Shown here piece after piece: positions 1 to 64,000 of a stretch of DNA of 64,000 bases. How positions within the stretch are numbered: position 1 is the stretch's first letter; every line of letters starts with the position of its first letter. A program made the translations under genes and the position numbers. This DNA comes from Escherichia phage 348Ecol098PP: sequence record OR062947.1. One strand, 5' to 3'. The notes under the pieces are model-generated. The model worked only from the letters and a program-made list of their open reading frames with translations. It was not told where the DNA came from and ran no database searches.

Positions 1-70
1 TAAAAAGGTTCCTGCGCCATGGTGGCACAAAGACTCTGAATACTATCAAAATCTTAAAAAGGAAAATGCA

Positions 71-382
71 TTGTTTGAAGGCAATATTACAGCAACACCA
101 GTCGGTAATGCAGAGGTTCTAGGCGCATATTCTCCAGCACAATCTGGTATGTTTAAAGGTTTGCCAAATGTGTGCAAACTGTCGGCAGTAAAACTAAATG
201 TTTCTAATGACCTTCTTCCGGCCGAAGATTATCATTACAACCAAATCAAGGCTACTGTAGACCAACTGTCCGTTGAACTTGACAAAGCACAAGCTAAGCT
301 TCGTGATGCTCAACAGGTGGTGACCAATCTCCAGTTGCAGTACTCTAAACTTTTTAACGCAATGAATGCATTAAAATCATAA
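71..382 (+). CDS. hypothetical protein; frame is open back to the window edge, so this may be the 3' part of a longer gene (TTG at 71 only a possible start)
   Basis: ORF track; no in-frame stop between nt 2 and 71; AAGGA 5 nt upstream of TTG; coiled-coil-like C-terminus. Confidence 0.4.
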   Translation: MFEGNITATPVGNAEVLGAYSPAQSGMFKGLPNVCKLSAVKLNVSNDLLPAEDYHYNQIKATVDQLSVELDKAQAKLRDAQQVVTNLQLQYSKLFNAMNALKS

Positions 383-386
383 AATA

Positions 387-416
387 GTTTACAACCAAGG
401 ATGGTTGGAGTATAAT
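387..416 (+). promoter_or_regulatory. early-type promoter, exact copy of 42228-42257
   Basis: GTTTAC-N18-TATAAT; 29 nt upstream of ORF 445. Confidence 0.55.
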
Positions 417-444
417 GAATCTATCTTAACGAGAGGAAAATATT

Positions 445-1392
445 ATGACACGTTCACATTACATTGAATACTTTGCAGGTCTTATCGCTAACGCTCACGC
501 TCAACGTGCTACTGGTGCTTGGACTGATGTTCCACATAAAGGTGTGGTTTATAGTATTCTTCGTGATTTTCTTACATACACAGGCCAAGAAAATCATATC
601 TGTAAAGATACTCAAAATGCATATTCTCATTCATTAGGGACACTGCTTCAATGGTTCAAACGTTCTCGTTTATTATCTTCTACTGTAGCTCGCGATAACA
701 TTAAAAACTTTATGAAGCCGAGCTTTATTAAATCTGTGACATCTAAAACCGATTTGGTTGAATTCACTATTGTTAATGATGTTAAAAAGACTCATTTGGC
801 TGATTGGTTATCTACCATTCCTGAAACTAAATTTGCTGATAAATTTGCTTGTGAATTCAATAACCAAGTGAATATGCTTTTTAAACATTCTCGTAAATTA
901 TTCACAGGCGGCGATGATCGTACAAATACAGTTCATGCTAAAGATTGGGTTACTGCAGTGTTCAAACCAACCGGTAATGGTACCGCATCATTATCAATTG
1001 ATATTCAGGTTCCTTATTATTACTCACGTAATCTCGGCACCATGAAAGCTGAAGAAATTAAGAAGCACAATAAAACCATTCGTTCGTTGTCTTATAAACT
1101 TCGCATGATGTTAAGAATCATGGACGTGGTAGAAATGTATGATGAAACCGAAGATAACGGTTCAATGTTATACAGTTCTCGCATTCAAATTAAGTTGAAG
1201 AACCCTAACGAGTATAAGCCTAAGCCTATTAAAGAGCCTAAAGCAGAAAAAGTTGATAACTTAAGAGAAGAACGCGAATATCTCAAATCTCGTCTGAAAG
1301 AAGTCGAAGCCCAGATTGCAGAACAAACTAAATCGTTAAAAGCTCTGAATGCGAAAGCGGATGGTTTACGAAATGCCATTGAGGTGTTATAA
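445..1392 (+). CDS. hypothetical protein, 315 aa, K/E-rich coiled-coil C-terminus
   Basis: ORF track; RBS GAGAGGAAAA upstream; early promoter 387-416 upstream. Confidence 0.7.
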   Translation: MTRSHYIEYFAGLIANAHAQRATGAWTDVPHKGVVYSILRDFLTYTGQENHICKDTQNAYSHSLGTLLQWFKRSRLLSSTVARDNIKNFMKPSFIKSVTSKTDLVEFTIVNDVKKTHLADWLSTIPETKFADKFACEFNNQVNMLFKHSRKLFTGGDDRTNTVHAKDWVTAVFKPTGNGTASLSIDIQVPYYYSRNLGTMKAEEIKKHNKTIRSLSYKLRMMLRIMDVVEMYDETEDNGSMLYSSRIQIKLKNPNEYKPKPIKEPKAEKVDNLREEREYLKSRLKEVEAQIAEQTKSLKALNAKADGLRNAIEVL

Positions 1393-1697
1393 TGAAACTA
1401 CGTCTTTTAGAGGATATTGATATGAACACTAATCACCGCTTGGTTAAGTTTATTGACGATAGTTCAAAGATTGAATTTGTTCAGCGAGATAAAATCCACG
1501 GTGAAGAAGAGTTCGTTCCTCCGGCATGGAACGAAATCATGAAAATGGTTGAACGACGTGAAAATGCTGCCAAATCGGCAGCAAAACATCCATGCCCGGA
1601 ATGTGGAACTATCCAAGTCCAACTGGTTAACTGGACCACTGATAACTTGAAATTGAAATGCCGTAAATGCTTCCACAAATTTGAGAGAACATTATAA
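1392..1697 (+). CDS. small zinc-ribbon protein (CPECG...CRKC)
   Basis: ORF track; ATGA overlap with upstream stop; four-Cys motif. Confidence 0.65.
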   Translation: MKLRLLEDIDMNTNHRLVKFIDDSSKIEFVQRDKIHGEEEFVPPAWNEIMKMVERRENAAKSAAKHPCPECGTIQVQLVNWTTDNLKLKCRKCFHKFERTL

Positions 1698-2110
1698 TGA
1701 GATATAGCCTTCGTTGTTTTATTGCAGCTTTAGTTTTTGCCATCATTCCATTCATTTGGAACAGCCAGAATACTTACATGGAAACTAAAGTAATTCCTGT
1801 GGAGGTAGTGGAATTAATCTCAGGCCAATCTACAGGAAAATATTCTAAATTAGAATTTATTGCAGTCTATAAAGATGAGCAAGGACGAGTTTTTGACAGG
1901 CGTGTATCACCGTCGTTTTATACGCTTCTGAATAAAGGTGATACGATAGCTATAGAAATTCGTGAGATGGATATCAAACAAACTACTAAAGATAACCTGA
2001 TTTGGTTCTTTGGTACGGTGTTGTTGGTTTCTATCTGTATCACAGGTTTTATTACATGTATTGTATTTGGCGTTGCATATTTAATCGATGAAAGGAAAAA
2101 TAATGTTTAA
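1697..2110 (+). CDS. membrane protein (two hydrophobic segments)
   Basis: ORF track; hydrophobic N- and C-terminal helices; translational coupling. Confidence 0.65.
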   Translation: MRYSLRCFIAALVFAIIPFIWNSQNTYMETKVIPVEVVELISGQSTGKYSKLEFIAVYKDEQGRVFDRRVSPSFYTLLNKGDTIAIEIREMDIKQTTKDNLIWFFGTVLLVSICITGFITCIVFGVAYLIDERKNNV

Positions 2111-2366
2111 AGTGTACGGGTATGACTCTACTATTCATAAATGCATTTATTGTGATAATGCGAAACGATTGCTGACTGTTAAGAAACAGCCATTCGAATT
2201 CATTAATGTTATGCCAGAAAAAGGTGTGTTCGACGATGAGAAAATTACTGAGCTTCTTGTTAAGCTTGGACGCGAATCACAAGTTGGATTGACTATGCCT
2301 CAAGTGTTTGCTCCTGACGGAAGTCACATTGGTGGATTTGATCAACTGCGAGAATATTTTAAATGA
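2103..2366 (+). CDS. nrdC: glutaredoxin/thioredoxin NrdC
   Basis: MFKVYGYDS...CIYC active site; near-identical in length and sequence pattern to T4 NrdC; ATG at 2103 chosen over ORF-track start 2088. Confidence 0.9.
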   Translation: MFKVYGYDSTIHKCIYCDNAKRLLTVKKQPFEFINVMPEKGVFDDEKITELLVKLGRESQVGLTMPQVFAPDGSHIGGFDQLREYFK

Positions 2367-2578
2367 TGCTTGAAGGAACTGATTATATCCATGACTACCG
2401 TGGAAACGCGGTATATGTAGGTGATGAAGTTGCAGTTTACTATGGGTATGGAACTTTGATGACAGCCAAGGTTATTCAAATTAAAAATAATCGTGCTAAA
2501 CTCGAAGTTTATTATTCTAATGGCGAAAAGTCTATTTCTAAATGGAAATACGGCGATTGCATTGTTAAACTGGGGTAA
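2363..2578 (+). CDS. hypothetical protein
   Basis: ORF track; ATGA overlap with nrdC stop. Confidence 0.55.
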   Translation: MMLEGTDYIHDYRGNAVYVGDEVAVYYGYGTLMTAKVIQIKNNRAKLEVYYSNGEKSISKWKYGDCIVKLG

Positions 2579-2580
2579 AT

Positions 2581-2751
2581 ATGATTTACGATATTAGTGC
2601 AGCAAGAGCTCCATCAATGGTTACTATTCCTGTTGAAGAATTAGATCGTCTTCAGAAAATTGAAGAGCTTCTTTGGGAAATTGAATCTGATTTGCCATCT
2701 GGGCTAGAATCCTGGGTTGATTATGAAGAGCTCAATAAGCTCCGCGGTTAA
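2581..2751 (+). CDS. hypothetical small acidic protein (56 aa)
   Basis: ATG at 2581 to TAA at 2749-2751, manually translated; below ORF-track size cutoff. Confidence 0.4.
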   Translation: MIYDISAARAPSMVTIPVEELDRLQKIEELLWEIESDLPSGLESWVDYEELNKLRG

Positions 2752-2879
2752 ACCATGGTATTCGGCTCGATGGGAGACGGTCGAGCCAGACGTCGAAACA
2801 GTTTACAACGACGAAGAAACGTGTTATGATGAACCTTCAATAAATGAATTAATTGATATGGAAATGGGAAGAGATTATT

Positions 2880-3050
2880 ATGCAAGTTAAATTATTATAC
2901 CGTTTATTAAAAAATGGCAAGCATGATTGGTATTTGCTTATTAAAACCGATCCGAATTTTTTCTCTGGACAACCATTTACAGTTCGTCCTACTAAACGTC
3001 AGCTTCGCAAAGCTAAACGTTCTCATCGAGACTTTTATAACGTTTACTAA
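2880..3050 (+). CDS. hypothetical small basic protein
   Basis: ATG 2880 with GGGAAGAG RBS; in frame with ORF-track ORF 2853..3050. Confidence 0.45.
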   Translation: MQVKLLYRLLKNGKHDWYLLIKTDPNFFSGQPFTVRPTKRQLRKAKRSHRDFYNVY

Positions 3051-3052
3051 AT

Positions 3053-3060
3053 TATAAATA
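3053..3060 (+). promoter_or_regulatory. late promoter core TATAAATA upstream of gene 49
   Basis: exact TATAAATA 30 nt upstream of the gene 49 ATG. Confidence 0.6.
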
Positions 3061-3083
3061 CCCTTATCTATTTAAGGTAAGGG
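3061..3083 (+). promoter_or_regulatory. RNA hairpin (CCCTTA / TAAGGG) overlapping the gene 49 Shine-Dalgarno
   Basis: 6-bp inverted repeat 3061-3066 / 3078-3083, right arm contains the AAGG RBS; late promoter would start transcription inside the left arm. Confidence 0.5.
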
Positions 3084-3089
3084 TTTATC

Positions 3090-3563
3090 ATGTTATTATC
3101 AGGCGCAAAATATAAAGAAGAAAAACAAAAATTTTATGATGCACAGAATGGTAAGTGTCCTATTTGCCACCGTGAATTAGACCCTGATGTTCAAGGTAAC
3201 CATCTTGACCACGACCATGAATTAAACGGGCCAAAAGCAGGTAGAGTTCGTGGGTTACTCTGTAATCTGTGCAATGCAGCAGAAGGTCAAATGAAGCATA
3301 AGTTCAACCGTTCCGGTCTTAAAAGACGTGATGTCGACTACCTCGAATGGCTTGAAGCTCTTCTTGCTTATTTGAAACAAGATTATTCTGATAATAATAT
3401 CCATCCTAATTTTGTTCCAGACAAAACTAAAGAGTTCTCAAGACTAGGTAAAGAGGAAATGATGTCCGAGATGCTTCAAAGAGGATTTGAATATAATGAA
3501 TCTGATACCAAAACACAATTAATAGCTTCATTCAAAAAGCAGCTTAGAAAGAGTTTAAAATGA
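3090..3563 (+). CDS. 49: endonuclease VII (Holliday junction resolvase)
   Basis: 157 aa; MLL.G..YKEEKQKFYDAQNGKC.IC.REL... HLDHDHELNGPKAG.VRGLLCNLCNAAEG matches T4 gp49 recalled from memory. Confidence 0.92.
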   Translation: MLLSGAKYKEEKQKFYDAQNGKCPICHRELDPDVQGNHLDHDHELNGPKAGRVRGLLCNLCNAAEGQMKHKFNRSGLKRRDVDYLEWLEALLAYLKQDYSDNNIHPNFVPDKTKEFSRLGKEEMMSEMLQRGFEYNESDTKTQLIASFKKQLRKSLK

Positions 3564-4381
3564 ATGTAGTATATAAACTATCATTTATTAATAGAATTAA
3601 TGCTAAAACCCCACCATATTATTACATTGGAAGTAAAACCAATTGCACTTTTGATGGAACGAATATTATTGATAAAAATGGTAAATTTTATTATTCGTCT
3701 TCGTCATCTTCCGAATTTCAAAAAGCCTTATTGAAAGAAACGCCGAAAGTTGAAATATTATATTTTCAATTAGTCGGAGATGAACAAATAACTAGCATTG
3801 AAGCTGAATTTCAAAAGAATATAGAAAAAGATGTATGGAATAAAGAGTATTTTAATTTAGCATATGCTGATGGCAAATTTACGACATATGGTATTTCTCC
3901 TTCTAAAGAAACTAGAGAAAAACAATCAATAACCATGATTAAAAGAAATCGTAATAAAGGCAAAAATCATGGATTTTATGGAAAGCATCATACTAATTTA
4001 GCCAGAAAGAAAATATCAGAAGCTTCTAAAAAATACTGGAAAGAAAATCCGCATCGTGGATTTTCGCATACAAAGGAAGCTAAAATTAAAATTGGAATTT
4101 CATCTTCTATCAGGCATAAAGGAAGTGGAAATCCGATGTATGGTGTAAAACCTTGGAAAACTCCGAACGCAATTAAATCTGGTACTTGTATATTATGGTT
4201 AAAATACGCAGAAATTTTATATGATTATTTAGGTCCAGATTTTAAAAGTAAATCATCTATTTTTGCGGATTTAAACTTACCGAAATTTAGAATTGATAAT
4301 TTCATCAAAAGGTTTAAAATGGGTTGGAACCCATATTTAGACGAAGAATTTCAAAAGGATAAATTAGAATTATGTCTTTAG
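3560..4381 (+). CDS. freestanding homing endonuclease-like protein (GIY-YIG-like N-terminus, NUMOD-like repeats)
   Basis: VYKLSF...YYIGSKTN near N-terminus; repeated GKNHGFYGKHHT / GSGNPMYGVKPW modules; sits between 49 and nrdD. Confidence 0.6.
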   Translation: MNVVYKLSFINRINAKTPPYYYIGSKTNCTFDGTNIIDKNGKFYYSSSSSSEFQKALLKETPKVEILYFQLVGDEQITSIEAEFQKNIEKDVWNKEYFNLAYADGKFTTYGISPSKETREKQSITMIKRNRNKGKNHGFYGKHHTNLARKKISEASKKYWKENPHRGFSHTKEAKIKIGISSSIRHKGSGNPMYGVKPWKTPNAIKSGTCILWLKYAEILYDYLGPDFKSKSSIFADLNLPKFRIDNFIKRFKMGWNPYLDEEFQKDKLELCL

Positions 4382-6189
4382 AGAAAGATGTTTTAAATTT
4401 TATTTCAAATAAAGATAAAGAATTAAATACCGAAAACGCCAACAAAGATTCTCGTGTCTTTCCAACAAAAAGAGATTTAATGGCCGGTATTGTTTCTAAA
4501 CATATCGCTTGTCGTATTCTTCCAAGTCATATTGTAAATGCCCATAATGTTGGATTAATTCATTTTCATGATTTAGATTACAGTATATCATTGCCTTTTA
4601 CTAATTGCTGTTTAGTAGATTTAAAAGGAATGCTTGAGAATGGATTTAAATTAGGCAATGCTCAAATTGAAACGCCTAAATCGATTGGTGTTGCTACTGC
4701 AATTATGGCACAAATTACTGCACAAGTTGCTTCTCACCAGTATGGCGGAACTACATTTGCGAATGTAGATAAAGTACTTTCTCCTTATGTTAAACGCACA
4801 TATGCAAAACATATTGAGGATGCAGAAAAATGGCAAATCGCTGATGCGTTGAATTATGCTCAATCTAAAACAGAAAAAGATGTCTATGACGCATTTCAAG
4901 CTTATGAGTATGAAGTAAATACTCTCTTTAGTTCAAACGGACAAACGCCTTTTGTAACAATTACATTTGGTACGGGAACTGACTGGACTGAACGAATGAT
5001 TCAGAAAGCAATTTTGAAAAATCGTATTAAAGGTCTTGGTCGTGATGGGATAACTCCTATTTTCCCTAAGCTTGTTATGTTCGTTGAAGAAGGTGTTAAT
5101 CTTTATAAAGATGATCCGAACTATGATATTAAACAGCTTGCTCTAGAGTGCGCAAGCAAAAGAATGTATCCTGACATTATTTCGGTTAAGAATAATAAAG
5201 CTATTATCGGTTCTTCAGTTCCTGTTTCTCCAATGGGCTGCCGTAGTTTCTTGAGTGTATGGAAAGATTCGACTGGCAATGAAATTCTTGATGGACGTAA
5301 TAATCTTGGTGTTGTAACACTGAATCTTCCTCGTATCGCATTAGATTCTTATATTGGAACCCAGTTCAATGAACAGAAATTTGTTGAATTATTCAATGAA
5401 CGAATGGATTTATGTTTTGAAGCATTGATGTGCAGAATTAGTTCCTTAAAAGGAGTTAAAGCGACTGTTGCTCCTATTCTTTACCAAGAAGGTGCATTCG
5501 GGGTTCGTCTTAAACCTGATGACGATATAATTGAGTTATTTAAAAACGGTAGAAGTTCAGTGTCTTTGGGATACATTGGTATTCACGAATTGAATATTCT
5601 TGTCGGTCGTGATATTGGACAAGAAATTTTAACTAAAATGAATGCTCATCTTAAACAGTGGACTGAAAGAACCGGATTTGCTTTTAGTTTATATTCTACT
5701 CCTGCTGAAAACCTTTGTTATCGCTTCTGTAAACTTGATACAGAAAAATATGGAAGCGTAAAAGATGTTACCGATAAAGGTTGGTACACTAACAGTTTCC
5801 ACGTTTCAGTAGAAGAAAATATTACTCCGTTTGAAAAGATTTCTCGTGAAGCGCCGTATCATTTCATTGCGACAGGCGGTCACATTTCTTATGTTGAACT
5901 TCCAGATATGAAAAACAATTTAAAGGGACTTGAGGCTGTCTGGGATTATGCTGCACAACATTTAGATTATTTTGGTGTTAATATGCCAGTAGATAAATGT
6001 TTTACATGCGGAAGTACCCATGAAATGACTCCTACTGAAAACGGATTTGTTTGTTCAGTTTGCGGAGAAACTGATCCTAAAAAGATGAACACCATAAGAA
6101 GAACATGCGGTTATTTGGGAAATCCGAACGAACGCGGATTTAATCTCGGTAAAAATAAAGAAATCATGCATAGGGTTAAACACCAATGA
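4372..6189 (+). CDS. nrdD: anaerobic ribonucleoside-triphosphate reductase NrdD (uninterrupted, no intron)
   Basis: 605 aa continuous ORF; very high similarity to T4 NrdD recalled from memory; C-terminal glycyl-radical region RRTCGYLG. Confidence 0.95.
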   Translation: MSLEKDVLNFISNKDKELNTENANKDSRVFPTKRDLMAGIVSKHIACRILPSHIVNAHNVGLIHFHDLDYSISLPFTNCCLVDLKGMLENGFKLGNAQIETPKSIGVATAIMAQITAQVASHQYGGTTFANVDKVLSPYVKRTYAKHIEDAEKWQIADALNYAQSKTEKDVYDAFQAYEYEVNTLFSSNGQTPFVTITFGTGTDWTERMIQKAILKNRIKGLGRDGITPIFPKLVMFVEEGVNLYKDDPNYDIKQLALECASKRMYPDIISVKNNKAIIGSSVPVSPMGCRSFLSVWKDSTGNEILDGRNNLGVVTLNLPRIALDSYIGTQFNEQKFVELFNERMDLCFEALMCRISSLKGVKATVAPILYQEGAFGVRLKPDDDIIELFKNGRSSVSLGYIGIHELNILVGRDIGQEILTKMNAHLKQWTERTGFAFSLYSTPAENLCYRFCKLDTEKYGSVKDVTDKGWYTNSFHVSVEENITPFEKISREAPYHFIATGGHISYVELPDMKNNLKGLEAVWDYAAQHLDYFGVNMPVDKCFTCGSTHEMTPTENGFVCSVCGETDPKKMNTIRRTCGYLGNPNERGFNLGKNKEIMHRVKHQ

Positions 6190-6656
6190 ATTATGATAGA
6201 TTTTATCCTTGCGATTTTGTGAATGGCCCTGGTTGCAGGGTCGTTCTTTTCGTTACAGGTTGTTTGCATAAATGCGAAGGGTGTTATAATAAATCAACAT
6301 GGAATGCTAGAAATGGTATTCCATTCACCGGAGAGACACTAGAACAATTAATTGAATGTTTGAATAATGATTATATAGAAGGATTGACTATAACCGGAGG
6401 TGACCCTCTCTATCCTGACAACCGAGATGTTGTTCATTGCATCGTTCAAACAGTAAAAAATCTTTATCCCAATAAAAGCATTTGGTTGTGGACAGGATAT
6501 AAGTTTGAAGATATTAAACAACTAGAAATGCTTAAATATGTTGATGTTATTATTGATGGGAAGTATGAGAAAAATCTTCCGACTAAAAAGCTGTGGCGAG
6601 GATCAGATAATCAGCGACTTTGGTCAAATACCGATGGGGTGTGGAAACATGATTAA
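6186..6656 (+). CDS. nrdG: anaerobic RNR activating protein NrdG (radical SAM)
   Basis: 156 aa; Cys cluster CLHKCEGC; ATGA coupling to nrdD. Confidence 0.9.
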   Translation: MNYDRFYPCDFVNGPGCRVVLFVTGCLHKCEGCYNKSTWNARNGIPFTGETLEQLIECLNNDYIEGLTITGGDPLYPDNRDVVHCIVQTVKNLYPNKSIWLWTGYKFEDIKQLEMLKYVDVIIDGKYEKNLPTKKLWRGSDNQRLWSNTDGVWKHD

Positions 6657-6770
6657 ATTGAATTACATTATGGATACTATAAATGATATGATTTTTCGTT
6701 TTGGCCCAGAATTTTATTCGCAGTATAGTTTGGTGTTTATCAATGTTTGGTTAATCAATTAAGGGTAAAT

Positions 6771-6986
6771 ATGTATAAATTTCGTAAAGGTTTAGCTGAT
6801 TTTCTTACAACTGTAACGTTCTTTTTGTTTATGGCAGTTGGAGCTATTTTTCTTATTCCTTTTACTGTTGTATTTTTCGTGATTAGTTTAATTTCTCCGG
6901 AAAAGGGATTATCCTCCAGCGAATTCAATGAACGTTTGGACAAAATTACTAATAAACTGAATTCTGTTCTTGATAAAAAGGCTTAA
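6771..6986 (+). CDS. small membrane protein
   Basis: ATG 6771 with AAGGG RBS; hydrophobic stretch FLTTVTFFLFMAVGAIFLIPFTVVFFVISLI. Confidence 0.55.
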   Translation: MYKFRKGLADFLTTVTFFLFMAVGAIFLIPFTVVFFVISLISPEKGLSSSEFNERLDKITNKLNSVLDKKA

Positions 6987-6988
6987 TT

Positions 6989-7306
6989 ATGATTAGTTTT
7001 GAGCGGTATGTGGTAGAGAGTTGGAAAGGTTTTGATATGTTCGGTAATGACTATTATTTCTATGAATGTAGTCTAAATCCTAGTTTTTGGGCTGGACGTG
7101 AACGAGATTTCGAAGAAATTAATGCTCGTGCCGAATTGTTAGGTGAACTGCCTACGGTTTATTTTACCTTTGATGAATCTGGATTTGTTATCCAGGTTTA
7201 TTTTCCTGAAGAAAACTCCGGTGAGGATTCTGTTAATCCTCCTTATTGGGCTTACCAAGGAATTATTTCTCGTGGAACAAAACTCGAACTTAAAGAACAA
7301 GATTGA
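6989..7306 (+). CDS. hypothetical protein
   Basis: ORF track; RBS AAAAGG upstream. Confidence 0.55.
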   Translation: MISFERYVVESWKGFDMFGNDYYFYECSLNPSFWAGRERDFEEINARAELLGELPTVYFTFDESGFVIQVYFPEENSGEDSVNPPYWAYQGIISRGTKLELKEQD

Positions 7307-7595
7307 AATTTATGGCATCCCTGAAGAAGTAGGACGTTGTCCGGGATGTTATACTGTTACAAAACTTTTAAAGGAGCTCAATGCTCCTTATACATTTTAT
7401 AAAGTCCTCACTAATAATGGTAAGATTGAATATGACCGTCCTTTAATCGTATCTCTTGCTAAACGTGCAGGATTCACTTCACTTAATATTCGTTATCCTG
7501 TCATATTTTTAAATGATAAGAAACAAAAGAATATTGCAGAGTTTAAAAAGTCCTTGATTTCATTAGGATATGACTCTGATATCATAGAAGATTGA
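7272..7595 (+). CDS. nrdH: glutaredoxin-like protein (CPGC active site); start codon uncertain, no in-frame ATG (GTG 7272 proposed)
   Basis: IEIYGIPEEVGRCPGCYTVTKLL redox motif; ORF-track N-terminal extension (7143-) overlaps the upstream ORF and looks non-coding. Confidence 0.5.
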   Translation: MEQNSNLKNKIEIYGIPEEVGRCPGCYTVTKLLKELNAPYTFYKVLTNNGKIEYDRPLIVSLAKRAGFTSLNIRYPVIFLNDKKQKNIAEFKKSLISLGYDSDIIED

Positions 7596-7615
7596 CCAGG
7601 CGGCGCCTGGTCAAT
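7591..7615 (+). terminator. strong perfect hairpin (11-bp stem) after glutaredoxin gene; no T-run
   Basis: ATTGACCAGGCG-G-CGCCTGGTCAAT palindrome. Confidence 0.4.
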
Positions 7616-7704
7616 CTTCATCTCATTTCTAATATAATCCATTGGAATCTTCACTTCACTATCTCCTTGTGCCCCTCTCAAATCGAAAATATTTTCATAA
7701 AACA

Positions 7705-7732
7705 GTTTACATCCTCAATAGATGTGTTAAGA
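7705..7732 (+). promoter_or_regulatory. T4 early-type promoter (GTTTAC -35, TAAGAT -10)
   Basis: GTTTAC at 7705-7710, 16-nt spacer, TAAGAT; 30 nt upstream of ORF 7762. Confidence 0.4.
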
Positions 7733-7761
7733 TTAAACCATCTACTATAGAGGAAAATAAA

Positions 7762-8010
7762 ATGATTAGTTTAGATTCAAAGAAAGTTGTTCTAACTCTT
7801 AATGTAAATAACGAACGTCTGATATTCATTACCATTTCCGATTTGAACGTTGAAATTGCTAATGGCGTCCGTACTTATCAAACGTCTAAAACACATTGGG
7901 ACTATATCCCAATGTTGACGCTTACTCAGCGTTTAGAATCAATCGGTCTTAAAGACCTTTCAGTAAGTGAAGTGAATTTTATCAAACGCATTGTATCAAT
8001 CAACCTCTGA
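7762..8010 (+). CDS. hypothetical protein
   Basis: ATG 7762 with AGAGGAAAA RBS; in frame with ORF-track 7642..8010. Confidence 0.55.
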   Translation: MISLDSKKVVLTLNVNNERLIFITISDLNVEIANGVRTYQTSKTHWDYIPMLTLTQRLESIGLKDLSVSEVNFIKRIVSINL

Positions 8011-8017
8011 GGTACTT

Positions 8018-8311
8018 ATGGGTAAAACGTATCGTCGTAAAGATTTGAAAGTTCGTGATTACGACTATTTTGGTAAACGTAAAGCTCCTGACGGTGTTAG
8101 CCACAGAGACATGGTTGAAAACATTTTCCGCTCAGATAAATGGAAACGTATGAAAGGCGTTGATTCCGAAGTCAAGAATGAAATGAATCGACAACTTCGA
8201 AAAGAAGTTCGTAAGTTGAAAAAAGATGTTTACAGTAAAGAAGATTATGATTATAATACTTCTCATACTGAAGCCAAACGTAAAGCTAACGAATGTTATC
8301 GTTACAGTTGA
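8018..8311 (+). CDS. highly basic K/R-rich protein
   Basis: ATG 8018 with GAGG RBS; composition. Confidence 0.55.
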   Translation: MGKTYRRKDLKVRDYDYFGKRKAPDGVSHRDMVENIFRSDKWKRMKGVDSEVKNEMNRQLRKEVRKLKKDVYSKEDYDYNTSHTEAKRKANECYRYS

Positions 8312-8318
8312 GGAAATT

Positions 8319-8453
8319 ATGAATATCAAACGAATGCTTTTTAAGCAGGGATTATATACTTTAAATGCTAATCTAAAGGGTGATACAACTAAATGGTCTG
8401 TAAATGACTGGATTAAGTTCATCGACGAAAACGCGGCGTGGAACACAAAATGA
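8319..8453 (+). CDS. hypothetical small protein
   Basis: ATG 8319 with GAGGAAA RBS. Confidence 0.4.
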   Translation: MNIKRMLFKQGLYTLNANLKGDTTKWSVNDWIKFIDENAAWNTK

Positions 8454-8650
8454 ATCCTGAAAATATTGTGTCATGGCAACTTCGTGAAGAACGTGCCGAA
8501 TTCTTTGCCAATATGAAACTCAACGGTGTTGATGATGAAGACTTTTTACGTTGGTTCTGGATTTACAAATACAAAGAATGCCAGCACGCTGTACTACTGA
8601 CTTGCGCAGTTATGTACGAAGGCTGGAAAGGCGCTAAAAAGTTCGGTTAA
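8450..8650 (+). CDS. hypothetical protein
   Basis: ATGA overlap with upstream stop; ORF track frame. Confidence 0.5.
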   Translation: MNPENIVSWQLREERAEFFANMKLNGVDDEDFLRWFWIYKYKECQHAVLLTCAVMYEGWKGAKKFG

Positions 8651-8659
8651 TAATGTACA

Positions 8660-8693
8660 ACGATAGGAAGACATGTTATTATCTTCCTATCGT
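8660..8693 (+). terminator. 12-bp stem hairpin after ORF 8450..8650
   Basis: ACGATAGGAAGA ... TCTTCCTATCGT inverted repeat. Confidence 0.4.
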
Positions 8694-8713
8694 CTTAAAA
8701 TGAGGAAAATATC

Positions 8714-8953
8714 ATGGAACAAGAATTAGACATTACTACATCGAAAAAACGTCTTGAAGTCGTAGTGAATGGTTCAACTATTAAGTTTGTATATGACACT
8801 TTAACTGATGCTATTACCGTTAGTTGTGGTGGAAAGGCTTTTAGTCTAGATTCTACTGAAAACAAATACCCGTTCTATAAAGGTATCTTTGATATGGGTG
8901 TTGATATCAGTGTTCGTCAAGCAAACTATTTACATTATCTTATCACGAAATAA
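8714..8953 (+). CDS. hypothetical protein
   Basis: ORF track; RBS GAGGAAAA. Confidence 0.6.
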   Translation: MEQELDITTSKKRLEVVVNGSTIKFVYDTLTDAITVSCGGKAFSLDSTENKYPFYKGIFDMGVDISVRQANYLHYLITK

Positions 8954-8982
8954 TGCACAAACTCTTGAGAGCAGAGTATAAT
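8954..8982 (+). promoter_or_regulatory. early-type promoter with hairpin-forming spacer (copy 1 of a 34-bp element)
   Basis: TGCACA-N18-TATAAT; spacer contains TGAGAGCA/TGCTCTCA inverted repeat; identical element at 53806-53839. Confidence 0.4.
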
Positions 8983-9019
8983 GCTCTCATTGGATAATAA
9001 AACAACCGAGGAAAATAAT

Positions 9020-9352
9020 ATGTCTACTAAAATCAAAAACGTAGTTAATTCTTTCGCTTTCGATAAAGTTGTTGCTCTTCTGGAATCCGGCAATATTGTT
9101 ACTCCTCAAGTTCTTGACGCGTGGGAATTCCGTCTTTATGAAATCATGCAAAAACACGACCAGAAAATTGGACGTAATTCTATTCGCGAAATTCTAGTAC
9201 AATATATTCTTTCTGAATTTGACGTTGCTGCATTTGGTGTTGAATCTAAAGCTTATCAGAAACATGAAATCTCTGAAAAAACTATCCGTCGTATGAAAAA
9301 TCAACGTAAGAAAAAATTCGTTGACCTGAAAATTGTTAAGGCGGTAAAATGA
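9020..9352 (+). CDS. hypothetical protein
   Basis: ATG 9020 with GAGGAAAATAAT RBS. Confidence 0.6.
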   Translation: MSTKIKNVVNSFAFDKVVALLESGNIVTPQVLDAWEFRLYEIMQKHDQKIGRNSIREILVQYILSEFDVAAFGVESKAYQKHEISEKTIRRMKNQRKKKFVDLKIVKAVK

Positions 9353-9576
9353 GCGTATTAACAGAAACTTTGATTAATGACCTGCGTCTAGCTGGTTACG
9401 AAGTTGGTACAAATAGCCTAGGTCTTCCTCAGATTGAAGGGCCTGGATTTATTCTAGAATACGAATTCAAACAATGGTGGTTATATGCTACGGTTGACGA
9501 TGCGTTGAATATTGATTTCGTTGACCAATTTGATTCGTTGGATGCTGCCTTATTTGCAGCAAAGGAAATAGAATGA
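9349..9576 (+). CDS. hypothetical acidic protein
   Basis: ORF track; ATGA coupling. Confidence 0.55.
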   Translation: MSVLTETLINDLRLAGYEVGTNSLGLPQIEGPGFILEYEFKQWWLYATVDDALNIDFVDQFDSLDAALFAAKEIE

Positions 9577-9731
9577 AACTATCTTGAATCGCTATAACCG
9601 AAGAAAAGTTTGGTGAATTTTAAGTCGACAACTTTATGAAAGTTACGTATCTTTGATAGTATCTCGTGCTTTAAGATAGGTCTCTAAATATTATGATATA
9701 ATAGACCTATGAATTGAGCCAAGAGGTACTT

Positions 9732-10289
9732 ATGACTGAACAAAAACCTAAAAATAACTATGTGAATAATAAAGAGCTTCTCGCCGCTATAATCGAGTGG
9801 AAAAAGGAGCTCTTAAATAATAAAGACCCAAACAAAATTATTCGTCAGAATGATACCATCGGTTTAGCAATTATGCTTATCGCCGAAGGCCTGTCCAAAC
9901 GTTTCAACTTTTCAGGATATACCCAGTCTTGGAAGCAGGAGATGATTGCAGATGGGATTGAAGCCTCTATTAAGGGACTTCATAATTTCGACGAAACTAA
10001 GTACAATAACCCACATGCATACATAACTCGAGCTTGTTTTAATGCCTTTGTCCAACGTATCAAAAAAGAACGTAAGGAAGTTGCAAAGAAATATAGTTAC
10101 TTCGTTCATAATGTCTACGACAGTCATGACGATGATATGGTAGCGTTGGTAGATGAAACGTTTATTCAAGACATCTACGATAAAATGACGCATTATGAAG
10201 AATCCGCTTATAAAGCTCCTGGGGCTGAAAAGAAGGAAGTTGTTAGCGATTCGCCTAGTTTGGATTTTTTATATGAGGATGACAATTGA
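9732..10289 (+). CDS. 55: late-transcription sigma factor gp55
   Basis: NYVNNKELL...[48 protein letters not shown] matches T4 gp55; ATG 9732 after AAGAGG RBS. Confidence 0.92.
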
Positions 10290-10488
10290 CATCTCTAACT
10301 ACTTAGAAGAACCTTTTGACGAAGCAATCCCTTATTTGGTAAAACTGTTGGGTCGTGAATTTAAAATTAATTTTGACATCGACCCTTTGAACCCACATGA
10401 CGTGTCATTTTCGATAAATGGGACTCCGGTTGAGTATGAGTTCTGTATTGAAGAGGATGGACGTTTTTATTTTAATTTAATGAGATAA
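10273..10488 (+). CDS. hypothetical protein
   Basis: ATG 10273/10279 overlapping gp55 stop; ORF-track frame. Confidence 0.45.
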
Positions 10489-10489
10489 T

Positions 10490-10813
10490 ATGACTACCGA
10501 GATTATTGAAAATAAAGAAGCAGAAGATGCAGTAGCTAAAATGCTACAAGAAATCCAAAAGAAAAATGAAGCTGAAGCACGTAAAAAATCCGAAAAGATT
10601 CTTAAAAAGAATCGTTTTGAACTAAACCGTCTTTATGCTCATGCTCAAGAAGCAGCAATTCAAAACAACTTCGAAGCTTACGAATATGCTATTAAGAAAT
10701 CTCGGGATATTCTACGACAACCATATAACGACAAGCTAATTAAAATCCAGTGGGTTACTACTCGTCAGGCTATTGAGGACATCATTAATGGCGCTAGTTC
10801 AAACAAAGTTTAA
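10490..10813 (+). CDS. hypothetical protein (helical, K/E-rich)
   Basis: ORF track. Confidence 0.6.
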   Translation: MTTEIIENKEAEDAVAKMLQEIQKKNEAEARKKSEKILKKNRFELNRLYAHAQEAAIQNNFEAYEYAIKKSRDILRQPYNDKLIKIQWVTTRQAIEDIINGASSNKV

Positions 10814-10994
10814 ACGTCTGAAGCTGAACGCAGGGTTCACCCTTAAATTGGGAGGTCCTCTTTGTGTTAAAATCTCTGAAAAGGAATATCACGACTGTTC
10901 TATTACAGAAATTTGTCCGCCTATTGTAAAGGCAGACCCAAAACAACTCGTGTGGGTTGATTCATTTCAAGTTAAGAAATGGTGGAAACGATGA
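10788..10994 (+). CDS. hypothetical protein
   Basis: ATG 10788 in ORF-track frame. Confidence 0.45.
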   Translation: MALVQTKFKRLKLNAGFTLKLGGPLCVKISEKEYHDCSITEICPPIVKADPKQLVWVDSFQVKKWWKR

Positions 10995-11033
10995 GAGAAA
11001 TCGATTTAGGTATTTTCTGAGAGGTGCTTATGC

Positions 11034-11207
11034 ATGACGAACATCCCGACTTCTGAAAATTTCGATAAAATCCGTAAAGGCAAAGCAGAAAGAATGAGAC
11101 GTTTTAAAGAGTCTTATGATAAAGCTAAAGCCGAAGGAACTATTACATACAAGCCCATTCGATTTAAAAGTTCAAATGAGCCTCTGTACGGTGTACTATG
11201 TGGATAG
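11034..11207 (+). CDS. hypothetical small protein (57 aa)
   Basis: manual translation; GAGAGG RBS 9 nt upstream; followed directly by terminator. Confidence 0.4.
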   Translation: MTNIPTSENFDKIRKGKAERMRRFKESYDKAKAEGTITYKPIRFKSSNEPLYGVLCG

Positions 11208-11230
11208 GAACTCTTCGGAGTTCCTTTTTT
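11207..11230 (+). terminator. rho-independent terminator (UUCG tetraloop hairpin + T6)
   Basis: GGAACTC-TTCG-GAGTTCC-TTTTTT. Confidence 0.65.
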
Positions 11231-11253
11231 GCTTTATAAACGGATGATAGAAT
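11230..11253 (+). promoter_or_regulatory. middle (MotA-dependent) promoter candidate upstream of gene 47
   Basis: MotA box TGCTTTA, 11-nt spacer, TAGAAT -10. Confidence 0.5.
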
Positions 11254-11276
11254 GAATTAACTAATGAGGAAATAAT

Positions 11277-12296
11277 ATGAAAATTTTGCACTTAGGCGAC
11301 TTCCATATCGGAGTCAAACAAGATGACCCATGGGTTCAAGATATTCAACGTGACGGTATTCGTCAAGCAATTGAATACTCTAAGAAACACGGGATTAAAA
11401 CTTGGATTCAGTACGGTGATTGGTTTGACGTCCGTAAAGCAATAACACATCGTACAATGGAATTCAATCGTGAAATCGTTGATATGATTTCTAAAGCAGG
11501 CATTCACGTTCATGTCACGATAGGAAACCATGACATGGCGTTTAAGAATACAATAACACCTAACACTGTTTCTGAATTGTTAACTCAATTTGAAAACTTT
11601 ACTATTTACGAGCATCCAACTACTGTAGATTTTGACGGATGTCTGATTGATATCGTTCCATGGATGTGTGAAGAAAATACAGGTGAAATCTTAGAGCACA
11701 TCAAGACTTCTTCTGCAGCGTATTGTGTTGGGCACTGGGAACTGAACGGCTTTTATTTCTATAAAGGAATGAAGTCTCATGGGCTTGAACCTGATTTCTT
11801 AAAGACCTATAAACAAGTCTGGTCCGGCCACTTCCACACAATCTCTGAAGCTGCTAACGTCAAATATATTGGGACACCATGGACCCTTACTGCAGGTGAT
11901 GAGAACGACCCGCGCGGATTCTGGGTATTTGACACTGATGTTGAACGTATGGAATTTATTCCTAATGAAACAACATGGCATCGACGAATCACTTATCCGT
12001 TTAAAGGCAAAATCAATTATTCTGATTATACTAATCTAGCAGTACGTGTTATAGTATCAGAAATTGATTCAGAGTTGACTAAGTTTGAATCTGAACTTGA
12101 AAAAGTAGTTCACTCTCTTCGTATGGTTTCTAAAGTTGATAACAGTGTTGAATCTGATGATGACCAGGAAATCGAGATTAAATCACTTCAAGATATCATT
12201 AAAGAATATATTGACGCGATTCCAGATATCTCAGACGAAGATAGAGAAGCGCTGGTCAAATATTCCAACGAACTTTATATTGAGGCAACACAATGA
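11277..12296 (+). CDS. 47: recombination endonuclease subunit gp47 (Mre11/SbcD-like)
   Basis: 339 aa; N-terminal HLGDFH phosphoesterase motif, GNHD; synteny with 46. Confidence 0.92.
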   Translation: MKILHLGDFHIGVKQDDPWVQDIQRDGIRQAIEYSKKHGIKTWIQYGDWFDVRKAITHRTMEFNREIVDMISKAGIHVHVTIGNHDMAFKNTITPNTVSELLTQFENFTIYEHPTTVDFDGCLIDIVPWMCEENTGEILEHIKTSSAAYCVGHWELNGFYFYKGMKSHGLEPDFLKTYKQVWSGHFHTISEAANVKYIGTPWTLTAGDENDPRGFWVFDTDVERMEFIPNETTWHRRITYPFKGKINYSDYTNLAVRVIVSEIDSELTKFESELEKVVHSLRMVSKVDNSVESDDDQEIEIKSLQDIIKEYIDAIPDISDEDREALVKYSNELYIEATQ

Positions 12297-12550
12297 CTTT
12301 AGATGAATTTAACAATGCTGGTCTCAGGCTTGAAGTCGAAATGGACGTTAAAGATGATGATGGATTCGAGAACACTATCAAGTATTGGATTGAGCCATTA
12401 CGCGTTGAAGGCAATGAAGTTAAAGCAGTTCATGTCTGCACCGACTGGGCTATTGAATTTAGCTTTAATATAATGGACAACGATACTCCTGGCTCTATTC
12501 TTAAAATGGCTGAAGCGTGTATTGAGGACGCGTATAATGACGAAGACTGA
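12293..12550 (+). CDS. hypothetical acidic protein
   Basis: ORF track; ATGA coupling to 47. Confidence 0.55.
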   Translation: MTLDEFNNAGLRLEVEMDVKDDDGFENTIKYWIEPLRVEGNEVKAVHVCTDWAIEFSFNIMDNDTPGSILKMAEACIEDAYNDED

Positions 12551-12776
12551 TTACGAAATCCATCGTCATGAATTTAGTATTGGTGACGGTTATATTGGTG
12601 TCGTTGAATGGGCTGAGAATTACGAGGAATCAACTCCTCGTTTCTTTGGAACAATGTATGTTACCTGTGAGTACGCGCCAGGTGTTGTTATATATGCAGA
12701 ACTAGATGAATATTTTGCTGATAGAGATGACATGTTAAAATATGTAGAGGACTTCATTCGAAGAGAATACATATGA
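12537..12776 (+). CDS. hypothetical protein
   Basis: ATG 12537 in ORF-track frame. Confidence 0.5.
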   Translation: MTKTDYEIHRHEFSIGDGYIGVVEWAENYEESTPRFFGTMYVTCEYAPGVVIYAELDEYFADRDDMLKYVEDFIRREYI

Positions 12777-14461
12777 AATCATTTAAATTAAATCGTGTTC
12801 GTTATCAAAACATCATGTCGGTAGGTGGGAATCCTATTGACATCCAATTAGATAAAGTCCAAAAGACATTAATCACTGGTAAAAATGGTGGTGGTAAATC
12901 TACGATGTTAGAAGCCATTACTTTCGGACTTTTCGGTAAACCATTTCGTGATGTTAAGAAAGGGCAAATCATTAATAGCACGAACAAGAAAGAGCTCTTA
13001 GTTGAGCTTTGGATGGAATTCGATGGTAAAAAATACTTCATTAAACGTGGCCAAAAGCCCAATATTTTCGAAATCTCCGTTGACGGTGTTCGTCTCGATG
13101 AATCTGCCAGCAGTCGTGACTTCCAAGAAGAATTTGAACGTAGCATCGGAATGTCATACGCGTCTTTTAAACAAATCGTTGTGCTTGGGACGGCAGGGTA
13201 TACCCCTTTCATGGCTCTTAGCACCCCTGCTCGTAGAAAACTTGTCGAAGACCTTTTAGAAGTCGGCACACTCGCTGAAATGGATAAAATCAATAAGTCT
13301 CAAGTTCGAGAACTTAATTCCCAGGGACAAGTTCTCGATGCCAAGAAAGATGGTGTTATCCAACAAATTAAGATTTATAACGAGAATATCGAACGTCAAA
13401 AGAAATTATCTGGTGATAATGTAGCGCGTCTACAGAATATGTATGATGACCTAGCCAAAGAAGCTCGTTCATTAAAAGCAGAAATCGAAGAAGCTAATGA
13501 GCGACTACTTAATATCGTTCTTGATGAAGACCCTACTGAGGCATTCAACAAGATCGGACAAGAAGCATTCTTGATTAAATCTAAAATCGACTCATATAAC
13601 AAAGTTATTAAGATGTATCATGACGGTGGCACATGTCCTACTTGTGCGTCACAGTTGCACCAGGGTGACCCTATTGTCTCTAAGATTACCGATAAGCTTC
13701 ATGAATGTAATCACTCATTCGAGCAACTTACATGTCACAGAGATAATCTGAGTGTCCTAGTGGACGAATATAGAGCTAATGTTAAGACTAAACAGGACCT
13801 TGCATCTGATATTCGTACCAAGAAACAAGCAATGATTGCCACTATTGATAAAGCTAAGAAAGTTAAAGCTGCAATAGAACAAGCCTCGGCGGAATTTATC
13901 GACCATGCCGATGAGATAGCTTTGCTTCAAAAAGAACTTGATAAAATCATTAAAACAAAATCAGATATCGTTCTTGAAAAATACCATCGTGGTATTATCA
14001 CAGATATGTTAAAAGATTCTGGTATTAAAGGTGCTATCATTAAAAAATACGTGCCTCTGTTCAACAAGCAGATTAACCATTATCTTAAAATCATGGAAGC
14101 TGATTACGTGTTTTCTATTGACGAAGAATTCAATGAATCTATAAAATCACGTGGCCGCGAAGAGTTCAGTTATGCTTCATTTAGTCAAGGTGAAAAAGCA
14201 CGTATCGATATCGCGTTATTGTTTACATGGCGAGATATTGCTGAAAAGGTCTCTGGTGTTAGAATCAATACATTAATTATGGACGAAGTCATGGATTCCG
14301 CGACTGATTCTGAAGGTATTAAAGCTATTTCAACAATTCTTAACTCTCTAACCGATGCAAACGTGTTTATAATTAGTCACAGAGACCATGACCCACAAGC
14401 TTATGGACAGCATTTGCAAATGAGCAAAGTTGGACGATTTACTGTAATGAAAGCCTCTTAA
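12773..14461 (+). CDS. 46: recombination endonuclease subunit gp46 (Rad50/SbcC-like ATPase)
   Basis: 562 aa; Walker A GKNGGGKST, zinc hook CPTC, signature/Walker B near C-terminus. Confidence 0.92.
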   Translation: MKSFKLNRVRYQNIMSVGGNPIDIQLDKVQKTLITGKNGGGKSTMLEAITFGLFGKPFRDVKKGQIINSTNKKELLVELWMEFDGKKYFIKRGQKPNIFEISVDGVRLDESASSRDFQEEFERSIGMSYASFKQIVVLGTAGYTPFMALSTPARRKLVEDLLEVGTLAEMDKINKSQVRELNSQGQVLDAKKDGVIQQIKIYNENIERQKKLSGDNVARLQNMYDDLAKEARSLKAEIEEANERLLNIVLDEDPTEAFNKIGQEAFLIKSKIDSYNKVIKMYHDGGTCPTCASQLHQGDPIVSKITDKLHECNHSFEQLTCHRDNLSVLVDEYRANVKTKQDLASDIRTKKQAMIATIDKAKKVKAAIEQASAEFIDHADEIALLQKELDKIIKTKSDIVLEKYHRGIITDMLKDSGIKGAIIKKYVPLFNKQINHYLKIMEADYVFSIDEEFNESIKSRGREEFSYASFSQGEKARIDIALLFTWRDIAEKVSGVRINTLIMDEVMDSATDSEGIKAISTILNSLTDANVFIISHRDHDPQAYGQHLQMSKVGRFTVMKAS

Positions 14462-15174
14462 TGAGGCTTATGTTTACAGTTATCAAAATGCCAACGACGC
14501 ATATTAGCAGGGATCCCTATTTTATCGCAATGAGGACATTTAATTTTCTTGTCCTCTTTTTTCTTTCTGTTAGGATTTGATTTACAGAATTTTATATGCG
14601 GCTTTAACGCCGATAACTTAGTAGTTAAGCCACAAAACGGACAAGAATCTTCTTTCCAAATTTTCGTGGCCATGGTTTTAATTATTTTATCTTTTGTTTC
14701 TTGATCAAGTTTTACTATTTTAGGCGTAGGGCCTTGTTTACAGTTATCAAAATGCCAACGTCTCATGTTTCCTTCAGTGCCGGTTAAACCGCAGTGTGGA
14801 CATGTAATCTTTGGTTTATTTTTTGCCGACTCAGACATTTTCTTACGAGTTTCAGCAGTGAATTCTTTGTTCTTTTGAACTTCTTGATTCTTACGTCGAA
14901 GCCATCCAAATAATTTGTTTTTGCTTCTATCTGCTTTAGGAGATGAGATAGTCATCATACGAGCAGCATATATTAAAGAGGCATTATCTGGATGGATTTT
15001 TACCAACAGTTGATGTGCCAAATAATGTTCTTCCGGTGTTAAGTCTACTAAGTTTAAAGCATCATCACTTCCACCTAAACATTGTGGTATAATGTGATGA
15101 CGTTCTGTATAACCATCTAAACTTCTTGATTTAGCATTGGTGATAAGCTTTTCGTATATTGAGTTATAATTCAT
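14458..15174 (-). CDS. HNH homing endonuclease-like protein with duplicated zinc-finger modules
   Basis: HHIIPQCLGGSDDALNLVDLTPEEHYLAH HNH motif; three CPxCG modules, two ending RRWHFDNCK; convergent with gene 46. Confidence 0.75.
   Translation of the reverse strand: MNYNSIYEKLITNAKSRSLDGYTERHHIIPQCLGGSDDALNLVDLTPEEHYLAHQLLVKIHPDNASLIYAARMMTISSPKADRSKNKLFGWLRRKNQEVQKNKEFTAETRKKMSESAKNKPKITCPHCGLTGTEGNMRRWHFDNCKQGPTPKIVKLDQETKDKIIKTMATKIWKEDSCPFCGLTTKLSALKPHIKFCKSNPNRKKKEDKKIKCPHCDKIGIPANMRRWHFDNCKHKPH
14471..14496. repeat. 26-bp perfect direct repeat, copy 1 (copy 2 at 14736-14761) inside HNH gene
   Basis: TGTTTACAGTTATCAAAATGCCAACG found twice 265 bp apart. Confidence 0.85.
14736..14761. 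repeat. 26-bp perfect direct repeat, copy 2
   Basis: identical to 14471-14496. Confidence 0.85.
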
Positions 15175-15228
15175 TTACTAAATCCTTATTTGATACAGCA
15201 ACAGATAAATTGATAAACCTATTTATAT

Positions 15229-15253
15229 TGCTTTAATCTCGGAGATTTATAAT
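15229..15253 (+). promoter_or_regulatory. middle promoter candidate (MotA box + TATAAT)
   Basis: TGCTTTA, 12-nt spacer, TATAAT; the -10 overlaps the ATG of ORF 15252. Confidence 0.4.
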
Positions 15254-15443
15254 GGCGGAGTATTCAACTGGCCAACATCTTCTCGTTGTCCCTGAAATTA
15301 AAAAATATGTTTTGACCAATACGTTTTCAGGTGAAGAACATATTGTTACTGAACAAATGCTCAAATCTGCTTTTAAAGATGAGTATAATAAAATAATGTC
15401 TAATCGCAATTCCGCATGGACAGTTACCGACTTCTACGAATAA
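15252..15443 (+). CDS. hypothetical protein
   Basis: ORF track; GGAGA RBS. Confidence 0.5.
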   Translation: MAEYSTGQHLLVVPEIKKYVLTNTFSGEEHIVTEQMLKSAFKDEYNKIMSNRNSAWTVTDFYE

Positions 15444-15455
15444 GAGAGAAATAAT

Positions 15456-15872
15456 ATGTTTACTACTGCTAAAGGTTTCACTGCTGCTGATCTGAAAGTT
15501 ACTTCTATCCGTACTGACGCTAACCCACATAACCATAATCGTGTTCGTAAAGCATGGGTCCTGCATTGTGATGACGCAAGTGCTAAAAAACTCCAATCTT
15601 TGCCACAAGAAACTCGTTTTATGATTTATGGTTTTATTGATAACGATGTATCTGATATGTGGATTCATCTGATGCGTAAGCACTATAAAGATTCTATTGA
15701 AGCCGGCGGAAAAATCGTTCTTGATAAAGATGGTTCTGAGCGTCTGGAAGATTTCTACTGTGTTGATGCCGACGAACAACTAATTGCAGCTGGCGAAATT
15801 GTTGCTTCTAAAATTCCAGAATATATTGAATCACTGCCTGAAGCTATTAAAAAGCAGATGGTTGCTGCATAA
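15456..15872 (+). CDS. rpbA: RNA polymerase-binding protein RpbA
   Basis: position immediately upstream of gene 45 and strong similarity to T4 RpbA as recalled. Confidence 0.75.
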   Translation: MFTTAKGFTAADLKVTSIRTDANPHNHNRVRKAWVLHCDDASAKKLQSLPQETRFMIYGFIDNDVSDMWIHLMRKHYKDSIEAGGKIVLDKDGSERLEDFYCVDADEQLIAAGEIVASKIPEYIESLPEAIKKQMVAA

Positions 15873-15914
15873 TAAATTTGTTATAAACTTTGAATTGTCT
15901 TGAAAGGAAATAAA

Positions 15915-16601
15915 ATGAAACTGTCTAAAGATACTATCGCTATTCTGAAAAACTTTGCCTCTATTAACTCTGGCATTCTGCTGAGTCAAGGTAAATTTAT
16001 TATGACTCGTGCAGTTAATGGCACCACTTATGCGGAAGCAAATATCTCTGATGAAATTGATTTTGACGTAGCACTTTATGATTTGAATAGCTTCTTAAGC
16101 ATTTTGAGTCTAGTGTCTGATGATGCCGAAATTTCAATGCACACCGATGGCAATATTAAAATTGCAGATACACGTTCCACAGTTTATTGGCCTGCCGCTG
16201 ACAAGAGCACCATTGTTTTTCCTAATAAGCCAATTCAATTCCCAGTGGCTTCTGTGATTACTGAAATTAAAGCCGAAGACCTTCAACAATTGCTTCGAGT
16301 TTCACGTGGTCTTCAGATTGATACAATTGCTATTACAAATAAAGATGGTAAAATTGTTATCAATGGCTATAATAAAGTTGAAGATTCTGGACTAACTCGT
16401 CCTAAGTATTCTTTGACTCTTACCGATTATGATGGTTCTAACAATTTTAACTTCGTAATCAATATGGCTAATATGAAAATCCAGCCAGGTAACTATAAAG
16501 TAATGTTGTGGGGAGCTGGTGATAAAGTTGCAGCCAAGTTTGAAAGCCCTCAAGTAAGTTATGTTATTGCGATGGAAGCCGATTCTACTCACGACTTCTA
16601 A
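15915..16601 (+). CDS. 45: sliding clamp gp45
   Basis: MKLSKDTIAILKNFASINSGI... closely matches T4 gp45 (228 aa); ATG 15915. Confidence 0.95.
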   Translation: MKLSKDTIAILKNFASINSGILLSQGKFIMTRAVNGTTYAEANISDEIDFDVALYDLNSFLSILSLVSDDAEISMHTDGNIKIADTRSTVYWPAADKSTIVFPNKPIQFPVASVITEIKAEDLQQLLRVSRGLQIDTIAITNKDGKIVINGYNKVEDSGLTRPKYSLTLTDYDGSNNFNFVINMANMKIQPGNYKVMLWGAGDKVAAKFESPQVSYVIAMEADSTHDF

Positions 16602-16634
16602 GTCAAAGCTTTACGTTTATTGTGATACGATTAT

Positions 16635-16650
16635 GGAGGAGAAATCCTCC
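16635..16650 (+). promoter_or_regulatory. GNRA-tetraloop hairpin in 45-44 intergenic region
   Basis: GGAGGA-GAAA-TCCTCC. Confidence 0.35.
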
Positions 16651-16676
16651 AGTTTAATGATAATGAGGAAAATTAC

Positions 16677-17639
16677 ATGATTACTATCAATTCCAAAGAA
16701 CACATTCTAGAACAGAAATATCGTCCTTCTTCCATTGACGAATGTATTCTGCCTGCGTATGACCATGAAACATTCAAGTCTTTAGTATCTAAAGGAAAAC
16801 TTCCTCATATTATTTTGCACTCTCCTTCTCCTGGTACAGGTAAAACAACCGTAGCAAAAGCATTATGTAACGATATCAACGCTGAAATGATGTTCGTCAA
16901 CGGTTCTGATTGTAAAATTGATTTTGTACGTGGACCGTTAACTGCATTTGCTCGTTCAGTCTCAATGGAAGGCAAGCCGAAAGTTATTGTTATCGATGAA
17001 TTTGACCGTAGTGGCCTCGCCGAATCACAACGTCACCTTCGTACATTCATGGAAGAATTCTCTAGTAACTGTTCTATTATTATTACTGCTAACAACATCG
17101 ATGGAATTATTGAACCATTACGTAGTCGTTGTCGAGTTATCGAATTCGGACGTCCAACCGAAGAAGATAAAATCTCGATGATGAAGAAAATGATTCATCG
17201 TATGGTTGAAATCTGTAAGAACGAAAATATCGAAATCGCTGATATGAAAGTTGTTGCAGCTCTGGTTAAAAAGAACTTCCCGGACTTTCGTCGTACAATT
17301 GGCCAATTAGACCAGTACTCGTCTAAAGGTGTTCTTGATGCGGGTATTTTGTCTATCGTAACTAATGACCGTGGCACAGTCTCTGATGTTATCGAAGCAA
17401 TGAAGAACAAAGATATCAAACAGCTTCGTGCATTAGCTCCAAAATATGCCGCAGATTATTCATGGTTCATCGATAAATTAGTTTCAGAATGTTATGACCA
17501 AGTTGCACCCGGTAAAAGTATTATTTCGCTTTATGAAATTGCAGGCGAAAATAATAAGTTTCATGGACTAGCTAGTAATATTGAATTACATGTTATGTAT
17601 ATGCTTCTTCAACTGACCTGCGAACTGACTTGGAAATAA
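16677..17639 (+). CDS. 44: clamp loader large subunit gp44 (AAA+)
   Basis: 320 aa; Walker [11 protein letters not shown]; near-identical organisation to T4 gp44. Confidence 0.95.
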
Positions 17640-17640
17640 T

Positions 17641-18204
17641 ATGAACTTATTCGATGATGACGTCCGGCTTAACGAGCACCAAATTGCATGGAAGTCTAAT
17701 GACGCTGATGCGATTCAAAAATGTGCTGATATGTTTAAAGAAAAACCTGAGAATGGATTCTTTAAAATCATTAATGCTATTAATGAAAAGAAATCTATGT
17801 CAATTGCTCAGGTCGACTATTCAAAATTTATGGTTGAGAACTCATTATCCCAGTTCCCAGAATGTATGCCAGCTGTTTACATGATGAACTTAGTCGGTTC
17901 TGAATTAAGTGATGAAGCGCACTTCAACTATATGATGGCGGCAATTCCGCGTGGTCGTCGATTCTCTAAATGGGCTAAACTAGTCGAAGACACTTCAGAG
18001 TTACTAGTTATCAAACTGTTGATGAAACATTACACAATCAACATGAATGATGCTACTGAGTATAAGCGGCTCCTTGAAAAAAATAACAAGTTGCCAATAG
18101 TCCTTAAAGAACTGAAGGCCATGGTCACTGATGAGTTTCTCAAAGAAGTTACAAAAAATGTGAAAGAACAAAAACAATTTAAAAAATTAGCATTGGAATG
18201 GTAA
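17641..18204 (+). CDS. 62: clamp loader small subunit gp62
   Basis: 187 aa; synteny 44-62-regA. Confidence 0.9.
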
Positions 18205-18206
18205 AA

Positions 18207-18575
18207 ATGATTGAAATTAAATTGAAGAACCCTGAAGATTTTCTGAAAGTCAAAGAGACTCTGACCCGTATGGGCATCGCTAATAACAAGGATAAAGTCC
18301 TTTACCAGTCTTGTCATATCCTCCAAAAGCAAGGTAAATACTATATCGTCCACTTTAAAGAAATGCTGCGTATGGACGGACGTCAGGTTGATATTGACGG
18401 TGAAGACTATCAGCGACGTGATTCGATTGCTCAGTTGCTTGAAGACTGGGGATTGATTGTTATTGAAGATTCTGCTCGTGAAGATCTATTTAGCCTGACT
18501 AATAACTTCCGAGTTATCTCTTTTAAACAGAAAGATGACTGGACTTTGAAAGCAAAATATACAATTGGTAATTAA
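18207..18575 (+). CDS. regA: translational repressor RegA
   Basis: MIEIKLKNPEDFLKVKETLTRMGIANNK...; 122 aa; ATG 18207. Confidence 0.92.
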   Translation: MIEIKLKNPEDFLKVKETLTRMGIANNKDKVLYQSCHILQKQGKYYIVHFKEMLRMDGRQVDIDGEDYQRRDSIAQLLEDWGLIVIEDSAREDLFSLTNNFRVISFKQKDDWTLKAKYTIGN

Positions 18576-18580
18576 AGCAA

Positions 18581-18599
18581 TGGGACTTCGGTCCCATTT
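18581..18599 (+). terminator. UUCG tetraloop hairpin after regA
   Basis: TGGGAC-TTCG-GTCCCA-TTT. Confidence 0.45.
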
Positions 18600-18656
18600 G
18601 GAGTATAATAAGTTCATCAACAAACAAAAGACAATAACTCGTCTAAAGGAAATTAA

Positions 18657-21368
18657 ATGAAAGAATTTTACTTAACGGTTGAACAGATTGGTGATTCAAT
18701 TTTTGAACGTTACATCGATTCTAACGGCCGTGAACGTACTCGTGAAGTAGAATATAAACCATCACTGTTTGCTCATTGTCCAGAAAGTCAGGCTACGAAA
18801 TATTTCGATATCTACGGTAAGCCGTGTACTCGTAAGTTGTTCGCTAATATGCGTGATGCCTCCCAATGGATTAAACGCATGGAAGATATCGGTCTTGAAG
18901 CACTTGGCATGGACGATTTCAAATTGGCGTATTTGTCTGACACTTATAACTATGAAATCAAATACGACCATACAAAAATTCGTGTGGCTAACTTCGACAT
19001 CGAAGTAACATCTCCCGATGGGTTCCCTGAGCCATCACAAGCAAAACATCCGATTGATGCTATCACCCATTATGACTCAATTGACGACAGGTTCTACGTA
19101 TTTGATCTATTGAATTCTCCATATGGTAATGTAGAAGAATGGTCTATTGAAATCGCTGCTAAGCTTCAAGAACAAGGCGGTGATGAAGTTCCATCCGAAA
19201 TTATCGATAAAATCATTTATATGCCGTTCGATAACGAAAAAGAATTGTTGATGGAATATCTCAACTTCTGGCAACAGAAAACTCCTGTCATTTTGACTGG
19301 ATGGAACGTTGAGTCATTTGATATTCCATATGTGTATAACCGAATCAAGAATATTTTTGGCGAATCTACTGCGAAACGTTTATCACCACATCGTAAAACT
19401 CGTGTTAAAGTTATCGAAAACATGTATGGTTCTCGTGAAATCATTACATTGTTCGGTATCTCTGTTCTTGATTACATTGACCTTTACAAAAAATTCTCTT
19501 TTACCAATCAACCATCGTATTCTCTGGATTACATTTCAGAATTTGAATTGAACGTTGGTAAACTGAAATATGACGGCCCTATTTCTAAGCTTCGTGAAAG
19601 CAATCACCAACGATATATTTCTTATAACATTATCGACGTGTATCGTGTATTGCAAATTGATGCTAAGCGTCAGTTCATCAACTTGAGTTTGGACATGGGT
19701 TATTATGCTAAAATTCAGATTCAATCTGTGTTTAGCCCAATTAAAACATGGGATGCTATTATTTTTAATAGCCTTAAAGAGCAGAACAAGGTGATTCCAC
19801 AAGGTCGTTCTCACCCGGTTCAACCTTATCCTGGCGCTTTTGTTAAGGAACCTATTCCAAATCGATACAAATATGTAATGAGTTTCGACCTTACATCTCT
19901 GTATCCAAGTATTATTCGCCAAGTGAATATTAGCCCGGAAACAATAGCAGGAACGTTTAAAGTAGCTCCATTGCATGATTATATTAACGCAATCGCTGAA
20001 CGTCCTTCAGATGTGTACAGTTGTTCTCCTAACGGCATGATGTATTATAAAGACCGTGATGGTGTAGTTCCAACTGAAATCACTAAAGTCTTTAATCAAC
20101 GTAAAGAACATAAAGGTTATATGCTTGCGGCTCAACGTAATGGCGAAATAATTAAAGAGGCATTGCATAATCCTAATCTTTCTGTTGATGAACCATTAGA
20201 TGTTGATTATCGTTTCGACTTCAGTGATGAGATTAAAGAAAAGATTAAAAAGTTGTCTGCTAAATCTCTTAATGAAATGTTGTTTAGAGCTCAACGTACT
20301 GAAGTTGCAGGTATGACTGCCCAAATTAACCGTAAATTGCTTATCAACTCACTTTATGGTGCACTTGGAAACGTTTGGTTCCGTTATTATGATTTGCGTA
20401 ATGCTACTGCAATCACAACATTTGGTCAAATGGCTTTACAGTGGATTGAACGTAAAGTTAATGAATATCTGAATGAAGTTTGTGGTACAGAAGGTGAAGC
20501 TTTCGTTCTTTATGGTGATACAGACTCTATTTACGTATCTGCTGATAAAATTATCGATAAGGTTGGTGAATCTAAATTCCGTGATACCAACCATTGGGTA
20601 GACTTCTTAGATAAGTTTGCACGTGAACGTATGGAACCAGCTATTGATAGAGGTTTCCGTGAAATGTGTGAATACATGAACAATAAACAACACTTAATGT
20701 TCATGGACCGAGAAGCTATCGCTGGTCCTCCACTTGGTTCTAAAGGTATTGGTGGATTCTGGACTGGTAAGAAACGTTATGCATTAAACGTGTGGGATAT
20801 GGAAGGTACTCGTTACGCTGAGCCTAAACTCAAAATCATGGGTCTAGAGACTCAGAAATCTTCGACTCCTAAAGCAGTACAGAAAGCTCTTAAAGAATGT
20901 ATTCGTCGTATGCTTCAAGAAGGTGAAGAATCATTACAAGAATATTTTAAAGAGTTTGAAAAAGAATTCCGTCAATTGAATTATATTAGCATCGCGTCTG
21001 TATCTTCTGCGAATAACATTGCTAAATATGATGTTGGTGGATTCCCTGGCCCCAAATGCCCATTCCATATTCGTGGAATTCTGACGTATAACCGGGCTAT
21101 CAAAGGTAATATCGATGCACCGCAAGTTGTAGAAGGTGAAAAAGTATATGTTCTGCCTTTACGTGAAGGAAACCCATTCGGTGATAAATGTATCGCATGG
21201 CCTTCTGGTACTGAAATCACAGATTTAATTAAAGACGACGTACTTCATTGGATGGACTACACTGTTCTCCTTGAGAAGACATTTATTAAACCACTTGAAG
21301 GATTCACATCAGCAGCGAAACTCGATTACGAGAAGAAAGCATCTCTGTTCGATATGTTCGATTTTTGA
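18657..21368 (+). CDS. 43: DNA polymerase gp43 (family B), RB69-type 903 aa
   Basis: MKEFYLTVEQIGDSIFERYIDSNGRERTREVEYKPSLFAHCPESQ... exo and pol motifs (FDIEV, YGDTDS). Confidence 0.97.
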   Translation: MKEFYLTVEQIGDSIFERYIDSNGRERTREVEYKPSLFAHCPESQATKYFDIYGKPCTRKLFANMRDASQWIKRMEDIGLEALGMDDFKLAYLSDTYNYEIKYDHTKIRVANFDIEVTSPDGFPEPSQAKHPIDAITHYDSIDDRFYVFDLLNSPYGNVEEWSIEIAAKLQEQGGDEVPSEIIDKIIYMPFDNEKELLMEYLNFWQQKTPVILTGWNVESFDIPYVYNRIKNIFGESTAKRLSPHRKTRVKVIENMYGSREIITLFGISVLDYIDLYKKFSFTNQPSYSLDYISEFELNVGKLKYDGPISKLRESNHQRYISYNIIDVYRVLQIDAKRQFINLSLDMGYYAKIQIQSVFSPIKTWDAIIFNSLKEQNKVIPQGRSHPVQPYPGAFVKEPIPNRYKYVMSFDLTSLYPSIIRQVNISPETIAGTFKVAPLHDYINAIAERPSDVYSCSPNGMMYYKDRDGVVPTEITKVFNQRKEHKGYMLAAQRNGEIIKEALHNPNLSVDEPLDVDYRFDFSDEIKEKIKKLSAKSLNEMLFRAQRTEVAGMTAQINRKLLINSLYGALGNVWFRYYDLRNATAITTFGQMALQWIERKVNEYLNEVCGTEGEAFVLYGDTDSIYVSADKIIDKVGESKFRDTNHWVDFLDKFARERMEPAIDRGFREMCEYMNNKQHLMFMDREAIAGPPLGSKGIGGFWTGKKRYALNVWDMEGTRYAEPKLKIMGLETQKSSTPKAVQKALKECIRRMLQEGEESLQEYFKEFEKEFRQLNYISIASVSSANNIAKYDVGGFPGPKCPFHIRGILTYNRAIKGNIDAPQVVEGEKVYVLPLREGNPFGDKCIAWPSGTEITDLIKDDVLHWMDYTVLLEKTFIKPLEGFTSAAKLDYEKKASLFDMFDF

Positions 21369-21408
21369 TATAATGACATGGACGGTAAACTAATTAAACG
21401 AGAGAAAT

Positions 21409-22044
21409 ATGAAAACTACTCCTATTACTATCGCTATTGACGCAATCATAAAACAATCTTCTTCTTTGGCCGCTATGGCCAAAGTAATTAGTCAAAACCC
21501 TGCTCGTTATAATGCTATTCTAGAAACTCTTCGACGTCCGGGACTTAGTAATTATGAAAGTCGTGTAATTATTACAGGTGTTGGTAAGAATGCTAATATT
21601 GCAACTAAAGCTTCTGAGACATTTGCTTCACTCGGTATCCCGAGTATGTACTTGAACACTGGGCATTATTCTCACGGCGATGCAGGATTCATTGCGCCTA
21701 ATGATGTGTTGATTCATATTAGTCGTTCTGGTAAAACTGAAGAAATGATAGGCGTGGCTAAGCATCTTAAAATGATTCGACCGAACGTCAAACAGATTCT
21801 GTTGCATTGTAACCCAGACATTCCACAAGAAAATGAAGCCCTTTTTGATTACTCTTTCTGTACAGGCATCGCAGTAGAGGTTGATGAGAATTCTCTGGCT
21901 CCGACTATGTCCACTACATTGTTGTTAGCGCTTATCGATACGTTTGCTATCAACCTTTCGTCTGAACGTGGATTTACCTCTAATGATTTCCTTAAGTTCC
22001 ATCCAGGCGGTGCACTAGGTGCCATGTTACGAGGCGAGCAATGA
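21409..22044 (+). CDS. SIS-domain sugar-phosphate isomerase, KdsD/KpsF/GutQ-type arabinose-5-phosphate isomerase-like (no CBS domains)
   Basis: GVGKNANIATKASETFASLGIPSMYLNTGHYSHGD, ISRSGKTEE, LAPTMSTTLLLAL, RGFTSNDFLKFHPGGALG match the API SIS-domain pattern from memory. Confidence 0.75.
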   Translation: MKTTPITIAIDAIIKQSSSLAAMAKVISQNPARYNAILETLRRPGLSNYESRVIITGVGKNANIATKASETFASLGIPSMYLNTGHYSHGDAGFIAPNDVLIHISRSGKTEEMIGVAKHLKMIRPNVKQILLHCNPDIPQENEALFDYSFCTGIAVEVDENSLAPTMSTTLLLALIDTFAINLSSERGFTSNDFLKFHPGGALGAMLRGEQ

Positions 22045-22184
22045 AAGCAATAACAATAGGACTTTTACTATTGATGCTTGTCATGACTATCTACTGGAGC
22101 TTAACGGCTCCAGTAATGATTCCAACACTTGTAATTGGATGGATTATGATTGGACTACAAGCAAAGTATGAATGCTTTAACTAG
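22041..22184 (+). CDS. small hydrophobic protein (47 aa, single/double TM)
   Basis: manual translation; ATGA overlap with isomerase stop. Confidence 0.4.
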   Translation: MKAITIGLLLLMLVMTIYWSLTAPVMIPTLVIGWIMIGLQAKYECFN

Positions 22185-22225
22185 AATAGTGTACAATACT
22201 CCTACTTACCAATGAGGACCACAAC

Positions 22226-23911
22226 ATGAAAAAAGCTGTTATTCTTGGTGCTGGACTAGCAACTCGTTTGTATCCAATAACGCATCATATTCCTAAGGTG
22301 CTTGTTAACTATAAACAAGACACTATTCTGAGCAATTTGTATACAATTTATTCTGACCTTGGCGCAGATGAAATTATTGTAGTAGTTCATTCAAAATTTG
22401 CTGGAACTGTTCGAGCTTATTGTGAGCAAGAAGGGTTCAATGTGACTATTCGTACAGTTGATGAAGCGTATGGTTCTGCTTATGCTCTTGCTAAATTGCA
22501 CAAAGATTTAGACGGCCATAATGTAATTGTTAACTGGTGTGATATTATTCCTGATTTTGGTTCATGGTCTTGGAATGTTAACGCAATCTATGTTAAGGGT
22601 GACGAATGTCGATATAATTTCGACGGTGAAAATATCACTAACGTAGGTTCAACAGGTGGTAATGTTGTAGGAATTTACCAGTTCAAAGACTGGGAATTCT
22701 ATATGGGTTCTACCGATGAGGAAATTCATGAATACTGCAAAGGACGTGATTTCGTAGAATTCCTTTACGGCAGTGCATTCAATAAATCAGAGCTTATGAA
22801 TCTAATTGATTTAGGTGATATGCCTAAACTTGAAAAGGCTCATGAAGTTCGTGAACTTAATCGTAGTTTTAATGCAGTTGAAATTGGTGAAGAAACTGTA
22901 ACTAAATTCGCATTAACCGAACAAGGCCGAGCTCTTCAGAAAGATGAGATTTCATGGTATCTTAAAGTGAAATCAGATTCAGTTCCTCAGTTAGTTTCTG
23001 TTAATGAAAATAACTTTGAAATGGAACGCATTAAAGGTAAGCCGGCATTTGAATATATTAAATCCAAATCGAGTCTCGCTCGTCCACAAATTGTTGATGC
23101 AATTTTAGATGCACTGAAATTCAGCACAGACACTTATTTTGTAAGTCCTGAAACTGTTCGTCGTGATTTCACTAAAGAATTCTATACGAAAGTTATTGAT
23201 CGTTGTGAAAGTATTCAACCATTGATTGATTCATTTGGTAAAATAACACATGTGAACTACACTAAGATTGGGCGTCTGAAGCCAATGTTGAAACAAGCTT
23301 TAGAACACCTTATTCGTTATCATAACCGTTCTCAGGGACAGTACTCTGTTATTCATGGTGACCCGAACTTCAGTAATACTATGATTACTGATAATGGCGA
23401 AGTCAAGTTTATCGACCCTCGTGGATATTTTGGTGAAACCAAGATTTACGGGCCAAAATTGTATGATGAAGCTAAAGTGCTTTACGCTGTTTCAGGATAT
23501 GATGAATTCAACGCTAATCCGACCTGGGGGCAGTTTACTATTGATGAAACAACTTGTAATGTGACTATTAACATCAATCCATTAGTTTACAAATATGGAA
23601 AGATGAGTTCGTTTAACGAGTATCATCATTTGGCGGTGGCAATTATCTGGATTGCATTAGGTGGTTATTTCAAGAATAATCCACTTAAAGCGGTAGCCGC
23701 ATATTATAAAGGTATGGAACTTCTGACTAAGCAATTACGTAACATGGGCCGTGTACTTCAGGACGGCACCATTAGTTATGACGTAGCAGAACCTGTAACG
23801 GCTACTCTGATTACAAAAAATCCTGGTAAATGGGTACTAACTGATAAAGAAACTGGTGTTTCCTATCGTCCAATCGGTGGCGATATCACTCATCAATGGG
23901 AACGAATCTAA
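22226..23911 (+). CDS. bifunctional sugar-1-phosphate nucleotidyltransferase / sugar anomeric kinase (APH/choline-kinase fold) fusion
   Basis: N-terminal AVILGAGLATRLYPIT..PK nucleotidyltransferase signature; C-terminal IHGDPNFSN and FIDPRG kinase motifs. Confidence 0.75.
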   Translation: MKKAVILGAGLATRLYPITHHIPKVLVNYKQDTILSNLYTIYSDLGADEIIVVVHSKFAGTVRAYCEQEGFNVTIRTVDEAYGSAYALAKLHKDLDGHNVIVNWCDIIPDFGSWSWNVNAIYVKGDECRYNFDGENITNVGSTGGNVVGIYQFKDWEFYMGSTDEEIHEYCKGRDFVEFLYGSAFNKSELMNLIDLGDMPKLEKAHEVRELNRSFNAVEIGEETVTKFALTEQGRALQKDEISWYLKVKSDSVPQLVSVNENNFEMERIKGKPAFEYIKSKSSLARPQIVDAILDALKFSTDTYFVSPETVRRDFTKEFYTKVIDRCESIQPLIDSFGKITHVNYTKIGRLKPMLKQALEHLIRYHNRSQGQYSVIHGDPNFSNTMITDNGEVKFIDPRGYFGETKIYGPKLYDEAKVLYAVSGYDEFNANPTWGQFTIDETTCNVTININPLVYKYGKMSSFNEYHHLAVAIIWIALGGYFKNNPLKAVAAYYKGMELLTKQLRNMGRVLQDGTISYDVAEPVTATLITKNPGKWVLTDKETGVSYRPIGGDITHQWERI

Positions 23912-24297
23912 TGCACCGTGTAGAAAACATGCTTAATCTTTGTTTTGATGTCGATGATTGTATAACAGAGTGGAATAACAATCGTGATTACGTGAACTTC
24001 AAACCAGACGTCGAAATGGTGTCTGCCATTAATGCCCTATATGATGCAGGGCATACCATAACGCTTTACACTGCTCGCGGTATGAAGTCAGTAGGTCCTG
24101 GTCGTATAGCAATTGACATTCTCCCAAGTCTGATTCAGAACTTGGCAAACATTGGCTTGAAGTACCATAATTTGCTAACACATAAACCAGTATATGATTG
24201 GATTATCGACGACAAAGCTATGCGTCCTGACGAATTCAAAGCTCTTATGAATAAAGGCGAATTCGAAACATTTAAATCATATAAACCGAATCTATAA
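23911..24297 (+). CDS. HAD-superfamily phosphatase
   Basis: motif I FDVDDCIT near N-terminus; TAATG overlap with upstream stop; ORF-track frame. Confidence 0.65.
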   Translation: MHRVENMLNLCFDVDDCITEWNNNRDYVNFKPDVEMVSAINALYDAGHTITLYTARGMKSVGPGRIAIDILPSLIQNLANIGLKYHNLLTHKPVYDWIIDDKAMRPDEFKALMNKGEFETFKSYKPNL

Positions 24298-24351
24298 TAA
24301 TTTAAGTAAGACCTGCAAAAACCATCGCAACAATTAACGCGAGATGCAAAA

Positions 24352-25512
24352 ATGAATACCTTTAAAATCGGAACGAATTTTGATTTAGCTCTTCTTGATA
24401 AAATCGTAGAGCTCAATAAAACTTATCCTAATAGCTTGATAAACGAAGTATACGGCTCTACAAGAGAAATGGCTTTTGTAGCAGCCAGACCTGATTTTAG
24501 GCTTCCTGACGTTGACAAAAAGATGTTAGAAGATTACGTTAAACGTTGTAACGAATTAGGTATTTGCTTTAACTATACACTCAACACGATAAATCCTGGT
24601 TCAAAAAGAGAACTAGTTGAGTGGAAGAAGAAAGCTATTCAGGATTATGTTCAGTATCTTTGGTCAATAGGCGTATGGCGTATTACTATCGCTAACCCTG
24701 TTGTTATGGAAATTGTTCGTGAAGTCAATAAAGACATTGAGATTGAAGTTTCAACAATTCTACATGTCGATGCTGTAACTCAAATCAAATACTTGCATGA
24801 CCAATATAATATCAAAAAGGTCTGCTGTGGAATTCATAAGAACCGTTCAGTTTCTTTCCTGAAGCGTGCAGCAGAGTTTTGCAATAAGAACAATATAATA
24901 TTTGAAGTTCTCGTAAATGAATTCTGCTCTAATGCTGGTAAAGGGTATACAACACATTGTAGTTATCGTGACTCTTGCTATATTTTCCATAGCACCGATG
25001 TTACAGTAGATGATGCCAAATCCTTAAATGGATATCCTATGCAGCACTGTATTAAAGCTCGTGATACAGACCCATTTAACTGGTTGAGAACTCGTTTTGT
25101 TCGTCCTCAAGATTTGAAACTTTATAATGATATTGGTATCACTCAATTCAAAGTTTCAGGACGTACAGGTAGCACCGACTACATTTTGAAAGTTCTTGAA
25201 GCTTATGCTTCTGAAAAGTTTGAAGGTAATTTGTTGGAATTGTGGAAGCCTTTAGAGACTATTTTCACTCTTGAAAATGAGACCGAGTTTTCACATACGG
25301 TAAATATTGAAACCTCTTTGTTAGATGGCTTTTTAGAAAAAAGGTGGTTCAAACATCCAGATTTCGATTGTGCTAATGAAATCTGCGGGACGACGTGTAC
25401 ATATTGTGAAAGATATTATAAACGTCAGTTATCTAAAAATGGGTTAGCAGAAAACTCTATATCTATTATTGATATAACTAACTCTGATGACGCTTTGAGG
25501 TACCCGGAATGA
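24352..25512 (+). CDS. peptidase-U32-family (TIM barrel, Cys-rich) protein
   Basis: NEVYGSTREMAFVAARPDF, ICFNYTLNTINPG, EFCSNAGKGYTTHCSYRDSC resemble U32 proteins as recalled from memory. Confidence 0.5.
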   Translation: MNTFKIGTNFDLALLDKIVELNKTYPNSLINEVYGSTREMAFVAARPDFRLPDVDKKMLEDYVKRCNELGICFNYTLNTINPGSKRELVEWKKKAIQDYVQYLWSIGVWRITIANPVVMEIVREVNKDIEIEVSTILHVDAVTQIKYLHDQYNIKKVCCGIHKNRSVSFLKRAAEFCNKNNIIFEVLVNEFCSNAGKGYTTHCSYRDSCYIFHSTDVTVDDAKSLNGYPMQHCIKARDTDPFNWLRTRFVRPQDLKLYNDIGITQFKVSGRTGSTDYILKVLEAYASEKFEGNLLELWKPLETIFTLENETEFSHTVNIETSLLDGFLEKRWFKHPDFDCANEICGTTCTYCERYYKRQLSKNGLAENSISIIDITNSDDALRYPE

Positions 25513-25790
25513 TTTCTAGAAAAACTTTTAACCACCAACTTAATGAAGAGATTTTGACTATGAAAATTAACAGCAACGAACAAATTCTTAAAAAGGCCCT
25601 TATGGGCCTGTTTGAAACTAAAGCGGCTAAAGTGATTAAAGAAACCTGTTCAACTAGAATACTACGCTGATGCATTTCTTCATAGTGTTCTTGGAAGTAT
25701 CGATGCTGAAGCTTTACGTTATATCAACATCGCTAAGAAATTCAAATAAGCTTTATGAATTGAGTATATAATAACTGTATTGAGGTAAAC

Positions 25791-26507
25791 ATGGGAAAAC
25801 ATAACACAATGAAATATATTAAAGCCGCAGATTTTCAATCCGCATTTAAAGCTGTCAATCGTGAAATTTTAGAAAATCCACAGTTCGTTACTGACTCTCG
25901 TATTGGACGTTGTAATGAAATTGGGTCTATGACAGTAGTTGTTGATACCCCTTCATCATTCAAAATGACCGACCCACGTATTAATCGCATCTCTTATGAA
26001 TATGCTGAAGATTTCTGGAAATTTATGATTTCTGGTGGTACTGATGCAGAAGAAGCATTTAAGGCATATCCTAACGTTGCTAAATTTATTTCTAAACCTA
26101 AATCAGATGCTTTGCCTGCAAACTTCAACACTTTCTACGGTCCACGAATTGCGGCCCAGTTACCAGCTCTTCTCAAAGAACTTAAAGAGAAACCTAATTC
26201 ACGAAGAGTTGTGTTTCAAATTCTTGAAAGTTCAGATCAGGCTTTGCTTGATTCGGATGAAACACTTGAATATCCATGTACTGACTCAGTGACTTATTAT
26301 ATTCGTGATGGTAAGCTTTATACCCACTGTCATATGCGTTCTCAGAACTGTGCTGTTGTTATGCAGTTGGATTTTTATCTCCAAGGAAAATTACTTCATT
26401 ATATCGCTAACGAATGTGGTGTAGAAGTTGGTGATTATACTCATACCATGGTAAGTGCCCATGTGTTTGAACGTGATTTTGATTATGTTAAAGGATTCCT
26501 TGACTAA
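25791..26507 (+). CDS. 42: dCMP hydroxymethylase (thymidylate-synthase fold)
   Basis: PNSRRVVFQI and YPCTDSVTYYIRDGKLYTHCHMRSQN align with the SRR and catalytic Cys regions of T4 gp42. Confidence 0.8.
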   Translation: MGKHNTMKYIKAADFQSAFKAVNREILENPQFVTDSRIGRCNEIGSMTVVVDTPSSFKMTDPRINRISYEYAEDFWKFMISGGTDAEEAFKAYPNVAKFISKPKSDALPANFNTFYGPRIAAQLPALLKELKEKPNSRRVVFQILESSDQALLDSDETLEYPCTDSVTYYIRDGKLYTHCHMRSQNCAVVMQLDFYLQGKLLHYIANECGVEVGDYTHTMVSAHVFERDFDYVKGFLD

Positions 26508-27406
26508 TGGCTATTTTCCGCGTACCTATCTTGAGTATGCGGTCTTATGAAACTGGACAGTATGCTATCCTTAAGGATGGCAACTTCCAACTTCATTTGC
26601 ACCGTGCTAATCCGGGTGATGTGATTACATATCCACGTAATGCATCTGATATTAAAGAATGTGAACGTCTTTTCCCAGAATTTAAGTTTGTTCCATTATG
26701 GTATAAAGATAACGCATATAACACTCGTAAATATTTCTGGTCTGAAAATGAATTTGTGGTTGATTCATTAATTGATTATTATGATTGTGATTTTCTAATC
26801 ACAGATATCACTGGATATGACGGTACTTTTGACGTAGAATTCAATTTCAATATCACTGCAGACCCTAATAAACCACGTTTTTATATTGACGAATTCTTAA
26901 AAACCGATATGTTGTCGGTTAATCGTTCACTTCAAACTACTGTGTTGAATAAACGTCAAAAGGAAGTGCTGGTTAACGCTGGTGCCGATGGTAATAAGAT
27001 TATCGTAACCCAGAAAGTTATACGTCCTTCCATCATGCAGCGTCTTGTAGGTGATTTGGCTCCTATTCATCTAGATGGTATTTTTCATCCATTTCGAATT
27101 AGTGATCCGTGCTATCGTTTTGAACAAGTGGTTGAATGCGCGATTCAATTAGGTCAACCGCTTTATATAACCGATCCAAATAATAGCTTCGACAGAAATA
27201 AGTATCCTGAAGAAGCGTTGATTCGAATTTTTAAACCAACTAAAACTGAGTACTATCAAATTCTTAAAGGACGACCGAAGATTCAATATTTCGAAAATCC
27301 TGAAGAAGTATTTCATCCAGGTCTTGGTGAGTTCATCTACTTTAACGCTTTAATTTCTTCGCCGTATAATATACCTAAATATGAAGATGTCGTAATCGAG
27401 GAATAA
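26507..27406 (+). CDS. hypothetical protein (299 aa) in the syntenic slot of T4 beta-glucosyltransferase; function unknown
   Basis: ORF track; TAATG coupling to gene 42; no recognisable beta-gt similarity. Confidence 0.8.
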   Translation: MAIFRVPILSMRSYETGQYAILKDGNFQLHLHRANPGDVITYPRNASDIKECERLFPEFKFVPLWYKDNAYNTRKYFWSENEFVVDSLIDYYDCDFLITDITGYDGTFDVEFNFNITADPNKPRFYIDEFLKTDMLSVNRSLQTTVLNKRQKEVLVNAGADGNKIIVTQKVIRPSIMQRLVGDLAPIHLDGIFHPFRISDPCYRFEQVVECAIQLGQPLYITDPNNSFDRNKYPEEALIRIFKPTKTEYYQILKGRPKIQYFENPEEVFHPGLGEFIYFNALISSPYNIPKYEDVVIEE

Positions 27407-27407
27407 A

Positions 27408-27956
27408 ATGGCTAAAATTATTTTAGTAGATGGCCCAGATAATGCTGGTAAAACAACTTTCATTAATGACATAATGGAAATTAGTGAAAGATATGTAAAG
27501 ATTGATTTCCCTAAACGAACAGTTGATGGACGTTTCGATGTTAAGTCTCGAAATGAAGTTGGCTGTTTCGAAACGATGTTGAATTATTTAGACCCTACTA
27601 AGATTTATCTGTTAGACCGTGGATATATTAGTAACTGGGTTTATGGACGTATTCGACAAGACGCGGACTCGGTTCTTGACGTTTATGAACAGGATTATGT
27701 TCGTCTTTGCCAAAACCATGATGTGTTCACAATTATTTTAACACGTAACGAAATGACTGAAAGTTTTGAAGACGACCTTATTACTTTGTCTTCATTCGGT
27801 TTTAATACAGTCATTTCACATTTTGAAGAGTTTGCAATTCATAACAAAATCCAAACGTATCAATTACTTAATCATGATGGTGCTAACAAAGTTATAGGAT
27901 TTAATGCAAGCGAACGTAATGATTTGATTACAGAAATCATCAAATGGGCTCGTTAA
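27408..27956 (+). CDS. P-loop kinase (thymidylate/nucleoside-monophosphate kinase-like)
   Basis: Walker A ILVDGPDNAGKTTF; size 182 aa; GAGGAA RBS. Confidence 0.7.
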   Translation: MAKIILVDGPDNAGKTTFINDIMEISERYVKIDFPKRTVDGRFDVKSRNEVGCFETMLNYLDPTKIYLLDRGYISNWVYGRIRQDADSVLDVYEQDYVRLCQNHDVFTIILTRNEMTESFEDDLITLSSFGFNTVISHFEEFAIHNKIQTYQLLNHDGANKVIGFNASERNDLITEIIKWAR

Positions 27957-28054
27957 GAGCCATTTAAAGTTTTAAATGCTGTATAACCCTTAGTATATAA
28001 TCATCTTATCTTTTAAACATGAGTAAAATATAATGATGCCTATGGAAAAATACA

Positions 28055-29227
28055 ATGTCTGATTTAAAATCTCGTCTGATTAAAGCTTCTACTTCTAAAA
28101 TGACTGCAGACTTGACTAAGTCTAAGCTGTTTAATAATCGTGATGAAGTCCCTACTCGTATTCCGATGTTGAATATTGCACTAGGTGGTGCTCTGAATGC
28201 AGGATTGCAATCAGGCTTGACTATTTTTGCTGCACCTTCTAAACATTTTAAAACATTGTTTGGACTGACCATGGTTGCAGCATATATGAAGAAATATAAA
28301 GATGCAATTTGTTTGTTCTATGATTCAGAATTTGGTGCTTCAGAATCTTATTTTCGTTCAATGGGTGTTGATTTAGACCGTGTAGTTCATACTCCGATTC
28401 AATCTGTCGAACAACTTAAAGTTGATATGACTAATCAGCTTGACGCGATTGAACGTGGTGATAAAGTTATTATCTTTATCGATTCAATCGGTAATACTGC
28501 ATCTAAGAAAGAAACCGAAGATGCGTTGAACGAGAAAGTTGTAGGTGATATGTCTCGTGCTAAGGCACTTAAATCTCTGTTCCGCATTGTGACTCCTTAT
28601 CTGACTATTAAAGATATTCCATGTGTTGCAATCAACCATACAGCAATGGAAATCGGCGGACTATATCCTAAAGAGATTATGGGCGGCGGTACAGGTATTC
28701 TTTACTCTGCTAACACTGTATTCTTTATCTCTAAACGTCAGGTTAAAGAAGGTACAGAATTGACCGGTTATGACTTCACGTTGAAAGCAGAAAAATCTCG
28801 CACAGTTAAAGAGAAATCTACTTTCCCGATCACGGTTAATTTTGATGGCGGTATTGACCCATTCAGTGGCTTGTTAGAAATGGCAACTGAAATTGGTTTT
28901 GTAGTTAAGCCTAAAGCCGGGTGGTATGCTCGTGAATTCCTTGACGAAGAAACAGGCGAAATGATTCGTGAAGAAAAATCATGGCGTGCTAAAGCTACTG
29001 ATTGTGTAGAATTTTGGGGGCCGTTGTTTAAACATAAGCCTTTCCGAGATGCAATTGAAACTAAATATAAACTAGGTGCTATCTCTTCTATTAAAGAAGT
29101 TGATGACGCTGTTAACGACCTTATTAATTGCAAAGCAACAACTAAAGTTCCGGTTAAAACTTCTGATGCTCCGTCTGCAGCAGATATAGAAAACGACCTT
29201 GACGAAATGGAAGATTTCGATGAATAA
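28055..29227 (+). CDS. uvsX: recombinase UvsX (RecA-like)
   Basis: 390 aa; N-terminal MSDLKSRLIKASTSK...; RecA fold motifs. Confidence 0.95.
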   Translation: MSDLKSRLIKASTSKMTADLTKSKLFNNRDEVPTRIPMLNIALGGALNAGLQSGLTIFAAPSKHFKTLFGLTMVAAYMKKYKDAICLFYDSEFGASESYFRSMGVDLDRVVHTPIQSVEQLKVDMTNQLDAIERGDKVIIFIDSIGNTASKKETEDALNEKVVGDMSRAKALKSLFRIVTPYLTIKDIPCVAINHTAMEIGGLYPKEIMGGGTGILYSANTVFFISKRQVKEGTELTGYDFTLKAEKSRTVKEKSTFPITVNFDGGIDPFSGLLEMATEIGFVVKPKAGWYAREFLDEETGEMIREEKSWRAKATDCVEFWGPLFKHKPFRDAIETKYKLGAISSIKEVDDAVNDLINCKATTKVPVKTSDAPSAADIENDLDEMEDFDE

Positions 29228-29561
29228 TCTCGATGATTTAAATCTAGAAATCGTTGATGAATCCCCTTCTTCGGAAGGGGAAGACATTCGCAAAGAACGA
29301 GTGTTTAATGAATCTCTTAAAATTGTCCGTTCAGCAATGGAAAATGTCATTCAAGAGATTCTGATTACACTTGAAGACGGTTCCCATCATATAGTCTATA
29401 TTACAAAACTAGACTGGGTTGATGGTAAAATCGTAATGGACTTTGCAGTTCTTGACCAGGACAGAAAAGCAGAACTTGCACCACATGTTGAAAAATGTGT
29501 TACAATGCAAGTACAACAAGCTTTTAATGAACGAACCAAGAAAAAATTTAAATTCTTTTAA
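29220..29561 (+). CDS. 40: gp40-like head assembly protein
   Basis: synteny uvsX-40-41; ATG 29220 in ORF-track frame. Confidence 0.7.
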   Translation: MNNLDDLNLEIVDESPSSEGEDIRKERVFNESLKIVRSAMENVIQEILITLEDGSHHIVYITKLDWVDGKIVMDFAVLDQDRKAELAPHVEKCVTMQVQQAFNERTKKKFKFF

Positions 29562-29570
29562 GGAGTTATC

Positions 29571-31013
29571 GTGGTAGAAATTATTTTGTCTCATCTAGTA
29601 TACGACCAGGCTTATTTTTCTAAGGTCTGGCCTTATATGGATTCTGAGTATTTTGAGCGTGGACCGGCAAAAAATGTCTTTAAAATTATAAAGAGCCACG
29701 TTAACGAATATAATGCAATGCCATCTATCAATGCGTTAAAGGTGGCTTTAGATAACAGTTCTTTAACTGAAGCCGAATATAAAGGAACTTCAGACCTAAT
29801 TGAAAAATTGGCTGATACTCCTGAAGACCACGAATGGTTGGTTAAAGAAACTGAGAAATATGTCCAGCAAAAAGCGATGTATAACGCTACATCCAAAATC
29901 ATTGAGATTCAGTCTAATGCTGAACTACCTCCAGAACAACGTAACAAGAAAATGCCTGACGTAGGAGCTATTCCTGATATTATGCGTCAAGCACTTTCAA
30001 TTTCGTTTGATAGTTATGTTGGGCATGACTGGATGGAAGACTACGAAGCACGCTGGCTTTCTTATCTGAACAAAGCACGTAAGGTCCCGTTCAAATTAAA
30101 CATTTTGAATAAAATCACTAAAGGTGGTGCTGAAACCGGTACACTAAACGTTTTAATGGCTGGTGTTAACGTCGGTAAATCTTTAGGCCTTTGTTCACTT
30201 GCTGCAGATTATCTTCAAACAGGTCATAATGTTCTTTATATTTCCATGGAAATGGCTGAAGAAGTTTGTGCTAAGCGTATAGATGCAAACATGCTTGACG
30301 TATCACTTGATGATATTGATGATGGTAACGTATCTTATGCTGAATATAAAGCCAAGATGGAAAAATGGCGTTCAAAAACAACATTAGGACGTTTAGTAGT
30401 TAAACAGTATCCTACTGGTGGAGCTAATGCTAATACATTCCGTGCATTGCTTAATGAATTGAAACTCAAGAAGAACTTTGTGCCATCTGTAATCATGGTT
30501 GATTACTTAGGTATTTGTGGGTCTTGTCGTATCAGAGTTTACACTGAAAATAGCTACACATTAGTTAAAGCTATCGCAGAAGAACTTCGTGCATTAGCAG
30601 TAGAATCTGAAACAGTTCTATGGACTGCAGCTCAAGTAGGACGTGCAGCATGGGATGCTTCAGACATGAACATGAGTGATATTGCAGAATCAGCAGGTTT
30701 ACCAGCAACGGCAGATTTCATGTTGGCCGTAATTGAAACCGAAGAACTTGCACAAGCTGAACAACAACTTATCAAACAAATCAAATCACGATACGGTGAT
30801 AAGAATAAGTGGAATAAATTCCTGATGGGTGTACGTAAAGGCAACCAGAAATGGATTGAGATTGAGCAAGAAGGCATGAACACACCTAACACAGTAAATG
30901 AAAACGCAGGTGCTCAGATGCGTCAGGCAGAGATGAATCGTACGGAACGCGTAGGTAAAGCCAAAGCAACACGTGCTGACCTAGATAGCTTAGCCAATGA
31001 GTTAAAATTTTAA
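29571..31013 (+). CDS. 41: replicative DNA helicase gp41 (DnaB-like), GTG start
   Basis: MVEIILSHLVYDQAYFSKVWPYMDSEYFE...; Walker A GVNVGKS; AAGGAG 5 nt upstream of GTG. Confidence 0.93.
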   Translation: MVEIILSHLVYDQAYFSKVWPYMDSEYFERGPAKNVFKIIKSHVNEYNAMPSINALKVALDNSSLTEAEYKGTSDLIEKLADTPEDHEWLVKETEKYVQQKAMYNATSKIIEIQSNAELPPEQRNKKMPDVGAIPDIMRQALSISFDSYVGHDWMEDYEARWLSYLNKARKVPFKLNILNKITKGGAETGTLNVLMAGVNVGKSLGLCSLAADYLQTGHNVLYISMEMAEEVCAKRIDANMLDVSLDDIDDGNVSYAEYKAKMEKWRSKTTLGRLVVKQYPTGGANANTFRALLNELKLKKNFVPSVIMVDYLGICGSCRIRVYTENSYTLVKAIAEELRALAVESETVLWTAAQVGRAAWDASDMNMSDIAESAGLPATADFMLAVIETEELAQAEQQLIKQIKSRYGDKNKWNKFLMGVRKGNQKWIEIEQEGMNTPNTVNENAGAQMRQAEMNRTERVGKAKATRADLDSLANELKF

Positions 31014-31019
31014 TAAAAA

Positions 31020-31038
31020 GGAGACTTCGGTCTCCTTT
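31020..31038 (+). terminator. UUCG tetraloop hairpin after gene 41
   Basis: GGAGAC-TTCG-GTCTCC-TTT. Confidence 0.45.
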
Positions 31039-31042
31039 CGGG

Positions 31043-31072
31043 GTTTACATCTTCCTCTAGGCATGATATGAT
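31043..31072 (+). promoter_or_regulatory. early-type promoter
   Basis: GTTTAC-N17-(A)TATGAT. Confidence 0.45.
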
Positions 31073-31101
31073 GTACTTACACCAACCAAGAGGAGAACAA
31101 A

Positions 31102-31419
31102 ATGAAAACCATCGATTGTAAAGCAGAATTTAAGATTTTTTATCACGGTTCAAGTAGTTCAGCTAACATCGAAAACATGCTTTGTCCTCCTGAGGAAACA
31201 GGAGTTCTGTCTGAAACCGGACGTAAGAAAAACTTGGATCGTGTATTCTTTACTGAAGATATCGGTTTAGCAAAGATTTATGCAGGACGAGCAGCACGCT
31301 CTTATGGAGGTGAACCACGTCTCTATCGAGTAATTTCTCCGGTAGACGTAGTTCAAATGAATAATACTAAAGGTGCTACAGTTTATCACGCTGAATGGGC
31401 ATTTTGTGAGGAAATATGA
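31102..31419 (+). CDS. hypothetical protein
   Basis: ORF track; GAGGAGAA RBS. Confidence 0.65.
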   Translation: MKTIDCKAEFKIFYHGSSSSANIENMLCPPEETGVLSETGRKKNLDRVFFTEDIGLAKIYAGRAARSYGGEPRLYRVISPVDVVQMNNTKGATVYHAEWAFCEEI

Positions 31420-31604
31420 ACAAATTAACTAAAGTTACTTTTATCGGTTGGTTTAAAAGCGGTGAGATGTTCACTAAAGATATCATGTTATCAGGTGATC
31501 GCGAAGAAATCGAGTGGGTTACGGTACAACTTGCTGAAGTGAACAACGCATTAGTTAAAGCATTTGTTAATGACGAGAAAGTTTTCGAAGCAGATTTTCA
31601 ATAA
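31416..31604 (+). CDS. hypothetical small acidic protein
   Basis: ORF track; ATGA coupling. Confidence 0.6.
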   Translation: MNKLTKVTFIGWFKSGEMFTKDIMLSGDREEIEWVTVQLAEVNNALVKAFVNDEKVFEADFQ

Positions 31605-31616
31605 TTTTAAATAACT

Positions 31617-31647
31617 GTTTACAAGCACCACATACTGTGTTACTATC
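31617..31647 (+). promoter_or_regulatory. early-type promoter
   Basis: GTTTAC-N17/18-TACTAT. Confidence 0.4.
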
Positions 31648-31674
31648 TTTCTATCAACTACAGAGGAAATTGAA

Positions 31675-32043
31675 ATGAAAAAATTAATCGCTTTAGCAAT
31701 GGTATTTGGATTAACCGGATGTGGTGCCCACGGCTTTATCCCTAATAACGTTGGCCAACTGATTTACAATCCGAATGTTAAACAGTATGACCAACCTAAA
31801 GTTGAAGTGGAAGACCCGGTTACTGTAGGTAATCGAATGATTCAAGCTGATACCCATGCTCAACGTTATCGTGACTCTGATACTGTAGCATTGTCAAAAG
31901 AACAACGCGTTAAAGAACATTGTCTACAGGCTACTGAAATCGCATTCATTCGCTATGTTGAAACAACTGGTAAAGAGCCTACCCAGAAACAAATCGTGAA
32001 TAACTACGTCCAGTGTATTGAACGTTTAAACAAATTTAATTAA
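31675..32043 (+). CDS. lipoprotein (lipobox LTGC)
   Basis: signal peptide MKKLIALAMVFGLTGC. Confidence 0.7.
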   Translation: MKKLIALAMVFGLTGCGAHGFIPNNVGQLIYNPNVKQYDQPKVEVEDPVTVGNRMIQADTHAQRYRDSDTVALSKEQRVKEHCLQATEIAFIRYVETTGKEPTQKQIVNNYVQCIERLNKFN

Positions 32044-32046
32044 TTG

Positions 32047-32077
32047 GTTTACACCAAAGTTAAAACAAGATACTATA
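32047..32077 (+). promoter_or_regulatory. early-type promoter
   Basis: GTTTAC-N17-ATACTAT. Confidence 0.4.
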
Positions 32078-32104
32078 AACATAACAAATCAAGAGGAAAT
32101 TAAC

Positions 32105-32353
32105 ATGGAATTATTCGTAGCTAGTTCAGTAGCAGTTTTAATCGCAGGTATTGGTTCAATCATCATTTACATGTTGCCTTGGGTAATCGCACTTATTCGT
32201 GGCACAAAAAGCACAACAGCAATCTTCTTTGTATCTTTACTCTTTAACTGGACGATGGTTGGTTGGATTGGAACTTTAATTTGGTCTATCGTTGCCGAAA
32301 AGAAATCTGCTCAGCAGCCTCAACAAGTAATTATTATTCGCGAAAAAGAATAA
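32105..32353 (+). CDS. inner-membrane protein (two TM helices)
   Basis: hydrophobic segments; GAGGAAA RBS. Confidence 0.7.
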   Translation: MELFVASSVAVLIAGIGSIIIYMLPWVIALIRGTKSTTAIFFVSLLFNWTMVGWIGTLIWSIVAEKKSAQQPQQVIIIREKE

Positions 32354-32357
32354 ACTT

Positions 32358-32387
32358 GTTTACATTATAGATGGACTATAGTATAGT
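32358..32387 (+). promoter_or_regulatory. early-type promoter
   Basis: GTTTAC-N17/18-TATAGT. Confidence 0.45.
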
Positions 32388-32416
32388 AGTCCTATCAAAT
32401 CAACTAAGGAGTTAAA

Positions 32417-32710
32417 ATGAAAAAGTTATCATTGGCAGCAATCTTACTTGCAGTATCATGTGCACCGGCTCCAGTTACGGCAGGTTATGATAAAGACCTC
32501 TGTGAGTGGTCAATGACTGCAAATCAAGAAGATGTTGAACAACAAATCTTCTCTGATATCATGAACATCACTAAACGAGACCGTCCTAATATGGTTAATA
32601 AAGTTGTTGAACAACTTAAGTCTGGCGGTATCATGCAGTACAACTATGTTTTGTATTGTGACCCTAATTTCGATAACAAAGATATCGTAACCGAAATCAC
32701 AGGTGAATAA
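32417..32710 (+). CDS. secreted/periplasmic protein with signal peptide; Sp (spackle)-like by size and neighbourhood
   Basis: MKKLSLAAILLAVSCAPAPVTAG signal peptide; 97 aa. Confidence 0.6.
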   Translation: MKKLSLAAILLAVSCAPAPVTAGYDKDLCEWSMTANQEDVEQQIFSDIMNITKRDRPNMVNKVVEQLKSGGIMQYNYVLYCDPNFDNKDIVTEITGE

Positions 32711-32711
32711 T

Positions 32712-33362
32712 ATGATTTATTATATGCACAAAAATGCGCCATTTAAATATGGTAAATTTCCTAATGCACAATGTTATAATATAACGCCGAATGAAAATAA
32801 TAACGGATACCATCTCGGTGTAATTTTTGTAATTGTTAAAGATAACGAAATCGTTGCCTGGGCAGATTTTAAAGGTACAACATACGATGTTAATCCTGTG
32901 CCTTTCACATATTACAATATAATGGATTTGGCATATGATTATAATTGGTTTAATCATGACACGTTGGCTCATATTGAAGGTGTAGGATTTGACATCTCTT
33001 ATTCTAGCTATTCATTATGTCCTATGAGCCGAGCTCACGGTAAAGATGTATCATATCTTTCAATTCGGAAACGTGTAAACTTCAAACGTAGTACAGAGTA
33101 TGTTGGTGGACTCTTTGTTAAAGATAATAAAATAACCCGTATTAGTTATCCTTTAAGTGTGGGCCAAAAAGATGTTGATGTTGATTTGGACTTAACTGAA
33201 AATAACATTAATCGTATTGCTTCTGTATATTTTGATATCGATGAAAAAATTGTAGTGTGTGGATACGAATTACCACCTGAAGAAAAGGCTGAAGCAATTG
33301 AAGTCGAATTAGAAATTTCTGTTGATGACCAAATATTTAATGCATTTATGAATCGAGGTTAA
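32712..33362 (+). CDS. hypothetical protein
   Basis: ATG 32712 in ORF-track frame. Confidence 0.65.
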   Translation: MIYYMHKNAPFKYGKFPNAQCYNITPNENNNGYHLGVIFVIVKDNEIVAWADFKGTTYDVNPVPFTYYNIMDLAYDYNWFNHDTLAHIEGVGFDISYSSYSLCPMSRAHGKDVSYLSIRKRVNFKRSTEYVGGLFVKDNKITRISYPLSVGQKDVDVDLDLTENNINRIASVYFDIDEKIVVCGYELPPEEKAEAIEVELEISVDDQIFNAFMNRG

Positions 33363-33363
33363 A

Positions 33364-33561
33364 ATGACTACTGCAATTTGCACTGGTTCTAAAATTAGTG
33401 TTTTTACAAGTTTTGAAGATTATGAAGTTGTTTCAAAACACCAATGTCATATTAGCGTAAAAGCTAATGATGGTGTAATTTGGAATATTCCACAGTATGA
33501 AGGCACCACATATGAAGTCACAAATATAAATGGTGACAAAGCAATCTTTGTAATTGATTAA
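33364..33561 (+). CDS. hypothetical protein
   Basis: ORF track. Confidence 0.55.
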   Translation: MTTAICTGSKISVFTSFEDYEVVSKHQCHISVKANDGVIWNIPQYEGTTYEVTNINGDKAIFVID

Positions 33562-33580
33562 ATATACTCAGGAGGTACCT

Positions 33581-34048
33581 ATGGGTATTATTAACACTGC
33601 AATAGATTCTGTTTACGCATATAAGTTTATTCGACTAATGCAAAAACCTTTTACCGAATGGAAAGCATACGAAGCCAAAATCATCGATGAACGTGGAAGT
33701 GTTCTTAAACGTCCTTCTACTCCCGAAGAAAAAGCGGCGTATACACCTTTTCATGCTTCAGTTCGTTCAATGAAGCGAATGATGAGCACTGTTCCAGGTC
33801 TTAATGGAATGGCCTCAATGATGTCTGCCTGGAGTGCTGTAGCTTCACGCTATAACATTACTGAAGAACAACAGAAAGAAATATTTAAAGAACTCCCTTT
33901 ATTTGAGGATATGGTTGCTGGTGATTCAGGCGGCAGTCCTCAAGCTATTGCATCAGGAACAACTACAGGTGCAGTCGTAAATAAAGGTCCAGAACAAATT
34001 CCTTCCAAGAAAAGAAAGCGAATTAAAGTAAATATTAATAAGTTGTGA
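33581..34048 (+). CDS. hypothetical protein with basic C-terminal tail
   Basis: ATG 33581 after AGGAGG RBS. Confidence 0.65.
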   Translation: MGIINTAIDSVYAYKFIRLMQKPFTEWKAYEAKIIDERGSVLKRPSTPEEKAAYTPFHASVRSMKRMMSTVPGLNGMASMMSAWSAVASRYNITEEQQKEIFKELPLFEDMVAGDSGGSPQAIASGTTTGAVVNKGPEQIPSKKRKRIKVNINKL

Positions 34049-34087
34049 TATGATGGCCTTAAATTAATAAGGCCTCTGGAGAATACT

Positions 34088-35110
34088 ATGGCTGAATGGA
34101 TAGATAATGAATTTGCTTATCGTGCGTTTTCTCACCTCCCTCGTTTTAGACAAATCAATAATTCAAGCACATTTAAATTAACATTTCGATGTCCAGTTTG
34201 TGGCGACTCTCAGACAGATGCAATGAAAGCTCGCGGATGGTATTACGGTGGTACTCCTGGTAATGTACATTGCTATAACTGTCAATACCACAATACAATT
34301 TCCGGATACTTAAAAGAGTATGATGAAGAGCTTTATCGCGAATATCTAATGGAAGTTCGTAAAGAAAAAGCTAGAATGGAACCAAAGATTGAAAAGGTTC
34401 CTGAAGCTAAGCCTGAGCCAGAGAAAAAGACTATAAATTCTTTGCCGTCTTGTTCTCGTCTGGACAAGTTGCCTGAAGAGCATCCTATTGTGAAATATGT
34501 TAAGTCTCGGTGTATTCCTAAAGAATCATGGAACAGATTATGGTTCACATTAGAATGGCCCAAATTGGTCAACAAGATTCAACCTGGTACGTATAAGAAA
34601 GAGATTCCCGAACCACGGTTAGTGATTCCTATTTTTAATAAAGATGGGAAGGCCGAGTCATTCCAAGGACGTGCACTTCGTAAAGATGCTCCTCAGAAAT
34701 ATATCACTATTAAAGCGTTTGAGTCTGCAACAAAAATTTATGGTGTTGAACGTGTTAAGGAAGGAGACGTCTGGGTAATGGAAGGCCCTATTGATAGTTT
34801 ATTCATACCCAATGCAATCGCTATTACAGGCGGCTCAATAGATTTAGACGTGGTACCATTTAAAGAACGTCGGGTATGGGTAATGGATAATGAACCTAGG
34901 CATCCGGATACTATAGCTCGCATGAAGCGATTAGTTGATGCAGGCGAACGTGTCATGTTCTGGGACCGAGCTCCATGGAGATCAAAGGATGTGAATGATA
35001 TGGTAATGAAAGAAAATGCAACACCACAAGAAATTTTAGAATATATGAAACAGAATATTTCAAGTGGGTTGCATGCTAAAATGAGATTATCTCGTTATTC
35101 GAAGATTTAA
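34088..35110 (+). CDS. 61: DNA primase gp61
   Basis: IDNEFAYRAF.HLP.F.Q.NNSSTFKL.FRCPVCGDS zinc ribbon and TOPRIM region match T4 gp61. Confidence 0.93.
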   Translation: MAEWIDNEFAYRAFSHLPRFRQINNSSTFKLTFRCPVCGDSQTDAMKARGWYYGGTPGNVHCYNCQYHNTISGYLKEYDEELYREYLMEVRKEKARMEPKIEKVPEAKPEPEKKTINSLPSCSRLDKLPEEHPIVKYVKSRCIPKESWNRLWFTLEWPKLVNKIQPGTYKKEIPEPRLVIPIFNKDGKAESFQGRALRKDAPQKYITIKAFESATKIYGVERVKEGDVWVMEGPIDSLFIPNAIAITGGSIDLDVVPFKERRVWVMDNEPRHPDTIARMKRLVDAGERVMFWDRAPWRSKDVNDMVMKENATPQEILEYMKQNISSGLHAKMRLSRYSKI

Positions 35111-35304
35111 ACAAGCCCTATAATAGCAAAGGCCAAATCAACTACAGTATCCAATGGAACAGAAGGAACCATAACACCATGGGCAACTAACAATGGTGCA
35201 ATCCCGAAGTTCCATGAAATAATGCCACCTACAACTATTGCAGCGATAGCAGTTTTCTTTTTATTGCCTTTAATAGCGTTGATTAACGATGGAAGTTTAA
35301 ACAT
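35107..35304 (-). CDS. small membrane protein (65 aa) encoded antisense to the early gene block
   Basis: strong AAGGAG RBS 7 nt upstream on minus strand; two hydrophobic helices; fills the 61-56 intergenic region. Confidence 0.5.
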   Translation of the reverse strand: MFKLPSLINAIKGNKKKTAIAAIVVGGIISWNFGIAPLLVAHGVMVPSVPLDTVVDLAFAIIGLV

Positions 35305-35393
35305 AATATCTCCTTAGTTACCTATTATTTATTACGCTTTATAAAATTAATGTTAGAATTAACTTCTCTTATACTGAATTGAAAGGAAAAATA

Positions 35394-35915
35394 ATGGCAC
35401 ACTTTAACGAATGTTCACAACTTATTTCTGGTGTTGATAAAGCAGAAGAAGCTTATTTTAATGCTCTGATTCACGAAGATAAAGACCCACTGCAGGTAAT
35501 GCTTGATATGCAGAAATCTTTACAGGTTCGTCTGGCAAATGACAAGCCTGAACATAACAAACATCCTGATGAATTGGCCACTGCTGGCGATGTTGTTGAT
35601 TGGCTGCGTAATCAGAAAGATTATATTGATGATGAATTCCGTGAACTGCTGACTTCACTTGGTGGTATGAGCAATGGTGAAAAAGCCGCCAGCAGTGTAT
35701 GGAAGCCGTGGAAGGCACAACATGCTGAATATCGAAATCGTCGTATCGATGAACTGTCTCCTGAAGACCAGCTTGAAATTAAATTCGAGATGATTGATAT
35801 CCTCCACTTTGTTCTGAATATGTTCCAAGGTCTGGGTCTTTCCGCTGAAGAAATCTTTAAACTTTACTACTTGAAAAACCAACACAACTTTGAACGTCAG
35901 GATAATGGTTACTGA
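35394..35915 (+). CDS. 56: dCTP pyrophosphatase gp56
   Basis: MAHFNEC...DKDPLQVMLDMQ...LEIKFE..DI.HFVLNMF.GLG..AEEIFKLYYLKN matches T4 gp56. Confidence 0.92.
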   Translation: MAHFNECSQLISGVDKAEEAYFNALIHEDKDPLQVMLDMQKSLQVRLANDKPEHNKHPDELATAGDVVDWLRNQKDYIDDEFRELLTSLGGMSNGEKAASSVWKPWKAQHAEYRNRRIDELSPEDQLEIKFEMIDILHFVLNMFQGLGLSAEEIFKLYYLKNQHNFERQDNGY

Positions 35916-35921
35916 TTAAGT

Positions 35922-35929
35922 TATAAATA
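35922..35929 (+). promoter_or_regulatory. late promoter TATAAATA upstream of soc
   Basis: exact TATAAATA 32 nt upstream of soc ATG. Confidence 0.6.
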
Positions 35930-35960
35930 CACCTGTAATTAAACAACAAAGGAGTTAATT

Positions 35961-36197
35961 ATGGGTGGTTACGTTAATATCAAAACCTTTACACGTCCGG
36001 CTGGTGAAGGTAAAGAAGTTAAAGGTATGGAAGTTTCTGTGCCGTTTGAGATTTATTCAAACGAACATCGGATTGCAGATTCTCATTACCAAATCTTTCC
36101 ATCAGAAAAGGCAGCTTATTCTACTGTAGTTTCTGATGCAGCTGACTGGAAAACTAAGAACGCTGCAATGTTTACCCCTACACCAGTAAGTGGTTAA
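35961..36197 (+). CDS. soc: small outer capsid protein Soc
   Basis: GYVNIKTF...YQ.FPSEKAAYSTV pattern as in T4 Soc; late promoter upstream; terminator downstream. Confidence 0.8.
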   Translation: MGGYVNIKTFTRPAGEGKEVKGMEVSVPFEIYSNEHRIADSHYQIFPSEKAAYSTVVSDAADWKTKNAAMFTPTPVSG

Positions 36198-36206
36198 ATA
36201 ATTTAA

Positions 36207-36230
36207 GGAATCCTTCGGGATTCCTTTTTT
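36207..36230 (+). terminator. rho-independent terminator (UUCG hairpin + T6)
   Basis: GGAATCC-TTCG-GGATTCC-TTTTTT. Confidence 0.65.
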
Positions 36231-36239
36231 GTTTCTACA

Positions 36240-36270
36240 GTTTACAACCGCTAAAAACTGTGTTAAGATA
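36240..36270 (+). promoter_or_regulatory. early-type promoter
   Basis: GTTTAC-N17-TTAAGAT. Confidence 0.4.
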
Positions 36271-36297
36271 TTTTTACTTACTCAAGAGGAGAACAAT

Positions 36298-36525
36298 ATG
36301 TTAAATCGTTGGATTAAACCTAATAACACATTAGGTGCTTTGATTGCTCAAGAAGTTTCGTTGAAATACGGTCTTGGATATTACGATGATGTAGTCGTAC
36401 ACTCATTCATGATGGATGGTGAAGACGTCAAATTTAATGCCGAAATCCGTTGGGATGATGGTGGTGTTCGTTTTGTTCGAGGAACAATTAATGCTTACGA
36501 TGCTGAAGAAGTTGTTTGCTGTTAA
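36298..36525 (+). CDS. hypothetical protein
   Basis: ATG 36298 with AGAGGAGAA RBS. Confidence 0.6.
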   Translation: MLNRWIKPNNTLGALIAQEVSLKYGLGYYDDVVVHSFMMDGEDVKFNAEIRWDDGGVRFVRGTINAYDAEEVVCC

Positions 36526-36538
36526 ACCAGGCGAAGGT

Positions 36539-36727
36539 ATGATGCCTATTCCTGATACACACGAAAAAAGTTGGGAATACATTGGTGACGGCATGATGGA
36601 AGAAGTTATTCGTCCTAAGTCTGCTTCAAGCTCTTCCGATTATAATCATTCATACGTATCGTCTTGGCCTGGTGATTCTGGGTCAAGTTATTCTGATTGT
36701 GGTTCAAGCTCAGGGAGCTGCGAATGA
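36539..36727 (+). CDS. hypothetical protein with Ser/Gly/Asp-rich low-complexity C-terminus; start uncertain
   Basis: ORF-track frame 36416..36727; first plausible ATG 36539. Confidence 0.35.
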   Translation: MMPIPDTHEKSWEYIGDGMMEEVIRPKSASSSSDYNHSYVSSWPGDSGSSYSDCGSSSGSCE

Positions 36728-36903
36728 ACAGATTGGTAAGATGGTTTAAAAGCTGGGACGATGGTGTCGGTCCAGAAGATTGGCTGGATGTTCTTGAAGA
36801 GAATATGGCTAAAGAATTCCAGAAACATGAAGAAAAGCTCGTCGAAGATGAAGGCGAACGTATTGTAAAACTTTATATGGGTGAACCATCGAGGAAATTA
36901 TAA
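36724..36903 (+). CDS. hypothetical protein
   Basis: ATGA overlap; ORF-track frame. Confidence 0.45.
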   Translation: MNRLVRWFKSWDDGVGPEDWLDVLEENMAKEFQKHEEKLVEDEGERIVKLYMGEPSRKL

Positions 36904-37367
36904 TGGATGCTATGTTATTTAAAATGTATTTGCTTGAAGCCAAGTCGTTTAAACATATACCAGTAGAAGATAAGACTCCACTAGAAATAGCTATTCTCAT
37001 TAACAAAAGTCTAAATAATCCGCAATATATCGTAGAAGAATTCTGCAAATTGCAGATTCCTAAAGGTTACAAAATTCGTGTAGAGCGAGTTGGAGCTATT
37101 ACTCGTTCTAAAAATTCTCCGTTTAGTCTTGAAGAAGGCATAAAGGACTTAGGTTATGAATCTACGGAAAATGCAGTTTATGTGAATCCTGAAAAGCGTT
37201 TAGACTTGTTTGAAAAGCGAGACCATAAGTATTTTGCCAAAAAATACTTTATTACGTCATTAGCAGATTTAATCCATTTGCAACGAGCTATTTGGAAATT
37301 TTTTAAGACAAAAGGTGTAGCGCTAGAAACATTCTCCGAGCAGCCTAGTTTTTATTTAGGTGAATAA
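36903..37367 (+). CDS. hypothetical protein
   Basis: ORF track; GAGGAAA RBS. Confidence 0.65.
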   Translation: MDAMLFKMYLLEAKSFKHIPVEDKTPLEIAILINKSLNNPQYIVEEFCKLQIPKGYKIRVERVGAITRSKNSPFSLEEGIKDLGYESTENAVYVNPEKRLDLFEKRDHKYFAKKYFITSLADLIHLQRAIWKFFKTKGVALETFSEQPSFYLGE

Positions 37368-37368
37368 T

Positions 37369-37548
37369 ATGGACATTATGAGTATGTTTGACGAGCCTGA
37401 AGTTGAGGCTCCTAAAGTGCATCGTAGTGAACTTGTTGATGAACTAGATAGTATTATACAACGGCATGGCTTTAGTTTACCTGTTGAAGCCCTGAAAGAC
37501 CTTGCCTCTTATTATGACGACCCTCCACCATGGAGTCCTTGGAAATGA
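37369..37548 (+). CDS. hypothetical acidic protein
   Basis: ATG 37369 in ORF-track frame. Confidence 0.5.
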   Translation: MDIMSMFDEPEVEAPKVHRSELVDELDSIIQRHGFSLPVEALKDLASYYDDPPPWSPWK

Positions 37549-37709
37549 AAGAGAAATTTAAAGAGAAATTCTTACTAGAAATCAAGGAAAAAGACTTTGA
37601 GACATGGTATCGAATGGTGAAAGGGTTGACATTGCTTTTTAAAGCATCGTTATTCATGTTAGAACAACCTGGCCCTGATGGACCTTTAGTAGGAAAGCTT
37701 AAAAAGTAG
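37545..37709 (+). CDS. hypothetical small protein (54 aa)
   Basis: manual translation; ATGA coupling. Confidence 0.4.
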   Translation: MKEKFKEKFLLEIKEKDFETWYRMVKGLTLLFKASLFMLEQPGPDGPLVGKLKK

Positions 37710-37737
37710 TTTACATTCCCTCCTCTCGTGTTATGAT
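37709..37737 (+). promoter_or_regulatory. early-type promoter
   Basis: GTTTAC-N17-TATGAT. Confidence 0.45.
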
Positions 37738-37764
37738 AGGCTTATCTTTAAATGGAGGTCTATC

Positions 37765-38346
37765 ATGACATGTCAATCTGAACTTCAAGAACGTGAATAC
37801 CTAACAAATCTGATTGATAGCAAATTCACCCGCCAAGAACAAAACATTCTCTGGGCTTGCACCGATTCTAAGGAAGACCCGGATTTCCACTATGAATTAG
37901 ACCATCTTGTTCGTAAGCATATGACTTCTACAGTACCAGTAGAACTCTACCGTGGTGTAACTCCAGAAGAAGTAGAACGTCTTTCCCTTCTTTCTGTTGG
38001 ATGTCATTGGTCTCCTGGACGAGTAACATCGTTCACAACTGATTTCAGTACAGCTCGTCAATTCTCTGGGAGATGGGAATATCAGACGTACACTATTCTT
38101 AGTCTCAGGAATGCTCCATTCATTTTTGATTACTACCAAAACATGGTTAACATTGTACTTGCCGGGAAGAACCCTAAGCATGTTATGGAAGAAAAGCGTG
38201 TTGACGTCCTAGATATGATTGAATCTGAACAAGAGTACATGGTCTCAGGTATCTCTAGATTTGAGATTGTGGAAATTGAAGACTTAGAATATGACCCTTT
38301 ATCTCGATTATACAAAATCATTCATTTGAAAATGTTGAATTTTTAG
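37765..38346 (+). CDS. ADP-ribosyltransferase, ModA/ModB family (paralog 1)
   Basis: R-S-E type motifs (ELYRG, TSFTTDF) and paralogy with adjacent ORF; synteny with T4 modA/modB next to dda. Confidence 0.6.
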   Translation: MTCQSELQEREYLTNLIDSKFTRQEQNILWACTDSKEDPDFHYELDHLVRKHMTSTVPVELYRGVTPEEVERLSLLSVGCHWSPGRVTSFTTDFSTARQFSGRWEYQTYTILSLRNAPFIFDYYQNMVNIVLAGKNPKHVMEEKRVDVLDMIESEQEYMVSGISRFEIVEIEDLEYDPLSRLYKIIHLKMLNF

Positions 38347-38374
38347 TGTACAAACTCTTCCGATGATGATACTA
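38345..38374 (+). promoter_or_regulatory. early-type promoter
   Basis: GTGTAC-N18-TACTAT. Confidence 0.4.
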
Positions 38375-38403
38375 TACCTTTATCAACCACAGGAGAAACC
38401 TAA

Positions 38404-39012
38404 ATGTTTATGCCGTATAACGAGTGTGAAATTGAAGAAATGGTTCGTCGTGCCCAAAACCCTGAATATCAAGATGTATTGCAGTACGAAATTGATAGTC
38501 AATTCAGCGACATTGAACAAAGCATCCTTTGGCAGTGTATGGAAAACAAGCCAGACTGTATTCAACAGGAGTTAAGTTCAATCGTTCGTAGAAATTGGAC
38601 GTCTTCTGTTCCTGAGACAATGTATCGTGGAATCTCTAAGAAAACTATGGCCACACTCGATGATAAAGGTATTGGTAGTATTATTAAATTTGACAGAGTA
38701 ATGAGCTTCAGCCCAGTGTTCGGTGTAGCACGTAACTTTGCTTCGTATAATTTTTACGGAACATTTAATATGTTCTGCATCAAAGATGCACCATTTGCTT
38801 TCAACTTCCGTGAACATATGCTTAATATGATTCTGGCTGCACCATCTTGTGAGTTCAATGGAGCTTTCCCTGAAGCGACAAGACGGTCTAATGCTAGACT
38901 TATATCTGACGAATGTGAATTTATGCTCCCTATAGGGACTACACTGCGTGTAGATTCTATTATTCAAGATGGACGTTATACAATCTGGAATCTGTCTATT
39001 GTCAGTTACTGA
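38404..39012 (+). CDS. ADP-ribosyltransferase, ModA/ModB family (paralog 2)
   Basis: ETMYRG, MSFSPVF motifs; paralog of 37765..38346. Confidence 0.6.
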   Translation: MFMPYNECEIEEMVRRAQNPEYQDVLQYEIDSQFSDIEQSILWQCMENKPDCIQQELSSIVRRNWTSSVPETMYRGISKKTMATLDDKGIGSIIKFDRVMSFSPVFGVARNFASYNFYGTFNMFCIKDAPFAFNFREHMLNMILAAPSCEFNGAFPEATRRSNARLISDECEFMLPIGTTLRVDSIIQDGRYTIWNLSIVSY

Positions 39013-39086
39013 CTGAATTGGAATAACCGGATGGAACTCAGAACCATTATAACACATAAAAAATTAAAGCATTTTATGAAAAAAGA

Positions 39087-39115
39087 GTGTACACTACCTG
39101 AGGGCATGATATTAT
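39087..39115 (+). promoter_or_regulatory. early-type promoter
   Basis: GTGTAC-N17-TATTAT. Confidence 0.4.
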
Positions 39116-39164
39116 AAGCTTATCAGCTAAATGACCTAACGTCCGTAAGACAGAGGAAAATATT

Positions 39165-39911
39165 ATGTTGTCAAATAATAAAATTAACAAAATCAATCGT
39201 CGTCTTGACCACACCAGAGCTTCTGCGAAGAGACGCTCTAAGGATTTTAACTTAGACTTTAATTACCTTAAAAACATTCTTGATCAAAAGGTCTGCGCTT
39301 ACTCAGGTGAATCTTTTAATAACTCTGTTGAAGGTGAGAAATTATCCTTAGAACGTTTTAATAATGATATCGGCTACATTAAAGGTAATGTTATCCCAGT
39401 TAAGAAAAAATATAACACGGCTCGTTCTGATTTAACATTAGAAGAACTTATTGAAAAACGTGATGCCATTGCAAGACGTATCGCTAATCCTTCTGCCCGT
39501 AAAGTAGAGAAACTTAATCTCGACGAGAAGAAATGGGCCCAAATTAAAAAGGTTTATGGTACTATTTTAAAAATCCGAGCAAAACGTGAAAATCGTGTTA
39601 AGCATATGGCGAACATGATGAAAAATCAACCTTTATCTAACGAATCTAAACTTAGAATTGTTGCTTTGAAAGCACGCATTAATGGCTCACATCAAGCAGA
39701 AGGCCATGAACTTACTAAACTCAACGTTCTTCTTAAAGGCTCTGACTGGAAAACTAAAACTAAATTAACTGACGCTGAATCGCTTTTCGATACATATGAT
39801 AAAGTTATCCAAGGTCTGCAACGTTTTGAAAAGATTGGTTTCATTGGTAAATTAAAATTGAAACGTGGCTTACCACTTAGCGCATCATTATTCCAACTGA
39901 TTAAAGGTTAA
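39165..39911 (+). CDS. hypothetical protein with HNH_3-like motif (LSLERFNNDIGYIKGNV); occupies T4 srd position
   Basis: ORF track; motif; synteny. Confidence 0.45.
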   Translation: MLSNNKINKINRRLDHTRASAKRRSKDFNLDFNYLKNILDQKVCAYSGESFNNSVEGEKLSLERFNNDIGYIKGNVIPVKKKYNTARSDLTLEELIEKRDAIARRIANPSARKVEKLNLDEKKWAQIKKVYGTILKIRAKRENRVKHMANMMKNQPLSNESKLRIVALKARINGSHQAEGHELTKLNVLLKGSDWKTKTKLTDAESLFDTYDKVIQGLQRFEKIGFIGKLKLKRGLPLSASLFQLIKG

Positions 39912-39913
39912 TT

Positions 39914-40225
39914 ATGGTTTATGTATATGCAATAGTTTATCGAGATATGGAAGGATTTACTGTCCCGGTTCCACTTGATGAGCATCGTCCTGCAGTATTT
40001 TTTAGAAAGGATATTGCAGATAAAGTTTTCGATACTTTGAAAACACAGTATAAAACAGATTTAAAAATGGGAGTTCTAAGAATGGTCGAAACTCCGCGTA
40101 AGTTCTGGTTTAATAAGCTTGAAATGAAACACGTTAAACTAGATGCGGAGACGCAAAGATTGTATCAACGAATCCTGGACACAGGCCGTATTGTTAGTAT
40201 TCCAATTGCAGGGACTTTACGATGA
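39914..40225 (+). CDS. hypothetical protein (dda.1 position)
   Basis: ORF track; ATGA coupling to dda. Confidence 0.6.
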   Translation: MVYVYAIVYRDMEGFTVPVPLDEHRPAVFFRKDIADKVFDTLKTQYKTDLKMGVLRMVETPRKFWFNKLEMKHVKLDAETQRLYQRILDTGRIVSIPIAGTLR

Positions 40226-41535
40226 CATTTGATGATTTGACTGAAGGCCAGAAAAACGCCTTCAACGTTGTTATGAACGCTATTAAAGAAAAGAAACATC
40301 ACGTAACTATTAATGGGCCTGCTGGTACAGGTAAAACAACCCTTACTAGATTCATCGTTGAAGCCCTTATTTCTTCTGGAGAATCAGGTATTATTTTAGC
40401 AGCCCCTACACACGCCGCTAAAAAGGTTCTAAGCAAACTTGCGGGTCAAGAAGCATCGACTATTCATAGCATTCTTAAAATCAACCCAACTACATACGAA
40501 GAAAACGTATTGTTTGAACAGAAAAAGGTTCCCGACTTAGCCTTGTGCCGTGTACTGTTATTTGACGAAGCGTCAATGTGCGACCGTTCTCTGTTTAAAA
40601 TAATGTTAGCTAGTATCCCTAAATGGTGTACAGTAATTGGAATCGGCGACCGATGCCAGATTCGTCCGGTAGACCCAGGCGAATCAACTGCGTATCTAAG
40701 TCCTTTCTTCACTCACAAAGACTTCGTGCAATGCAATCTTACAGAAGTTAAACGTAGCAATGCACCAATTATTGATGTTGCGACTGATATTCGTAATGGC
40801 AAATGGATTTACGATAAAGTAGTTGATGGACACGGTGTTCACGGATATACAGACCTTAAATCGTATATGATGAACTATTTTAACGTCGTTAAAACTCCTG
40901 AAGACCTTTTCGAAAATCGAATGATGGCATTCACAAATAAGTCGGTGGACAAGTTAAATTCAATTATTCGCCGAAAACTTCTTGAAACAGAAAAACCATT
41001 TATTAAAGACGAAGTCATTGTTCTACAAGAGCCGTTTACTAAGACATATAAGCTAGATGGTAAAAATATGACCGAAATGCTTTTCAATAACGGCCAATTC
41101 GTTCGTATTCGAGATGCTGTAGAAACGTCTACATTCGTTAAAGCACGTGGTGTTTCAGGCGAATATATGATACGATACTGGAATCTTACAGTAGAAACAT
41201 ATGGGGATGATGAAGAATACATCCGCGAAGATATAAAGGTTATTTCTTCTGAAGAAGAGCTTTATAAATTCAATTTGTTTTTGGCTAAGACCGCAGAAAC
41301 ATACAAATTTTGGAATAAAGGTGGTAAAGCTCCATGGAGCGAATTCTGGGATGCTAAACGTATGTTCACTAAGGTGAAGGCGCTACCAGTATCAACCTTC
41401 CATAAGGCCCAGGGTATGTCTGTTGACACTGCCTTTGTTTATACACCGTGTATCCATTATGCCGATTCAGAATTAGCTAAACAGTTATTGTATGTCGGCA
41501 CAACTCGCGGTCGGTTTGACGTCCATTTTATTTGA
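40222..41535 (+). CDS. dda: DNA helicase Dda (SF1)
   Basis: 437 aa; Walker A GPAGTGKTT; synteny dda-dexA. Confidence 0.92.
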   Translation: MTFDDLTEGQKNAFNVVMNAIKEKKHHVTINGPAGTGKTTLTRFIVEALISSGESGIILAAPTHAAKKVLSKLAGQEASTIHSILKINPTTYEENVLFEQKKVPDLALCRVLLFDEASMCDRSLFKIMLASIPKWCTVIGIGDRCQIRPVDPGESTAYLSPFFTHKDFVQCNLTEVKRSNAPIIDVATDIRNGKWIYDKVVDGHGVHGYTDLKSYMMNYFNVVKTPEDLFENRMMAFTNKSVDKLNSIIRRKLLETEKPFIKDEVIVLQEPFTKTYKLDGKNMTEMLFNNGQFVRIRDAVETSTFVKARGVSGEYMIRYWNLTVETYGDDEEYIREDIKVISSEEELYKFNLFLAKTAETYKFWNKGGKAPWSEFWDAKRMFTKVKALPVSTFHKAQGMSVDTAFVYTPCIHYADSELAKQLLYVGTTRGRFDVHFI

Positions 41536-41544
41536 GAGAAAATT

Positions 41545-42222
41545 ATGAGCACTGATGTTATTATAGATTTTGAAACATTCGGCAATACATCAAAAGCGGC
41601 TGTTATTGACCTTGCGGTTATTGCATATAATTCCGACCCTGAAGTTGTTGAATCATTTGAAGAACTTGTTCAACGAGGTAAGCGAATTAAATTTAATTTA
41701 GCTTCTCAGAAAGGGAAGCGAGTTTTCGCTAAATCCACTATGAAATGGTGGAAAGAACAATCGGCTGACGCACGTAAAAACTTGACTCCGTCTGAAGACG
41801 ATGTCACTACGCTTGAAGGCATTAAAATCTTTTTAGACTATTGCCGAGCTAATAAAGTTGACCAATGGAAATCACAGATGTGGTGCCGTGGTATGAGCTT
41901 TGACTTCCCGATCTTAGTCGATTTGATTCGTGACCTTTATCGTGATGAAGGTGTTCTTGAACCAGATATTGATACTGATAAATTAGAACCGGTTAAATTC
42001 TGGGCTCAACGAGATATTCGTACTGCAATCGAAGCTTACTCGTTGACACGAGGATTAAGTATGTGTCCATTACCGATGGGTACGCTAAAAGGATTCGTTG
42101 CCCATGATAGTATTCATGATTGTGCTAAAGATATTTTGATGTTAAAATATGCTCAGCGTTATGCGCTTGGCCTTGAAGATGTCCCTGAGAATCCTGACCC
42201 GTTAAGTGTAAAACAGCGATAA
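41545..42222 (+). CDS. dexA: exonuclease A DexA (DEDD 3'-5' exonuclease)
   Basis: 225 aa; N-terminal IIDFETFG exo motif. Confidence 0.85.
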   Translation: MSTDVIIDFETFGNTSKAAVIDLAVIAYNSDPEVVESFEELVQRGKRIKFNLASQKGKRVFAKSTMKWWKEQSADARKNLTPSEDDVTTLEGIKIFLDYCRANKVDQWKSQMWCRGMSFDFPILVDLIRDLYRDEGVLEPDIDTDKLEPVKFWAQRDIRTAIEAYSLTRGLSMCPLPMGTLKGFVAHDSIHDCAKDILMLKYAQRYALGLEDVPENPDPLSVKQR

Positions 42223-42227
42223 AACCA

Positions 42228-42257
42228 GTTTACAACCAAGGATGGTTGGAGTATAAT
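42228..42257 (+). promoter_or_regulatory. early promoter, exact copy of the element at 387-416
   Basis: GTTTACAACCAAGGATGGTTGGAGTATAAT identical at both sites. Confidence 0.55.
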
Positions 42258-42288
42258 CTTTCTATCTTAACCAAACAGGAAAAACATT

Positions 42289-42783
42289 ATGAATATCAAT
42301 ACTATGGCTACTTACATCCTGAAAGACGAAAAACAAATCAACTGGTACGGTGCTTCAGTGCGAGCTTATGAAAAGTTTTGTGAAATTTTAGGTGCCACTC
42401 AAGGTAATAGTTTCACTATTGTTAACTTCATCAAACAAGTTGAAGGCCCTTGGTTATTCTTAGAAATTAAAAATTCATACGGTACAATTTCTACTACTGC
42501 CATTCCAAGCACCGACTTTGAACTGTTGATTGAAGAAGCACCTGTTAAAGATGGTCTCCACTTTGATATGGATATCGTTTGTATGTACGGTACTCTGATT
42601 AAGCCTATTGAGCCTACTGATTTGTTGTGTAAATATGTTTCAATTCGACGCCCATTCGATGGTCCGGTAAATGGATGGGTAACTGACCAGTGGATTGAAG
42701 ATGGGGTTGAACTTCTGAACGTTGTTCATGCCGGTGATTTTAGTGTGGTTCCACGTAGTGCAGTAGTTAATATTCTAAATTAA
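42289..42783 (+). CDS. hypothetical protein, member 1 of a three-gene tandem paralog family
   Basis: shared C-terminal motif GW/F-x-x-DQW-I/V-EDG-x-x-L-x-N-V/I-V. Confidence 0.7.
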   Translation: MNINTMATYILKDEKQINWYGASVRAYEKFCEILGATQGNSFTIVNFIKQVEGPWLFLEIKNSYGTISTTAIPSTDFELLIEEAPVKDGLHFDMDIVCMYGTLIKPIEPTDLLCKYVSIRRPFDGPVNGWVTDQWIEDGVELLNVVHAGDFSVVPRSAVVNILN

Positions 42784-42784
42784 T

Positions 42785-42815
42785 GTTGTACATCCAAGGA
42801 TGGATGGAGTATAAT
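42785..42815 (+). promoter_or_regulatory. early-type promoter, diverged copy of 42228-42257
   Basis: GTTGTACATCCAAGGATGGATGGAGTATAAT. Confidence 0.45.
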
Positions 42816-42845
42816 GAATTCAACTTAAACAAAGAGAGAAAAAAT

Positions 42846-43376
42846 ATGATTACTATTGGTGAAATCCTTCGTGTATCTCCTGCTTCTCGTTCTAAAGCTG
42901 CAGGTCGTCTGGTTGAAGTAGCAGGGCTTCGTACTAACGGCATGGGACGTGTTAAAGAAGTTAAAGTTCGAATCATCCCCAGTTTTGGCGGACAAGATGC
43001 CCAGTATGCTTACGTAAGTCCTAAATTCCTGGAAAAACATATACGAGTCCAATTTGCTTCAAGCGAAGAAGTTGCACCTGCACACTTTGCTTCTGTTGAA
43101 GAAGTTGAATCACGTGATGGATACGTATGTGAATCCACTGAGCCTAATGTACAGTTCAAATGGGCCCTTTGCAAAGGCGTTGAATTTATAACCGATAAAG
43201 AATTTGATTACATCGACGAATACGGTTATCCAAGCAAAACTGATACTATGTGCGGCTTCATCAGCGACCAATGGGTTGAAGATGGTAAAAAGCTATACAA
43301 TATTGTATTCTTAGGTGACTTCCGAGTTGTTGAAGAATCTGAAATCACTCGCTATGTGTCTCCACGTAAAGCTTAA
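42846..43376 (+). CDS. hypothetical protein, paralog family member 2
   Basis: ATG 42846 with AGAGAGAAAAAA RBS; C-terminal GFISDQWVEDGKKLYNIVF motif. Confidence 0.7.
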   Translation: MITIGEILRVSPASRSKAAGRLVEVAGLRTNGMGRVKEVKVRIIPSFGGQDAQYAYVSPKFLEKHIRVQFASSEEVAPAHFASVEEVESRDGYVCESTEPNVQFKWALCKGVEFITDKEFDYIDEYGYPSKTDTMCGFISDQWVEDGKKLYNIVFLGDFRVVEESEITRYVSPRKA

Positions 43377-43385
43377 GGAATTATT

Positions 43386-43805
43386 ATGAATATTGCAAAT
43401 CTCTCTATTGGTGATTATGTACACGTATCGGATGCTTCTCGCTCTAAAGTTGCTGGTAAGTTGGTCGAAGTTCTTTCTGTGAGTGATCCGGTTTTTGGAC
43501 GTAACGAAGTTAAAGTTAGTGACGCCGATGGTAACATTGGTTACGTTAAAAGCCAGTTCATCGAGCCAGAAGAACGCGCGTTCAAATGGAAACTGGGCAG
43601 ATCAGTTTTAGTTGTAAAAGACTACGAGTTCACCATTGCCGCTGCGACAGATGGAACACCGTGGACAACGAATCAAGTTGCTGGTTTTATTTCGGACCAA
43701 TGGGTAGAAGATGGTGTTAAGCTTTATAACATCGTTTTCGCTGGACAGTTCATGGTAGTTCCTGAGTTCCAAATCAAAAAATATTGTCCAGCATCTTTTG
43801 CATAA
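43386..43805 (+). CDS. hypothetical protein, paralog family member 3
   Basis: N-terminal SDASRSKVAGKLVEV and C-terminal GFISDQWVEDGVKLYNIVF shared with member 2. Confidence 0.7.
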   Translation: MNIANLSIGDYVHVSDASRSKVAGKLVEVLSVSDPVFGRNEVKVSDADGNIGYVKSQFIEPEERAFKWKLGRSVLVVKDYEFTIAAATDGTPWTTNQVAGFISDQWVEDGVKLYNIVFAGQFMVVPEFQIKKYCPASFA

Positions 43806-43809
43806 AGTT

Positions 43810-43838
43810 GTTTACTTCTCCTCTGGATTTGGTATTAT
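43810..43838 (+). promoter_or_regulatory. early-type promoter
   Basis: GTTTAC-N17-TATTAT. Confidence 0.45.
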
Positions 43839-43864
43839 ATCCATATCAACCAGAGGAGAATAAT

Positions 43865-44389
43865 ATGTTAGTTTACCGCGTAGAACGTAGTTTTTGTACT
43901 CAACGTGAATCATTACCAGGAATTGCTATCAAAGACGGTAAAGCCGTCAGAATTTGGGAAACCTCTTGGAATAAAGAACCTCGTTCGCCATACGGTTGGT
44001 CGGGCACCGACAACTCTGAAGAAACATGGGAGTTCCTTGATAAGCATGGAATACTCTCAGGTAACTTCTACCATCATGGCGACAACTATAATGTCCCTAA
44101 TCGTCCTACAGTAAATGAAGACAAACTCCTTGAACAAAATATCTTAAGATACTATAGAATTGATCACTCATTTGAATTGAGTGAAGATTGGGCCCAAGGG
44201 TTCTATTTTGGATTTGAAAGTGTTGACGCGGTTTATGCATGGTTTGATGACCAGGTGGATGTTGAACTCTTGAAAGCTAAAGGATACTACATCGCGGTCT
44301 ATGAAGCGCCTGATTTCATCCTCGGAAGTTGTCAATTAATGTTCAGACGTTCATTGGCAGAACAAGTTGATTTTATTTTGCTAAAATGA
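43865..44389 (+). CDS. hypothetical protein
   Basis: ATG 43865 with AGAGGAGAA RBS. Confidence 0.65.
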   Translation: MLVYRVERSFCTQRESLPGIAIKDGKAVRIWETSWNKEPRSPYGWSGTDNSEETWEFLDKHGILSGNFYHHGDNYNVPNRPTVNEDKLLEQNILRYYRIDHSFELSEDWAQGFYFGFESVDAVYAWFDDQVDVELLKAKGYYIAVYEAPDFILGSCQLMFRRSLAEQVDFILLK

Positions 44390-44446
44390 TGTACAACAAC
44401 TATGGTCTATGATACTATAGACCTATCAAAACAAGAGGAGAATATT

Positions 44447-44674
44447 ATGAAACGTCAAATCATTAAAAACGTAACTACTGATTCAAACATCGATGAGTTT
44501 GAAGATGTTCTGTTTAATCCTGATTTAGTTGTTGTACAGAAAAACTGGACTGAATTTTTATGCTACACTGAAGTGGTTTACGTTTACGAAAAACTAGGCG
44601 ATGAAATGCCTATCTATGGTATCTTCCGTGAAATCACTGAAAATGGTACAACTTATTGGAAGGAAACTTACTAA
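44447..44674 (+). CDS. hypothetical protein
   Basis: ATG 44447 with AGAGGAGAA RBS. Confidence 0.6.
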
Positions 44675-45087
44675 TGGCTAATAAATTCCGCGTTAACTCA
44701 TGGTACCAATTTATAGATAAACGTGCCCAAGAAGAGTTTATTAAAGACCACACTGATAATGGGATTTATGCACGACGTCTTGGCATGGAACCATTTAAAG
44801 TATTAGATGTTGACCATCTCGGACGTCCTACTAAAATTTTAACATCTACTGGCACGGTTGGATACGCAACAGGCGGTGATATCCTTGATGAAAACTTTAT
44901 CTGGCTCTCCACGAATGAAGCAGAGTTCTTTGACGAAGTTGAAAATCCATATCAAGCGTCCGAAGAGCAAGATTCTAGTGAACTTGACGAATTGTCTGAA
45001 TTTCCGGTGATGACGATTACTATCGAAAATAACGACCAGGCATGGTCTTTGTATCAAATGTTGAAAGCCCACTTTAAGGAACAATAA
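44674..45087 (+). CDS. hypothetical acidic protein
   Basis: TAATG coupling; ORF-track frame. Confidence 0.6.
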
Positions 45088-45266
45088 TGCCGTTATACGA
45101 CTATAAATGTCAATCTGAAGATTGTGGTCATGAATATGAAAAAATTAAAAGGATTTCTGAACGAGAAAACGATGTTTGCCCTGAATGTCATCGTCTGTCT
45201 ACTCGTCGGGTTTCTGCTCCTAAACATGTGAACGGTGGTTTTTACGACTTACTTAAGAAGGGTTAA
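45087..45266 (+). CDS. zinc-ribbon protein, FmdB-like (59 aa)
   Basis: [18 protein letters not shown]...CPECH pattern; manual translation. Confidence 0.55.
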   Translation: MPLYDYKCQSEDCGHEYEKIKRISERENDVCPECHRLSTRRVSAPKHVNGGFYDLLKKG

Positions 45267-45268
45267 TT

Positions 45269-45694
45269 ATGGCTTTTAAAGGTTTTGAAGTTGGTAAGAA
45301 ATATCGTATTATCAAAGGACAGGAAGATAATTTCTTGAGAATTCTTAATACGACTGGTAAGCGTCTTAATACTAATCTGCATACTACTTTATTGTCCAAA
45401 GATTTTATTGTGGAAGAGATGATTGGTTACGGCGTTTCGGTTATTGCTGTAGAAGCCGTAGGCGATTATGGCCGAACTATTCATAGTATGCAAGGTGATA
45501 TTCTGCTTTATGGTGCAGAATTTAAATTCTTTGAAGAAGTTCCGGAACCAGATACAGCTGTCGATTTCAAAAAAGGCTCTATAGAATTTGTTGATGGTTC
45601 GGTGATCGTATCAGGCGATGTGGTCATTACAGTTAAAAGTGAACAAGGGCGTTTAGCTGCAATTGATGCACTTCAGAAAATTAAATTTAAATAA
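45269..45694 (+). CDS. hypothetical protein
   Basis: ORF track; terminator immediately downstream. Confidence 0.65.
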   Translation: MAFKGFEVGKKYRIIKGQEDNFLRILNTTGKRLNTNLHTTLLSKDFIVEEMIGYGVSVIAVEAVGDYGRTIHSMQGDILLYGAEFKFFEEVPEPDTAVDFKKGSIEFVDGSVIVSGDVVITVKSEQGRLAAIDALQKIKFK

Positions 45695-45711
45695 GGGCTT
45701 CGGCCCTTTTT
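45695..45711 (+). terminator. rho-independent terminator (UUCG hairpin + T5)
   Basis: GGGC-TTCG-GCCC-TTTTT. Confidence 0.6.
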
Positions 45712-45735
45712 GCTTTAGATTTCGGATGATAGAAT
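45711..45735 (+). promoter_or_regulatory. middle (MotA-dependent) promoter candidate upstream of gene 39
   Basis: TGCTTTA, 12-nt spacer, TAGAAT; same architecture as 11230-11253. Confidence 0.5.
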
Positions 45736-45757
45736 ACCTTCATAACGAGGAGACAAC

Positions 45758-47575
45758 ATGATTAAAAATGAAATTAAGGTATTGTCAGATGTAGAACATA
45801 TTAAGAAACGTAGTGGTATGTATATTGGTTCTTCTGCTAAAGAAGCACATGAGCGTTTTTTGTTTGGTAAATATCAACAAGTTGAATATGTTCCTGGTCT
45901 GGTTAAATTAATCGATGAGATTATTGACAACTCGGTTGATGAAGCTATTCGTACATCATTTAAGTTTGCAAATAAAATTGATGTGCAAATTAAAAATAAT
46001 CAAGTTTCGGTGGAAGATAACGGACGTGGTATTCCTCAAGGTTTAGTTACCGACCAAACAGGTGAACAAATTCCTGGGCCTGTAGCAGCCTGGACTATTC
46101 CAAAGGCCGGTGGTAACTTTGGTGATGACTCTGAACGCAAGACTGGTGGTATGAACGGCGTCGGGAGTAGTTTAACTAATATCTTCTCTACGTTGTTTAC
46201 AGGCATCACGTCAGATGGCGAAAATGAAATCACTGTTAACTGTTCAAACGGAATGGAAAACAAATCATGGTCTTCTAAGAAATCTAAAGGTAAAGGCACT
46301 AAAGTAATCTTCACTCCTGATTTCACTTCATTTGAAGAGCATAATTTATCTCAAATTTATTTAGATATTACTTTAGACCGACTTCAAACATTGGCAGTCG
46401 TTTATCCTGATATCAAGTTCACATTTAATGGTAAAAAGGTTGATGGTAATTTTAAACGATTTGCTAAACAATTTGGTGAAGATAACATCATTCAAGAAAA
46501 TGATAAAGTCTCTATAGCATTCACAACATCACCAGATGGCTTCCGTCATTTAACTTATGTGAATAACATCCATACTAAAAATGGTGGCCATCATGTTGAA
46601 TGTGTAATGGATGATATCTGCGAACATCTTTTGCCCGGTATTAAAAAGAAATATAAGGGTATTGAAGTCACTAAAGCTCGTGTTAAAGAATGCCTCACAA
46701 TGTTGATGTTTATTAGAGACATGAGCAACATGCGTTTTGATTCTCAGACTAAAGAACGTTTAACGTCAACGTATGGTGATATTCGTAATCATATCCAATT
46801 AGATGCTAAGAAAATTGCTCAGGCACTTCTTAAAAACGAAGCCTTGATTATGCCTATTGTTGAAGCCGCATTAGCTCGTAAATTGGCGGCAGAAAAGGCT
46901 GCAGAAACTAAAGCAGCTAAAAAGGCAACTAAAGCTAAGGTTCATAAACATATTAAAGCTAACCAATGTGGTAAAGATGCAGATACGACATTGTTCTTAA
47001 CAGAAGGTGATTCTGCAATTGGTTATCTCATTGATGTTCGTGACCGTGAACTACACGGCGGATTCCCATTACGTGGTAAGGTGATGAATAGCTGGGGTAT
47101 GTCATATGCTGATATGATGAAGAACAAAGAGCTCTTTGATATCTGTGCTATCACGGGTCTTATTCTTGGTGAAAAGGCAGAGAATACGAACTATCGTAAT
47201 ATTGCAATTATGACCGATGCCGATCATGACGGTCTTGGAAGTATCTATCCGGCTTTGCTTGCTTTCTTTAGTAATTGGCCTGAATTGTTTGAACAAGGAC
47301 GTATTCGCTTTGTTAAAACACCTGTAATTATTGCACAAATTGGCAAAGCTCAAAAATGGTTTTATACTGTAGCTGAGTATGAAGAAGTTAAAGATACACT
47401 GCCTAAGCATAGTATTCGATACATCAAGGGATTAGGCTCCCTTGAAAAGTCAGAATATCGTGAAATGATTCAGAACCCTGTGTACGACGTAGTTAAACTT
47501 CCTGAAAATTGGAAAGAACTCTTTGAAATGTTGATGGGTGATGATTCAGAACTTCGTAAAGAATGGATGTCCTAA
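45758..47575 (+). CDS. 39: DNA topoisomerase II large subunit (GyrB-like), single 605-aa ORF corresponding to fused T4 39+60
   Basis: GHKL ATPase N-terminus; TOPRIM region in the same ORF; no interruption. Confidence 0.92.
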   Translation: MIKNEIKVLSDVEHIKKRSGMYIGSSAKEAHERFLFGKYQQVEYVPGLVKLIDEIIDNSVDEAIRTSFKFANKIDVQIKNNQVSVEDNGRGIPQGLVTDQTGEQIPGPVAAWTIPKAGGNFGDDSERKTGGMNGVGSSLTNIFSTLFTGITSDGENEITVNCSNGMENKSWSSKKSKGKGTKVIFTPDFTSFEEHNLSQIYLDITLDRLQTLAVVYPDIKFTFNGKKVDGNFKRFAKQFGEDNIIQENDKVSIAFTTSPDGFRHLTYVNNIHTKNGGHHVECVMDDICEHLLPGIKKKYKGIEVTKARVKECLTMLMFIRDMSNMRFDSQTKERLTSTYGDIRNHIQLDAKKIAQALLKNEALIMPIVEAALARKLAAEKAAETKAAKKATKAKVHKHIKANQCGKDADTTLFLTEGDSAIGYLIDVRDRELHGGFPLRGKVMNSWGMSYADMMKNKELFDICAITGLILGEKAENTNYRNIAIMTDADHDGLGSIYPALLAFFSNWPELFEQGRIRFVKTPVIIAQIGKAQKWFYTVAEYEEVKDTLPKHSIRYIKGLGSLEKSEYREMIQNPVYDVVKLPENWKELFEMLMGDDSELRKEWMS

Positions 47576-47590
47576 GCTCCTTCGGGAGCT
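47575..47590 (+). terminator. UUCG tetraloop hairpin after gene 39
   Basis: AGCTCC-TTCG-GGAGCT. Confidence 0.4.
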
Positions 47591-47617
47591 TCATTTTAAT
47601 TTTAATAAGGCTTAATT

Positions 47618-48718
47618 ATGAAAGTTATGTTTATCCCATCTCGTGCAGTCCCATTTAACCCAGAACGTGTACAAGGTGGTCTTGAAGCAGTACATTTAAA
47701 TGTGTTGAAATATCTTGTGTCCATCGGTGCTGATATTGATTATATCGGCTTTGATAATGACACATTTGGTGATTGGAAGGTTAATCATCATCCTGTTGGT
47801 CATCTGACTAAATTCAGTCTAGGTATGAGTTATACTATGGCTCGTAAGATTGTTGAACTGGCCGGCATCCATGAATACGATTTTGTTGTTACTATGGAAC
47901 CGACTAAACTAACCGTTCAGGCAATTAAAGACGCAGGTCTCTCTAAAGTTCATAAGAATTTTATGGCAACACCATTTGAACCTGTATCTCGTGGCATTGT
48001 TCAAATTTGGGACCAGACTATTCAAATTCATAAGAATGGCGGTAAGAGTTATGCTCCTACTAAAGCCTTCCGTGAATTTGAACGCAAATATTGTTATATG
48101 ACTTCAGGTCTGACTGACAAAATCGATTATGATTATTGGCGAGCAAATCCGTTGTTTGAAGCCGAAGATTATCCGGTTATTTGTTTGAATGAGAAACCTG
48201 AAGTTCTTCCGGCGACGGATCTGATTATTAGTGCACAACGTTATGACACTAAAATGCGTCGTACTGATGTTGCTCTTGAAGCGATTAAAGCACTAGGCGA
48301 AAATGGTGCAGGATACTGTCCAAGCAAATGGGCGCCACCAGCTAAATATCCTGTTATTATCGATGCTCCACACAGTGAAATCATGGAACGTCTTAAAACA
48401 GCTAAAGCACTTATTAATACGTGTCCTGACACAGGTACGGTAGAGAATAGTTCTATTGAAGCCATCTCTAAAGGTGTCCCTGTAATCCAGTTAGTTTTTA
48501 AGGATTATCCTCATGCGACATTCGAATACGACCCAGATACTGTGCGTGTAGAAATTGATTCCTCTACTCCTAAGAAAGAAGTAGTTGCGCTTTACACAAA
48601 AGCTGTATTAGAATTCACTGACACATACGAAGCTCGAGTTAAACGTGCTGAAGCAGTATGGAAGAAGTATAACCGAGATGCAGTTGTTGCGATGTGGGAT
48701 AAAATCTTCACAGCGTAA
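47618..48718 (+). CDS. GT-B-fold glycosyltransferase (GT4-like); candidate DNA hmC sugar transferase
   Basis: N-terminal MKVMFIPSRAVPFNPERVQGGLEAVHLNVLKYL and C-terminal TGTVENSSIEAISKGVPVI resemble GT4 signatures. Confidence 0.6.
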   Translation: MKVMFIPSRAVPFNPERVQGGLEAVHLNVLKYLVSIGADIDYIGFDNDTFGDWKVNHHPVGHLTKFSLGMSYTMARKIVELAGIHEYDFVVTMEPTKLTVQAIKDAGLSKVHKNFMATPFEPVSRGIVQIWDQTIQIHKNGGKSYAPTKAFREFERKYCYMTSGLTDKIDYDYWRANPLFEAEDYPVICLNEKPEVLPATDLIISAQRYDTKMRRTDVALEAIKALGENGAGYCPSKWAPPAKYPVIIDAPHSEIMERLKTAKALINTCPDTGTVENSSIEAISKGVPVIQLVFKDYPHATFEYDPDTVRVEIDSSTPKKEVVALYTKAVLEFTDTYEARVKRAEAVWKKYNRDAVVAMWDKIFTA

Positions 48719-48810
48719 ATCCTGAATAGCCTGAGGCACTATTACACATAAGATGATAGATTATATGGTCTTTAGTAATAGTGCCCTAGGAATCTACTGA
48801 AGAGAATATT

Positions 48811-49011
48811 ATGAGAACATATAACGTGGACTTGGAACTTTTTGATAAAGCGGTGCTCCGGGAATTCCGGCTTATCCAAAGATTTTTTGATATCGAATCA
48901 GCAGAGTCCTTTAAAGAACGCTTTAAAGAAATTCGATATAAAATACAAACCGATACAGCTACTAAAGAAGAACTTCTCGAAGTAGCAGAAATTTTTAAAC
49001 GTAACTTGTGA
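48811..49011 (+). CDS. hypothetical protein (rIIA.1 position)
   Basis: ORF track; GAAGAGAATATT RBS. Confidence 0.55.
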   Translation: MRTYNVDLELFDKAVLREFRLIQRFFDIESAESFKERFKEIRYKIQTDTATKEELLEVAEIFKRNL

Positions 49012-49023
49012 TGAGAGAAAAAT

Positions 49024-51237
49024 ATGATTATTGAAACGGCTAAAGAAACGATTATTGGTTCAGGCGGTAAGAGCACAGCATTCACTATTCAAGGCAATAG
49101 CAAAGTTTATAAGATTTTGTCTAATGACCTTTATACAAACAAAGAATTGGCTTGTGTACGTGAATTAATCACAAACTGTATCGATGGACAAATTCTTAAC
49201 GGTTGCACTGATAAGTTTATTGTTCAGGCTCCAGGTCGTTTAGACCCACGTTTTGTAGTTCGAGACTTTGGTCCTGGTATGAGTGATTTCACCATTCGAG
49301 GTAATGACGAAGAGCCAGGAATCTATAACTCATATTTTGCTTCAACTAAAACATCGAGTAATGATTTCATTGGTGGATTCGGACTCGGCTCTAAAGCTCC
49401 ACTAGCATATACCGATACGTTTAACCTTACGTCTTATCACAACGGTGAAGTTCGTGGTTACGTAATCTACCAAGATGACACAGGTCCACAAATTAAGCCA
49501 ACCTTTGTAGATAAGATGGGTCCTGATGACCGTACGGGTGTAGAAGTAGTTGTACCGGTTAACCCAGAAGATTTTGAAAAGTTCGCATCTGAAATTGCAT
49601 ATGTTATGCGTCCTCTAGGTGATATTGCAGAAGTTCGCGGTGTTAAAGATATTAAATACTTTCCTGAATTTGACGATGTATATTTGGCCAAGGAAGCTCC
49701 ATGGGGTGAACGTGGTAATATCATGGCCGTTTATGGTGGTATTGTATATCCAATCGGAAGTGTTATTAAAGAACAAACATGGATGATGACACGATGCACT
49801 ACAGCTTATATTAAATTCCCAATGGGTGAACTAGATGTTGCTCCGTCTCGCGAAGCATTGTCATTTGATAAACGTACAGTAGCAAATATCCATAAACGCG
49901 TTGCAGAAATCGATGCTAAATTGTTCGCTGAAGATTCTAAGAAATGGATTGATTGTAAATACCCACGACATGTGTTCCGCGAAATTGATTCTCTTGGCTA
50001 TACCGCTCGTAAATACATGGAAAAGGCCGGGTCTAATATTGAATCACTGAAATACTCTAAAGAACAACTAACTTATTCTGAGTTGTACAAACGTTTTAAA
50101 ATGGGACCTGAGTGGTGTAATCTTGGTGTCGTATACGATATCGTTGAATCCCCTCGTCTTCGTCGTATTCGTGAAAGTGGTAGCTCATCATCAACCATTT
50201 CAATTAACAGCCTGATTGGCATTAACATTAAAAACGTTGAAATTGTTATTGACGATGTTAAGGGACGCGTTCCATTAATGCGAGCTCTTAATTCAATTGA
50301 AATGTCTAAAGACGAGGTTAAATTATCCGGTAAAGTTCCACGCGGTTTTGGTAAAAGCGTACTATTCGTTGACCCTACAGACGAAGATGCAATGAAACTT
50401 CTGGAACGCCTTAAAGTTATCTTTGATGGCGACAACATTAACATATACAAGACTTCAGAGCTTTTACAAATCGTTAAGCCATGGATTGAAGTCAGGAAAC
50501 GGACTAATGAGCCTCGTCCTAAATCCCCGAGTGCTCATCGATTCTTTAAGAATGAAAACGATGTTTGGGTATCAGAAGACCTCTTTATTCCGGCAAGTGA
50601 AGCAGATGAAATCCAAGGTTATGCTATAGTTCGTAATCGTTCTAATGCTGAATGTCTTGACGCAGATAAAGGTTGGTTGAACTATGACTCCAATTTCTTG
50701 ACCCGTATTGCTGATTTGTCAGGTATTAAAGAGTTCACTGTAGTTCGTCCACAGATTGCTAAGAAAGTTCGTAAACTTGGTGAAGTAGAATGCTTGTTCG
50801 AAAAATCAATTAATGACTATATTACGCTAATTGATAAAGTGGATTATGATGAGTATGTATCACCAAGTCGTAGAGCACAGCCTTATTTGAATCATATTAC
50901 TCGTAACGAAGAGCTTAACTTCCTTAGTAAGTATTTTAGCTCTAAGAACAAAGAAATCAGTAAAGACTTTGCAAAACTCTCAACAGTAAATAATCGTTGG
51001 GGATGGAATCGATTCGCAGGTGCTACTAATACAGACCTGAATAAGAAGTTAGAATTGTGTGCTAAAATTTTCGATAAGCTTAAAGATAATGCTTACGATA
51101 ATGATGATAAAATGGTTATTGAATTCGAAACCAATTATCATATTGTGTCAGAATACATGGGACGACGTGGTACTCTTTCCAAAGAACAGGTCGCTCAAAT
51201 CGTTAAATTCGTGAAGGCCGTGGAAGCGGCCAAATAA
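49024..51237 (+). CDS. rIIA: rIIA (membrane-associated GHKL ATPase-like protector from prophage-induced early lysis)
   Basis: 737 aa; N-terminal GHKL motifs (ELITNCIDG, GGFGLGSKAP); synteny with rIIB. Confidence 0.92.
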   Translation: MIIETAKETIIGSGGKSTAFTIQGNSKVYKILSNDLYTNKELACVRELITNCIDGQILNGCTDKFIVQAPGRLDPRFVVRDFGPGMSDFTIRGNDEEPGIYNSYFASTKTSSNDFIGGFGLGSKAPLAYTDTFNLTSYHNGEVRGYVIYQDDTGPQIKPTFVDKMGPDDRTGVEVVVPVNPEDFEKFASEIAYVMRPLGDIAEVRGVKDIKYFPEFDDVYLAKEAPWGERGNIMAVYGGIVYPIGSVIKEQTWMMTRCTTAYIKFPMGELDVAPSREALSFDKRTVANIHKRVAEIDAKLFAEDSKKWIDCKYPRHVFREIDSLGYTARKYMEKAGSNIESLKYSKEQLTYSELYKRFKMGPEWCNLGVVYDIVESPRLRRIRESGSSSSTISINSLIGINIKNVEIVIDDVKGRVPLMRALNSIEMSKDEVKLSGKVPRGFGKSVLFVDPTDEDAMKLLERLKVIFDGDNINIYKTSELLQIVKPWIEVRKRTNEPRPKSPSAHRFFKNENDVWVSEDLFIPASEADEIQGYAIVRNRSNAECLDADKGWLNYDSNFLTRIADLSGIKEFTVVRPQIAKKVRKLGEVECLFEKSINDYITLIDKVDYDEYVSPSRRAQPYLNHITRNEELNFLSKYFSSKNKEISKDFAKLSTVNNRWGWNRFAGATNTDLNKKLELCAKIFDKLKDNAYDNDDKMVIEFETNYHIVSEYMGRRGTLSKEQVAQIVKFVKAVEAAK

Positions 51238-51246
51238 GGAAACATT

Positions 51247-52194
51247 ATGTACAATATTAAATGCTTGTCCCAAGAAGAACAGTTAGAAGCTTATGGCCTG
51301 GTTGAATCAGGCAAATGGACTCGTAAAGAAATTGCCGATTACTTCGACATTTCAACAGATACTCTTCGTAAGATTGTTAAGAATTTTAAAGCAGAAGGCG
51401 TTGTCCCTGAAGCAAACGATGCCTCTTATGTAATCGAAGAAGTTCCAGAAAATGATGAACCTATTATCGGCGGACATCGTCCTGAAATCGTATGGAACGC
51501 GTCATCTAAATTTATTTCAATTATTGAAGGACGCGTAGCATACAATGCGACTCCATCAAGTCATGCAAATTTTGAAGAAATTAAAGCTAATCTGGTCGCA
51601 GGAAACCTTAATAAAGCTGTCGAACTTATTAACATCAAGAAAGCTATTAGTAAGTTTGTTGACGGTAATGTTGTTATTGAAGGTGGTAGTTTATTTTATC
51701 AAGGTATAGAGATTCGTTCTGGTCTGGTTAATCGTATTATTGATTCTATGGAAAAAGGCGAAGACTTTAAATTCTATCTACCGTTCCTTGAAAACCTGTT
51801 AGAAAACCCAAGCGAAAAAGCTGTACAACGTTTATTCGACTTCTTGGTTGCAAATGATATTGAAATCACTGAAGATGGGCATTTCTACGCGTGGAAAGTA
51901 GTTCGTAAAGATTATTTAGATTGCTATAGCGGTACATTTGATAACTCACCAGGTAAAGTTGTTTCAATGCCTCGTACTCGTGTTAACGATGATGATACAC
52001 AAACCTGCTCCCGTGGTCTACATGTTTGCGCTAAATCTTATATTCGCCACTTTGGTTCAAGCTCAGATAAAGTTGTGAAAGTTAAAGTTCATCCACGTGA
52101 TGTTGTATCCATCCCGGTTGACTATGGTGATGCTAAGATGCGCACATGTCGTTATGAAGTAATTTCAGACGTTACTGAATTGTTTGCAGAATAA
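51247..52194 (+). CDS. rIIB: rIIB
   Basis: 315 aa; immediately downstream of rIIA; followed by terminator. Confidence 0.9.
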   Translation: MYNIKCLSQEEQLEAYGLVESGKWTRKEIADYFDISTDTLRKIVKNFKAEGVVPEANDASYVIEEVPENDEPIIGGHRPEIVWNASSKFISIIEGRVAYNATPSSHANFEEIKANLVAGNLNKAVELINIKKAISKFVDGNVVIEGGSLFYQGIEIRSGLVNRIIDSMEKGEDFKFYLPFLENLLENPSEKAVQRLFDFLVANDIEITEDGHFYAWKVVRKDYLDCYSGTFDNSPGKVVSMPRTRVNDDDTQTCSRGLHVCAKSYIRHFGSSSDKVVKVKVHPRDVVSIPVDYGDAKMRTCRYEVISDVTELFAE

Positions 52195-52199
52195 TAATT

Positions 52200-52221
52200 G
52201 GGGACTTCGGTCCCCTTTTTT
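52200..52221 (+). terminator. rho-independent terminator (UUCG hairpin + T6)
   Basis: GGGGAC-TTCG-GTCCCC-TTTTTT. Confidence 0.65.
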
Positions 52222-52235
52222 CTTTAGGGGTAATT

Positions 52236-52523
52236 ATGATTCATCCATTTGACGTATCAGAATCCAAAATTGCTAATCTTCGTGGTCATCATAAGTGTAA
52301 ATCAGTTTATTGTGCTAAATTGGTAAAACATCCTGGCGATGCACACTACGGCTGGTTAGAATGCGACGAAGTTGTTATTGAAATTCCGCCTGTAGATGCA
52401 GAATATCTTGAAGAAGGTGACCGCATTTATTTTGGCGAACTACACATCAGAGGTATCTATGGTAAAGACGAACTTGGGGCTGTTGAGGCTGAAGAATCTT
52501 CCGACATTTATCCTGTCGAATGA
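52236..52523 (+). CDS. hypothetical protein
   Basis: ORF track; AGGGGT RBS. Confidence 0.6.
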   Translation: MIHPFDVSESKIANLRGHHKCKSVYCAKLVKHPGDAHYGWLECDEVVIEIPPVDAEYLEEGDRIYFGELHIRGIYGKDELGAVEAEESSDIYPVE

Positions 52524-52539
52524 GTTTTTGACTAGTGAA

Positions 52540-53016
52540 ATGAAGGTGAAGATTGCTGACACTGCTCGGTATTCCCTGAGCCAAAATCCTGGCCAAAACA
52601 AAGAAGATGTAGTTCGACGTTGTAAGGTTGCGGTCTTTGCAGAGTATGTAGTAGCAAATTGGCTAGACGGATATGTTAATAAAGGTATTGAAGATGTAGA
52701 AGACCCGTACACGTATGCATGGGACGTGTTAGCTCATCCTAAATACTGCGGGTTGCGTGTAGAAGTCAAGACACACCAGATAGATTCTAAATGGATTTCG
52801 GTTACCACAGGATACAGCGGTGATTATCCAGGTGGTAATGGAATCAATATAGGGCCCTTCTTGAACCATCGAGTCGCAGATTGCATTATTATATTAGATG
52901 TCAAAGAAACCTCACCTGACGTCTTCTCTTATTCTATAAAGTTCGTGGGAGACCATGAAGACCTAAAGAAAATCGTCCGCAAGAGCAACTACAACGGGTG
53001 GTATCTTCAACTTTAA
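52540..53016 (+). CDS. hypothetical protein (start uncertain; T4 denB region by synteny, not verified)
   Basis: first ATG after upstream stop, in ORF-track frame 52396..53016. Confidence 0.5.
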   Translation: MKVKIADTARYSLSQNPGQNKEDVVRRCKVAVFAEYVVANWLDGYVNKGIEDVEDPYTYAWDVLAHPKYCGLRVEVKTHQIDSKWISVTTGYSGDYPGGNGINIGPFLNHRVADCIIILDVKETSPDVFSYSIKFVGDHEDLKKIVRKSNYNGWYLQL

Positions 53017-53028
53017 TTTCATAAAAGT

Positions 53029-53059
53029 GTTTACAACTAAGTAGGACTATGATATAGTA
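53029..53059 (+). promoter_or_regulatory. early-type promoter
   Basis: GTTTAC-N17-ATATAGT. Confidence 0.45.
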
Positions 53060-53084
53060 GTCCTATCTAAAAGAGGATAACATC

Positions 53085-53348
53085 ATGAAATTTAAATTTT
53101 TCTACGCAAAACATAAAGTAACAGGCGAATTTGTTTCAATGTACAACACTGCAGATGACGAAGGGATGATTTATACCCATTTGGGTCTATCTCATTGGGA
53201 CTCAGACGTGCCTTATATGTCATCTGAAGCCGAAATAACTCGTCTGGTTAATGGACATATGAACGACCATTTTAGTGTTATTCTTTCTAAAGACCTTAAA
53301 GAGGTTATCAACAAAGGATATATGGAACTCGCGGAAGTTGAGATATGA
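53085..53348 (+). CDS. hypothetical protein
   Basis: ORF track; AAGAGGATAA RBS. Confidence 0.65.
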   Translation: MKFKFFYAKHKVTGEFVSMYNTADDEGMIYTHLGLSHWDSDVPYMSSEAEITRLVNGHMNDHFSVILSKDLKEVINKGYMELAEVEI

Positions 53349-53431
53349 GCTCTAAAATGTGGATCGGAATATGGTTGCTTAGTATCCCTATGATTTGTAT
53401 AGTATTTTCAATTGTATTGAGGTACTTATGA
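53345..53431 (+). CDS. small hydrophobic peptide (28 aa)
   Basis: manual translation MSSKMWIGIWLLSIPMICIVFSIVLRYL; ATGA coupling. Confidence 0.4.
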   Translation: MSSKMWIGIWLLSIPMICIVFSIVLRYL

Positions 53432-53538
53432 AAAATGCACTTATTATTGTACTAAGAACAATTTGTGATACGGGTTTTTACATCGCATGTTCGTTCACTG
53501 GATCATGGTTGGCTTTAACATATTTTAATGTAATTTAA
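53428..53538 (+). CDS. small hydrophobic peptide (36 aa)
   Basis: manual translation MKNALIIVLRTICDTGFYIACSFTGSWLALTYFNVI; ATGA coupling. Confidence 0.4.
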   Translation: MKNALIIVLRTICDTGFYIACSFTGSWLALTYFNVI

Positions 53539-53540
53539 TT

Positions 53541-53570
53541 GTTTACAACAAGGTAGGATTATGGTATAGT
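53541..53570 (+). promoter_or_regulatory. early-type promoter
   Basis: GTTTAC-N18-TATAGT. Confidence 0.45.
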
Positions 53571-53598
53571 AGTCCTACTGAAACATGAGGAACACAAA

Positions 53599-53799
53599 AT
53601 GGCTAAGCTTTTTAAAGATGTTGAAATTGGTGAAAAATTTGTCCTGAATAATGGTCAGCAGCTTATTCGTGTAGCTTCTATCGCCGGACAAACTCATAAC
53701 TGTATCGCCCCAACGTGTTGGACTCGATTCTTTATTGAAGATGACACTGAATGTTTAACTGTTGAAGAGCTTTTTGAACGTTCTGATATAGCCGAATAA
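53599..53799 (+). CDS. hypothetical protein
   Basis: ORF track; GAGGAACA RBS. Confidence 0.6.
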   Translation: MAKLFKDVEIGEKFVLNNGQQLIRVASIAGQTHNCIAPTCWTRFFIEDDTECLTVEELFERSDIAE

Positions 53800-53801
53800 A
53801 A

Positions 53802-53831
53802 TTGTACAAACTCTTGAGAGCAGAGTATAAT
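53802..53831 (+). promoter_or_regulatory. early-type promoter with hairpin-forming spacer (copy 2 of 34-bp element at 8957-8990)
   Basis: TTGTAC-N18-TATAAT; identical ACAAACTCTTGAGAGCAGAGTATAATGCTCTCAT. Confidence 0.45.
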
Positions 53832-53875
53832 GCTCTCATGGATTACAAAAACATTAATCAATTGAGGAAATTAGC

Positions 53876-54322
53876 ATGTCCAAATATTTAACTCGTAAAG
53901 ACCTTCTGGCAGTTGGCGGTGAAGTTGTTGCAGTAGTTCGTAATGGCGAATACGGTTCTGAAGTTTCTAAAGAGTTTCGTTCTCGTGAAGGTTTTTACTT
54001 CTTTGTTAAAGGTTCATCTGACTGGCGTCAAGTTGCAGCACGATTCTTTGTAGGACGTCAACGTTCTAAACAAGGGTTGGATGCAATTCTTTCTCACATT
54101 CGTCAAGGCCGTTCGCAACTAGCCCGTACTATGGGCACTAACAATATTGAATATGATGTAATCTTTGTTGCAGCTAAGAACATGAAACCCCTGACTACTG
54201 GTTATGGTAAAGGACAATTGGCTCTGGCATTCACTCGCAATCATACATCAGAATATCAAACACTCACTGAAATGAACCGTCTTCTGGCAGATAATTTCAA
54301 ATTCGTTCTGCAGAGTTACTAA
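53876..54322 (+). CDS. ndd: nucleoid disruption protein Ndd
   Basis: FYVGNQRSKQG..A.LSHIRQ.RSQLART...[41 protein letters not shown] matches T4 Ndd. Confidence 0.88.
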
Positions 54323-54329
54323 TTTATAC

Positions 54330-54352
54330 GGGCCTATTAAGTTAGGCCTTTA
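54330..54352 (+). terminator. hairpin + T-rich tract after ndd
   Basis: GGGCCTA-TTAAGT-TAGGCC-TTTAATTTATTTTT. Confidence 0.45.
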
Positions 54353-54374
54353 ATTTATTTTTGAGGTAATTAAA

Positions 54375-54524
54375 ATGGTAGCATGGATTATTGCATTGCT
54401 GTGTTGGTCGTTTTTATTCGTTAACACTTTAGTTACAGGCGAAACAACAGTATTTCAACAGGCTGTGTCACAAGGTACCTTAGCGGTCTTAGCTCTTCTT
54501 AACGTATTAAAAGGCGAGCAATGA
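54375..54524 (+). CDS. small membrane protein (49 aa)
   Basis: manual translation MVAWIIALLCWSFLFVNTLV...; GAGG RBS. Confidence 0.45.
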   Translation: MVAWIIALLCWSFLFVNTLVTGETTVFQQAVSQGTLAVLALLNVLKGEQ

Positions 54525-54661
54525 TTAAGAAAATCTTAGCAGGAGCCTTCGGGCTCTTGTTTTTGCTTACGGTTCTGTACTACGGTGTGATGTTTGGGCT
54601 AATCCAAGTAGTGCTTTTCATTTCAGATGTTATAATGGTTATTCGTTCATTAATATGGTGA
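54521..54661 (+). CDS. small membrane protein (46 aa)
   Basis: manual translation MIKKILAGAFGLLFLLTVLYYGVMFGLIQVVLF...; ATGA coupling. Confidence 0.45.
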   Translation: MIKKILAGAFGLLFLLTVLYYGVMFGLIQVVLFISDVIMVIRSLIW

Positions 54662-54665
54662 AAAT

Positions 54666-55991
54666 ATGCAATTGAATTCTCGTAATCTAAAAAGTATTAT
54701 TGATAACGAAGCCTTAGCATATGCGATGTACACCGTTGAAAACCGTGCAATCCCAAACATGATTGATGGATTTAAGCCGGTTCAACGTTTTGTGGTTCAT
54801 CGTGCGTTAGATTTGGCTCGTGGTAATAAAGAAAAATTTCATAAACTTGCGTCAATTGCAGGAGGTGTTGCAGATTTAGGTTATCATCATGGCGAATCTT
54901 CTGCACAAGATGCAGGTGCATTGATGGCTAACACATGGAACAACAACTATCCGTTGTTAGATGGCCAAGGCAACTTTGGTTCTAGAACAGTCCAAAAAGC
55001 TGCAGCATCTCGTTATATTTTTGCTCGTGTAAGTAAAAATTTCTATAACGTATATAAAGATACTGAATATGCTCCAGCTCATGAAGATAAAGAACACATT
55101 CCACCAAAATTCTATCTTCCTATTATTCCGACAGTTCTTTTGAATGGTGTCTCTGGTATTGCAACCGGTTACGCAACAAATATTCTGCCTCATAGTTTTA
55201 AATCAGTCAAAAAGGCTGTATTACAAGCTCTTCAAGGTAAAAATGTCACTAAGCCAAAAGTTGAATTCCCGGAATTCCGTGGTGAAGTACATGAAGTTGA
55301 TGGGCGTTATGAGATTCACGGAACATATAAGTTCACATCTCGCACTCAAATGCAGATAACTGAAATCCCATATAAATTCGACCGTGAAACGTATGTGAGT
55401 AAGGTTCTTGACCCGTTGGAAGACAAAGGTCTAATCTCATGGGAAGATGATTGTGGTGAACACGGCTTTGGGTTTAAGGTGAAGTTCCGTAAAGAGTACT
55501 CGCTTCCTGATGATGAAGAGCTACGTCATGAAAAAATCATGAAAGATTTTAGTCTCATCGAACGTCGTTCACAAAACATCACAGTGATTAATGAAAAGGG
55601 TAAATTAGCAGTCTATGATAACGTAGTGGACTTAATCAAAGATTTTGTTGAAGTCCGTAAGACTTACGTTCAGAAACGTATTGACAACAAAATCCTTGAA
55701 TCTGAAAAAGCATTTAAACTGGCTTTTGCTAAGGCACACTTCATCAAAAAAGTTATTACAGGTGAAATTGTGATTCAGGGCAAGACCCGTAAAGCTTTGA
55801 CTGAAGAGCTAACACAAATCGAAATGTATAAAGAACATGTCGATAAACTGGTAGGTCTTAACATCTTCCATATCACTTCCGACGAAGCACGTAAACTAGC
55901 AGAAGAAGCTAAAGCTAAGAAAGAAGAAAATGAGTATTGGAAGTCTACTGATGTGGTAACTGAGTATGTTAAAGATTTGGAGGCTCTATGA
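54666..55991 (+). CDS. 52: DNA topoisomerase II medium subunit gp52 (GyrA-like)
   Basis: 441 aa; N-terminal NEALAYAMYTVENRAIPNMIDGFKPVQR. Confidence 0.92.
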   Translation: MQLNSRNLKSIIDNEALAYAMYTVENRAIPNMIDGFKPVQRFVVHRALDLARGNKEKFHKLASIAGGVADLGYHHGESSAQDAGALMANTWNNNYPLLDGQGNFGSRTVQKAAASRYIFARVSKNFYNVYKDTEYAPAHEDKEHIPPKFYLPIIPTVLLNGVSGIATGYATNILPHSFKSVKKAVLQALQGKNVTKPKVEFPEFRGEVHEVDGRYEIHGTYKFTSRTQMQITEIPYKFDRETYVSKVLDPLEDKGLISWEDDCGEHGFGFKVKFRKEYSLPDDEELRHEKIMKDFSLIERRSQNITVINEKGKLAVYDNVVDLIKDFVEVRKTYVQKRIDNKILESEKAFKLAFAKAHFIKKVITGEIVIQGKTRKALTEELTQIEMYKEHVDKLVGLNIFHITSDEARKLAEEAKAKKEENEYWKSTDVVTEYVKDLEAL

Positions 55992-56092
55992 GCCTTGGAG
56001 TCGAGTTCTTGTTACTATGTATCTTTGCTGTTATTCTAGGCCTGGCGACAGGCTTAGCTATAGGTTTAATAGCAGCCCACTTTAAAAAGTAA
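55988..56092 (+). CDS. small membrane peptide (34 aa)
   Basis: manual translation MSLGVEFLLLCIFAVILGLATGLAIGLIAAHFKK; ATGA coupling to 52. Confidence 0.4.
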   Translation: MSLGVEFLLLCIFAVILGLATGLAIGLIAAHFKK

Positions 56093-56113
56093 GGAACCTT
56101 CGGGTTCCTTTTT
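56093..56113 (+). terminator. rho-independent terminator (UUCG hairpin + T5)
   Basis: GGAACC-TTCG-GGTTCC-TTTTT. Confidence 0.65.
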
Positions 56114-56134
56114 GTGCATTTTTCTCACAAAACA

Positions 56135-56164
56135 GTTTACATGTGCTTCAAACATGATATTATA
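56135..56164 (+). promoter_or_regulatory. early-type promoter upstream of motA
   Basis: GTTTAC-N17-TATTAT. Confidence 0.5.
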
Positions 56165-56202
56165 GACCTATCAAAACAAAACAACCGAATTGGAGAAATA
56201 AA

Positions 56203-56835
56203 ATGTCTAAAGTTGCTTACATCATCAAAGCTTCCGAAAACGCTCTTAATGAAAAAACTGCTGCAATAATGGTTTACATCATTAAGAACAACTTCACCAC
56301 TGCTGCCAATGTCCGTGAAGCTCTGGAAGCGGAATACAATGCATCGGTTGTTAACTCTAACATTGGTGTATTGATTAAGAAAGGTTTAGTCGAAAAATCT
56401 GGTGATGGACTTATAGCAACAGGCGAAGCAATGGATATTATCCAAAAAGCTGCAGACCTCTTTGCCCAAGAAAATGCTCCAGAACTTCTTCAGAAACGTA
56501 ACACTAGAAAAGCACGTGGAGTTACTCCTGAAATGCATGAATTAGCAAACTTTGTTTTTGAAAATATTAAAGATAAAGTTGAAGTTAAAGAAATCGGTGA
56601 AAACCGTAGTAACTTGGAAGTTCGATTTGCAAAACGAGTTCTAGGTATTCGTCAGATCGAAATTCGTCGAGATGGTTCTCTTAGAATCTTTGCATACAAC
56701 ATGTCAGAAACTGAATCAAAGCTGTTTACTTCTCTTGAAAATGATGTTAAGATTAAGATCGGTGGTAAATATACTTACATTGACTTCCCTAATGTGTCCA
56801 AAGAAATCATTACCCTTGTAACTAACGTACTGTGA
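56203..56835 (+). CDS. motA: middle transcription activator MotA
   Basis: MSKV.YIIKAS...VNSNIGVLIKKGLVEKSGDGLI.TGEA.DII..AA.L.AQENAPELL.KR.TRKAR matches T4 MotA. Confidence 0.9.
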   Translation: MSKVAYIIKASENALNEKTAAIMVYIIKNNFTTAANVREALEAEYNASVVNSNIGVLIKKGLVEKSGDGLIATGEAMDIIQKAADLFAQENAPELLQKRNTRKARGVTPEMHELANFVFENIKDKVEVKEIGENRSNLEVRFAKRVLGIRQIEIRRDGSLRIFAYNMSETESKLFTSLENDVKIKIGGKYTYIDFPNVSKEIITLVTNVL

Positions 56836-56845
56836 GGAATACATA

Positions 56846-57175
56846 ATGAATAAGCTGAATATTATTAACGAACTTCGTAAATGTGCAGAACCTACTCAGG
56901 AAGGATGGGATATTTGGTACCACGGGGCTTATTTAGGGACAATTGTAAAGATTAAAGCAGGCCAATATATGGTTATTCGTGAAAATAATGACGCACCATT
57001 TGGCCTTCGTAAAAACTACATGGCAGCGATCAGTTCATTTGTTGATGCCGCTTACGAAATCTATAAAGAAGATTATAAAGAATATCAGCAGTCACAACCG
57101 GTTATTCGTTCGATCGGTGTAAATAAACAAGCACAAAAATCTATTTGGCAACGTATTAAGGAATGGTTTAAATGA
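56846..57175 (+). CDS. hypothetical protein
   Basis: ORF track; GAGGAATA RBS. Confidence 0.65.
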
Positions 57176-57633
57176 AATCATTTAAAGAACGTTTAGAGCT
57201 ATTAGATTTGGCCTTGTCTCGTGAGACTCCTGAAAGTCTAGCAGAAAAATTCCAGTCCTACGGTTATAATTATTCTGCTGATGATGTAATGAATGAAGTT
57301 CCTGAAATCTGTTGGCAAACGTGCTATTGGAATAATGACCAAAAAGTTCAACGTGTTATAGTATGTGCAGCTAATAGGTTTAAATTGAAGAGTGGTGGAA
57401 CTCTGGTTATTCCTGGAGTTCGTCATTACTCTAAAGATATGGCTGAAGTACTTGATATAGTTGGTCCTCAATTAGTCTCGCAACAAGTTTGTGGCGACGA
57501 CCAAGGCTTTATTGACCAATACTCTAATTACTGGACTCGTGAAGAAGCAATGATTATTGCAACGTATGCTGGACAGGTACGTATTGAACGTGGCGGAAGC
57601 GAGAAAGAACTTTATTCAGAGGACCTTTATTAA
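57172..57633 (+). CDS. hypothetical protein
   Basis: ORF track; ATGA coupling. Confidence 0.65.
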
Positions 57634-57914
57634 TGAATATTAAACAACTCCAGAAAGATGCTATTGAATCACGTATCCAAGATATCAAACGTCTTAATCA
57701 TATGATGGAAGAAAACTATGGTATGTATGCTAATCAGCCTGGTTGGGACGCTTTAGACCATCCTTATTTGGTTAATTTATGTAAAGGTGATACGTTAGCA
57801 ATTATTCGTGATGGGTTAAAACCTTTCTTGCGTGACATGTATATTAAAATGAACGAAGAAATTATTAGCTCGTTGCAATATCAATTAAGGAAATTAGATG
57901 ATGAGAATAATTGA
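57633..57914 (+). CDS. hypothetical protein
   Basis: ORF track; TAATG coupling. Confidence 0.6.
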   Translation: MNIKQLQKDAIESRIQDIKRLNHMMEENYGMYANQPGWDALDHPYLVNLCKGDTLAIIRDGLKPFLRDMYIKMNEEIISSLQYQLRKLDDENN

Positions 57915-58116
57915 TTCTAAAGTAGATTATTTTAATTCTGTTAATGATAAGAATAAAGCTTTAATTCGCCACTTTATTACTGAGATGGGATATACAGACT
58001 CTAAAGATTTGAAAGAGCACATTATCGAATGTTCTGTGGCTAAAAAGTTTTCTTTTACCGATAAATGTTTAAATGAGGTTATAAATCATTATGAACAATC
58101 TTGTAGCAAAACATGA
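57898..58116 (+). CDS. hypothetical protein
   Basis: ORF track. Confidence 0.5.
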   Translation: MMRIIDSKVDYFNSVNDKNKALIRHFITEMGYTDSKDLKEHIIECSVAKKFSFTDKCLNEVINHYEQSCSKT

Positions 58117-58199
58117 TTTCAATAAGGCTTCTGTTCATAAGGACAAGAAGAAATCAGAACTTCAATCTAAACGTAAACAAAAACATAAGGGTAAAGACT

Positions 58200-58499
58200 A
58201 TGCTTACTAAAATCAAAGAAAATCCTGCAACTGAACTTGTTATTCGATGCGAAGAACTTGCAGAGCTTTATCAGGTTAACCGAGAAGTATATCGTAGTGT
58301 TGTTGCAGATATGGCAGACGAAGTATGTTCTCGTATTCCTTTTAGTGTTGATTTCAATCAAATGAAGCCTGGTGAAATCACTATCGTCTTTGGTTCTGAC
58401 TATACTGAAGAACGGGCTCTTAATGTCCTAGAATATGAAATGTCATTCTTTGACATACAGGATTACATTGATAGTTATAAGGAACGATATGAGTCATAA
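58200..58499 (+). CDS. hypothetical acidic protein (100 aa)
   Basis: ATG 58200 with AAGGG RBS; in ORF-track frame 58113..58499. Confidence 0.55.
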   Translation: MLTKIKENPATELVIRCEELAELYQVNREVYRSVVADMADEVCSRIPFSVDFNQMKPGEITIVFGSDYTEERALNVLEYEMSFFDIQDYIDSYKERYES

Positions 58500-58650
58500 T
58501 CTTCAGAACGTAGTAGAGGCCGAACGTGAGCGTGAGGCTTTAGTCTATAATGAACTATTAGTTCCGTTCTTGGCCTTACACTCGTACGAACAGGAAGACT
58601 ATACCAATTACGTTAAAAGCGTAGAAAAAGCCGTTTACAATCAACACTGA
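58489..58650 (+). CDS. hypothetical small protein
   Basis: ATG 58489 with AAGGA RBS; ORF-track frame. Confidence 0.45.
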   Translation: MSHNLQNVVEAEREREALVYNELLVPFLALHSYEQEDYTNYVKSVEKAVYNQH

Positions 58651-58696
58651 TAATGGTACTATACTCATATCAATTAAGTGGAATGAATAAAACGTT

Positions 58697-58969
58697 ATGA
58701 ATAAAGACATTGAAATCGTACGTGAAATTATTACTATTGCTTCTATTTTGATTAAATTCTCTAGGGAAGATATTGTTGAAGACCGAGCAAGTTTCATCGG
58801 ATTCTTGAATGAGATTGGAATTAAAAAAGATGGTCGGCAGCTAAATCAGAATTCTTTTAGAAAACTAATTACAAATTTAACTGCCGAAGAAAAGAAAACA
58901 CTGATTAGTGAATTCAATGAAGGTTTTGAAAATATTTATCGTCATTTAGCGATGTATTCTAACAACTAA
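58697..58969 (+). CDS. asiA: anti-sigma-70 factor AsiA
   Basis: MNK.I..VREIIT.ASILIKFSREDIVE.RA.FI.FLNEIG...GR.LNQNSFRK...L...K.TLI.EFNEGFE..YR.L.MY matches T4 AsiA (90 aa). Confidence 0.9.
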   Translation: MNKDIEIVREIITIASILIKFSREDIVEDRASFIGFLNEIGIKKDGRQLNQNSFRKLITNLTAEEKKTLISEFNEGFENIYRHLAMYSNN

Positions 58970-59629
58970 TTATTTAGCCCTTCCTAGTATTCGGACCGCT
59001 TGGTTGCATATAGCCGCTAAGCGATCTTCCTCAAGTATATTATTCCCCTTATACCAATACATCGTCACAGTTCCAGCATAGATGTTATCCAAATTAAAGT
59101 ATGGACAACTATACATATAAGAAAGTTCGGCAGTTTTAGATTTTGTAGGCAAAAATGCAAATTCTGATTTAGACGAGAAATGACGGCCACTTAAATGAAT
59201 TATATATTCATTGGCCGTTTTATCCACCGGGAACCCCCCAAGGGACTTTTCAGAAATTGTGCTAGGCAGTTTGCCTTCATAAGCTATAAGGTCGACGAAA
59301 TAATTTAAGTTTTTAGGTCTGAAAGAATACACAGCACTAAAATCTGCACCAGATGAGATATGAACTATTTGCAGTTGTTCTAGAGCCGCAGATTCAAAAC
59401 GTAAAGCTCGTTCTTTTTGGATTATTTCAGTATAAGTATCATACTTAGATCTTACATAATAATCCAGCAAAATACTTCCTTTGTACCATATTAGTGCCAT
59501 TAGGAACAAAAGAATAATTACCGCTACTCGGGACATTAAAACCTTTCCAGTAGCGTTATCTTTGAAAATACGATCTAGCAACCCAAATAGAATATCACTA
59601 GGCGAAAATGACACTTTTGGTGTTGCCAT
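58970..59629 (-). CDS. t: holin T
   Basis: 219 aa; SFSPSDILFG.LDR.FKDNATGKVL.SRVAV..LLF.MA..WY... matches T4 holin. Confidence 0.92.
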   Translation of the reverse strand: MATPKVSFSPSDILFGLLDRIFKDNATGKVLMSRVAVIILLFLMALIWYKGSILLDYYVRSKYDTYTEIIQKERALRFESAALEQLQIVHISSGADFSAVYSFRPKNLNYFVDLIAYEGKLPSTISEKSLGGFPVDKTANEYIIHLSGRHFSSKSEFAFLPTKSKTAELSYMYSCPYFNLDNIYAGTVTMYWYKGNNILEEDRLAAICNQAVRILGRAK

Positions 59630-59638
59630 AATACCTCC

Positions 59639-60190
59639 TTACTTAAAGATATTTATAATTCGTTTAACAAGTGATTTGCTTTCAAGGTCAGGGAATTTAG
59701 GGAATTCGCCGCCAAGATGTTCATGTTTTTCTAAAAGGGCAAAGAATTTTTTGAGCTCTTTAAATTTTCGTTTTTCTTCTCTATTAGCAACCTCTGCATC
59801 AATAAGAGAACTTAAAACGCTGAATAATTTATAGAGTTCATGAATTTTCTTATCACGTTGAACTACGCGTTTATATGCTTCATCTTCCTTCCACCCGTCG
59901 TCGGTCCAAATGTCAAATTCGCCAGGTTCTTCTGTAGTAACATTTTGAAGAGCACCTGGAGTGTCAATAACAATTTTTTGCTTATCATAAGTCCATACTG
60001 TTTTTCCACGATGGTCTTCAACGTATACCCATTCTTGTTCGCGTTCATCAAATACAACAGCATAGCCTTCTTTAGGGTCTAAAGGTTTTTTTGGTGTCGA
60101 ATGAGCCGGAAATCCTACGCCTTTTAATGGTTTATAATTTTCTTCTTTGTAAAATTCTTTTGTATCGAAATAAAAGTGATAAATTTTCAT
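59639..60190 (-). CDS. 38: tail-fibre assembly/adhesin protein gp38 (T4 type, 183 aa)
   Basis: MKIYH.YFDTKEFYKEENYKP.KG.G.PAHST.KKPL.PKEGYAVVFDER...FALLEKHEHLGGEFP matches T4 gp38. Confidence 0.85.
   Translation of the reverse strand: MKIYHFYFDTKEFYKEENYKPLKGVGFPAHSTPKKPLDPKEGYAVVFDEREQEWVYVEDHRGKTVWTYDKQKIVIDTPGALQNVTTEEPGEFDIWTDDGWKEDEAYKRVVQRDKKIHELYKLFSVLSSLIDAEVANREEKRKFKELKKFFALLEKHEHLGGEFPKFPDLESKSLVKRIINIFK
59650..59657 (-). promoter_or_regulatory. late promoter TATAAATA (minus strand) upstream of holin t
   Basis: TATTTATA on + strand = TATAAATA on minus, 21 nt upstream of t start. Confidence 0.55.
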
Positions 60191-60198
60191 ATTCAGAA

Positions 60199-60212
60199 GG
60201 GGCCGAAGCCCC
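60199..60212 (-). terminator. UUCG tetraloop hairpin between genes 37 and 38 (minus-strand transcript)
   Basis: GGGGC-TTCG-GCCCC read on minus strand. Confidence 0.4.
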
Positions 60213-60217
60213 TCTCC

Positions 60218-63200
60218 TTATGCTAAACGAACGATATAGTTAAAAGCAATGTTTTTAACTGTGTTTTCTGTATTACCTGTACTATTTACAGTGATAGTAT
60301 GACCGTGCGAACCAATTGCTACCGAGTGGGTATGAGCACCAATACCTACAGTATGTGTATGGGCACCAATACCTACAGTATGCGCGTGGTTACCTGTGGT
60401 ATTTGTAGTTCCAGACCAAGAGTGCGTATGGTTACCTTCTGTCGATGACTTTGCAATATATTGGCCTATACCAGGCACGATTTTGTCGCTCGTGGCAAAA
60501 GAAAGAACCTGGGTTCCGCTAATTGCAGTAGCTCCATTAGGATATATTCCTGTTGGTTGATTATTAGGACCCCTTGGACCGGTCTGTGAGTGTTGGTGGT
60601 TCCCTGCTGCGCCAGTAGTACCACTAACGCTATGGTTATGGTTACCTGTTGTGTTGCTGGTTTTAGTACCATAATCGAATGATGAGGTGGTTTTAGTACC
60701 ATAATCGAATGATGAGGTGGTTTTAGTACCCAAATCTGTGCTTGATGCACTTGCACTATGGCTATGAGACTTAATACCATCAGCTTCTGTACTTAATACA
60801 GCACGCCCGGATGGTTTACCCTTGATAGTTTGACCACGCATATCAGGCAGAGCGCCGGAAGGATACACCGCAGCTAACTTAGGATACAAGTCAGTATCAA
60901 ACGTCTGGCCTTCCATGATGGCATAACCTTCAGGAGGTGTATCAGTAGGCCAAGGAATCGGAGCACCAATTGGGTAACTCGAGACAATATCCGTCTTAAG
61001 GTTATTTATTGTGGTATTCAAGTTAGCAAAATTACCAGTGCCGCCAGTGATGTTACCATCAGTACCGAATTGAGCATTACCAACTTTTAATGGTTTTGAA
61101 AAAAGAACATCGTCGGTTCTAAATGCAACCCCATGACCTAATGCATTATTATATAAGTTAAGTTCATCTGAACTACCACTCCCATTACCAACGTACCATT
61201 TAACCGTATTAGCTTTTTTACCCTGAATATAAACAGCGTTGGTCAATGAAGCCGAGTTAATAATAAGCGCGGCGTTATTAGCGTTAATTGTGATAGCTTG
61301 CCCTGATGTTGTTCCACTAGTTTCTACTTTAAATCTTCCACCACCGATATCAACATCATGATCCATGGAAACTTTACCAGTACTTAATGTAATATAGAAC
61401 GGACGTAAATTAGAAATACCACCTGATTCACCAGCATTCTGCGGGGTTGGAATAATATAAAGCTTATCTTCAGAACGACGGAAAATAGCACCGTATTCGG
61501 CATTCCAAATTCTTAATGCATCAGCAGTTCCGCCAATTTTAACTTGTCCAGTAATAGAAGAACCACCTTGGACAAACAAACCATTAGACATGGTAACATT
61601 ACCACCAAAAGAACCTGTACCAGAGGCACTTATATTTCCGAGCCCGACAATATGTCCAGTTTCTACAGTACCATTAAATTTAAAGTTAACCGGACCTACT
61701 GTTTGACCTGATGCAGGAGCAGTGCGTTGTGCATAAAAATAATATCCATGCCCGTCAGCTAATTCAAAAACTGTTTCACGAGTACGAGCGCCAGATGCGT
61801 TAAATGAATTACCCCACGCTTTAATAGATACATAACTTTTATTCTGACCTGCACGAGTACCACCAGCCCACAGTATAGTTTTAGTACCATCTACTGCTGT
61901 AGGAGCGTCAAGTTGAATACCATCGGGTCTAGCGCCAGTAAGAACTAATCCGTTATCAAATTTAATTCTTTGTATTGAAGATACTGTTCCGTCCGCTCTA
62001 ATAGCAACGCTATTGGAACCGGTTTTAATATCTAAAATTCCTGGGTCAACAATAAGCCCTTCGGCCATACTAACGGACATACGACCTGTACCACGGAAAT
62101 AGTGATACATTTTAGAATTACTGTTATAACCGATATGAGTTTGTCCATCACCGTTATTATTTCCATCAACATCAGTACGCGCAGTAAACATTGCTTGGTT
62201 GTTATTTGGGTAATCCCAAGTAGTACCAGAATTGCGGCTATAACCGACCATCAATTTCTTAGTGCTGTTAATACCGTTATTCAAAATGGTAGCGGATGAA
62301 ATACCGTTAGCCATGAAATCAATAACACCGTCGCGGACCCATTTAATACCTGTATCGTTATCACCAATGGCAATACCAATAGAAATAGCTGAATCCAAAG
62401 GATAACGTCCATTTGTACCATTATCAGGAAGACCTACTGAAATAGATTTACCTGCAGTAATACGCCCACTAGTATCAAACGCCCATTGGAAAGATTCCGG
62501 ACCTATACCAGTCCACCAAGAAATTTCTTGTGGCTTTCCTGAACGACAATCAGCTATTTCATGGAAAATACTAGAAGTATTCGAAGCCCGCATCTTACGG
62601 AGGTAGTTAAGACCATTTGTATTACGGTCAGAGCCATCTGCCGGTGGATTATAAATCCACATAGGTAAAGAAACCCAATCGTATCCAATGTTAGCATTAG
62701 CTACAAATGTTTTTGTACTAAAATTAATATTTTTAGTAACAATTTCAGGACCGGTGATAATACCATTAGCAGAGTTTATATTGCCTGAAGCAGAAATATT
62801 ACCGGTACGAACTTCAATACTACCAGAATCTACGATGAAATTACCATTTCGATTAAAAGTCCAATATTTCGAATCACCAGCTTCATTAATATAGTGAAAT
62901 TTAAAACTACCTTCGTTTACTAATGTACCAGCAGAAAAAGTACCGTCTTTATAACGCTGCTTAATCAGAGGATGGTATTCTGATACTGAGGTAGCAGAGC
63001 TCAAATCCGTAAAGATAGGAGCTTTATTTAGGTGTTGATTTGCCCACGCGCCATTTCCAGCAGTTTTTGGCAAGAATTCAATATACTTTCCTGCATAAAC
63101 AAACTGGTTTCCATTAAGATTATATGTACCGTTTTGTAAATAATCACCATTTTGAGTTACATTACCGTTAATATCCCCGCCCTTAGCAAAGCCTAGGCTA

Positions 63201-63343
63201 ATAATATTACCGAGGTCATCTTTAGTAAAAAGAGTTCGATCTTTTAAGTTTATCGCTAATTCGCCTTCGGCTAATTGTGCTGCAGTAGGATTAACTCCTG
63301 CCACTTTGCTTCTTTTAAATTGTATCTGTTTTAATGTAGCCAT
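60218..63343 (-). CDS. 37: long tail fibre distal subunit gp37 (receptor-binding), 1041 aa
   Basis: N-terminal [39 protein letters not shown]; C-terminal His-x-His repeats; synteny 36-37-38-t. Confidence 0.9.
60336..60389. repeat. 27-bp tandem repeat x2 inside gene 37, encoding HTHTVGIGA His-box repeats
   Basis: GCACCAATACCTACAGTATG repeated at 60336 and 60363. Confidence 0.8.
60661..60730. repeat. 30-bp tandem repeat x2.3 inside gene 37, encoding [10 protein letters not shown] repeats
   Basis: TTTTAGTACCATAATCGAATGATGAGGTGG at 60661 and 60691, partial third copy. Confidence 0.85.
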
Positions 63344-63351
63344 AAGTCCTC

Positions 63352-64000
63352 TTAATAATAGCCGAAATCTTGAACAGAATCCTTAATTACGATTTGGTCG
63401 AAACGAGGAACATGATTAGCCTCAGACGCCGGATTCTGTGAGAAAAAGTTTGGTGCTGTTAAAGTACCAGTCATGGTATCGCCAGAACGCAATACACGGG
63501 AATTTGCGTTATCCGTAACAATATTTATTCGTCCATCAACATAATCTTTTCTTGTGAGATCATTTGCTGCAACTGGAGCAGTCATATCGCTTCTTACTTG
63601 TCCTGAAGCAGATACAACGCCTTTTGTATTAATATCACCATTACGTGTATTGATTACTACAGTTCTACCCGCTGTTCCTTGTGATGATTTAAAACCAATA
63701 CCATACCATGAAACAATATCAATATTTGCTGTAACAAAAGTAGCTGCATCACCGTTACCAGGAAAAATACCGCTTTGGTTTGTATTGTTTATAGCATATG
63801 GTATTTGCACGCCACTGTTAAATGTTACCTTTGAAGCGTAAGTACCACCATTAGCTTTAGAAACGAAATCATTATCAGCAGCTTGCGGTTTATTATATTC
63901 TGAATAGAGTTTAAACGTTTTATACAGGACGTCATCACCTGCTGGCATTAAAGGGAAATTACCTTGATGCCATATAACAGCACCGCCAGTTGTACTACCA
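63352..64000 (-). CDS. 36: tail fibre hinge protein gp36 (5' end beyond window)
   Basis: [40 protein letters not shown] ... [17 protein letters not shown] matches T4 gp36; true N-terminus lies upstream of first in-window Met. Confidence 0.85.

Follow-up and report, generated by a model that had tools for sequence, protein, structure and literature searches.

A U32-family protein in the arabinosyl-5-hydroxycytosine cluster of a Mosigvirus as a proposed oxygen-independent, prephenate-dependent cytosine hydroxylase

The DNA of RB69-type phages carries arabosylated 5-hydroxycytosine, and the reaction of RB69 gp48 was shown by 18O2 labelling to depend on O2 and flavin; in combination with a dNMP kinase, gp48 is enough to produce the hydroxylated base in E. 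coli (PMC13326640). In the same work (Lee et al., NAR 2026, PMC13326640), which was the sole match of a literature search with the Afh gene names, another member of the cluster, RB69 gp50, was labelled merely "sugar or heterocycle reductase". The BASEL annotation lists this protein under 'UDP-arabinose biosynthesis', and the Thanatos paper modelled its ortholog TH1_065, of which nothing further was said.

A second body of work concerns the U32 hydroxylases RlhA, TrhP and UbiU/UbiV, whose proposed oxygen donor is prephenate, the product of chorismate mutase (CM). In E. coli, the hydroxylations that depend on RlhA and on UbiUV are restored by a CM domain by itself (PMC5727448 among the sources). 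Mutation of E161, C169 or C176 in RlhA impaired or abolished the formation of ho5C (PMC5727448), and C169 and C176 of UbiU are necessary for its activity. In the TrhP/TrhO and UbiUV/UbiIHF systems both an O2-dependent and a U32 route are found in facultative anaerobes, while obligate anaerobes have the U32 route only.

The window analysed here is the whole 64,000-nt stretch from Escherichia phage 348Ecol098PP (OR062947.1), a member of the genus Mosigvirus. At 24352..25512 (+) it contains an ORF with exact ATG-to-stop boundaries that encodes a U32-family protein of 386 aa, the ortholog of RB69 gp50 (RB69p050), as judged from the ORF itself, PF01136, phrog_5757 (E = 1.8e-266), hhalign, an AF2 model and the RB69 annotation. 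The three peptides singled out in a preliminary description of this DNA are all located in the translation, namely NEVYGSTREMAFVAARPDF at aa 31-49 (nt 24442-24498), ICFNYTLNTINPG at aa 71-83 (nt 24562-24600) and EFCSNAGKGYTTHCSYRDSC at aa 190-209 (nt 24919-24978). This ORF is a real gene and not a chance reading frame: tblastn recovered homologs in 221 phage records, each with at least 80% amino-acid identity, codon differences among Mosigviruses are synonymous in 21-23 cases versus non-synonymous in 2-4, and the U32 protein ranks first in conservation within the island, above UvsX, gp41 and gp43. The gene lies between gp43 and uvsX, inside the conserved arabinosyl-5-hydroxycytosine cluster (RB69 gp45-55 / HY126 Afh), together with a 5hodCMP synthase, AfhE/AfhF-like enzymes, a GT and a kinase, and the gene order is the same in RB69.

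The assignment to the peptidase U32 family, given as only moderately secure in the preliminary description, proved to be correct, since Pfam, profile-profile comparison and fold all agree. Residues 94-286 match PF01136 (Peptidase_U32) with E = 6.3e-11 and 42.4 bits (gathering score 22.4), and a precomputed PF01136 assignment is present on nearly all homologs. When the phage family profile was compared by hhalign with a profile of UbiU, UbiV, TrhP and RlhA, a probability of 98% was obtained (E = 1.1e-12, 280 columns); among single E. coli paralogs RlhA came first, with 74% versus at most 9% for the others. The AF2 model of the ORF (pLDDT 91) finds its best PDB fold match in 5d88, the only solved U32 member, and displays the TIM-barrel-type fold of that structure, which was reached by fold search only, as phmmer against all PDB sequences gave no match at E <= 1. 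The protein does not belong to the UbiU, UbiV, TrhP or RlhA subfamilies at the equivalog level: in NCBIfam the only match was to UbiU, with 19.4 bits where 440 would be required, and the Pfam scan detected neither DUF3656 nor Peptidase_U32_C. It falls into a separate subfamily, which comprises about 1,200 representative clusters.

The signature of the U32 hydroxylases, a Glu and two Cys, is present in a variant form, E190-F191-C192 ... C203-x5-C209 ... H213 (24919..24990, +), as defined by conservation and by hhalign to UbiU and RlhA. E190, C203 and C209 align with E161, C169 and C176 of RlhA and are invariant across 121 family members. The phage motif deviates in having C-x5-C, where the canonical form is C-x6-C, and a 10-residue insertion after E-F that accommodates the invariant C192, and this deviation counts against a hydroxylase function. 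In addition, a C-terminal cluster of four cysteines, C340-x4-C345-x3-C349-x2-C352 (25369..25407, +), was recognized by conservation analysis; it is invariant in the phage family, UbiU, UbiV and TrhP lack it, and it is a candidate second Fe-S (or metal) site. RlhA likewise requires C-terminal cysteines (PMC5727448). Altogether, ten positions hold a cysteine in all or nearly all sequences (C158, C177, C192, C203, C209, C233, C340, C345, C349 and C352), a number sufficient for two clusters. The canonical cluster has four ligands, and only two of these could be aligned confidently with cysteines of the phage protein. A short local match of C233 to C39 of UbiV was judged to be due to chance (probability 0.7%).

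The genes around U32, all on the plus strand, further define the pathway. Upstream are found a SIS-domain arabinose-5-phosphate isomerase (21409..22044, RB69 gp55 ortholog; Pfam SIS, PMC13326640), an AfhE-like bifunctional sugar kinase / nucleotidyltransferase (22226..23911, RB69 gp52:53 ortholog; Pfam NTP_transferase and kinase-like matches, PMC13326640) and an AfhF-like HAD phosphatase (23896..24297, RB69 gp51 ortholog; PMC13326640), the last of these kept across loci. Downstream follows a homolog of RB69p049, the start of which shares an ATGA with the stop codon of U32. In full this ORF would comprise 79 aa (25509..25748; phrog_8601, positions 1-50 of 79), and here a 1-nt insertion, absent from RB69, Bas47 and the locus L022, splits it into 25509-25670 and a remainder in the +1 frame. 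It is followed by a thymidylate-synthase (TS) homolog (25791..26507; Pfam Thymidylat_synt), a putative first DNA arabinosyltransferase (26507..27406, RB69 gp46:47 ortholog; PMC13326640 Table 1 and the neighbour census) and a thymidylate-kinase-like nucleotide kinase (27408..27956, RB69 gp45 ortholog; PMC13326640 Table 1). The TS homolog had been taken in the preliminary description for a dCMP hydroxymethylase, a name that has to be replaced: it is 99.2% identical to RB69 gp48, whose activity was established experimentally, and, because the modified base in RB69-type DNA is arabosylated 5-hydroxycytosine, it is rather an O2-/flavin-dependent 5-hydroxy-dCMP synthase (PMC13326640). The corrected identity of this neighbour makes it likely that the U32 protein carries out this hydroxylation in parallel and does not add a further step.

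U32 is coupled to chorismate mutase. In 18 of the 22 T4-like loci a CM gene directly adjoins U32, and three arrangements are seen: in most loci CM follows U32 and overlaps it by 4 nt, in locus L015 it precedes U32, and in Thanatos-2 both genes were relocated together to another position. The encoded protein matches the Pfam CM_2 model above threshold and keeps the catalytic residues R11, R28, K39, S84 and Q88. It is a rare gene, present in only 51 of 50,697 phage records, and all 51 come from U32-carrying genera (zero from groups that lack U32). Moreover, in unrelated jumbo-type contigs a DAHP-synthase/CM fusion, DAHP synthase alone or CM alone is found beside U32 (8 of 28 clusters). From this gene linkage we infer that the phage U32 protein would be dependent on prephenate. 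Mosigvirus, to which the window belongs, and one type of Klebsiella phage carry U32 without CM and would therefore depend on the PheA/TyrA of the host, a circumstance that was counted against a hydroxylase. In these Mosigviruses the slot held by CM in other genera is occupied by the RB69p049 homolog; the possibility that this 79-aa ORF is a diverged CM was rejected (no CM_2 match at E <= 10; hhalign 0.2%), and a search for CM elsewhere in the 64-kb window gave chance matches only (E > 0.1).

More distant relatives were surveyed in 28 dereplicated viral loci, in each of which approximately 20 kb (about 10 kb to either side of U32) were inspected. Homologs of the window's GT, the commonest U32 neighbours in this census, were found within six genes of U32 in 20 of the 28 loci, usually at position -1, often accompanied by kinase-like (gp45-type) homologs that in some jumbo-type contigs are fused to the GT. 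A TS-type homolog was present within about 10 kb in a single one of the 28 loci, and none was found near U32 in 10 cellular-genome loci. These gene contents suggest that in divergent phages U32 takes the place of the TS-type enzyme. Immediately upstream of U32, three loci encode a dCMP deaminase, and other recurrent neighbours are thymidylate kinase, dNK, NT5C and dUTPase/DCD. As for sugar genes, 12 of the 28 loci have AfhE homologs and 9 have SIS homologs, and U32 is also seen beside others (Glf/TAGT) or, in the dCMP deaminase context, beside none. The frequent sugar-activation neighbours of the AfhE, SIS and HAD types would fit a sugar-related role too.

The distribution of U32 among hosts can be related to oxygen. 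In the phage records recovered by tblastn, U32 phages infect facultative anaerobes only (Enterobacterales and Shewanella), and in 57 Acinetobacter and about 30 Rhizobium/Agrobacterium phage records the synthase occurs without U32, the hosts in this case being strict aerobes. The few matches in cellular genomes are mostly from strict anaerobes, and among the carriers of U32 and GT from such hosts are an element of Phocaeicola faecalis FXJYN30E22 and a Romboutsia phage; host assignment through metagenome bins is unreliable, and the pattern of host physiology reflects few independent clades. Equivalent clusters without U32 are found in Dhakavirus JS10, Acinetobacter phage Maestro and Pseudomonas phage PspYZU05. 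Since these clusters are complete, U32 is to be considered an accessory module and not a core component of the arabinosyl-5-hydroxycytosine modification, and, considering also that gp48 and a dNMP kinase suffice, it is dispensable for the aerobic pathway. The Dhakaviruses infect E. coli and use the same pathway in spite of having no U32, which indicates that the gene is not essential in the E. coli niche and was counted against a hydroxylase; a rule by which every phage of a facultative anaerobe would carry U32 was rejected on the same grounds. While the O2-dependent gp48 route was known already, the linkage of U32 to CM, its displacement of TS and its host-oxygen pattern are new.

All these observations could be integrated by assuming that the phage U32 protein hydroxylates cytosine at C5 in a prephenate-dependent, O2-independent reaction, with dCMP as the probable substrate, and this is the function that we regard as the probable one, with appreciable room for doubt. 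Hydroxylation of a base, as by RlhA, TrhP and UbiU/V, was among the roles entertained in the preliminary description, and it is now the favoured one because CM is coupled to U32, U32 takes the place of the TS-type hydroxylase in divergent phages and the host distribution fits oxygen physiology. In the proposed mechanism, an iron-sulfur U32 enzyme would hydroxylate C5 of cytosine without molecular oxygen, with prephenate supplying the oxygen atom as proposed for RlhA, TrhP and UbiU/UbiV. The likeliest substrate would be dCMP, and the 5-hydroxy-dCMP formed would undergo phosphorylation, enter the DNA and there receive arabinose. Under anoxia the enzyme would in this manner duplicate the reaction that the adjacent TS homolog runs with O2 and flavin, so that arabinosyl-5-hydroxycytosine DNA would stay fully modified in a facultatively anaerobic host grown without oxygen, for instance in the gut. 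It counts against such a function that in vitro reconstitution of any U32 hydroxylase has not yet been achieved, which makes the chemistry of the family itself partly inferred. A broader model can be advanced more tentatively, as one that we find slightly easier to doubt than to accept: the phage U32 hydroxylase, often with its own chorismate mutase, would constitute the first pathway to a hypermodified DNA base that requires no oxygen, serving as a backup to the O2-dependent synthase in T4-like phages of facultative anaerobes and as the sole hydroxylase in a large clade of strict-anaerobe phages, where it would feed glycosyl- (possibly methoxy-) pyrimidine DNA modifications chemically undescribed so far.

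The same chemistry might be performed on the polymer, that is, cytosines in phage DNA might be hydroxylated after replication, as a form of proofreading or backup that would let every C accept arabinose. The prephenate and oxygen arguments hold equally for this possibility, DNA is the substrate of the GT directly beside U32, the closest E. coli paralog is RlhA, and the characterized nucleic-acid U32 enzymes all act on polymers (PMC5727448 among the sources), in the case of RlhA and TrhP on folded RNA. We nevertheless consider it rather unlikely, although worth keeping in mind, given that the genes repeatedly found around U32 encode enzymes of mononucleotides (dCMP deaminase at -1, thymidylate-kinase-like proteins, dNK and NT5C), that the Pfam scan detected no nucleic-acid-binding domain such as the DUF3656 of RlhA, and that the known phage routes to this type of base all operate at the dNMP level (PMC13326640). 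Were RNA the target, as for the only nucleic-acid U32 enzymes characterized (PMC5727448 among the sources), the gene would be a TrhP- or RlhA-like copy that hydroxylates host or phage tRNA or rRNA and tunes translation during infection. The protein is an equivalog of neither enzyme, its only NCBIfam match being that to UbiU, well below the cut-off; it is always encoded within DNA-modification or deoxynucleotide clusters, and the hosts already encode TrhP and RlhA. Thus, even though T4-like phages encode tRNAs, this explanation appears very improbable.

The published labels, 'sugar or heterocycle reductase' (Lee et al., PMC13326640) and 'UDP-arabinose biosynthesis' (BASEL), would instead place U32 in the sugar branch, as a redox enzyme that modifies arabinose, another pentose phosphate or an NDP-sugar, as would the fact that AfhE-, SIS- and HAD-type genes often adjoin it in divergent loci. 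What disfavours this proposal, and leads us to deem it improbable, is that Dhakavirus, Acinetobacter and Pseudomonas phages possess the entire sugar pathway from Ru5P to UDP-Araf without having U32, and the same modification is made without it, e.g. by Acinetobacter phage Maestro (Lee et al., PMC13326640). Furthermore, a sugar substrate leaves the linkage to chorismate mutase and DAHP synthase unaccounted for and is at odds with the different sugar genes, or none, that accompany U32 elsewhere. To our knowledge, no U32 protein acts on sugars. As to the collagenase-type peptidase that the database names imply, some U32 proteins (PrtC and HP0169) were reported as collagenases (PMC5727448). Such an activity is scarcely credible here: the surroundings of the gene are wholly devoted to nucleotides and DNA modification, both a signal peptide and a known proteolytic target are absent, the conserved residues are the Glu and Cys of the Fe-S/hydroxylase type, and the chorismate mutase linkage would go without explanation.

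A hydroxylase acting on dCMP in the absence of oxygen would have several implications. The only known 5-hydroxycytosine-making enzyme of these phages needs O2, and the gut, where their hosts are largely found, is anoxic; by what means the protective DNA coat is maintained there is a question not previously asked, to which a U32 hydroxylase would provide the answer. If true, the chemistry of U32 and prephenate would reach beyond RNA and quinones to include DNA precursors and viruses, the presence of shikimate-pathway genes (chorismate mutase, DAHP synthase) in phages would be explained, and hydroxy-pyrimidine DNA modifications would be predicted to await discovery in phages of strict anaerobes. 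Mosigvirus and its relatives serve in phage therapy and in the typing of restriction and defence systems, and their nuclease resistance might then hinge on oxygen and on the aromatic amino-acid metabolism of the host. If dCMP is the substrate, this would be the first U32 hydroxylase that could readily be reconstituted in vitro, opening the mechanism of prephenate as oxygen donor to direct study.

When set beside the known systems, the phage protein most resembles RlhA (YdcP), the E. coli 23S rRNA 5-hydroxycytidine-2501 synthase, with which it shares the U32 domain, the aligned Glu and two Cys and, on the phage side as a proposal, the prephenate- and Fe-S-dependent hydroxylation of cytosine C5. 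Both have extra C-terminal cysteines, essential in RlhA (PMC5727448), in differing patterns. Sequence identity is only about 22%, and, while RlhA has 653 aa, contains DUF3656 and modifies one rRNA residue, the phage protein has 386 aa, lacks that domain and belongs to a DNA-modification cluster. The 5-hydroxy-dCMP synthases (RB69 gp48, DLP3 gp80 and that of HY126) would share with it the product and the role in the pathway, proven experimentally for the gp48 type (PMC13326640) and proposed for U32; the two enzymes are encoded two genes apart in the same cluster and are unrelated in fold and cofactor. Mk0906 of Methanopyrus kandleri (5d88), with 247 aa and 12% identity, lacks the C-terminal extension that bears the four-Cys cluster.

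T4 has an O2-dependent and an O2-independent enzyme for one DNA-precursor step, the aerobic NrdAB and the anaerobic NrdDG. Their reaction and enzyme families differ from those of the synthase and U32, so that the likeness is one of analogy only. A closer parallel is offered by TrhP/TrhO and by UbiU-UbiV versus UbiI/H/F, in which a prephenate-dependent, O2-independent U32 enzyme stands beside an O2-dependent one, the same pairing as proposed here. Those systems consist of chromosomal cellular genes and act on tRNA U34 and on prenylated phenols, whereas the phage system is viral and its O2-dependent partner is a flavoenzyme of the thymidylate-synthase fold. Finally, a gene for the formation of prephenate lies beside U32 in many phages, in contrast to the E. 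coli U32 genes examined.

As judged from its DNA polymerase, UvsX and gp41 genes, the window belongs to a Mosigvirus, of the RB69 group of T4-like phages, and it shares 98-99% nucleotide identity with many Escherichia phages (F2, ST0, HX01 and others). The U32 ORF at 24352-25512 (+) lies in the island bordered on the left by gp43 (18657-21368) and on the right by uvsX (28055-29227), and is present exactly as given in the preliminary description, encoding 386 residues that include all three peptides quoted there. The proposed membership in the U32 family was confirmed by a match to Pfam Peptidase_U32 over the gathering threshold (E = 6.3e-11). This assignment has long been known: the ORF is the ortholog of RB69p050, annotated as "peptidase", and a Peptidase_U32 match of RB69ORF050c was given as early as 2006 (PMC1524935). 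An upstream ATG annotated in RB69 and Bas47, which adds MQK, is out of frame in the window and, therefore, the ORF starts here at the ATG at 24352; the A-run 5' of this start (24340-24354) is apparently one base shorter than that of RB69, as deduced from the annotated MQK N-terminus of RB69 and not from direct alignment. Strong purifying selection acts on the gene, in which Mosigviruses show 21-23 synonymous versus 2-4 non-synonymous codon differences. U32 is also the most conserved island protein in each cross-genus comparison; between the window and Shewanella phage Thanatos-2, identity is 79.5% for U32, 72% for the thymidylate-synthase (TS) homolog, 68% for UvsX, 67.5% for gp41 and 47.5% for the glycosyltransferase (GT).

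The DNA modification of RB69 was reported in 2026 to be arabinosylated 5-hydroxycytosine (5hoC), not arabinosyl-hydroxymethylcytosine, and gp48, the RB69 TS homolog, to be a flavin-binding 5-hydroxy-dCMP synthase that takes its oxygen from O2, according to 18O2 labelling (PMC13326640). The window TS homolog (25791-26507, +) is 99.2% identical to gp48, and this neighbor, formerly called a dCMP hydroxymethylase, is thus a 5-hydroxy-dCMP synthase instead. Other island genes (a SIS isomerase, an AfhE-like kinase/pyrophosphorylase and an AfhF-like phosphatase) make UDP-arabinofuranose, which is transferred by the island GT (26507-27406, +), adjoined by a thymidylate-kinase-like protein (27408-27956, +). 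In the same work, gp50, the RB69 ortholog of the U32 protein, appears solely as a table entry ("sugar or heterocycle reductase", with structural matches to 5d88); the text does not discuss it or contain the words U32, peptidase, prephenate or hydroxylase, and the discussion names two RNA pyrimidine-hydroxylation pathways with no tie to gp50 (PMC13326640). A literature search, with He et al. 2026 and Mahler et al. 2025 outside its reach, found no paper tying U32 to phage 5hoC or giving gp50 a function.

Most likely, the U32 gene product is an O2-independent, prephenate-dependent cytosine C5 hydroxylase, a reaction that, like the substrate, Fe-S content and anaerobic role of the protein, we infer from homology and gene context. 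In profile-profile alignment, the family matched a profile of E. coli UbiU, UbiV, TrhP and RlhA with 98% probability over 280 columns, and RlhA was the top-scoring single paralog. The latter is needed for 5-hydroxycytidine in 23S rRNA (PMC5727448), that is, for the same base chemistry as proposed here. Residues E190-F191, C203 and C209 of the phage protein align with RlhA E161-F162, C169 and C176; in RlhA, ho5C formation requires both cysteines and is almost lost in E161A (PMC5727448). The phage motif differs from the canonical one in its C-x5-C spacing and in a 10-residue insertion, which contains a further invariant cysteine. Ten cysteines, including a C-terminal C-x4-C-x3-C-x2-C cluster, are conserved among 121 homologs reaching down to 48% identity; as candidate ligands, they would be enough for two Fe-S clusters. 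The AlphaFold model, of high confidence (pLDDT 91), had as its closest PDB match 5d88, to our knowledge the sole solved U32 protein. In an NCBIfam search, the protein reached equivalog level for none of the named U32 enzymes, and it falls into a subfamily of its own, with about 1,200 representative clusters out of 1.84 billion.

Prephenate is needed by E. coli RlhA, TrhP and UbiU/V (RlhA: PMC5727448); in the ubiquinone pathway it was shown as the oxygen donor, and a chorismate-mutase (CM) domain alone restored function. In Serratia phage LC53, Enterobacter phage Entb_45, Klebsiella phage CP-p-KP-21072 and Shewanella phage Thanatos-2, a type II CM over the Pfam threshold overlaps the U32 stop codon. 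The pair occupies another position of the cluster in Thanatos-2, and the CM lies upstream of U32 in a metagenomic T4-like contig, indicating that both genes were kept together through rearrangements. CM was present in 18 of 22 T4-like U32 loci and absent from all three clusters without U32 that were examined; across the entire phage collection it occurred in 51 records, all from Straboviridae genera with U32, and in no group lacking U32. Residues that are catalytic in E. coli chorismate mutase are retained in the phage proteins. Among unrelated jumbo-type viral contigs, 8 of 28 non-T4 clusters had, next to U32, a DAHP-synthase/CM fusion or only one of the two, DAHP synthase or CM; the bifunctional genes, with both domains over the Pfam threshold, lie at 8411-9433 in L047, 7302-8357 in L050, 8332-9387 in L051 and 11079-12197 in L061. 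We know of no connection between U32 and chorismate mutase besides the prephenate requirement. The DAHP synthase-CM genes are also shikimate-pathway auxiliary genes in phages. In two clusters of the Klebsiella phage Clarke_MM3 type (L004, L023), U32 is kept (89% identity) and the CM of other Klebsiella phages is lost; these clusters have no SIS isomerase gene either.

In Mosigviruses, the CM slot is filled by an unrelated 79-codon ORF, the RB69p049 homolog (phrog_8601; 25509-25748 in the window), whose start overlaps the U32 stop, and the U32 enzyme would therefore depend on host prephenate. In the window, one inserted nucleotide, an additional A near 25642 in ATTAAAGAAACC, splits this ORF; it is absent from RB69, Bas47 and an IMG/VR Mosigvirus, and reflects either a sequencing error or a genuine pseudogene.

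Metagenomic relatives of the protein form a large clade (40-58% identity). In 28 dereplicated non-T4 viral loci, its top neighbors were homologs of the window GT (20 loci, mostly directly upstream) and of the kinase-like protein, followed by AfhE-like (12), SIS (9), HAD (9), dCMP deaminase (4) and dUTPase/DCD (3) genes. Both top neighbors are fused into single proteins of 550-606 residues in L045 (2594-4411), L054 (5237-7057) and L060 (5354-7006), which suggests that they physically cooperate. Within about 10 kb of U32, a TS homolog was present in only one of the 28 loci; the ten cellular-genome loci, considered separately, had none. A DNA glycosyltransferase requires a base hydroxyl as acceptor, and U32 is the only candidate hydroxylase near the GT in these divergent phages; in the simplest reading, one kind of hydroxy-pyrimidine nucleotide is made by either of two routes, through U32 or through the TS-type flavoenzyme. 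In Bacteroidales and Bacillota genomes, U32 belongs to a conserved three-gene unit with a guanylate-kinase/SAM-methyltransferase fusion and an unknown protein of ~265 residues (L078 3984-7137, Phocaeicola faecalis; L077 7872-11080, Tannerella; L011 5912-9098), which might constitute a pathway of nucleotide hydroxylation followed by O-methylation. A few genes from the first U32 lies another, very distant paralog (22% identical to the window protein; L011 13227-14360, L012 8422-9555), which adjoins radical SAM/SPASM and nucleoside deoxyribosyltransferase-like genes.

Among phage records, U32 was limited to phages infecting facultative anaerobes (Escherichia, Shigella, Klebsiella, Serratia, Proteus, Yersinia, Enterobacter, Providencia, Edwardsiella, Erwinia, Pectobacterium and Shewanella), and U32 is absent, despite the synthase, from 57 Acinetobacter and about thirty Rhizobium/Agrobacterium phage records and one Pseudomonas phage. 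Among 185,579 species genomes, the clade was found in ten, mostly of strict anaerobes (Erysipelotrichales, Oscillospiraceae, Romboutsia, Tannerella and Phocaeicola). This oxygen pattern comes from few independent lineages, partly metagenome bins, and is imperfect as to hosts, U32 being absent from the Dhakaviruses of E. coli.

U32 is an accessory module of the modification cluster, because clusters lacking it are complete. It would supply 5-hydroxy-dCMP when the O2-dependent synthase cannot work; formation of 5hoC within DNA is a less likely alternative. Less well supported than such cytosine hydroxylation are a genuine peptidase function, an RNA target and a role in the sugar pathway. If the hydroxylase reading is correct, a virus-encoded U32 hydroxylase acting on DNA precursors, with its own prephenate supply, would be new. 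The distribution of phage U32 and the TS-type synthase resembles that of TrhP and TrhO, facultative anaerobes having both routes and obligate anaerobes U32 alone.

What the first reader, a model, noticed from the sequence alone, without database searches (positions are those of the whole stretch)
26507..27406. Orphan 299-aa protein in the slot where T4 encodes beta-glucosyltransferase
It is translationally coupled to dCMP hydroxymethylase, as beta-gt is in T4, but I see no recognisable beta-gt or GT signature. It may be a divergent DNA sugar transferase (possibly adding a second sugar) or a modification accessory factor.
Basis: inference. Interest (0 to 1): 0.55.

Follow-up and report, generated by a model that had tools for sequence, protein, structure and literature searches.

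The report
Phage DNA arabinose transferase, already described
The gene is real, but it is a known, widespread phage enzyme family, predicted to attach the first arabinose sugar to 5-hydroxycytosine in RB69-like phage DNA, so it is not an orphan or a new find.

Summary

It is not an orphan. Homologues occur in 348 phage genomes. It is the same gene as RB69 ORF047c+046c, which the RB69 record splits by one extra T. A 2026 NAR paper already predicts that gene to be 'arabinosyltransferase 1'.

The upstream gene is not a dCMP hydroxymethylase. It is the flavin-dependent dCMP 5-hydroxylase: it carries L143E/D169N/N177D and is near-identical to PDB 9iqc. The window also holds the UDP-arabinofuranose genes and the second transferase (PDB 9iqz).

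Best reading: the enzyme puts the base-proximal alpha-D-arabinofuranose on 5-hydroxycytosine. This is not shown biochemically in any text I could read. Whether the acceptor is DNA or a nucleotide is also unsettled.

One lead is absent from the papers I could read. The downstream thymidylate-kinase-like gene is syntenic with the transferase wherever I looked, and is fused to it in distant relatives. This hints at nucleotide-level glycosylation.

The parts
26507..27406 (+). The finding: a 299-aa minimal GT-B glycosyltransferase. It is the orthologue of RB69 gp46:47, DLP3 gp79 and Thanatos TH1_063, and the predicted first (alpha) arabinofuranosyltransferase acting on 5-hydroxycytosine.
25791..26507 (+). 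Thymidylate-synthase homologue: flavin-dependent dCMP 5-hydroxylase (5hodCMP synthase), not a hydroxymethylase. Its stop codon overlaps the start of the finding.
   Evidence: Pfam Thymidylat_synt. Near-identical to PDB 9iqc/9ir2/9iqu, E 6e-163. L143E, D169N and N177D against E. coli ThyA. Only 25% identical to T4 gp42, which keeps D169. Activity shown for RB69 gp48 in PMC13326640.
27408..27956 (+). 182-aa thymidylate-kinase-like P-loop protein (RB69 gp45 homologue). It starts one base after the finding's stop. It is syntenic with the transferase in every locus inspected and fused to it in distant relatives.
   Evidence: phrog_761 thymidylate kinase, E 1.6e-45. Synteny. Fusion proteins. hhalign of the ORF182 family against the fused domain: probability 91.7%, E 7.8e-7.
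21409..22044 (+). Arabinose-5-phosphate isomerase (SIS domain), the first step towards UDP-arabinofuranose.
   Evidence: Pfam SIS; phrog_5670 arabinose 5-phosphate isomerase. RB69 gp55 equivalent.
22226..23911 (+). 561-aa bifunctional protein: N-terminal sugar-1-phosphate nucleotidyltransferase and C-terminal kinase (RB69 gp52:53 equivalent, AfhE-like). It makes UDP-arabinofuranose.
   Evidence: Pfam NTP_transferase at residues 3-99, plus sub-threshold kinase-family hits at about 308-409. phrog_4098. HY126 AfhE activity as cited in PMC13326640.
23896..24297 (+). HAD-type phosphatase (RB69 gp51 equivalent, AfhF-like): Araf-1,5-bisphosphate to Araf-1-phosphate.
   Evidence: phrog_1238. Role as described in PMC13326640.
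24352..25512 (+). Peptidase-U32-like protein (RB69 gp50 homologue). It belongs to the module; its role is unresolved.
   Evidence: Pfam Peptidase_U32, E 6.3e-11; phrog_5757. Listed as 'sugar or heterocycle reductase' in PMC13326640.
47618..48718 (+). 366-aa second GT-B glycosyltransferase (RB69 ORF003c/gp3), between the topoisomerase gene and rIIA. It is the predicted beta-arabinosyltransferase 2.
   Evidence: Near-identical to PDB 9iqz/9ir0 'phage HY126 glycosyltransferase', E 2.8e-249. Distribution limited to Mosigvirus/Shigella phages, Acinetobacter phages (two matching places in each listed record) and one Tegunavirus record. No profile similarity to the finding.

Best explanation
ORF299 is a compact GT-B nucleotide-sugar glycosyltransferase. 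It is the initiating arabinosyltransferase of the 5-hydroxycytosine arabinosylation pathway of RB69-like (Mosigvirus) phages.

Proposed pathway:
1. The upstream enzyme hydroxylates dCMP at C5. This is shown for the RB69 and HY126 orthologues.
2. The isomerase, the bifunctional kinase/uridylyltransferase and the phosphatase encoded 2-5 kb upstream make UDP-D-arabinofuranose. This is shown for HY126, as cited in PMC13326640.
3. ORF299 transfers arabinofuranose from that donor to the 5-hydroxyl of cytosine, giving the alpha-linked, base-proximal sugar. This step is inferred. The closest folds are retaining GT4 enzymes, which would fit retention of an alpha-configured donor (its anomeric configuration is not stated in the texts I could read).
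4. The 366-aa transferase at 47618-48718 then adds the beta-1,3 second arabinose.

The donor should bind the C-terminal Rossmann half, where R197, H270-P-G272 and the always-acidic position 275 lie. The acceptor should bind the unusually conserved N-terminal half (S10-M-R-S13, K23-D-G-N26, R33, R74). Whether the acceptor is 5-hydroxycytosine in DNA or a free nucleotide is not settled.
For: - Context: the full pathway is in the window. The order ThyA-like, GT, kinase is kept in Bas47, RB69, Thanatos-2 and one metagenomic phage at 36-38% identity; in a second the ThyA-like gene lies in the same cluster four genes upstream.
- Phyletic pattern: ORF299 homologues occur in Escherichia, Klebsiella, Serratia, Yersinia, Proteus, Shewanella and Acinetobacter phages. 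The 366-aa transferase occurs once per listed Mosigvirus record and twice per listed Acinetobacter record, and not in the other genera above. This fits the published sugar counts: mono in Thanatos and LC53, di in RB69, Bas46/47 and NP, tri in DLP3.
- Conserved residues lie in loops after C-terminal-domain strands and at the N-terminus of helix 271-278, the usual diphosphate-binding positions in GT-B enzymes.
Against: - I found no biochemical demonstration for this protein family. PMC13326640 reports no activity of purified DLP3 gp79 (or the other transferases tested singly) on 5hoC-containing DNA with UDP-Araf or UDP-Arap.
- The Thanatos homologue TH1_063 was reported to make UDP-xylose from UTP and xylose-1-phosphate, and it did not glycosylate DNA, dCMP or dCTP. 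Those acceptors lacked the 5-hydroxyl.
- No sequence-level link to any glycosyltransferase family.
- The GT4 E-x7-E motif is not kept; position 267 is variable.
- The family is acidic (median pI 5.2), unlike T4 beta-gt at pI 9.05. That is atypical for a DNA-binding enzyme.
- The two key papers, He et al. 2026 (Nat Chem Biol) and Mahler et al. 2025 (Cell Host Microbe), could not be read.
Confidence: 0.75

Rival explanations
1. Same enzyme and same donor, but the acceptor is the free nucleotide (5-hydroxy-dCMP), not DNA. ORF299 would glycosylate 5hodCMP as it leaves the hydroxylase. The adjacent thymidylate-kinase-like ORF182 would then phosphorylate the bulky arabinosyl-5hodCMP, and the polymerase would incorporate the already glycosylated triphosphate. 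That is pre-replicative glycosylation, unlike T4.
For: - The order ThyA-like, GT, kinase, with overlapping or abutting start and stop codons, is conserved at long range.
- Distant family members are natural fusions of the transferase with a kinase domain, in both orders. That domain is homologous to ORF182: hhalign probability 91.7%, E 7.8e-7.
- ORF182 keeps a Walker A motif and a DR motif.
- RB69 already has a T4-gp1-type dNMP kinase that handles 5hodCMP, so the second kinase has no assigned job.
- The acceptor-side N-terminal domain is very conserved, with invariant R12, K23, R33 and R74. The protein is acidic.
- DLP3 gp79 was inactive on 5hoC-DNA, and the authors state they cannot tell nucleotide-level from DNA-level arabinosylation.
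Against: - Expressing the hydroxylase with the gp1-type kinase is enough to put unglycosylated 5hodC into plasmid DNA, so 5hodCTP is made and polymerised.
- The third arabinose in DLP3 is added on DNA.
- T4-family precedent is post-replicative glycosylation.
- Fusion and synteny show functional linkage, not reaction order.
- Pfam hits for the fused kinase domains are below the curated cut-offs.
- He et al. 2026 may already have settled the point; I could not read it.
Confidence: 0.3
2. It is not a transferase to cytosine but a UDP-pentose pyrophosphorylase that makes the activated sugar, as published for the Thanatos homologue TH1_063.
For: In vitro, TH1_063 incubated with UTP, xylose-1-phosphate and pyrophosphatase gave a UDP-xylose peak (PMC12838424). 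The Thanatos-2 homologue is 47.5% identical to ORF299 and syntenic.
Against: - The fold is GT-B, not the nucleotidyltransferase fold.
- The window has a true NTP_transferase domain in the 561-aa ORF. Its HY126 orthologue AfhE is reported to be the UDP-arabinose pyrophosphorylase.
- On this reading, Thanatos, reported to encode a single ara-GT, would have no transferase at all.
- The assay used a surrogate sugar. The product could come from a reverse or side reaction of a glycosyltransferase; that is my inference.
Confidence: 0.05
3. It has a GT-B fold but is not a transferase. It could be a UDP-sugar 2-epimerase-like or mutase-like enzyme that remodels the donor, or a non-catalytic partner that activates another enzyme.
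For: The top Foldseek PDB hits are non-hydrolysing UDP-GlcNAc 2-epimerases at E about 5e-6. The GT4 E-x7-E motif is absent. DLP3 gp76 and gp77 work only together, so obligate partnerships exist in this system.
Confidence: 0.07
4. One reading: it adds the second sugar, and the 366-aa ORF adds the first.
For: Both are GT-B enzymes, and no published assay that I could read assigns the order for RB69.
Against: ORF299 homologues are present in phages reported to carry a single pentose (Thanatos; LC53's relatives). Those genera have no 366-aa family member. The 366-aa family paralogues of DLP3, gp76 and gp77, extend sugars already on DNA.
Confidence: 0.04

Closest known systems
RB69 gp46:47 (ORF047c+ORF046c), DLP3 gp79 and Bas47 bas47_0146: 'arabinosyltransferase 1' of the 5-hydroxycytosine arabinosylation cluster (PMC13326640)
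   Different: Nothing material. Here the ORF is intact. As far as I could read, the published function is a prediction without a positive enzyme assay.
Retaining GT4-type GT-B glycosyltransferases (sucrose-phosphate synthase 6kih, BshA 6n1x, PimA 2gej, MshA 3c4q)
   Same: Two-Rossmann GT-B architecture. It has an Arg after the first strand of the donor domain and an acidic residue in the diphosphate/ribose helix. A retaining outcome would give the alpha-linked first arabinose if the donor is alpha-configured (not stated in the texts I could read).
   Different: Much shorter: 299 aa against 340-500. No detectable sequence similarity and no Pfam Glycos_transf_1 match. The first Glu of E-x7-E is not conserved; an invariant His-Pro-Gly sits there instead. 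The acceptor is a modified nucleobase.
T4 beta-glucosyltransferase (GT63) and alpha-glucosyltransferase (GT72)
   Different: No sequence relationship to beta-gt, and beta-gt is not among the top structural hits. The sugar is arabinofuranose rather than glucose. The acceptor hydroxyl is directly on C5 rather than on a hydroxymethyl group. The protein is acidic rather than basic. DNA as the acceptor is unproven.
Phage HY126 glycosyltransferase (PDB 9iqz/9ir0), RB69 ORF003c/gp3
   Different: It is a separate family: hhalign finds nothing between the two. It is restricted to phages with di- or tri-arabinosylation and is predicted to add the beta-linked distal sugars.
Shewanella phage Thanatos TH1_063 (PMC12838424)
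   Same: Homologue at 47.5% identity, in the same ThyA-like, GT, kinase-like arrangement.
   Different: It was published as a UDP-xylose pyrophosphorylase. The fold and the genomic context do not support that as the physiological role.

Membership tests
GT-B fold glycosyltransferase superfamily | Two Rossmann-like beta/alpha/beta domains facing a cleft | tested here: met
GT-B fold glycosyltransferase superfamily | Nucleotide-sugar-binding residues in the C-terminal domain (basic residue for the diphosphate, acidic residue for the ribose) | tested here: inconclusive
   Invariant R197, K246 and H270-P-G272, plus always-acidic position 275, lie in loops and helix N-termini of the C-terminal half. 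I could not run a residue-level superposition or a ligand model.
GT-B fold glycosyltransferase superfamily | Glycosyl transfer from an NDP-sugar | not testable with these tools
   Needs an enzyme assay. The published attempt with the DLP3 homologue on 5hoC-DNA was negative.
CAZy GT4 / Pfam Glycos_transf_1 | Match to the family profile | tested here: not met
   No Pfam or NCBIfam hit for the protein or for any of 48 family members at E <= 1. The family profile finds no glycosyltransferase in PDB.
CAZy GT4 / Pfam Glycos_transf_1 | E-x7-E motif | tested here: not met
   E267...E275 has the right spacing in this protein, but position 267 is K, T or other in most homologues. Only position 275 is conserved, as E or D.
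T4 beta-glucosyltransferase (GT63) | Sequence or profile similarity to T4 beta-gt | tested here: not met
T4 beta-glucosyltransferase (GT63) | The acceptor is 5-hydroxymethylcytosine made by a dCMP hydroxymethylase | tested here: not met
   The upstream enzyme has the D169N 5-hydroxylase signature and matches the HY126 hydroxylase structure. RB69-type DNA carries 5-O-arabinosyl cytosine.
RB69 gp46:47 / DLP3 gp79 'arabinosyltransferase 1' family (phrog_3891) | Orthology by sequence | tested here: met
   phrog_3891 at E 3.6e-156. 97.4% DNA identity to RB69p047+p046. BFVD hits to RB69 ORF047c and ORF046c at TM 0.98.
RB69 gp46:47 / DLP3 gp79 'arabinosyltransferase 1' family (phrog_3891) | Lies directly downstream of a D169N thymidylate-synthase homologue, within a cluster encoding UDP-arabinose synthesis | tested here: met
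   for the window. for relatives.
Sugar-1-phosphate nucleotidyltransferase (the function claimed for TH1_063) | NTP_transferase domain and fold | tested here: not met
   No Pfam NTP_transferase hit. The structural neighbours are GT-B enzymes, not nucleotidyltransferases. The domain is present instead in ORF 22226-23911.

The most novel reading that the evidence does not exclude
The first arabinose is added before replication. ORF299 would glycosylate free 5-hydroxy-dCMP. The kinase-like ORF182, always adjacent and sometimes fused, would be a dedicated kinase for the glycosylated nucleotide. The phage polymerase would then incorporate arabinosyl-5-hydroxy-dCTP directly. That would be a nucleotide-level glycosylation route to hypermodified DNA, opposite to the T4 paradigm of glycosylating finished DNA.
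Probability: 0.25. Interest if true: 0.7.

Novelty: already known. Interest (0 to 1): 0.25.

Why it matters
Arabinosylated 5-hydroxycytosine shields these phages from restriction enzymes, the Brig1 glycosylase and several CRISPR-Cas types (as summarised in PMC13216743 and PMC13326640). Mosigviruses are common candidates for phage therapy. The initiating transferase is the one step of the pathway that still lacks a positive assay in the texts I could read.

Two things matter for annotation. This gene should be named a putative arabinosyltransferase, and its neighbour a dCMP 5-hydroxylase rather than a hydroxymethylase. Of the 80 phage records listed, none names this gene a glycosyltransferase: most call it 'hypothetical protein' and a few 'RNA polymerase binding protein'.

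The transferase-kinase fusion is a concrete lead on where the first sugar goes on. It can be tested directly with purified proteins.

Tried and rejected
- Sequence family searches on the protein and on 48 homologues (Pfam, NCBIfam; phmmer and profile hmmsearch against PDB) found nothing meaningful. The only hits were chance matches such as DEPTOR at E 0.2.
- Profile-profile comparison with the second transferase family and with T4 beta-gt showed no relationship.
- Promoter and terminator scans of 21000-29500 gave no more sites than shuffled sequence, and the T4 late-promoter motif does not occur inside the module, so the scans gave no evidence on the transcription unit.
- BLASTP, phmmer and a simple HMM of the fusion-protein extensions against the window proteins found nothing. 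Only profile-profile comparison with a proper ORF182 family alignment revealed the kinase homology.
- I tried to read He et al. 2026 (Nat Chem Biol) and Mahler et al. 2025 (Cell Host Microbe). Neither is held. Papers citing them gave no detail on this protein.
- Rejected: beta-gt homologue, orphan gene, and nucleotidyltransferase. Reasons are given in the membership table and the rival explanations.

Full report
**The observation**

An ATG-initiated ORF of 299 codons lies at 26507-27406 on the + strand. Its ATG shares one base with the TAA of the upstream 238-aa ORF (TAATG). The next ORF, of 182 aa, begins one base after its stop. Downstream lie uvsX, gene 40 and gene 41 homologues. Upstream lie a DNA-polymerase-sized ORF and a run of sugar-metabolism genes.

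In T4 the order is 43, imm.1, imm, 42, b-gt, segA, uvsX, 40, 41. So the ORF occupies the beta-gt slot. In T4, however, genes 42 and b-gt are 23 nt apart and do not overlap.

The gene is real:
- Its DNA is 95-99% identical in 153 Mosigvirus-type phage records.
- Against RB69 it differs at 23 of 900 bases, with 18 synonymous and 5 non-synonymous codon changes.
- Protein homologues extend to about 36% identity.

**It is not an orphan, but sequence methods cannot read it**

The protein matches phrog_3891 ('unknown function') at E 3.6e-156. tblastn finds it in 348 phage genomes from hosts in Escherichia, Acinetobacter, Klebsiella, Shigella, Serratia, Enterobacter, Proteus, Yersinia, Shewanella and others. 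An exhaustive HMM search of 1.84 billion representatives gives 229 clusters.

No sequence method assigns it to a family:
- Pfam, NCBIfam and PDB sequences give nothing for the protein.
- None of 48 homologues scanned one by one gets a meaningful hit.
- The family profile finds nothing.

**The fold**

An AlphaFold2 model built on a 48-sequence alignment is very confident: pLDDT 94.7, pTM 0.89, and no segment below 70. It consists of two Rossmann-like halves.

| Search | Main result |
|---|---|
| Foldseek vs PDB | GT-B enzymes, including UDP-GlcNAc 2-epimerases and MshA |
| Foldseek vs BFVD | Viral GT-B enzymes; the two RB69 half-ORFs at TM 0.98 |

At 299 aa this is a minimal GT-B enzyme. Three features of its conserved residues stand out:
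- The invariant residues R197, K246 and H270-P-G272, and the always-acidic position 275, sit where GT-B enzymes bind the nucleotide diphosphate. I could not superpose residues, so this is suggestive only.
- The GT4 E-x7-E motif is not conserved.
- The N-terminal, acceptor-side half is the more conserved half, which is unusual. It contains S10-M-R-S13, K23-D-G-N26, R33 and R74.

**What the neighbours say**

The upstream gene is a thymidylate-synthase homologue. It is only 25% identical to T4 gp42. It carries L143E, D169N and N177D in E. coli ThyA numbering. PMC13326640 gives D169N as the mark of dCMP 5-hydroxylases, and T4 gp42 keeps D169. The gene is near-identical to PDB 9iqc/9ir2/9iqu from phage HY126 (E 6e-163).

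The window also encodes:
- an arabinose-5-phosphate isomerase;
- a 561-aa nucleotidyltransferase-kinase;
- a HAD phosphatase;
- a U32-like protein;
- at 47618-48718, a 366-aa protein near-identical to the HY126 glycosyltransferase solved with UDP (9iqz/9ir0, E 2.8e-249).

This is the RB69 gp45-gp55 module plus gp3.

**The literature**

Thomas et al. 2018 found arabinose in RB69 DNA and proposed ORF003c as the transferase (PMC6024577).

Lee et al. 2026 (PMC13326640) report the following:
- RB69 cytosine is beta-D-Araf-(1,3)-alpha-D-Araf-5-hydroxy-dC.
- gp48 makes 5hodCMP using a flavin.
- ORFs 46 and 47 are one gene split by a sequencing error.
- That gene is modelled as 'arabinosyltransferase 1'.

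I confirmed the split directly. The RB69 record has one extra T at alignment column 545. A second paper describes the same two putative transferases in Mosigvirus NP (PMC13390438).

The same NAR paper reports no activity of the purified DLP3 homologue on 5hoC-DNA. It states that nucleotide-level and DNA-level first arabinosylation cannot be told apart.

He et al. 2026 and Mahler et al. 2025 probably contain more, but neither is held in the library.

**First sugar or second sugar**

| Family | Phage records | Where found |
|---|---|---|
| ORF299 family | 348 | All the genera listed above, including Shewanella phage Thanatos and Serratia ATCC 39006 phages |
| 366-aa family | 211 | Mosigvirus and Shigella phages (one match in each listed record), Acinetobacter phages (two per listed record), one Tegunavirus |

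The published sugar counts are mono for Thanatos and LC53, di for RB69, Bas46/47 and NP, and tri for DLP3. The copy number of the 366-aa family tracks the number of extra sugars, while ORF299 is present in all these groups. That pattern points to ORF299 as the initiating transferase.

In Thanatos-2 the homologue again starts on the stop codon of the ThyA-like gene, and a 186-aa gene follows it.

**A conflicting published claim**

The Thanatos homologue TH1_063 was reported to form UDP-xylose from UTP and xylose-1-phosphate, and was named a pyrophosphorylase (PMC12838424). Three points argue against this as the physiological role:
- The fold is GT-B, not a nucleotidyltransferase fold.
- A true NTP_transferase domain sits in the 561-aa neighbour.
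- The HY126 orthologue of that neighbour is reported to make UDP-arabinose.

The acceptors tried in that study also lacked the 5-hydroxyl group.

**A lead absent from the papers I could read**

The 182-aa thymidylate-kinase-like gene follows the transferase in Mosigvirus, RB69 and Thanatos. It also does so in two metagenomic phages whose transferase is only 36-38% identical.

Among distant family members, at least eight cluster representatives are fusion proteins. Seven have the transferase followed by a domain of about 190 aa, and one has the reverse order. That domain carries an EGFDRIGKDT P-loop. Profile-profile comparison shows it is homologous to the ORF182 family: probability 91.7%, E 7.8e-7 over 131 columns.

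RB69 already has a gp1-type dNMP kinase that phosphorylates 5hodCMP. The ORF299 family is acidic, with median pI 5.2, whereas T4 beta-gt has pI 9.05.

Together these facts allow, but do not prove, a route in which 5hodCMP is glycosylated first and then phosphorylated by a dedicated kinase. Against this, 5hodC can be incorporated into DNA unglycosylated, and later sugars are added on DNA. I put the probability at about 0.25.

Other distant members carry an N-terminal HAD-like domain.

**Verdict**

However:
- It is the already described initiating arabinosyltransferase candidate of the RB69-type 5-hydroxycytosine pathway.
- It is not an orphan.
- It is not related to beta-gt.
- It is not next to a hydroxymethylase.

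Novelty is nil at the level of identity. Residual interest lies in the unproven activity, the unresolved acceptor and the kinase fusion.

Noticed in passing
window 25509-25748: The small gene homologous to RB69p049 and bas47_0148 (79 aa) has one extra A here (AAAGAAACC against AAAG-AACC, near 25642). The reading frame therefore stops at TGA 25668-25670 after 53 codons. It could be a real frameshift or a sequencing error in a homopolymer-like run.
   Followed up: partly
window 27408-27956; proteins P0232, P0237, P0238, P0244, P0250, P0257, P0263, P0264: The thymidylate-kinase-like ORF182 family is homologous (hhalign probability 91.7%) to a domain fused to ORF299-type transferases in metagenomic proteins, in both domain orders. 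This is a Rosetta-stone link between the transferase and a kinase that has no assigned role.
   Followed up: yes
proteins P0144, P0154, P0155, P0157, P0172, P0173, P0207, P0228: Another set of distant family members carries an N-terminal domain of about 140-190 aa with HAD-phosphatase-like motifs (DFDGIF ... ITGDS) ahead of the transferase domain. The Pfam hits are below threshold.
   Followed up: partly
L003 605-1123; L005 6739-7293: In two distant metagenomic phages a Flavodoxin_2 (FMN-reductase-like) gene lies in the same cluster as the D169N thymidylate-synthase homologue, directly upstream of it in L005. It is a plausible supplier of reduced flavin for the hydroxylase. The window has no such gene in this module.
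   Followed up: no
L002 (RB69 NC_004928) 2598-3498: The RefSeq RB69 record still splits this gene into RB69p046 and RB69p047 because of a single extra T. It also has Ile at residue 113, where 46 of 48 homologues have Asn. The record probably contains sequencing errors here.
   Followed up: yes
window 47618-48718 and 26507-27406: Both transferases resemble retaining GT4 enzymes by fold, yet the reported linkages are alpha for the first sugar and beta for the second. If both use the same UDP-Araf donor, one of them must invert. I could not resolve which, or how.
   Followed up: no
The upstream gene is widely labelled dCMP hydroxymethylase or thymidylate synthase. Both labels appear to be wrong for this lineage.
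   Followed up: partly

Follow-up and report, generated by a model that had tools for sequence, protein, structure and literature searches.

Introduction

What does the small P-loop kinase do that is encoded at the end of the DNA-modification island of RB69-like phages, before the recombination gene uvsX, and which substrate does it act on? We addressed this question in Escherichia phage 348Ecol098PP (sequence record OR062947.1), of which a stretch of 64,000 nucleotides, referred to throughout as the window, was analysed. The RB69-type pathway to arabinosyl-5-hydroxycytosine was worked out only in 2025-2026. RB69 DNA carries arabinosylated 5-hydroxycytosine (Lee et al. 2026, PMC13326640), and the RB69 ThyA homolog gp48 makes 5-hydroxy-dCMP using flavin and O2 (PMC13326640). 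Two conserved genes of the island still lack a demonstrated role, that of the kinase and that of a U32-family protein.

The kinase is already known in print as a predicted nucleotide kinase of this pathway. In 2021 a thymidylate kinase homolog was presumed to take part in modification (PMC8056088), and Table 1 of the 2026 study lists gp45 as a 'nucleotide kinase' (PMC13326640); neither paper contains an assay of a gp45-type kinase. New here are a quantified co-occurrence of the kinase with its island partners, the exclusion of a relation to gene 1, and the recognition of an apparently remodelled nucleotide-binding region, together with an exception in Morganella phage MP1, fusions to an MBD4-type domain, and a recurring two-kinase pattern.

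Results

The kinase gene and its orthologs

The kinase ORF (Table 1) begins with an ATG codon and encodes a protein with the N-terminus MAKIILVDGPDNAGKTTF. A single base separates this ATG from the TAA stop codon (27404-27406) of the upstream 299-aa glycosyltransferase gene, a junction indicating that the two genes are tightly coupled; uvsX starts downstream, at 28055. The protein is identical to RB69p045 (NP_861735.1; RefSeq name "thymidylate kinase") at 181 of 182 residues, and PHROG 761 matches it over residues 1-180 (E = 1.6e-45), a full-length family match. The gene is under purifying selection (dN/dS 0.05-0.19), with ratios of 0.06 between the window and RB69, 0.05 between JS10 and Marfa, and 0.19 between MP1 and Rgz1, a pair in which dS is saturated. 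It is a real conserved gene and more than a chance ORF.

Positions 21300-28100 share 97.7-98.2% identity with RB69, PHB12, HY126-like and about 150 other phages. The phage of the window is a Mosigvirus, and 27408-27956 is the same gene as RB69 gp45 in a sister Mosigvirus, with a single residue difference in 182 and the same position at the island end before uvsX. HY126 XAN60473, Acinetobacter phage DLP3_078 and PHROG 761 are likewise orthologous. Scanning 25400-28300 for promoters and terminators returned sites no more frequently than in shuffled sequence.

The island makes arabinosyl-5-hydroxycytosine

The island genes run from the DNA polymerase gene to uvsX (Table 1). They make arabinosyl-5-hydroxycytosine, and the kinase gene is the last of them before uvsX. 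The gene order of the window thus agrees with the original prediction, which had assigned the kinase to a DNA-modification island. That prediction had also called the position empty in T4; it is correct that no kinase is found there, but the place is taken by the mobile homing endonuclease gene segA, which lies between beta-gt and uvsX.

Table 1. Features of the kinase gene and the surrounding island (positions are those of the window)
Feature	Position	Strand	Evidence and remarks
DNA polymerase	18657-21368		Island genes run from here to uvsX
211-aa SIS-domain arabinose-5-phosphate isomerase (RB69 gp55 ortholog)	21409..22044	+	KpsF/GutQ E = 2e-32, KdsD E = 7e-31, both below family cutoffs
561-aa bifunctional sugar-1-phosphate nucleotidyltransferase and kinase (RB69 gp52:53; AfhE counterpart)	22226..23911	+	NCBIfam nucleotidyltransferase matches, residues 3-109; PMC13326640
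133-aa HAD-type phosphatase (RB69 gp51 ortholog; AfhF counterpart)	23896..24297	+	TIGR01689 capsule biosynthesis phosphatase E = 4.3e-13, below family cutoff; PMC13326640
386-aa Peptidase_U32-family protein (RB69 gp50 ortholog)	24352..25512	+	Pfam PF01136 E = 6.3e-11; weak NCBIfam UbiU match; PHROG 5757
238-aa thymidylate synthase homolog, 5-hydroxy-dCMP synthase (RB69 gp48 ortholog)	25791..26507	+	Pfam Thymidylat_synt E = 2.4e-15; MRSQN (D169N)
299-aa glycosyltransferase (RB69 gp46:47 ortholog), proposed first arabinosyltransferase	26507..27406	+	PHROG 3891 E = 3.6e-156; PMC13326640
182-aa P-loop kinase, predicted thymidylate kinase fold	27408..27956	+	Ortholog of RB69 gp45 (RB69p045 / NP_861735.1)
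Walker A / P-loop GPDNAGKTT, residues 9-17	27432..27458	+	Alignment A1; aligns to the thymidylate kinase P-loop (profile-profile)
LDRGYISNWVY, residues 69-79	27612..27644	+	Alignment A1; paired by hhalign with VDRYAFSGVAF of human thymidylate kinase
Lid-like loop TRNEMTESFEDDLI, residues 112-125	27741..27782	+	Alignment A1; in the model between strand 105-111 and helix 129-145

The cluster in the window joins the kinase to the UDP-arabinose genes, to the first glycosyltransferase and to a ThyA homolog of the D169N type; the bifunctional enzyme is encoded by a single intact ORF. The activities of AfhE and AfhF of HY126 were shown by He et al., as reported in PMC13326640. The ThyA homolog carries an MRSQN (D169N) signature where T4 gp42 has MRSND (alignment A3), and it shares 99% identity with its RB69 and HY126 counterparts, both of which have been shown to make 5-hydroxy-dCMP (PMC13326640). 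Hydroxymethylcytosine, assumed earlier as the modified base, is therefore abandoned here, and a modified-nucleotide substrate of the kinase would be 5-hydroxy-dCMP or a derivative of it. A gene-1-type kinase, gp159, converts 5-hydroxy-dCMP to the diphosphate in vitro; E. coli carrying the synthase alone incorporates only traces of 5-hydroxy-dC, and synthase together with gp159 is sufficient to place 5-hydroxy-dC in E. coli DNA (PMC13326640). We found no homolog of the gene 1 kinase within the window.

The neighbourhood of the second island gene without a demonstrated role yielded a separate observation. In 13 loci from other genera (L014, L019-L026, L031, L032, Rgz1 L035 and Klebsiella KLB31), a chorismate mutase gene follows the U32-family gene, and it lies directly upstream of the synthase in the 12 loci where the order was seen. 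Examples with the mutase are the phages Serratia LC53 (Pfam CM_2 E = 1.7e-11, above cutoff) and Morganella Rgz1, as well as Yersinia, Enterobacter, Edwardsiella and Erwinia phages. In the window, no decayed chorismate mutase was detected at 25509-25790. TrhP, RlhA and UbiU/V are examples of U32 proteins that catalyse hydroxylation independently of oxygen and in dependence on prephenate, which is the product of chorismate mutase. The presence of a U32 protein and a chorismate mutase beside the synthase suggests an oxygen-independent route to 5-hydroxycytosine. Given this chemistry and the O2 requirement of the ThyA-like synthase, an anaerobic 5-hydroxycytosine route in gut phages is a testable idea; PMC13326640 makes no mention of one. 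This by-catch may matter more than the kinase itself.

A predicted thymidylate kinase fold with an apparently remodelled nucleotide-binding region

The Walker A motif and the length of 182 residues had originally been taken to resemble those of thymidylate or dNMP kinases. The motif GPDNAGKTT is present, and the AlphaFold2 model (mean pLDDT 88.7) predicts the three-dimensional fold of thymidylate kinases. A structure comparison with Tmk and T4 gp1 had been proposed at that time; the best structural matches are genuine thymidylate kinases, and a relation to gene 1 is rejected. Descent as a paralog of gene 1, which the original prediction had named as its refuting case, finds no support, as the kinase has no sequence or profile similarity to gp1 or to RB69 gp159. 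The likeness to T4 gene 1 dNMP kinase (1dek) and RB69 gp159 would be one of role, in that the kinase may similarly move modified dCMP into the triphosphate pool.

In an alignment of 21 homologs (A1), P-loop residues G9, D11, N12, G14, K15 and T16 are invariant. So are D70-R71, the counterpart of the DR(Y/H/F) motif that follows strand 3 in thymidylate kinases; the kinase motif reads DRGY, with Gly at the third position and then Tyr, in contrast to the D-R-(Y/H/F) of thymidylate kinases. The invariant residues of the lid-like loop are R113, F120, D122, D123, L124 and I125, and the same motif recurs in distant relatives and in the fusion proteins described below. Other invariant positions are F34, P35, K36; G41, R42; R48, N49, E50; F54, E55, T56; S75, N76; F132, N133; H156; and N160. 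The JS10 and Marfa kinases, which lie outside this alignment, deviate at R42, R48, E50 and F54. All residues expected to be catalytic (K15/T16, the P-loop acidic residue D11, K36, D70-R71, R113 and D122-D123) are invariant in the 21 homologs, and we infer that the kinase is catalytically active.

Profiles were compared using human, vaccinia and E. coli thymidylate kinase sequences verified against the PDB. The family profile aligned with the thymidylate kinases at 94.9% probability (hhalign, E = 4e-8) over residues 1-83 only, pairing the two P-loops, FPKR with FPER, and LDRGY with VDRYA. An 11-residue gap falls opposite the thymidylate kinase segment HLLFSANR, which contains the base-stacking Phe and Arg, and the alignment ends at residue 83. 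In human thymidylate kinase F72 and R76 are the stacking Phe and Arg of the base-binding helix. Thymidylate kinases have two helices between strands 2 and 3, and the model of the kinase has one (45-58). An attempt to map the substrate site residue by residue was given up because the alignment to thymidylate kinases is limited to residues 1-83 with a gap at the key helix. With one helix and an 11-residue gap, the nucleotide-binding region appears remodelled, and the substrate is not readable from sequence.

Other differences from thymidylate kinases (PF02223; vaccinia A48R 2v54, human 1e2d, E. coli 4tmk) are a length shorter by about 20-30 residues, an Asn where the eukaryotic/poxviral-type enzymes have their P-loop Arg, the presence of only one lid Arg, and the apparent lack of a counterpart to the stacking-Phe/Arg segment. 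Pfam PF02223 gave no report for the kinase even at E <= 1, and TIGR00041 scored 16.6 bits, covering the P-loop only, against a cutoff of 83.25. The single protein searched against Pfam returned only sub-threshold AAA_14 and MMR_HSR1 matches, which represent P-loop noise, as do its NCBIfam and PDB sequence matches, and phmmer against PDB sequences found no thymidylate kinase. The family profile reached vaccinia thymidylate kinase at E = 0.003 only. Membership in the curated thymidylate kinase families (PF02223, TIGR00041) was rejected, as the kinase falls below all curated family cutoffs. The profile built from the 21 homologs collected 304 cluster representatives at E <= 0.001 and 45 at E <= 1e-10 among 1.84 billion, and judged by these searches the family is small. 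The kinase is a compact, divergent protein of the thymidylate kinase fold in which the catalytic residues are intact and the nucleotide-binding subdomain appears remodelled.

Co-occurrence, linkage and an exception in MP1

A tblastn survey of 50,697 phage records gave 343 with the kinase, 348 with the glycosyltransferase and 394 with the synthase, the last figure including 22 Rhizobium and 10 Clostridium records. In T4-like phages the counts per genus were almost equal for the three genes. They coincided in Escherichia (176 records each), Acinetobacter (57), Shigella (15), Enterobacter (9) and Proteus (7), and differed in Klebsiella (kinase 25, glycosyltransferase 26, synthase 26) and Serratia (9, 14 and 9, respectively). 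There were no Tequatrovirus records among the matches listed for any of the three.

The kinase gene lies inside the island in 19 of 20 tabulated T4-type loci. In JS10, Marfa and L031 it is found between the phosphatase gene and the U32 gene or the synthase gene, and not at the island end; since it stays in the island despite the altered gene order, the linkage survives rearrangement. The kinase, the synthase and the first glycosyltransferase probably arrived as one mobile module.

The exception is Morganella phage MP1, in which an intact kinase gene, with 37/37 family-invariant residues kept, is located between polymerase and uvsX. In the 130 of 163 kb examined, which lie on either side of the structural gene block (85-118 kb), MP1 has no synthase, glycosyltransferase, U32, chorismate mutase, phosphatase, nucleotidyltransferase or isomerase gene and no homolog of T4 gp42 or beta-gt, and its sole ThyA is a canonical thymidylate synthase. 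The MP1 genome paper makes no mention of DNA modification, and Rgz1, a relative of MP1, has the full island. The occurrence of the kinase without the island in MP1 indicates that it can persist without 5-hydroxycytosine synthesis.

Distant relatives and other kinase systems

Three family members (P0059, P0060 and P0065; E about 1e-19 to 1e-15) carry a fused C-terminal MBD4-type DNA glycosylase domain. Its match to structures of the MBD4 catalytic domain has E = 7e-20, and the catalytic Asp motif EPxDKEL is conserved. Distant members, among them the P0059 and P0060 fusions, directly adjoin ThyA homologs with the D169N signature, which are predicted 5-hydroxy-dCMP synthases; in each of its loci P0065 begins 127 bases from the locus end, so that no upstream gene is visible. 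Contig L008 additionally has an FMN reductase in the neighbourhood, together with isomerase and bifunctional-enzyme homologs.

A similar arrangement is observed in a second phage family. In Rhizobium phage P10VF (Pootjesviridae), a D169N synthase is followed by a glycosyltransferase homolog (E = 7e-10) and then by a thymidylate-kinase-like kinase (Pfam PF02223 E = 4.8e-5, below cutoff), and a separate protein annotated as a dNMP kinase is also encoded. RL38JI, a relative of P10VF, has DNA with glycosylated 5-hydroxycytosine. While the order of synthase, glycosyltransferase homolog and kinase is shared, the Pootjesviridae kinase (P10VF_179; RL38J1_214) has TRAF where the gp45-type kinases have DRGY. 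Orthology was rejected (hhalign probability 27.6%; Foldseek rank 42, TM 0.49), and the two kinases are considered analogous only.

The 5-hydroxymethyluracil DNA kinase (5-HMUDK) of Pseudomonas phage M6 (gp54) is likewise a small phage P-loop kinase whose gene adjoins that of a ThyA-family pyrimidine-modifying enzyme. It has a glycosylase-fold partner, which in the gp45 relatives is a fused domain. The family profile aligned with M6 gp54 at 80% probability (hhalign, E = 1.4e-5) over the N-terminal 85 columns only, without sharing the D-R motif, which is replaced by F-E in gp54. The similarity is confined to the P-loop level and gives no support for close kinship to the M6 5-HMUDK. The pairing of a kinase with a glycosylase fold is the logic of 5-HMUDK and aGPT-Pplase (PMC8989533). 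The island contains neither an aGPT-Pplase nor a 5-hydroxymethyl-dUMP synthase gene, and the partner enzyme there makes 5-hydroxy-dCMP.

Discussion

We tentatively propose, as a plausible reading, that gp45 is a dedicated kinase converting 5-hydroxy-dCMP to its diphosphate in parallel to the gene 1 kinase. With ATP, the enzyme would phosphorylate the 5-hydroxy-dCMP made by the ThyA-like synthase, whose gene lies two genes upstream, and would yield ADP and 5-hydroxy-dCDP. The host nucleoside diphosphate kinase would then make the triphosphate for the phage polymerase, and gp45 would act alongside the T4-gene-1-type dNMP kinase (RB69 gp159). We infer 5-hydroxy-dCMP as the substrate from the fold and conserved catalytic residues, the purifying selection, the near-perfect co-occurrence with synthase and glycosyltransferase, the linkage that persists through rearrangement, the distant members beside D169N synthases, and the parallel in P10VF. 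Two papers predict the same general role (PMC8056088; PMC13326640), and the mere traces of 5-hydroxy-dC incorporated by E. coli with the synthase alone argue that a phage kinase is needed (PMC13326640). Against the proposal, gp159 with the synthase is sufficient in E. coli (PMC13326640), so that gp45 is not required for this phosphorylation under those conditions; MP1 has retained the kinase but not the island; and the nucleotide-binding region appears remodelled.

Retention in MP1 favours a different reading, in which the enzyme is a generic kinase of dTMP or other pyrimidine dNMPs that raises the supply of dTDP (or dUDP/dCDP) without modified-base specificity; the genuine thymidylate kinases among its best structural matches and its RefSeq name point the same way. 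We nevertheless regard this as rather unlikely. PF02223 and TIGR00041 do not recover the protein, and the stacking-Phe/Arg segment of thymidylate kinases has no counterpart in the profile alignment; the phage already encodes a gene-1-type kinase annotated for dTMP, in addition to the Tmk of its host. In a housekeeping kinase, near-agreement with the synthase and glycosyltransferase counts genus by genus would be surprising, and so would absence from the hydroxymethylcytosine T-evens among the matches listed. The alternative substrate class offered by the original prediction, under which the enzyme would phosphorylate a sugar or sugar phosphate on the way to UDP-arabinofuranose, is very unlikely. 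Every step between ribulose-5-phosphate and UDP-arabinose already has its enzyme in the isomerase, the bifunctional kinase/nucleotidyltransferase or the phosphatase (PMC13326640). Nucleotide kinases give the best matches in both structure and profile comparisons, and an analogous kinase occurs in Rhizobium phages whose sugars are galactose and glucose.

Under two other rivals the second kinase would not be redundant. The upstream glycosyltransferase might add the first arabinose to 5-hydroxy-dCMP, and gp45 would then phosphorylate arabinosyl-5-O-dCMP, a nucleotide perhaps too bulky for the gene 1 kinase, and the first sugar would reach DNA via the polymerase. The order synthase, glycosyltransferase, kinase mirrors such a pathway and recurs in P10VF, the last two genes are 1 base apart in the window, and a remodelled nucleotide-binding region could fit a larger base; the retention of a second kinase although gp159 handles 5-hydroxy-dCMP would also be explained. 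However, the kinase does not adjoin the glycosyltransferase in JS10, Marfa or L031, and in MP1 the kinase occurs although no glycosyltransferase gene lies in the 130 kb examined of its 163 kb. We also know of no T-even glycosylation that does not take place post-replication. In favour of this reading, single glycosyltransferases with UDP-arabinose were inactive on 5-hydroxycytosine DNA, and the published experiments do not separate mononucleotide from post-replication first arabinosylation; but the failure in vitro is an unpublished negative result with the DLP3 enzymes, and later arabinoses are added on DNA (PMC13326640). On balance we find an arabinosyl-5-O-dCMP kinase distinctly improbable. 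Even less probable, in our estimation, is action on DNA itself, as a DNA-level kinase or a nucleotide-binding partner by analogy with the 5-HMUDK of thymidine hypermodification. The MBD4-type fusions, two of them beside D169N synthases, the weak profile similarity to M6 gp54, and the published pairing of kinase and glycosylase fold in 5-HMUDK and aGPT-Pplase (PMC8989533) point in this direction. Against it, the similarity to thymidylate kinases is stronger, the D-R motif is F-E in M6 gp54, and glycosylation of a free 5-hydroxyl requires no prior phosphorylation; the fusion may simply unite two activities that serve one pathway, one of them being, for instance, the repair of deaminated 5-hydroxycytosine. 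The abstract of PMC13326640 reports no phosphorylated base in RB69 or DLP3 virion DNA.

Taken in either form, with arabinosyl-5-O-dCMP as the substrate or with action on DNA beside a glycosylase-fold partner, a non-redundant second kinase seems to us doubtful. It would explain why a thymidylate-kinase-like kinase stands beside a dNMP kinase in two families of 5-hydroxycytosine phages, and why isolated glycosyltransferases fail on 5-hydroxycytosine DNA; the MBD4-type fusions in uncultured phages hint at the form with a DNA-level partner. An arabinosyl-5-O-dCMP kinase, if true, would be the first case of pre-replication glycosylation in a T4-type phage. If gp45 is simply a parallel 5-hydroxy-dCMP kinase, as we prefer, the result would be useful but unsurprising.

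The substrate of the kinase would decide whether the modified-nucleotide branch needs a kinase of its own, and it might show whether attachment of the first arabinose precedes or follows replication, a point left open by PMC13326640. It would also complete the enzyme set for making such DNA in vitro, and would help to predict which therapeutic phages carry restriction-resistant arabinosyl-5-hydroxycytosine DNA.

gp45-type and similar kinases in other genomic settings

Thymidylate-kinase-like proteins comparable to RB69 gp45, which is encoded by the last gene of the arabinosyl-5-hydroxycytosine island, were found in three further settings. In Morganella phage MP1 a gp45-type kinase gene is intact and lies between polymerase and uvsX, while all other island genes are absent from the 130 of 163 kb examined. 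MP1 also encodes a gene-1-type kinase, and its annotation still lists an Alc-like protein, a DenB-like protein and, at the gene-56 position, a dUTPase. The MP1 genome paper contains nothing on DNA chemistry.

Rhizobium phage P10VF belongs to another family, Pootjesviridae, and has the same gene order as the window: a D169N synthase, a homolog of the first glycosyltransferase and a thymidylate-kinase-like kinase. A separate P10VF protein is annotated as a dNMP kinase, and a YfbR-like 5'-deoxynucleotidase is encoded near this stretch.

In uncultured phage contigs, an MBD4-type DNA glycosylase domain is fused C-terminal to the gp45-type kinase domain. Comparison of this C-terminal domain with MBD4 structures gave E = 7e-20, and the catalytic Asp is retained. 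In two contigs (L008 and L009) the fusion gene adjoins the gene for a ThyA homolog carrying the D169N signature, and in L008 an FMN reductase gene separates the fusion gene from the arabinose genes.

Features and their coordinates
Feature	Location	Strand	Remarks
238-aa ORF	window 14458-15174	-	between SbcC-like recombination nuclease gene and next + strand genes
561-aa ORF	window 22226-23911
Peptidase_U32-family island gene	window 24352-25512	+
Mutase slot	window 25509-25790		between U32 gene and synthase
299-aa ORF	window 26507-27406
U32 + chorismate mutase loci	L014:4494-6004; L035:3667-5400; also L019-L026, L031, L032
Kinase-MBD4-type fusion genes	L008:8001-9074; L009:1446-2390; L010:127-1092		uncultured phage contigs
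P10VF synthase-glycosyltransferase-kinase stretch	L006:4833-8387		Rhizobium phage, Pootjesviridae
MP1 gp45-type kinase	L027:9995-10525 = NC_031020 20500-21030		between polymerase and uvsX

Intact genes and a candidate homing endonuclease

The 561-aa and 299-aa genes are each one intact ORF in the window, whereas the RB69 reference record has each in two pieces (ORF052/053 and ORF046/047). This agrees with the attribution of the RB69 splits to sequencing errors (PMC13326640).

The 238-aa ORF looks like a mobile homing endonuclease, judging from an HNH-like motif (HHIIPQCLGG...N) and CPHCG...MRRWHFDNCK repeated three times.

The U32 gene and chorismate mutase

The 5-hydroxy-dCMP synthase is O2- and flavin-dependent (PMC13326640). 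The same paper labels the U32 protein just 'sugar or heterocycle reductase' and mentions neither chorismate nor prephenate anywhere. In other genera we found 13 loci with a type II chorismate mutase gene after the U32 gene; the mutase gene is directly upstream of the synthase in all 12 where the order was seen. The mutase of Serratia phage LC53 matches Pfam CM_2 (E = 1.7e-11).

In the window, the corresponding slot contains only a 53-aa ORF (79 aa in RB69, 40 aa in HY126), which neither matches CM_2 nor clearly resembles the LC53 mutase. Both the U32 gene and the mutase are missing from JS10 and the Acinetobacter phages.

The U32 proteins TrhP, RlhA and UbiU/V act in prephenate-dependent hydroxylation without oxygen. 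Together with the pairing of the U32 and mutase genes, this points to a possible anaerobic route to 5-hydroxycytosine.

Follow-up and report, generated by a model that had tools for sequence, protein, structure and literature searches.

The closest described relatives of the gene considered here are found in T4-like phages. RB69ORF029w was listed with a TMHMM helix at residues 21-41 and no signal peptide (Nolan 2006), and dam.1 is a row of the allele table in Petrov et al. 2010. Across the searchable literature (RB69ORF029w, RB32ORF030w, dam.1, T4 Ribo-seq, unannotated ORFs, and TSS maps), the gene is mentioned only in the transmembrane (TM) table of the former and the allele table of the latter, and no transcript, ribosome-footprint, peptide, or functional data were found. 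Sequence records carry it under several names. In the T4T record HM137666 the ORF is named dam.1 (T4Tp032), and in the RB51 record the ortholog is given as "RB32ORF030w, similar to RB69ORF029w". In HX01 (D299_gp163) and NBG1 it is annotated as a hypothetical protein, a label that is repeated in hundreds of phage records.

The window analyzed here is the whole 64-kb stretch (64,000 nucleotides) of Escherichia phage 348Ecol098PP. It belongs to Mosigvirus (RB69/HX01-like), and the region around the ORF is about 98% identical to many Mosigvirus coliphages. The minus-strand ORF starts with an ATG at 35304 and encodes 65 aa plus a stop codon, and its translated product is MFKLPSLINAIKGNKKKTAIAAIVVGGIISWNFGIAPLLVAHGVMVPSVPLDTVVDLAFAIIGLV. 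It is the Mosigvirus ortholog of RB69ORF029w and T4 dam.1, an already catalogued, conserved hypothetical gene. The match to PHROG 2024 ("unknown function"; E=2.6e-27) covers the whole protein and the whole profile, with residues 1-65 aligned to positions 1-65 of 65. A tblastn match to the ORF was found in 723 phage records, the proteins of phages mobillu, SF, and JK45 are 100% identical to the window's copy, and a protein search for the family gave 115 clusters at 90% identity. With the earlier RB69, RB51, T4T, HX01, and NBG1 annotations and PHROG 2024 in place, the gene is not new and locating it is no discovery.

Table 1. Coordinates of the dam.1 ortholog, its putative signals, its neighbors, and the T4 homolog (window positions unless an accession is given).
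Feature	Coordinates	Strand	Basis
dam.1 ortholog CDS, 65 aa, predicted bitopic inner-membrane microprotein	35107..35304	-	PHROG 2024, dN/dS, AF2
Shine-Dalgarno AAGGAG of the small ORF, 5-nt spacer (atatt) to ATG	35310..35315	-	sequence
T4-type late-promoter-like AATAAATA (TATAAATA with A at -13), 21 nt before ATG	35326..35333	-	motif statistics, layout
Putative gene 56 middle promoter: MotA-box-like CGCTTTA (35335-35341), 12-nt spacer, -10 TAGAAT (35354-35359)	35335..35359	+	consensus match only
Gene 61, DNA primase, convergent neighbor	34088..35110	+	PHROG 47 E=8.9e-102; HX01, NBG1 annotation
Gene 56, dCTPase/NTP pyrophosphohydrolase, promoter-side neighbor	35394..35915	+	PHROG 173; HX01 annotation
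T4 dam.1	NC_000866 17738-17938 (L003 3239-3439)	+	homolog, unannotated

The original prediction of a 65-aa ORF on the minus strand, convergent with gene 61, is confirmed from the sequence (Table 1). The stop codons of the two genes overlap within 35107-35110, and the ORF occupies most of the 268-nt gap between genes 61 and 56. The AAGGAG that had been noted upstream is indeed present (35315-35310), but it lies 5 nt from the ATG and not 7 nt. Spurious minus-strand ORFs of 72-86 aa, longer than the dam.1 ortholog, overlap genes 61 and 56. The length of the small ORF is therefore unremarkable, and the case for it was built on comparative evidence. Two other annotations or reading frames in the gap were set aside. 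A 31-aa plus-strand ORF (35222-35317) was regarded as spurious. The HX01 RefSeq entry D299_gp164 (25 aa, minus strand; L001 2827-2904, equivalent to about 35326-35403 of the window), which covers the start of gene 56 and the promoter region between it and dam.1, is probably an artefact of annotation. The early region had also been described as otherwise uniformly plus strand. This does not hold, since a 238-aa homing endonuclease gene (14458-15174, PHROG 655 E=1.2e-66) lies within it on the minus strand and is preceded by a canonical TATAAATA at 15220-15227 on the same strand.

The belief that T4 has no opposite-strand gene at this place is true only of the reference annotation. No feature is annotated between dam and 61 in NC_000866. 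The gap nevertheless contains a 66-aa ORF, 55% identical to the window copy, that is preceded by AGGAGG and overlaps the gene 61 stop, and this homolog is the dam.1 of T4T. Annotation of dam.1 is also absent from AF158101, MT984581, the T4 reference proteome, and the Dhakavirus JS10 (L017 ~1772-1972). Omics data mapped to NC_000866, AF158101, or the T4 reference proteome are therefore blind to it. In T6 (L004 2492-2692), the codon aligned with the T4/RB51 start is ATT and the AGGAGG before it is intact. The annotated T6 protein begins at the next Met, five codons downstream. The T6 copy could have a non-canonical start or encode an N-terminally shortened protein. Two automatic names were found to be without support, "putative head morphogenesis protein" in a T6 record (AP018814) and "Holin" for the phage OE5505 copy in UniProt.

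The position of dam.1, on the opposite strand, convergent with and directly downstream of primase gene 61, is kept in at least eight Tevenvirinae genera: Tequatrovirus, Mosigvirus, Gaprivervirus, Dhakavirus, Moonvirus, Jiaodavirus, Slopekvirus, and Gelderlandvirus. Homologs from different genera share the reading frame, a length of 52-70 aa, the start context, and the motif at 18-55% identity. An AGGAGG or AAGGAG Shine-Dalgarno stands at the equivalent place in all 12 lineages examined. Between the window and T4 there are 34.8 synonymous differences at 47 synonymous sites (pS 0.74, which is saturated; pN 0.33), giving a dN/dS of about 0.14, and values against T4 range from about 0.1 to 0.25. 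T4 and RB51 differ by six synonymous and two non-synonymous changes. Protein identity between the window and T4 is 55% for Dam.1, 49% for Soc, 74% for gp61, and 72.5% for gp56. The gap filling, conservation, purifying selection, and promoter motif raise the small ORF above chance, and on this comparative evidence it is a genuine protein-coding gene.

All 22 diverse members of the family alignment match PHROG 2024, and an exhaustive HMM search over 1.84 billion representatives returned only 19 hits of 33-99 aa, among which the complete ones that were examined share the Dam.1 architecture. Three subtypes can be distinguished. In Gaprivervirus VR26, subtypes A and B occur as a tandem pair (L006 2001-2198 and 2207-2407), an arrangement that is compatible with oligomerisation. 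In a metagenomic phage (L012 2305-2508 and 2501-2698) the order is B then A, and the two genes overlap at ATGCTTAA. This overlap suggests translational coupling, and perhaps hetero-oligomers.

The gene is preceded by a late-promoter-like element in a genome where this motif is strongly avoided. Counting both strands, the window contains only eight copies of ATAAATA. VATAAATA was observed four times against 22.3 +/- 4.7 expected from dinucleotide-preserving shuffles of the window, a depletion of more than five-fold. This suggests that late-promoter variants with a base other than T at -13 are avoided as well. The four sites (35326, 58933, 61003, and 63522) are all on the minus, late-gene strand, and the copy at 35326 is the sole VATAAATA of the 58-kb early region. 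The site at 58933-58940, GATAAATA, is antisense to asiA, within the 3' end of that gene and a short way downstream of t. Canonical TATAAATA is also found four times in the window, in each case 20-45 nt upstream of a gene (49, the homing endonuclease gene, soc, and the holin gene t). The layout of t is TATAAATA, 20 nt, and ATG, with AGGAGG in between; that of the small ORF is AATAAATA, 21 nt, and ATG.

Similar elements were found in other lineages. NATAAATA or TATAAATA lies 12-33 nt upstream of the gene in 9 of the 12 lineages scanned and additionally in JS10. NATAAATA is present in T4, RB51, VR26, M719, KEN39, L012, L014, and JS10, and in Slopekvirus Potts1 a canonical TATAAATA occurs 19 nt upstream. 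The corresponding sequence is ATTAAATA in Moon and S16, and L013 shows only TATTAATA. The base at -13 is other than T in most lineages, and it is A in the window. For RB69-type phages this position is reported to be A or T, and the late-promoter HMM of that study lists no site for RB69ORF029w (Nolan 2006).

The late element stands back-to-back with the putative MotA-type promoter of gene 56 and overlaps its AT-rich part, so part of the conservation of the late element could stem from that promoter. The equivalents in other phages are better than that of the window: a near-perfect TGCTTTA-11-TATAAT is found in RB51, and TGCTTCA-11-TATAAT in VR26 and M719. The equivalent T4 promoter primes oriA according to the record annotation. 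From the motif and its placement, the small ORF is most likely transcribed late by gp55-type polymerase. Downstream of the ORF, a scan of minus-strand positions 31000-35100 gave no terminator-like site. In KEN39, L012, and L014, a GC hairpin separates the ORF from the primase gene.

The protein was predicted to have a single membrane-spanning helix. The AF2 model (22-sequence alignment, pLDDT 81) contains helices at residues 3-11, 15-41, and 51-61. Two hydrophobic helices had been proposed, and the first of these is upheld by TMHMM (21-41) as well as by AF2 (15-41). The second hydrophobic stretch (about residues 51-61) is only 11-15 residues in length, which is too short to span a bilayer. The predicted architecture is one full TM helix (about residues 18-41) plus a short C-terminal helix. 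Among 122 family members, the mean number of K+R is 4.8 on the N-terminal side of the TM helix and 0.15 on the C-terminal side. This strong positive-inside asymmetry across the family leads to the prediction of an N-in/C-out bitopic protein. The proposal of a late-expressed membrane protein thus gains indirect support from the element 21 nt before the ATG, a motif avoided in the genome, and from the positive-inside signal.

A number of positions in the protein are nearly invariant. W31 is kept in 120 of the 122 members, N32 in 121, P37 in 121, G43 in 120, and P47 in 117. An acidic residue at position 52 (D52 in the window) also belongs to the positions kept in 117-121 of the 122, and G63 is found in 113. 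The window protein has the features that define the family, namely a length of 52-70 aa, a basic N-terminus, one TM helix, and W-N-x4-P-x5-G-x3-P-x4-[DE]. The Asn within the helix and the juxtamembrane turn, which is rich in prolines, point to a specific contact that is either helix-helix or interfacial. Searches of Pfam, NCBIfam, PDB sequences, and Foldseek (BFVD, PDB) returned only family members or noise and no protein of known function.

Members of the family are also found outside T4-like phages, and these distant members match PHROG 2024 at E of about 1e-10. An E. coli prophage lineage that is unrelated to T4 carries a 67-70-aa member and was found in 25 of 5426 complete E. coli genomes; this prophage had no match among sequenced phage isolates. 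This member closes the tail-gene arm, and no other prophage gene separates it from the host junction. There are two integration sites, yegD-alkA (L018, L019, and L022) and the yliH-yliI-gst region (L023 and L024). In L020, the member is embedded in the tail module, with a minor-tail-like gene after it. In two metagenomic phages the order is tail-tip genes, a gene for a TM plus coiled-coil protein, an endonuclease VII-like gene, and then the family member, which points the same way as the late module. These contexts are consistent with a membrane function of the late or moron type. The TM plus coiled-coil neighbor (DUF2730 by PGAP, with weak Rz-like spanin matches at non-T4 loci) was considered as a possible connection to lysis, but this was rejected, as all scores were below the curated cut-offs.

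The ORF is a real gene, the dam.1 ortholog, that is probably transcribed late and encodes a predicted inner-membrane microprotein. Late in infection, gp55-type RNA polymerase would initiate at AATAAATA, back-to-back with the gene 56 middle promoter, and ribosomes would bind at the strong AAGGAG site of a short leader. As no terminator follows the ORF in this phage, the minus-strand transcript would run on antisense into gene 61. The basic N-terminus (KGNKKK) would be cytoplasmic, and the TM helix would be followed by a tail of about 24 residues with a short amphipathic helix at the periplasmic face. W31-N32, P37, G43, P47, and the acidic residue 52 could form a specific intramembrane or juxtamembrane contact surface. 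Since this putative surface is near-invariant, the protein most likely binds itself or another membrane protein. It could possibly modulate an end-of-infection envelope event, such as lysis timing, lysis inhibition, or membrane integrity or sealing, a guess drawn from timing and location because there is no homology to proteins of known function.

Several other explanations can account for parts of these observations. One is that the ORF is a spurious reading frame in an AT-rich spacer that does no more than carry the promoters and terminators of genes 61 and 56. Spurious ORFs of 72-86 aa do occur nearby on the same strand, and the region is unannotated in the T4 reference, MT984581, and JS10. 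Chance reading frames would not be expected to keep their frame, length, start context, and motif across genera with a dN/dS below 1, and the HMM search matches that were complete and examined share one architecture, which makes this explanation very improbable. Another possibility is an antisense or regulatory element that lowers the mRNA of primase (61) or of 61-56 read-through late in infection, with the ORF being incidental. The overlapping stops of the ORF and gene 61 and the lack of a minus-strand terminator-like site at 31000-35100 would let a transcript from 35326 enter gene 61, and early read-through from 61 to 56 would be complementary to the ORF. However, it is the protein sequence that is under selection, with saturation at synonymous sites, the invariance is of amino acids and not of nucleotides, and a strong Shine-Dalgarno is present in all lineages. 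The GC hairpin in KEN39, L012, and L014 would halt the overlap. The distant members are co-directional in late operons without a convergent partner, which argues against an antisense-only role. A main function as an antisense regulator, one of the roles first offered for the ORF, is improbable for these reasons.

An additional explanation accepts the membrane protein and assigns it a different task. It could be a superinfection-exclusion or membrane-protection factor, expressed late or from the prophage, that blocks, from the inner membrane, DNA entry or envelope damage caused by other phages, as small exclusion proteins of the inner membrane do. A small predicted inner-membrane protein with a conserved periplasm-facing motif is consistent with this, as are the prophage copy at a typical moron position in two integration sites and the location of the T-even copy in the same region as spackle. 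On the other hand, no similarity to Imm, Sp, or annotated exclusion families was found, and the L020 gene lies within a tail module and is not a separate moron. Exclusion is needed early, and a late promoter suits this poorly. A role in immunity or superinfection exclusion had been suggested earlier; the apparent late timing of the gene argues against an early one like that of Imm. Exclusion or membrane protection is unlikely, though less so than the antisense and spurious explanations.

The combination of facts has some value: a conserved, apparently late, predicted membrane microprotein that T4 itself carries outside its reference annotation, that is kept at one fixed position in at least eight genera of enterobacterial T-even-type phages, and that is found in a temperate prophage lineage as well. 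The gene could prove to be a further participant in late envelope processes (lysis, lysis inhibition, or exclusion). As a speculative proposal, the Dam.1 family may be an overlooked late envelope factor (lysis timing or inhibition, sealing, or exclusion) that acts through the WN...P...G...P surface on a phage or host membrane partner. If true, such a factor would be common to T-even phages and an unrelated E. coli prophage lineage, and it could perhaps be a part of lysis timing or lysis inhibition that has been missed so far.

The protein can be compared with a number of known systems. Type I toxins of the Hok/Ldr/TisB type resemble Dam.1 in being small hydrophobic membrane peptides with cis-antisense RNA, as the dam.1 mRNA would be complementary to a convergent or read-through transcript. 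Membership in this group was rejected, given that Ldr_toxin matched 1 of 22 members at E=0.1 (noise) and that the antisense arrangement is absent in several lineages. T4 Imm and Spackle are small envelope-located phage proteins, as is predicted for Dam.1, and the Spackle gene is only a few genes distant. Both imm and sp are expressed early from the early strand, whereas dam.1 lies on the late strand and follows a late-promoter-like element. They share no homology with Dam.1, and Dam.1 has no Pfam match, although T4_Spackle (PF25676) was detected on neighboring genes of related loci.

The holin gene t (58970-59629, minus strand), which is present in the same window, offers a closer parallel in its organization. 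Both t and the dam.1 ortholog are solitary late-strand genes for known or predicted membrane proteins, with a nearly identical layout of late-promoter motif, Shine-Dalgarno, and ATG. The T holin is N-in with a single TM helix, the same topology as predicted for the window protein. It differs in size (219 aa vs 65 aa) and shows no sequence similarity. Unlike T, the window protein is without a large periplasmic domain and without a charged C-terminus. No holin profile of Pfam or PHROG matched it, one distant member reached only E=0.0023 against phrog_3427, and the neighbors are primase and dCTPase rather than a lysis cassette. Membership among the holins was rejected, as the C-terminal side, with 0.15 K+R on average, terminates in a hydrophobic helix instead of a charged tail. 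The closest systems are RB69ORF029w, RB32ORF030w, and T4T Dam.1. These are orthologous to the window protein, have the same size, position, and TM prediction, and differ from it in nothing of substance.
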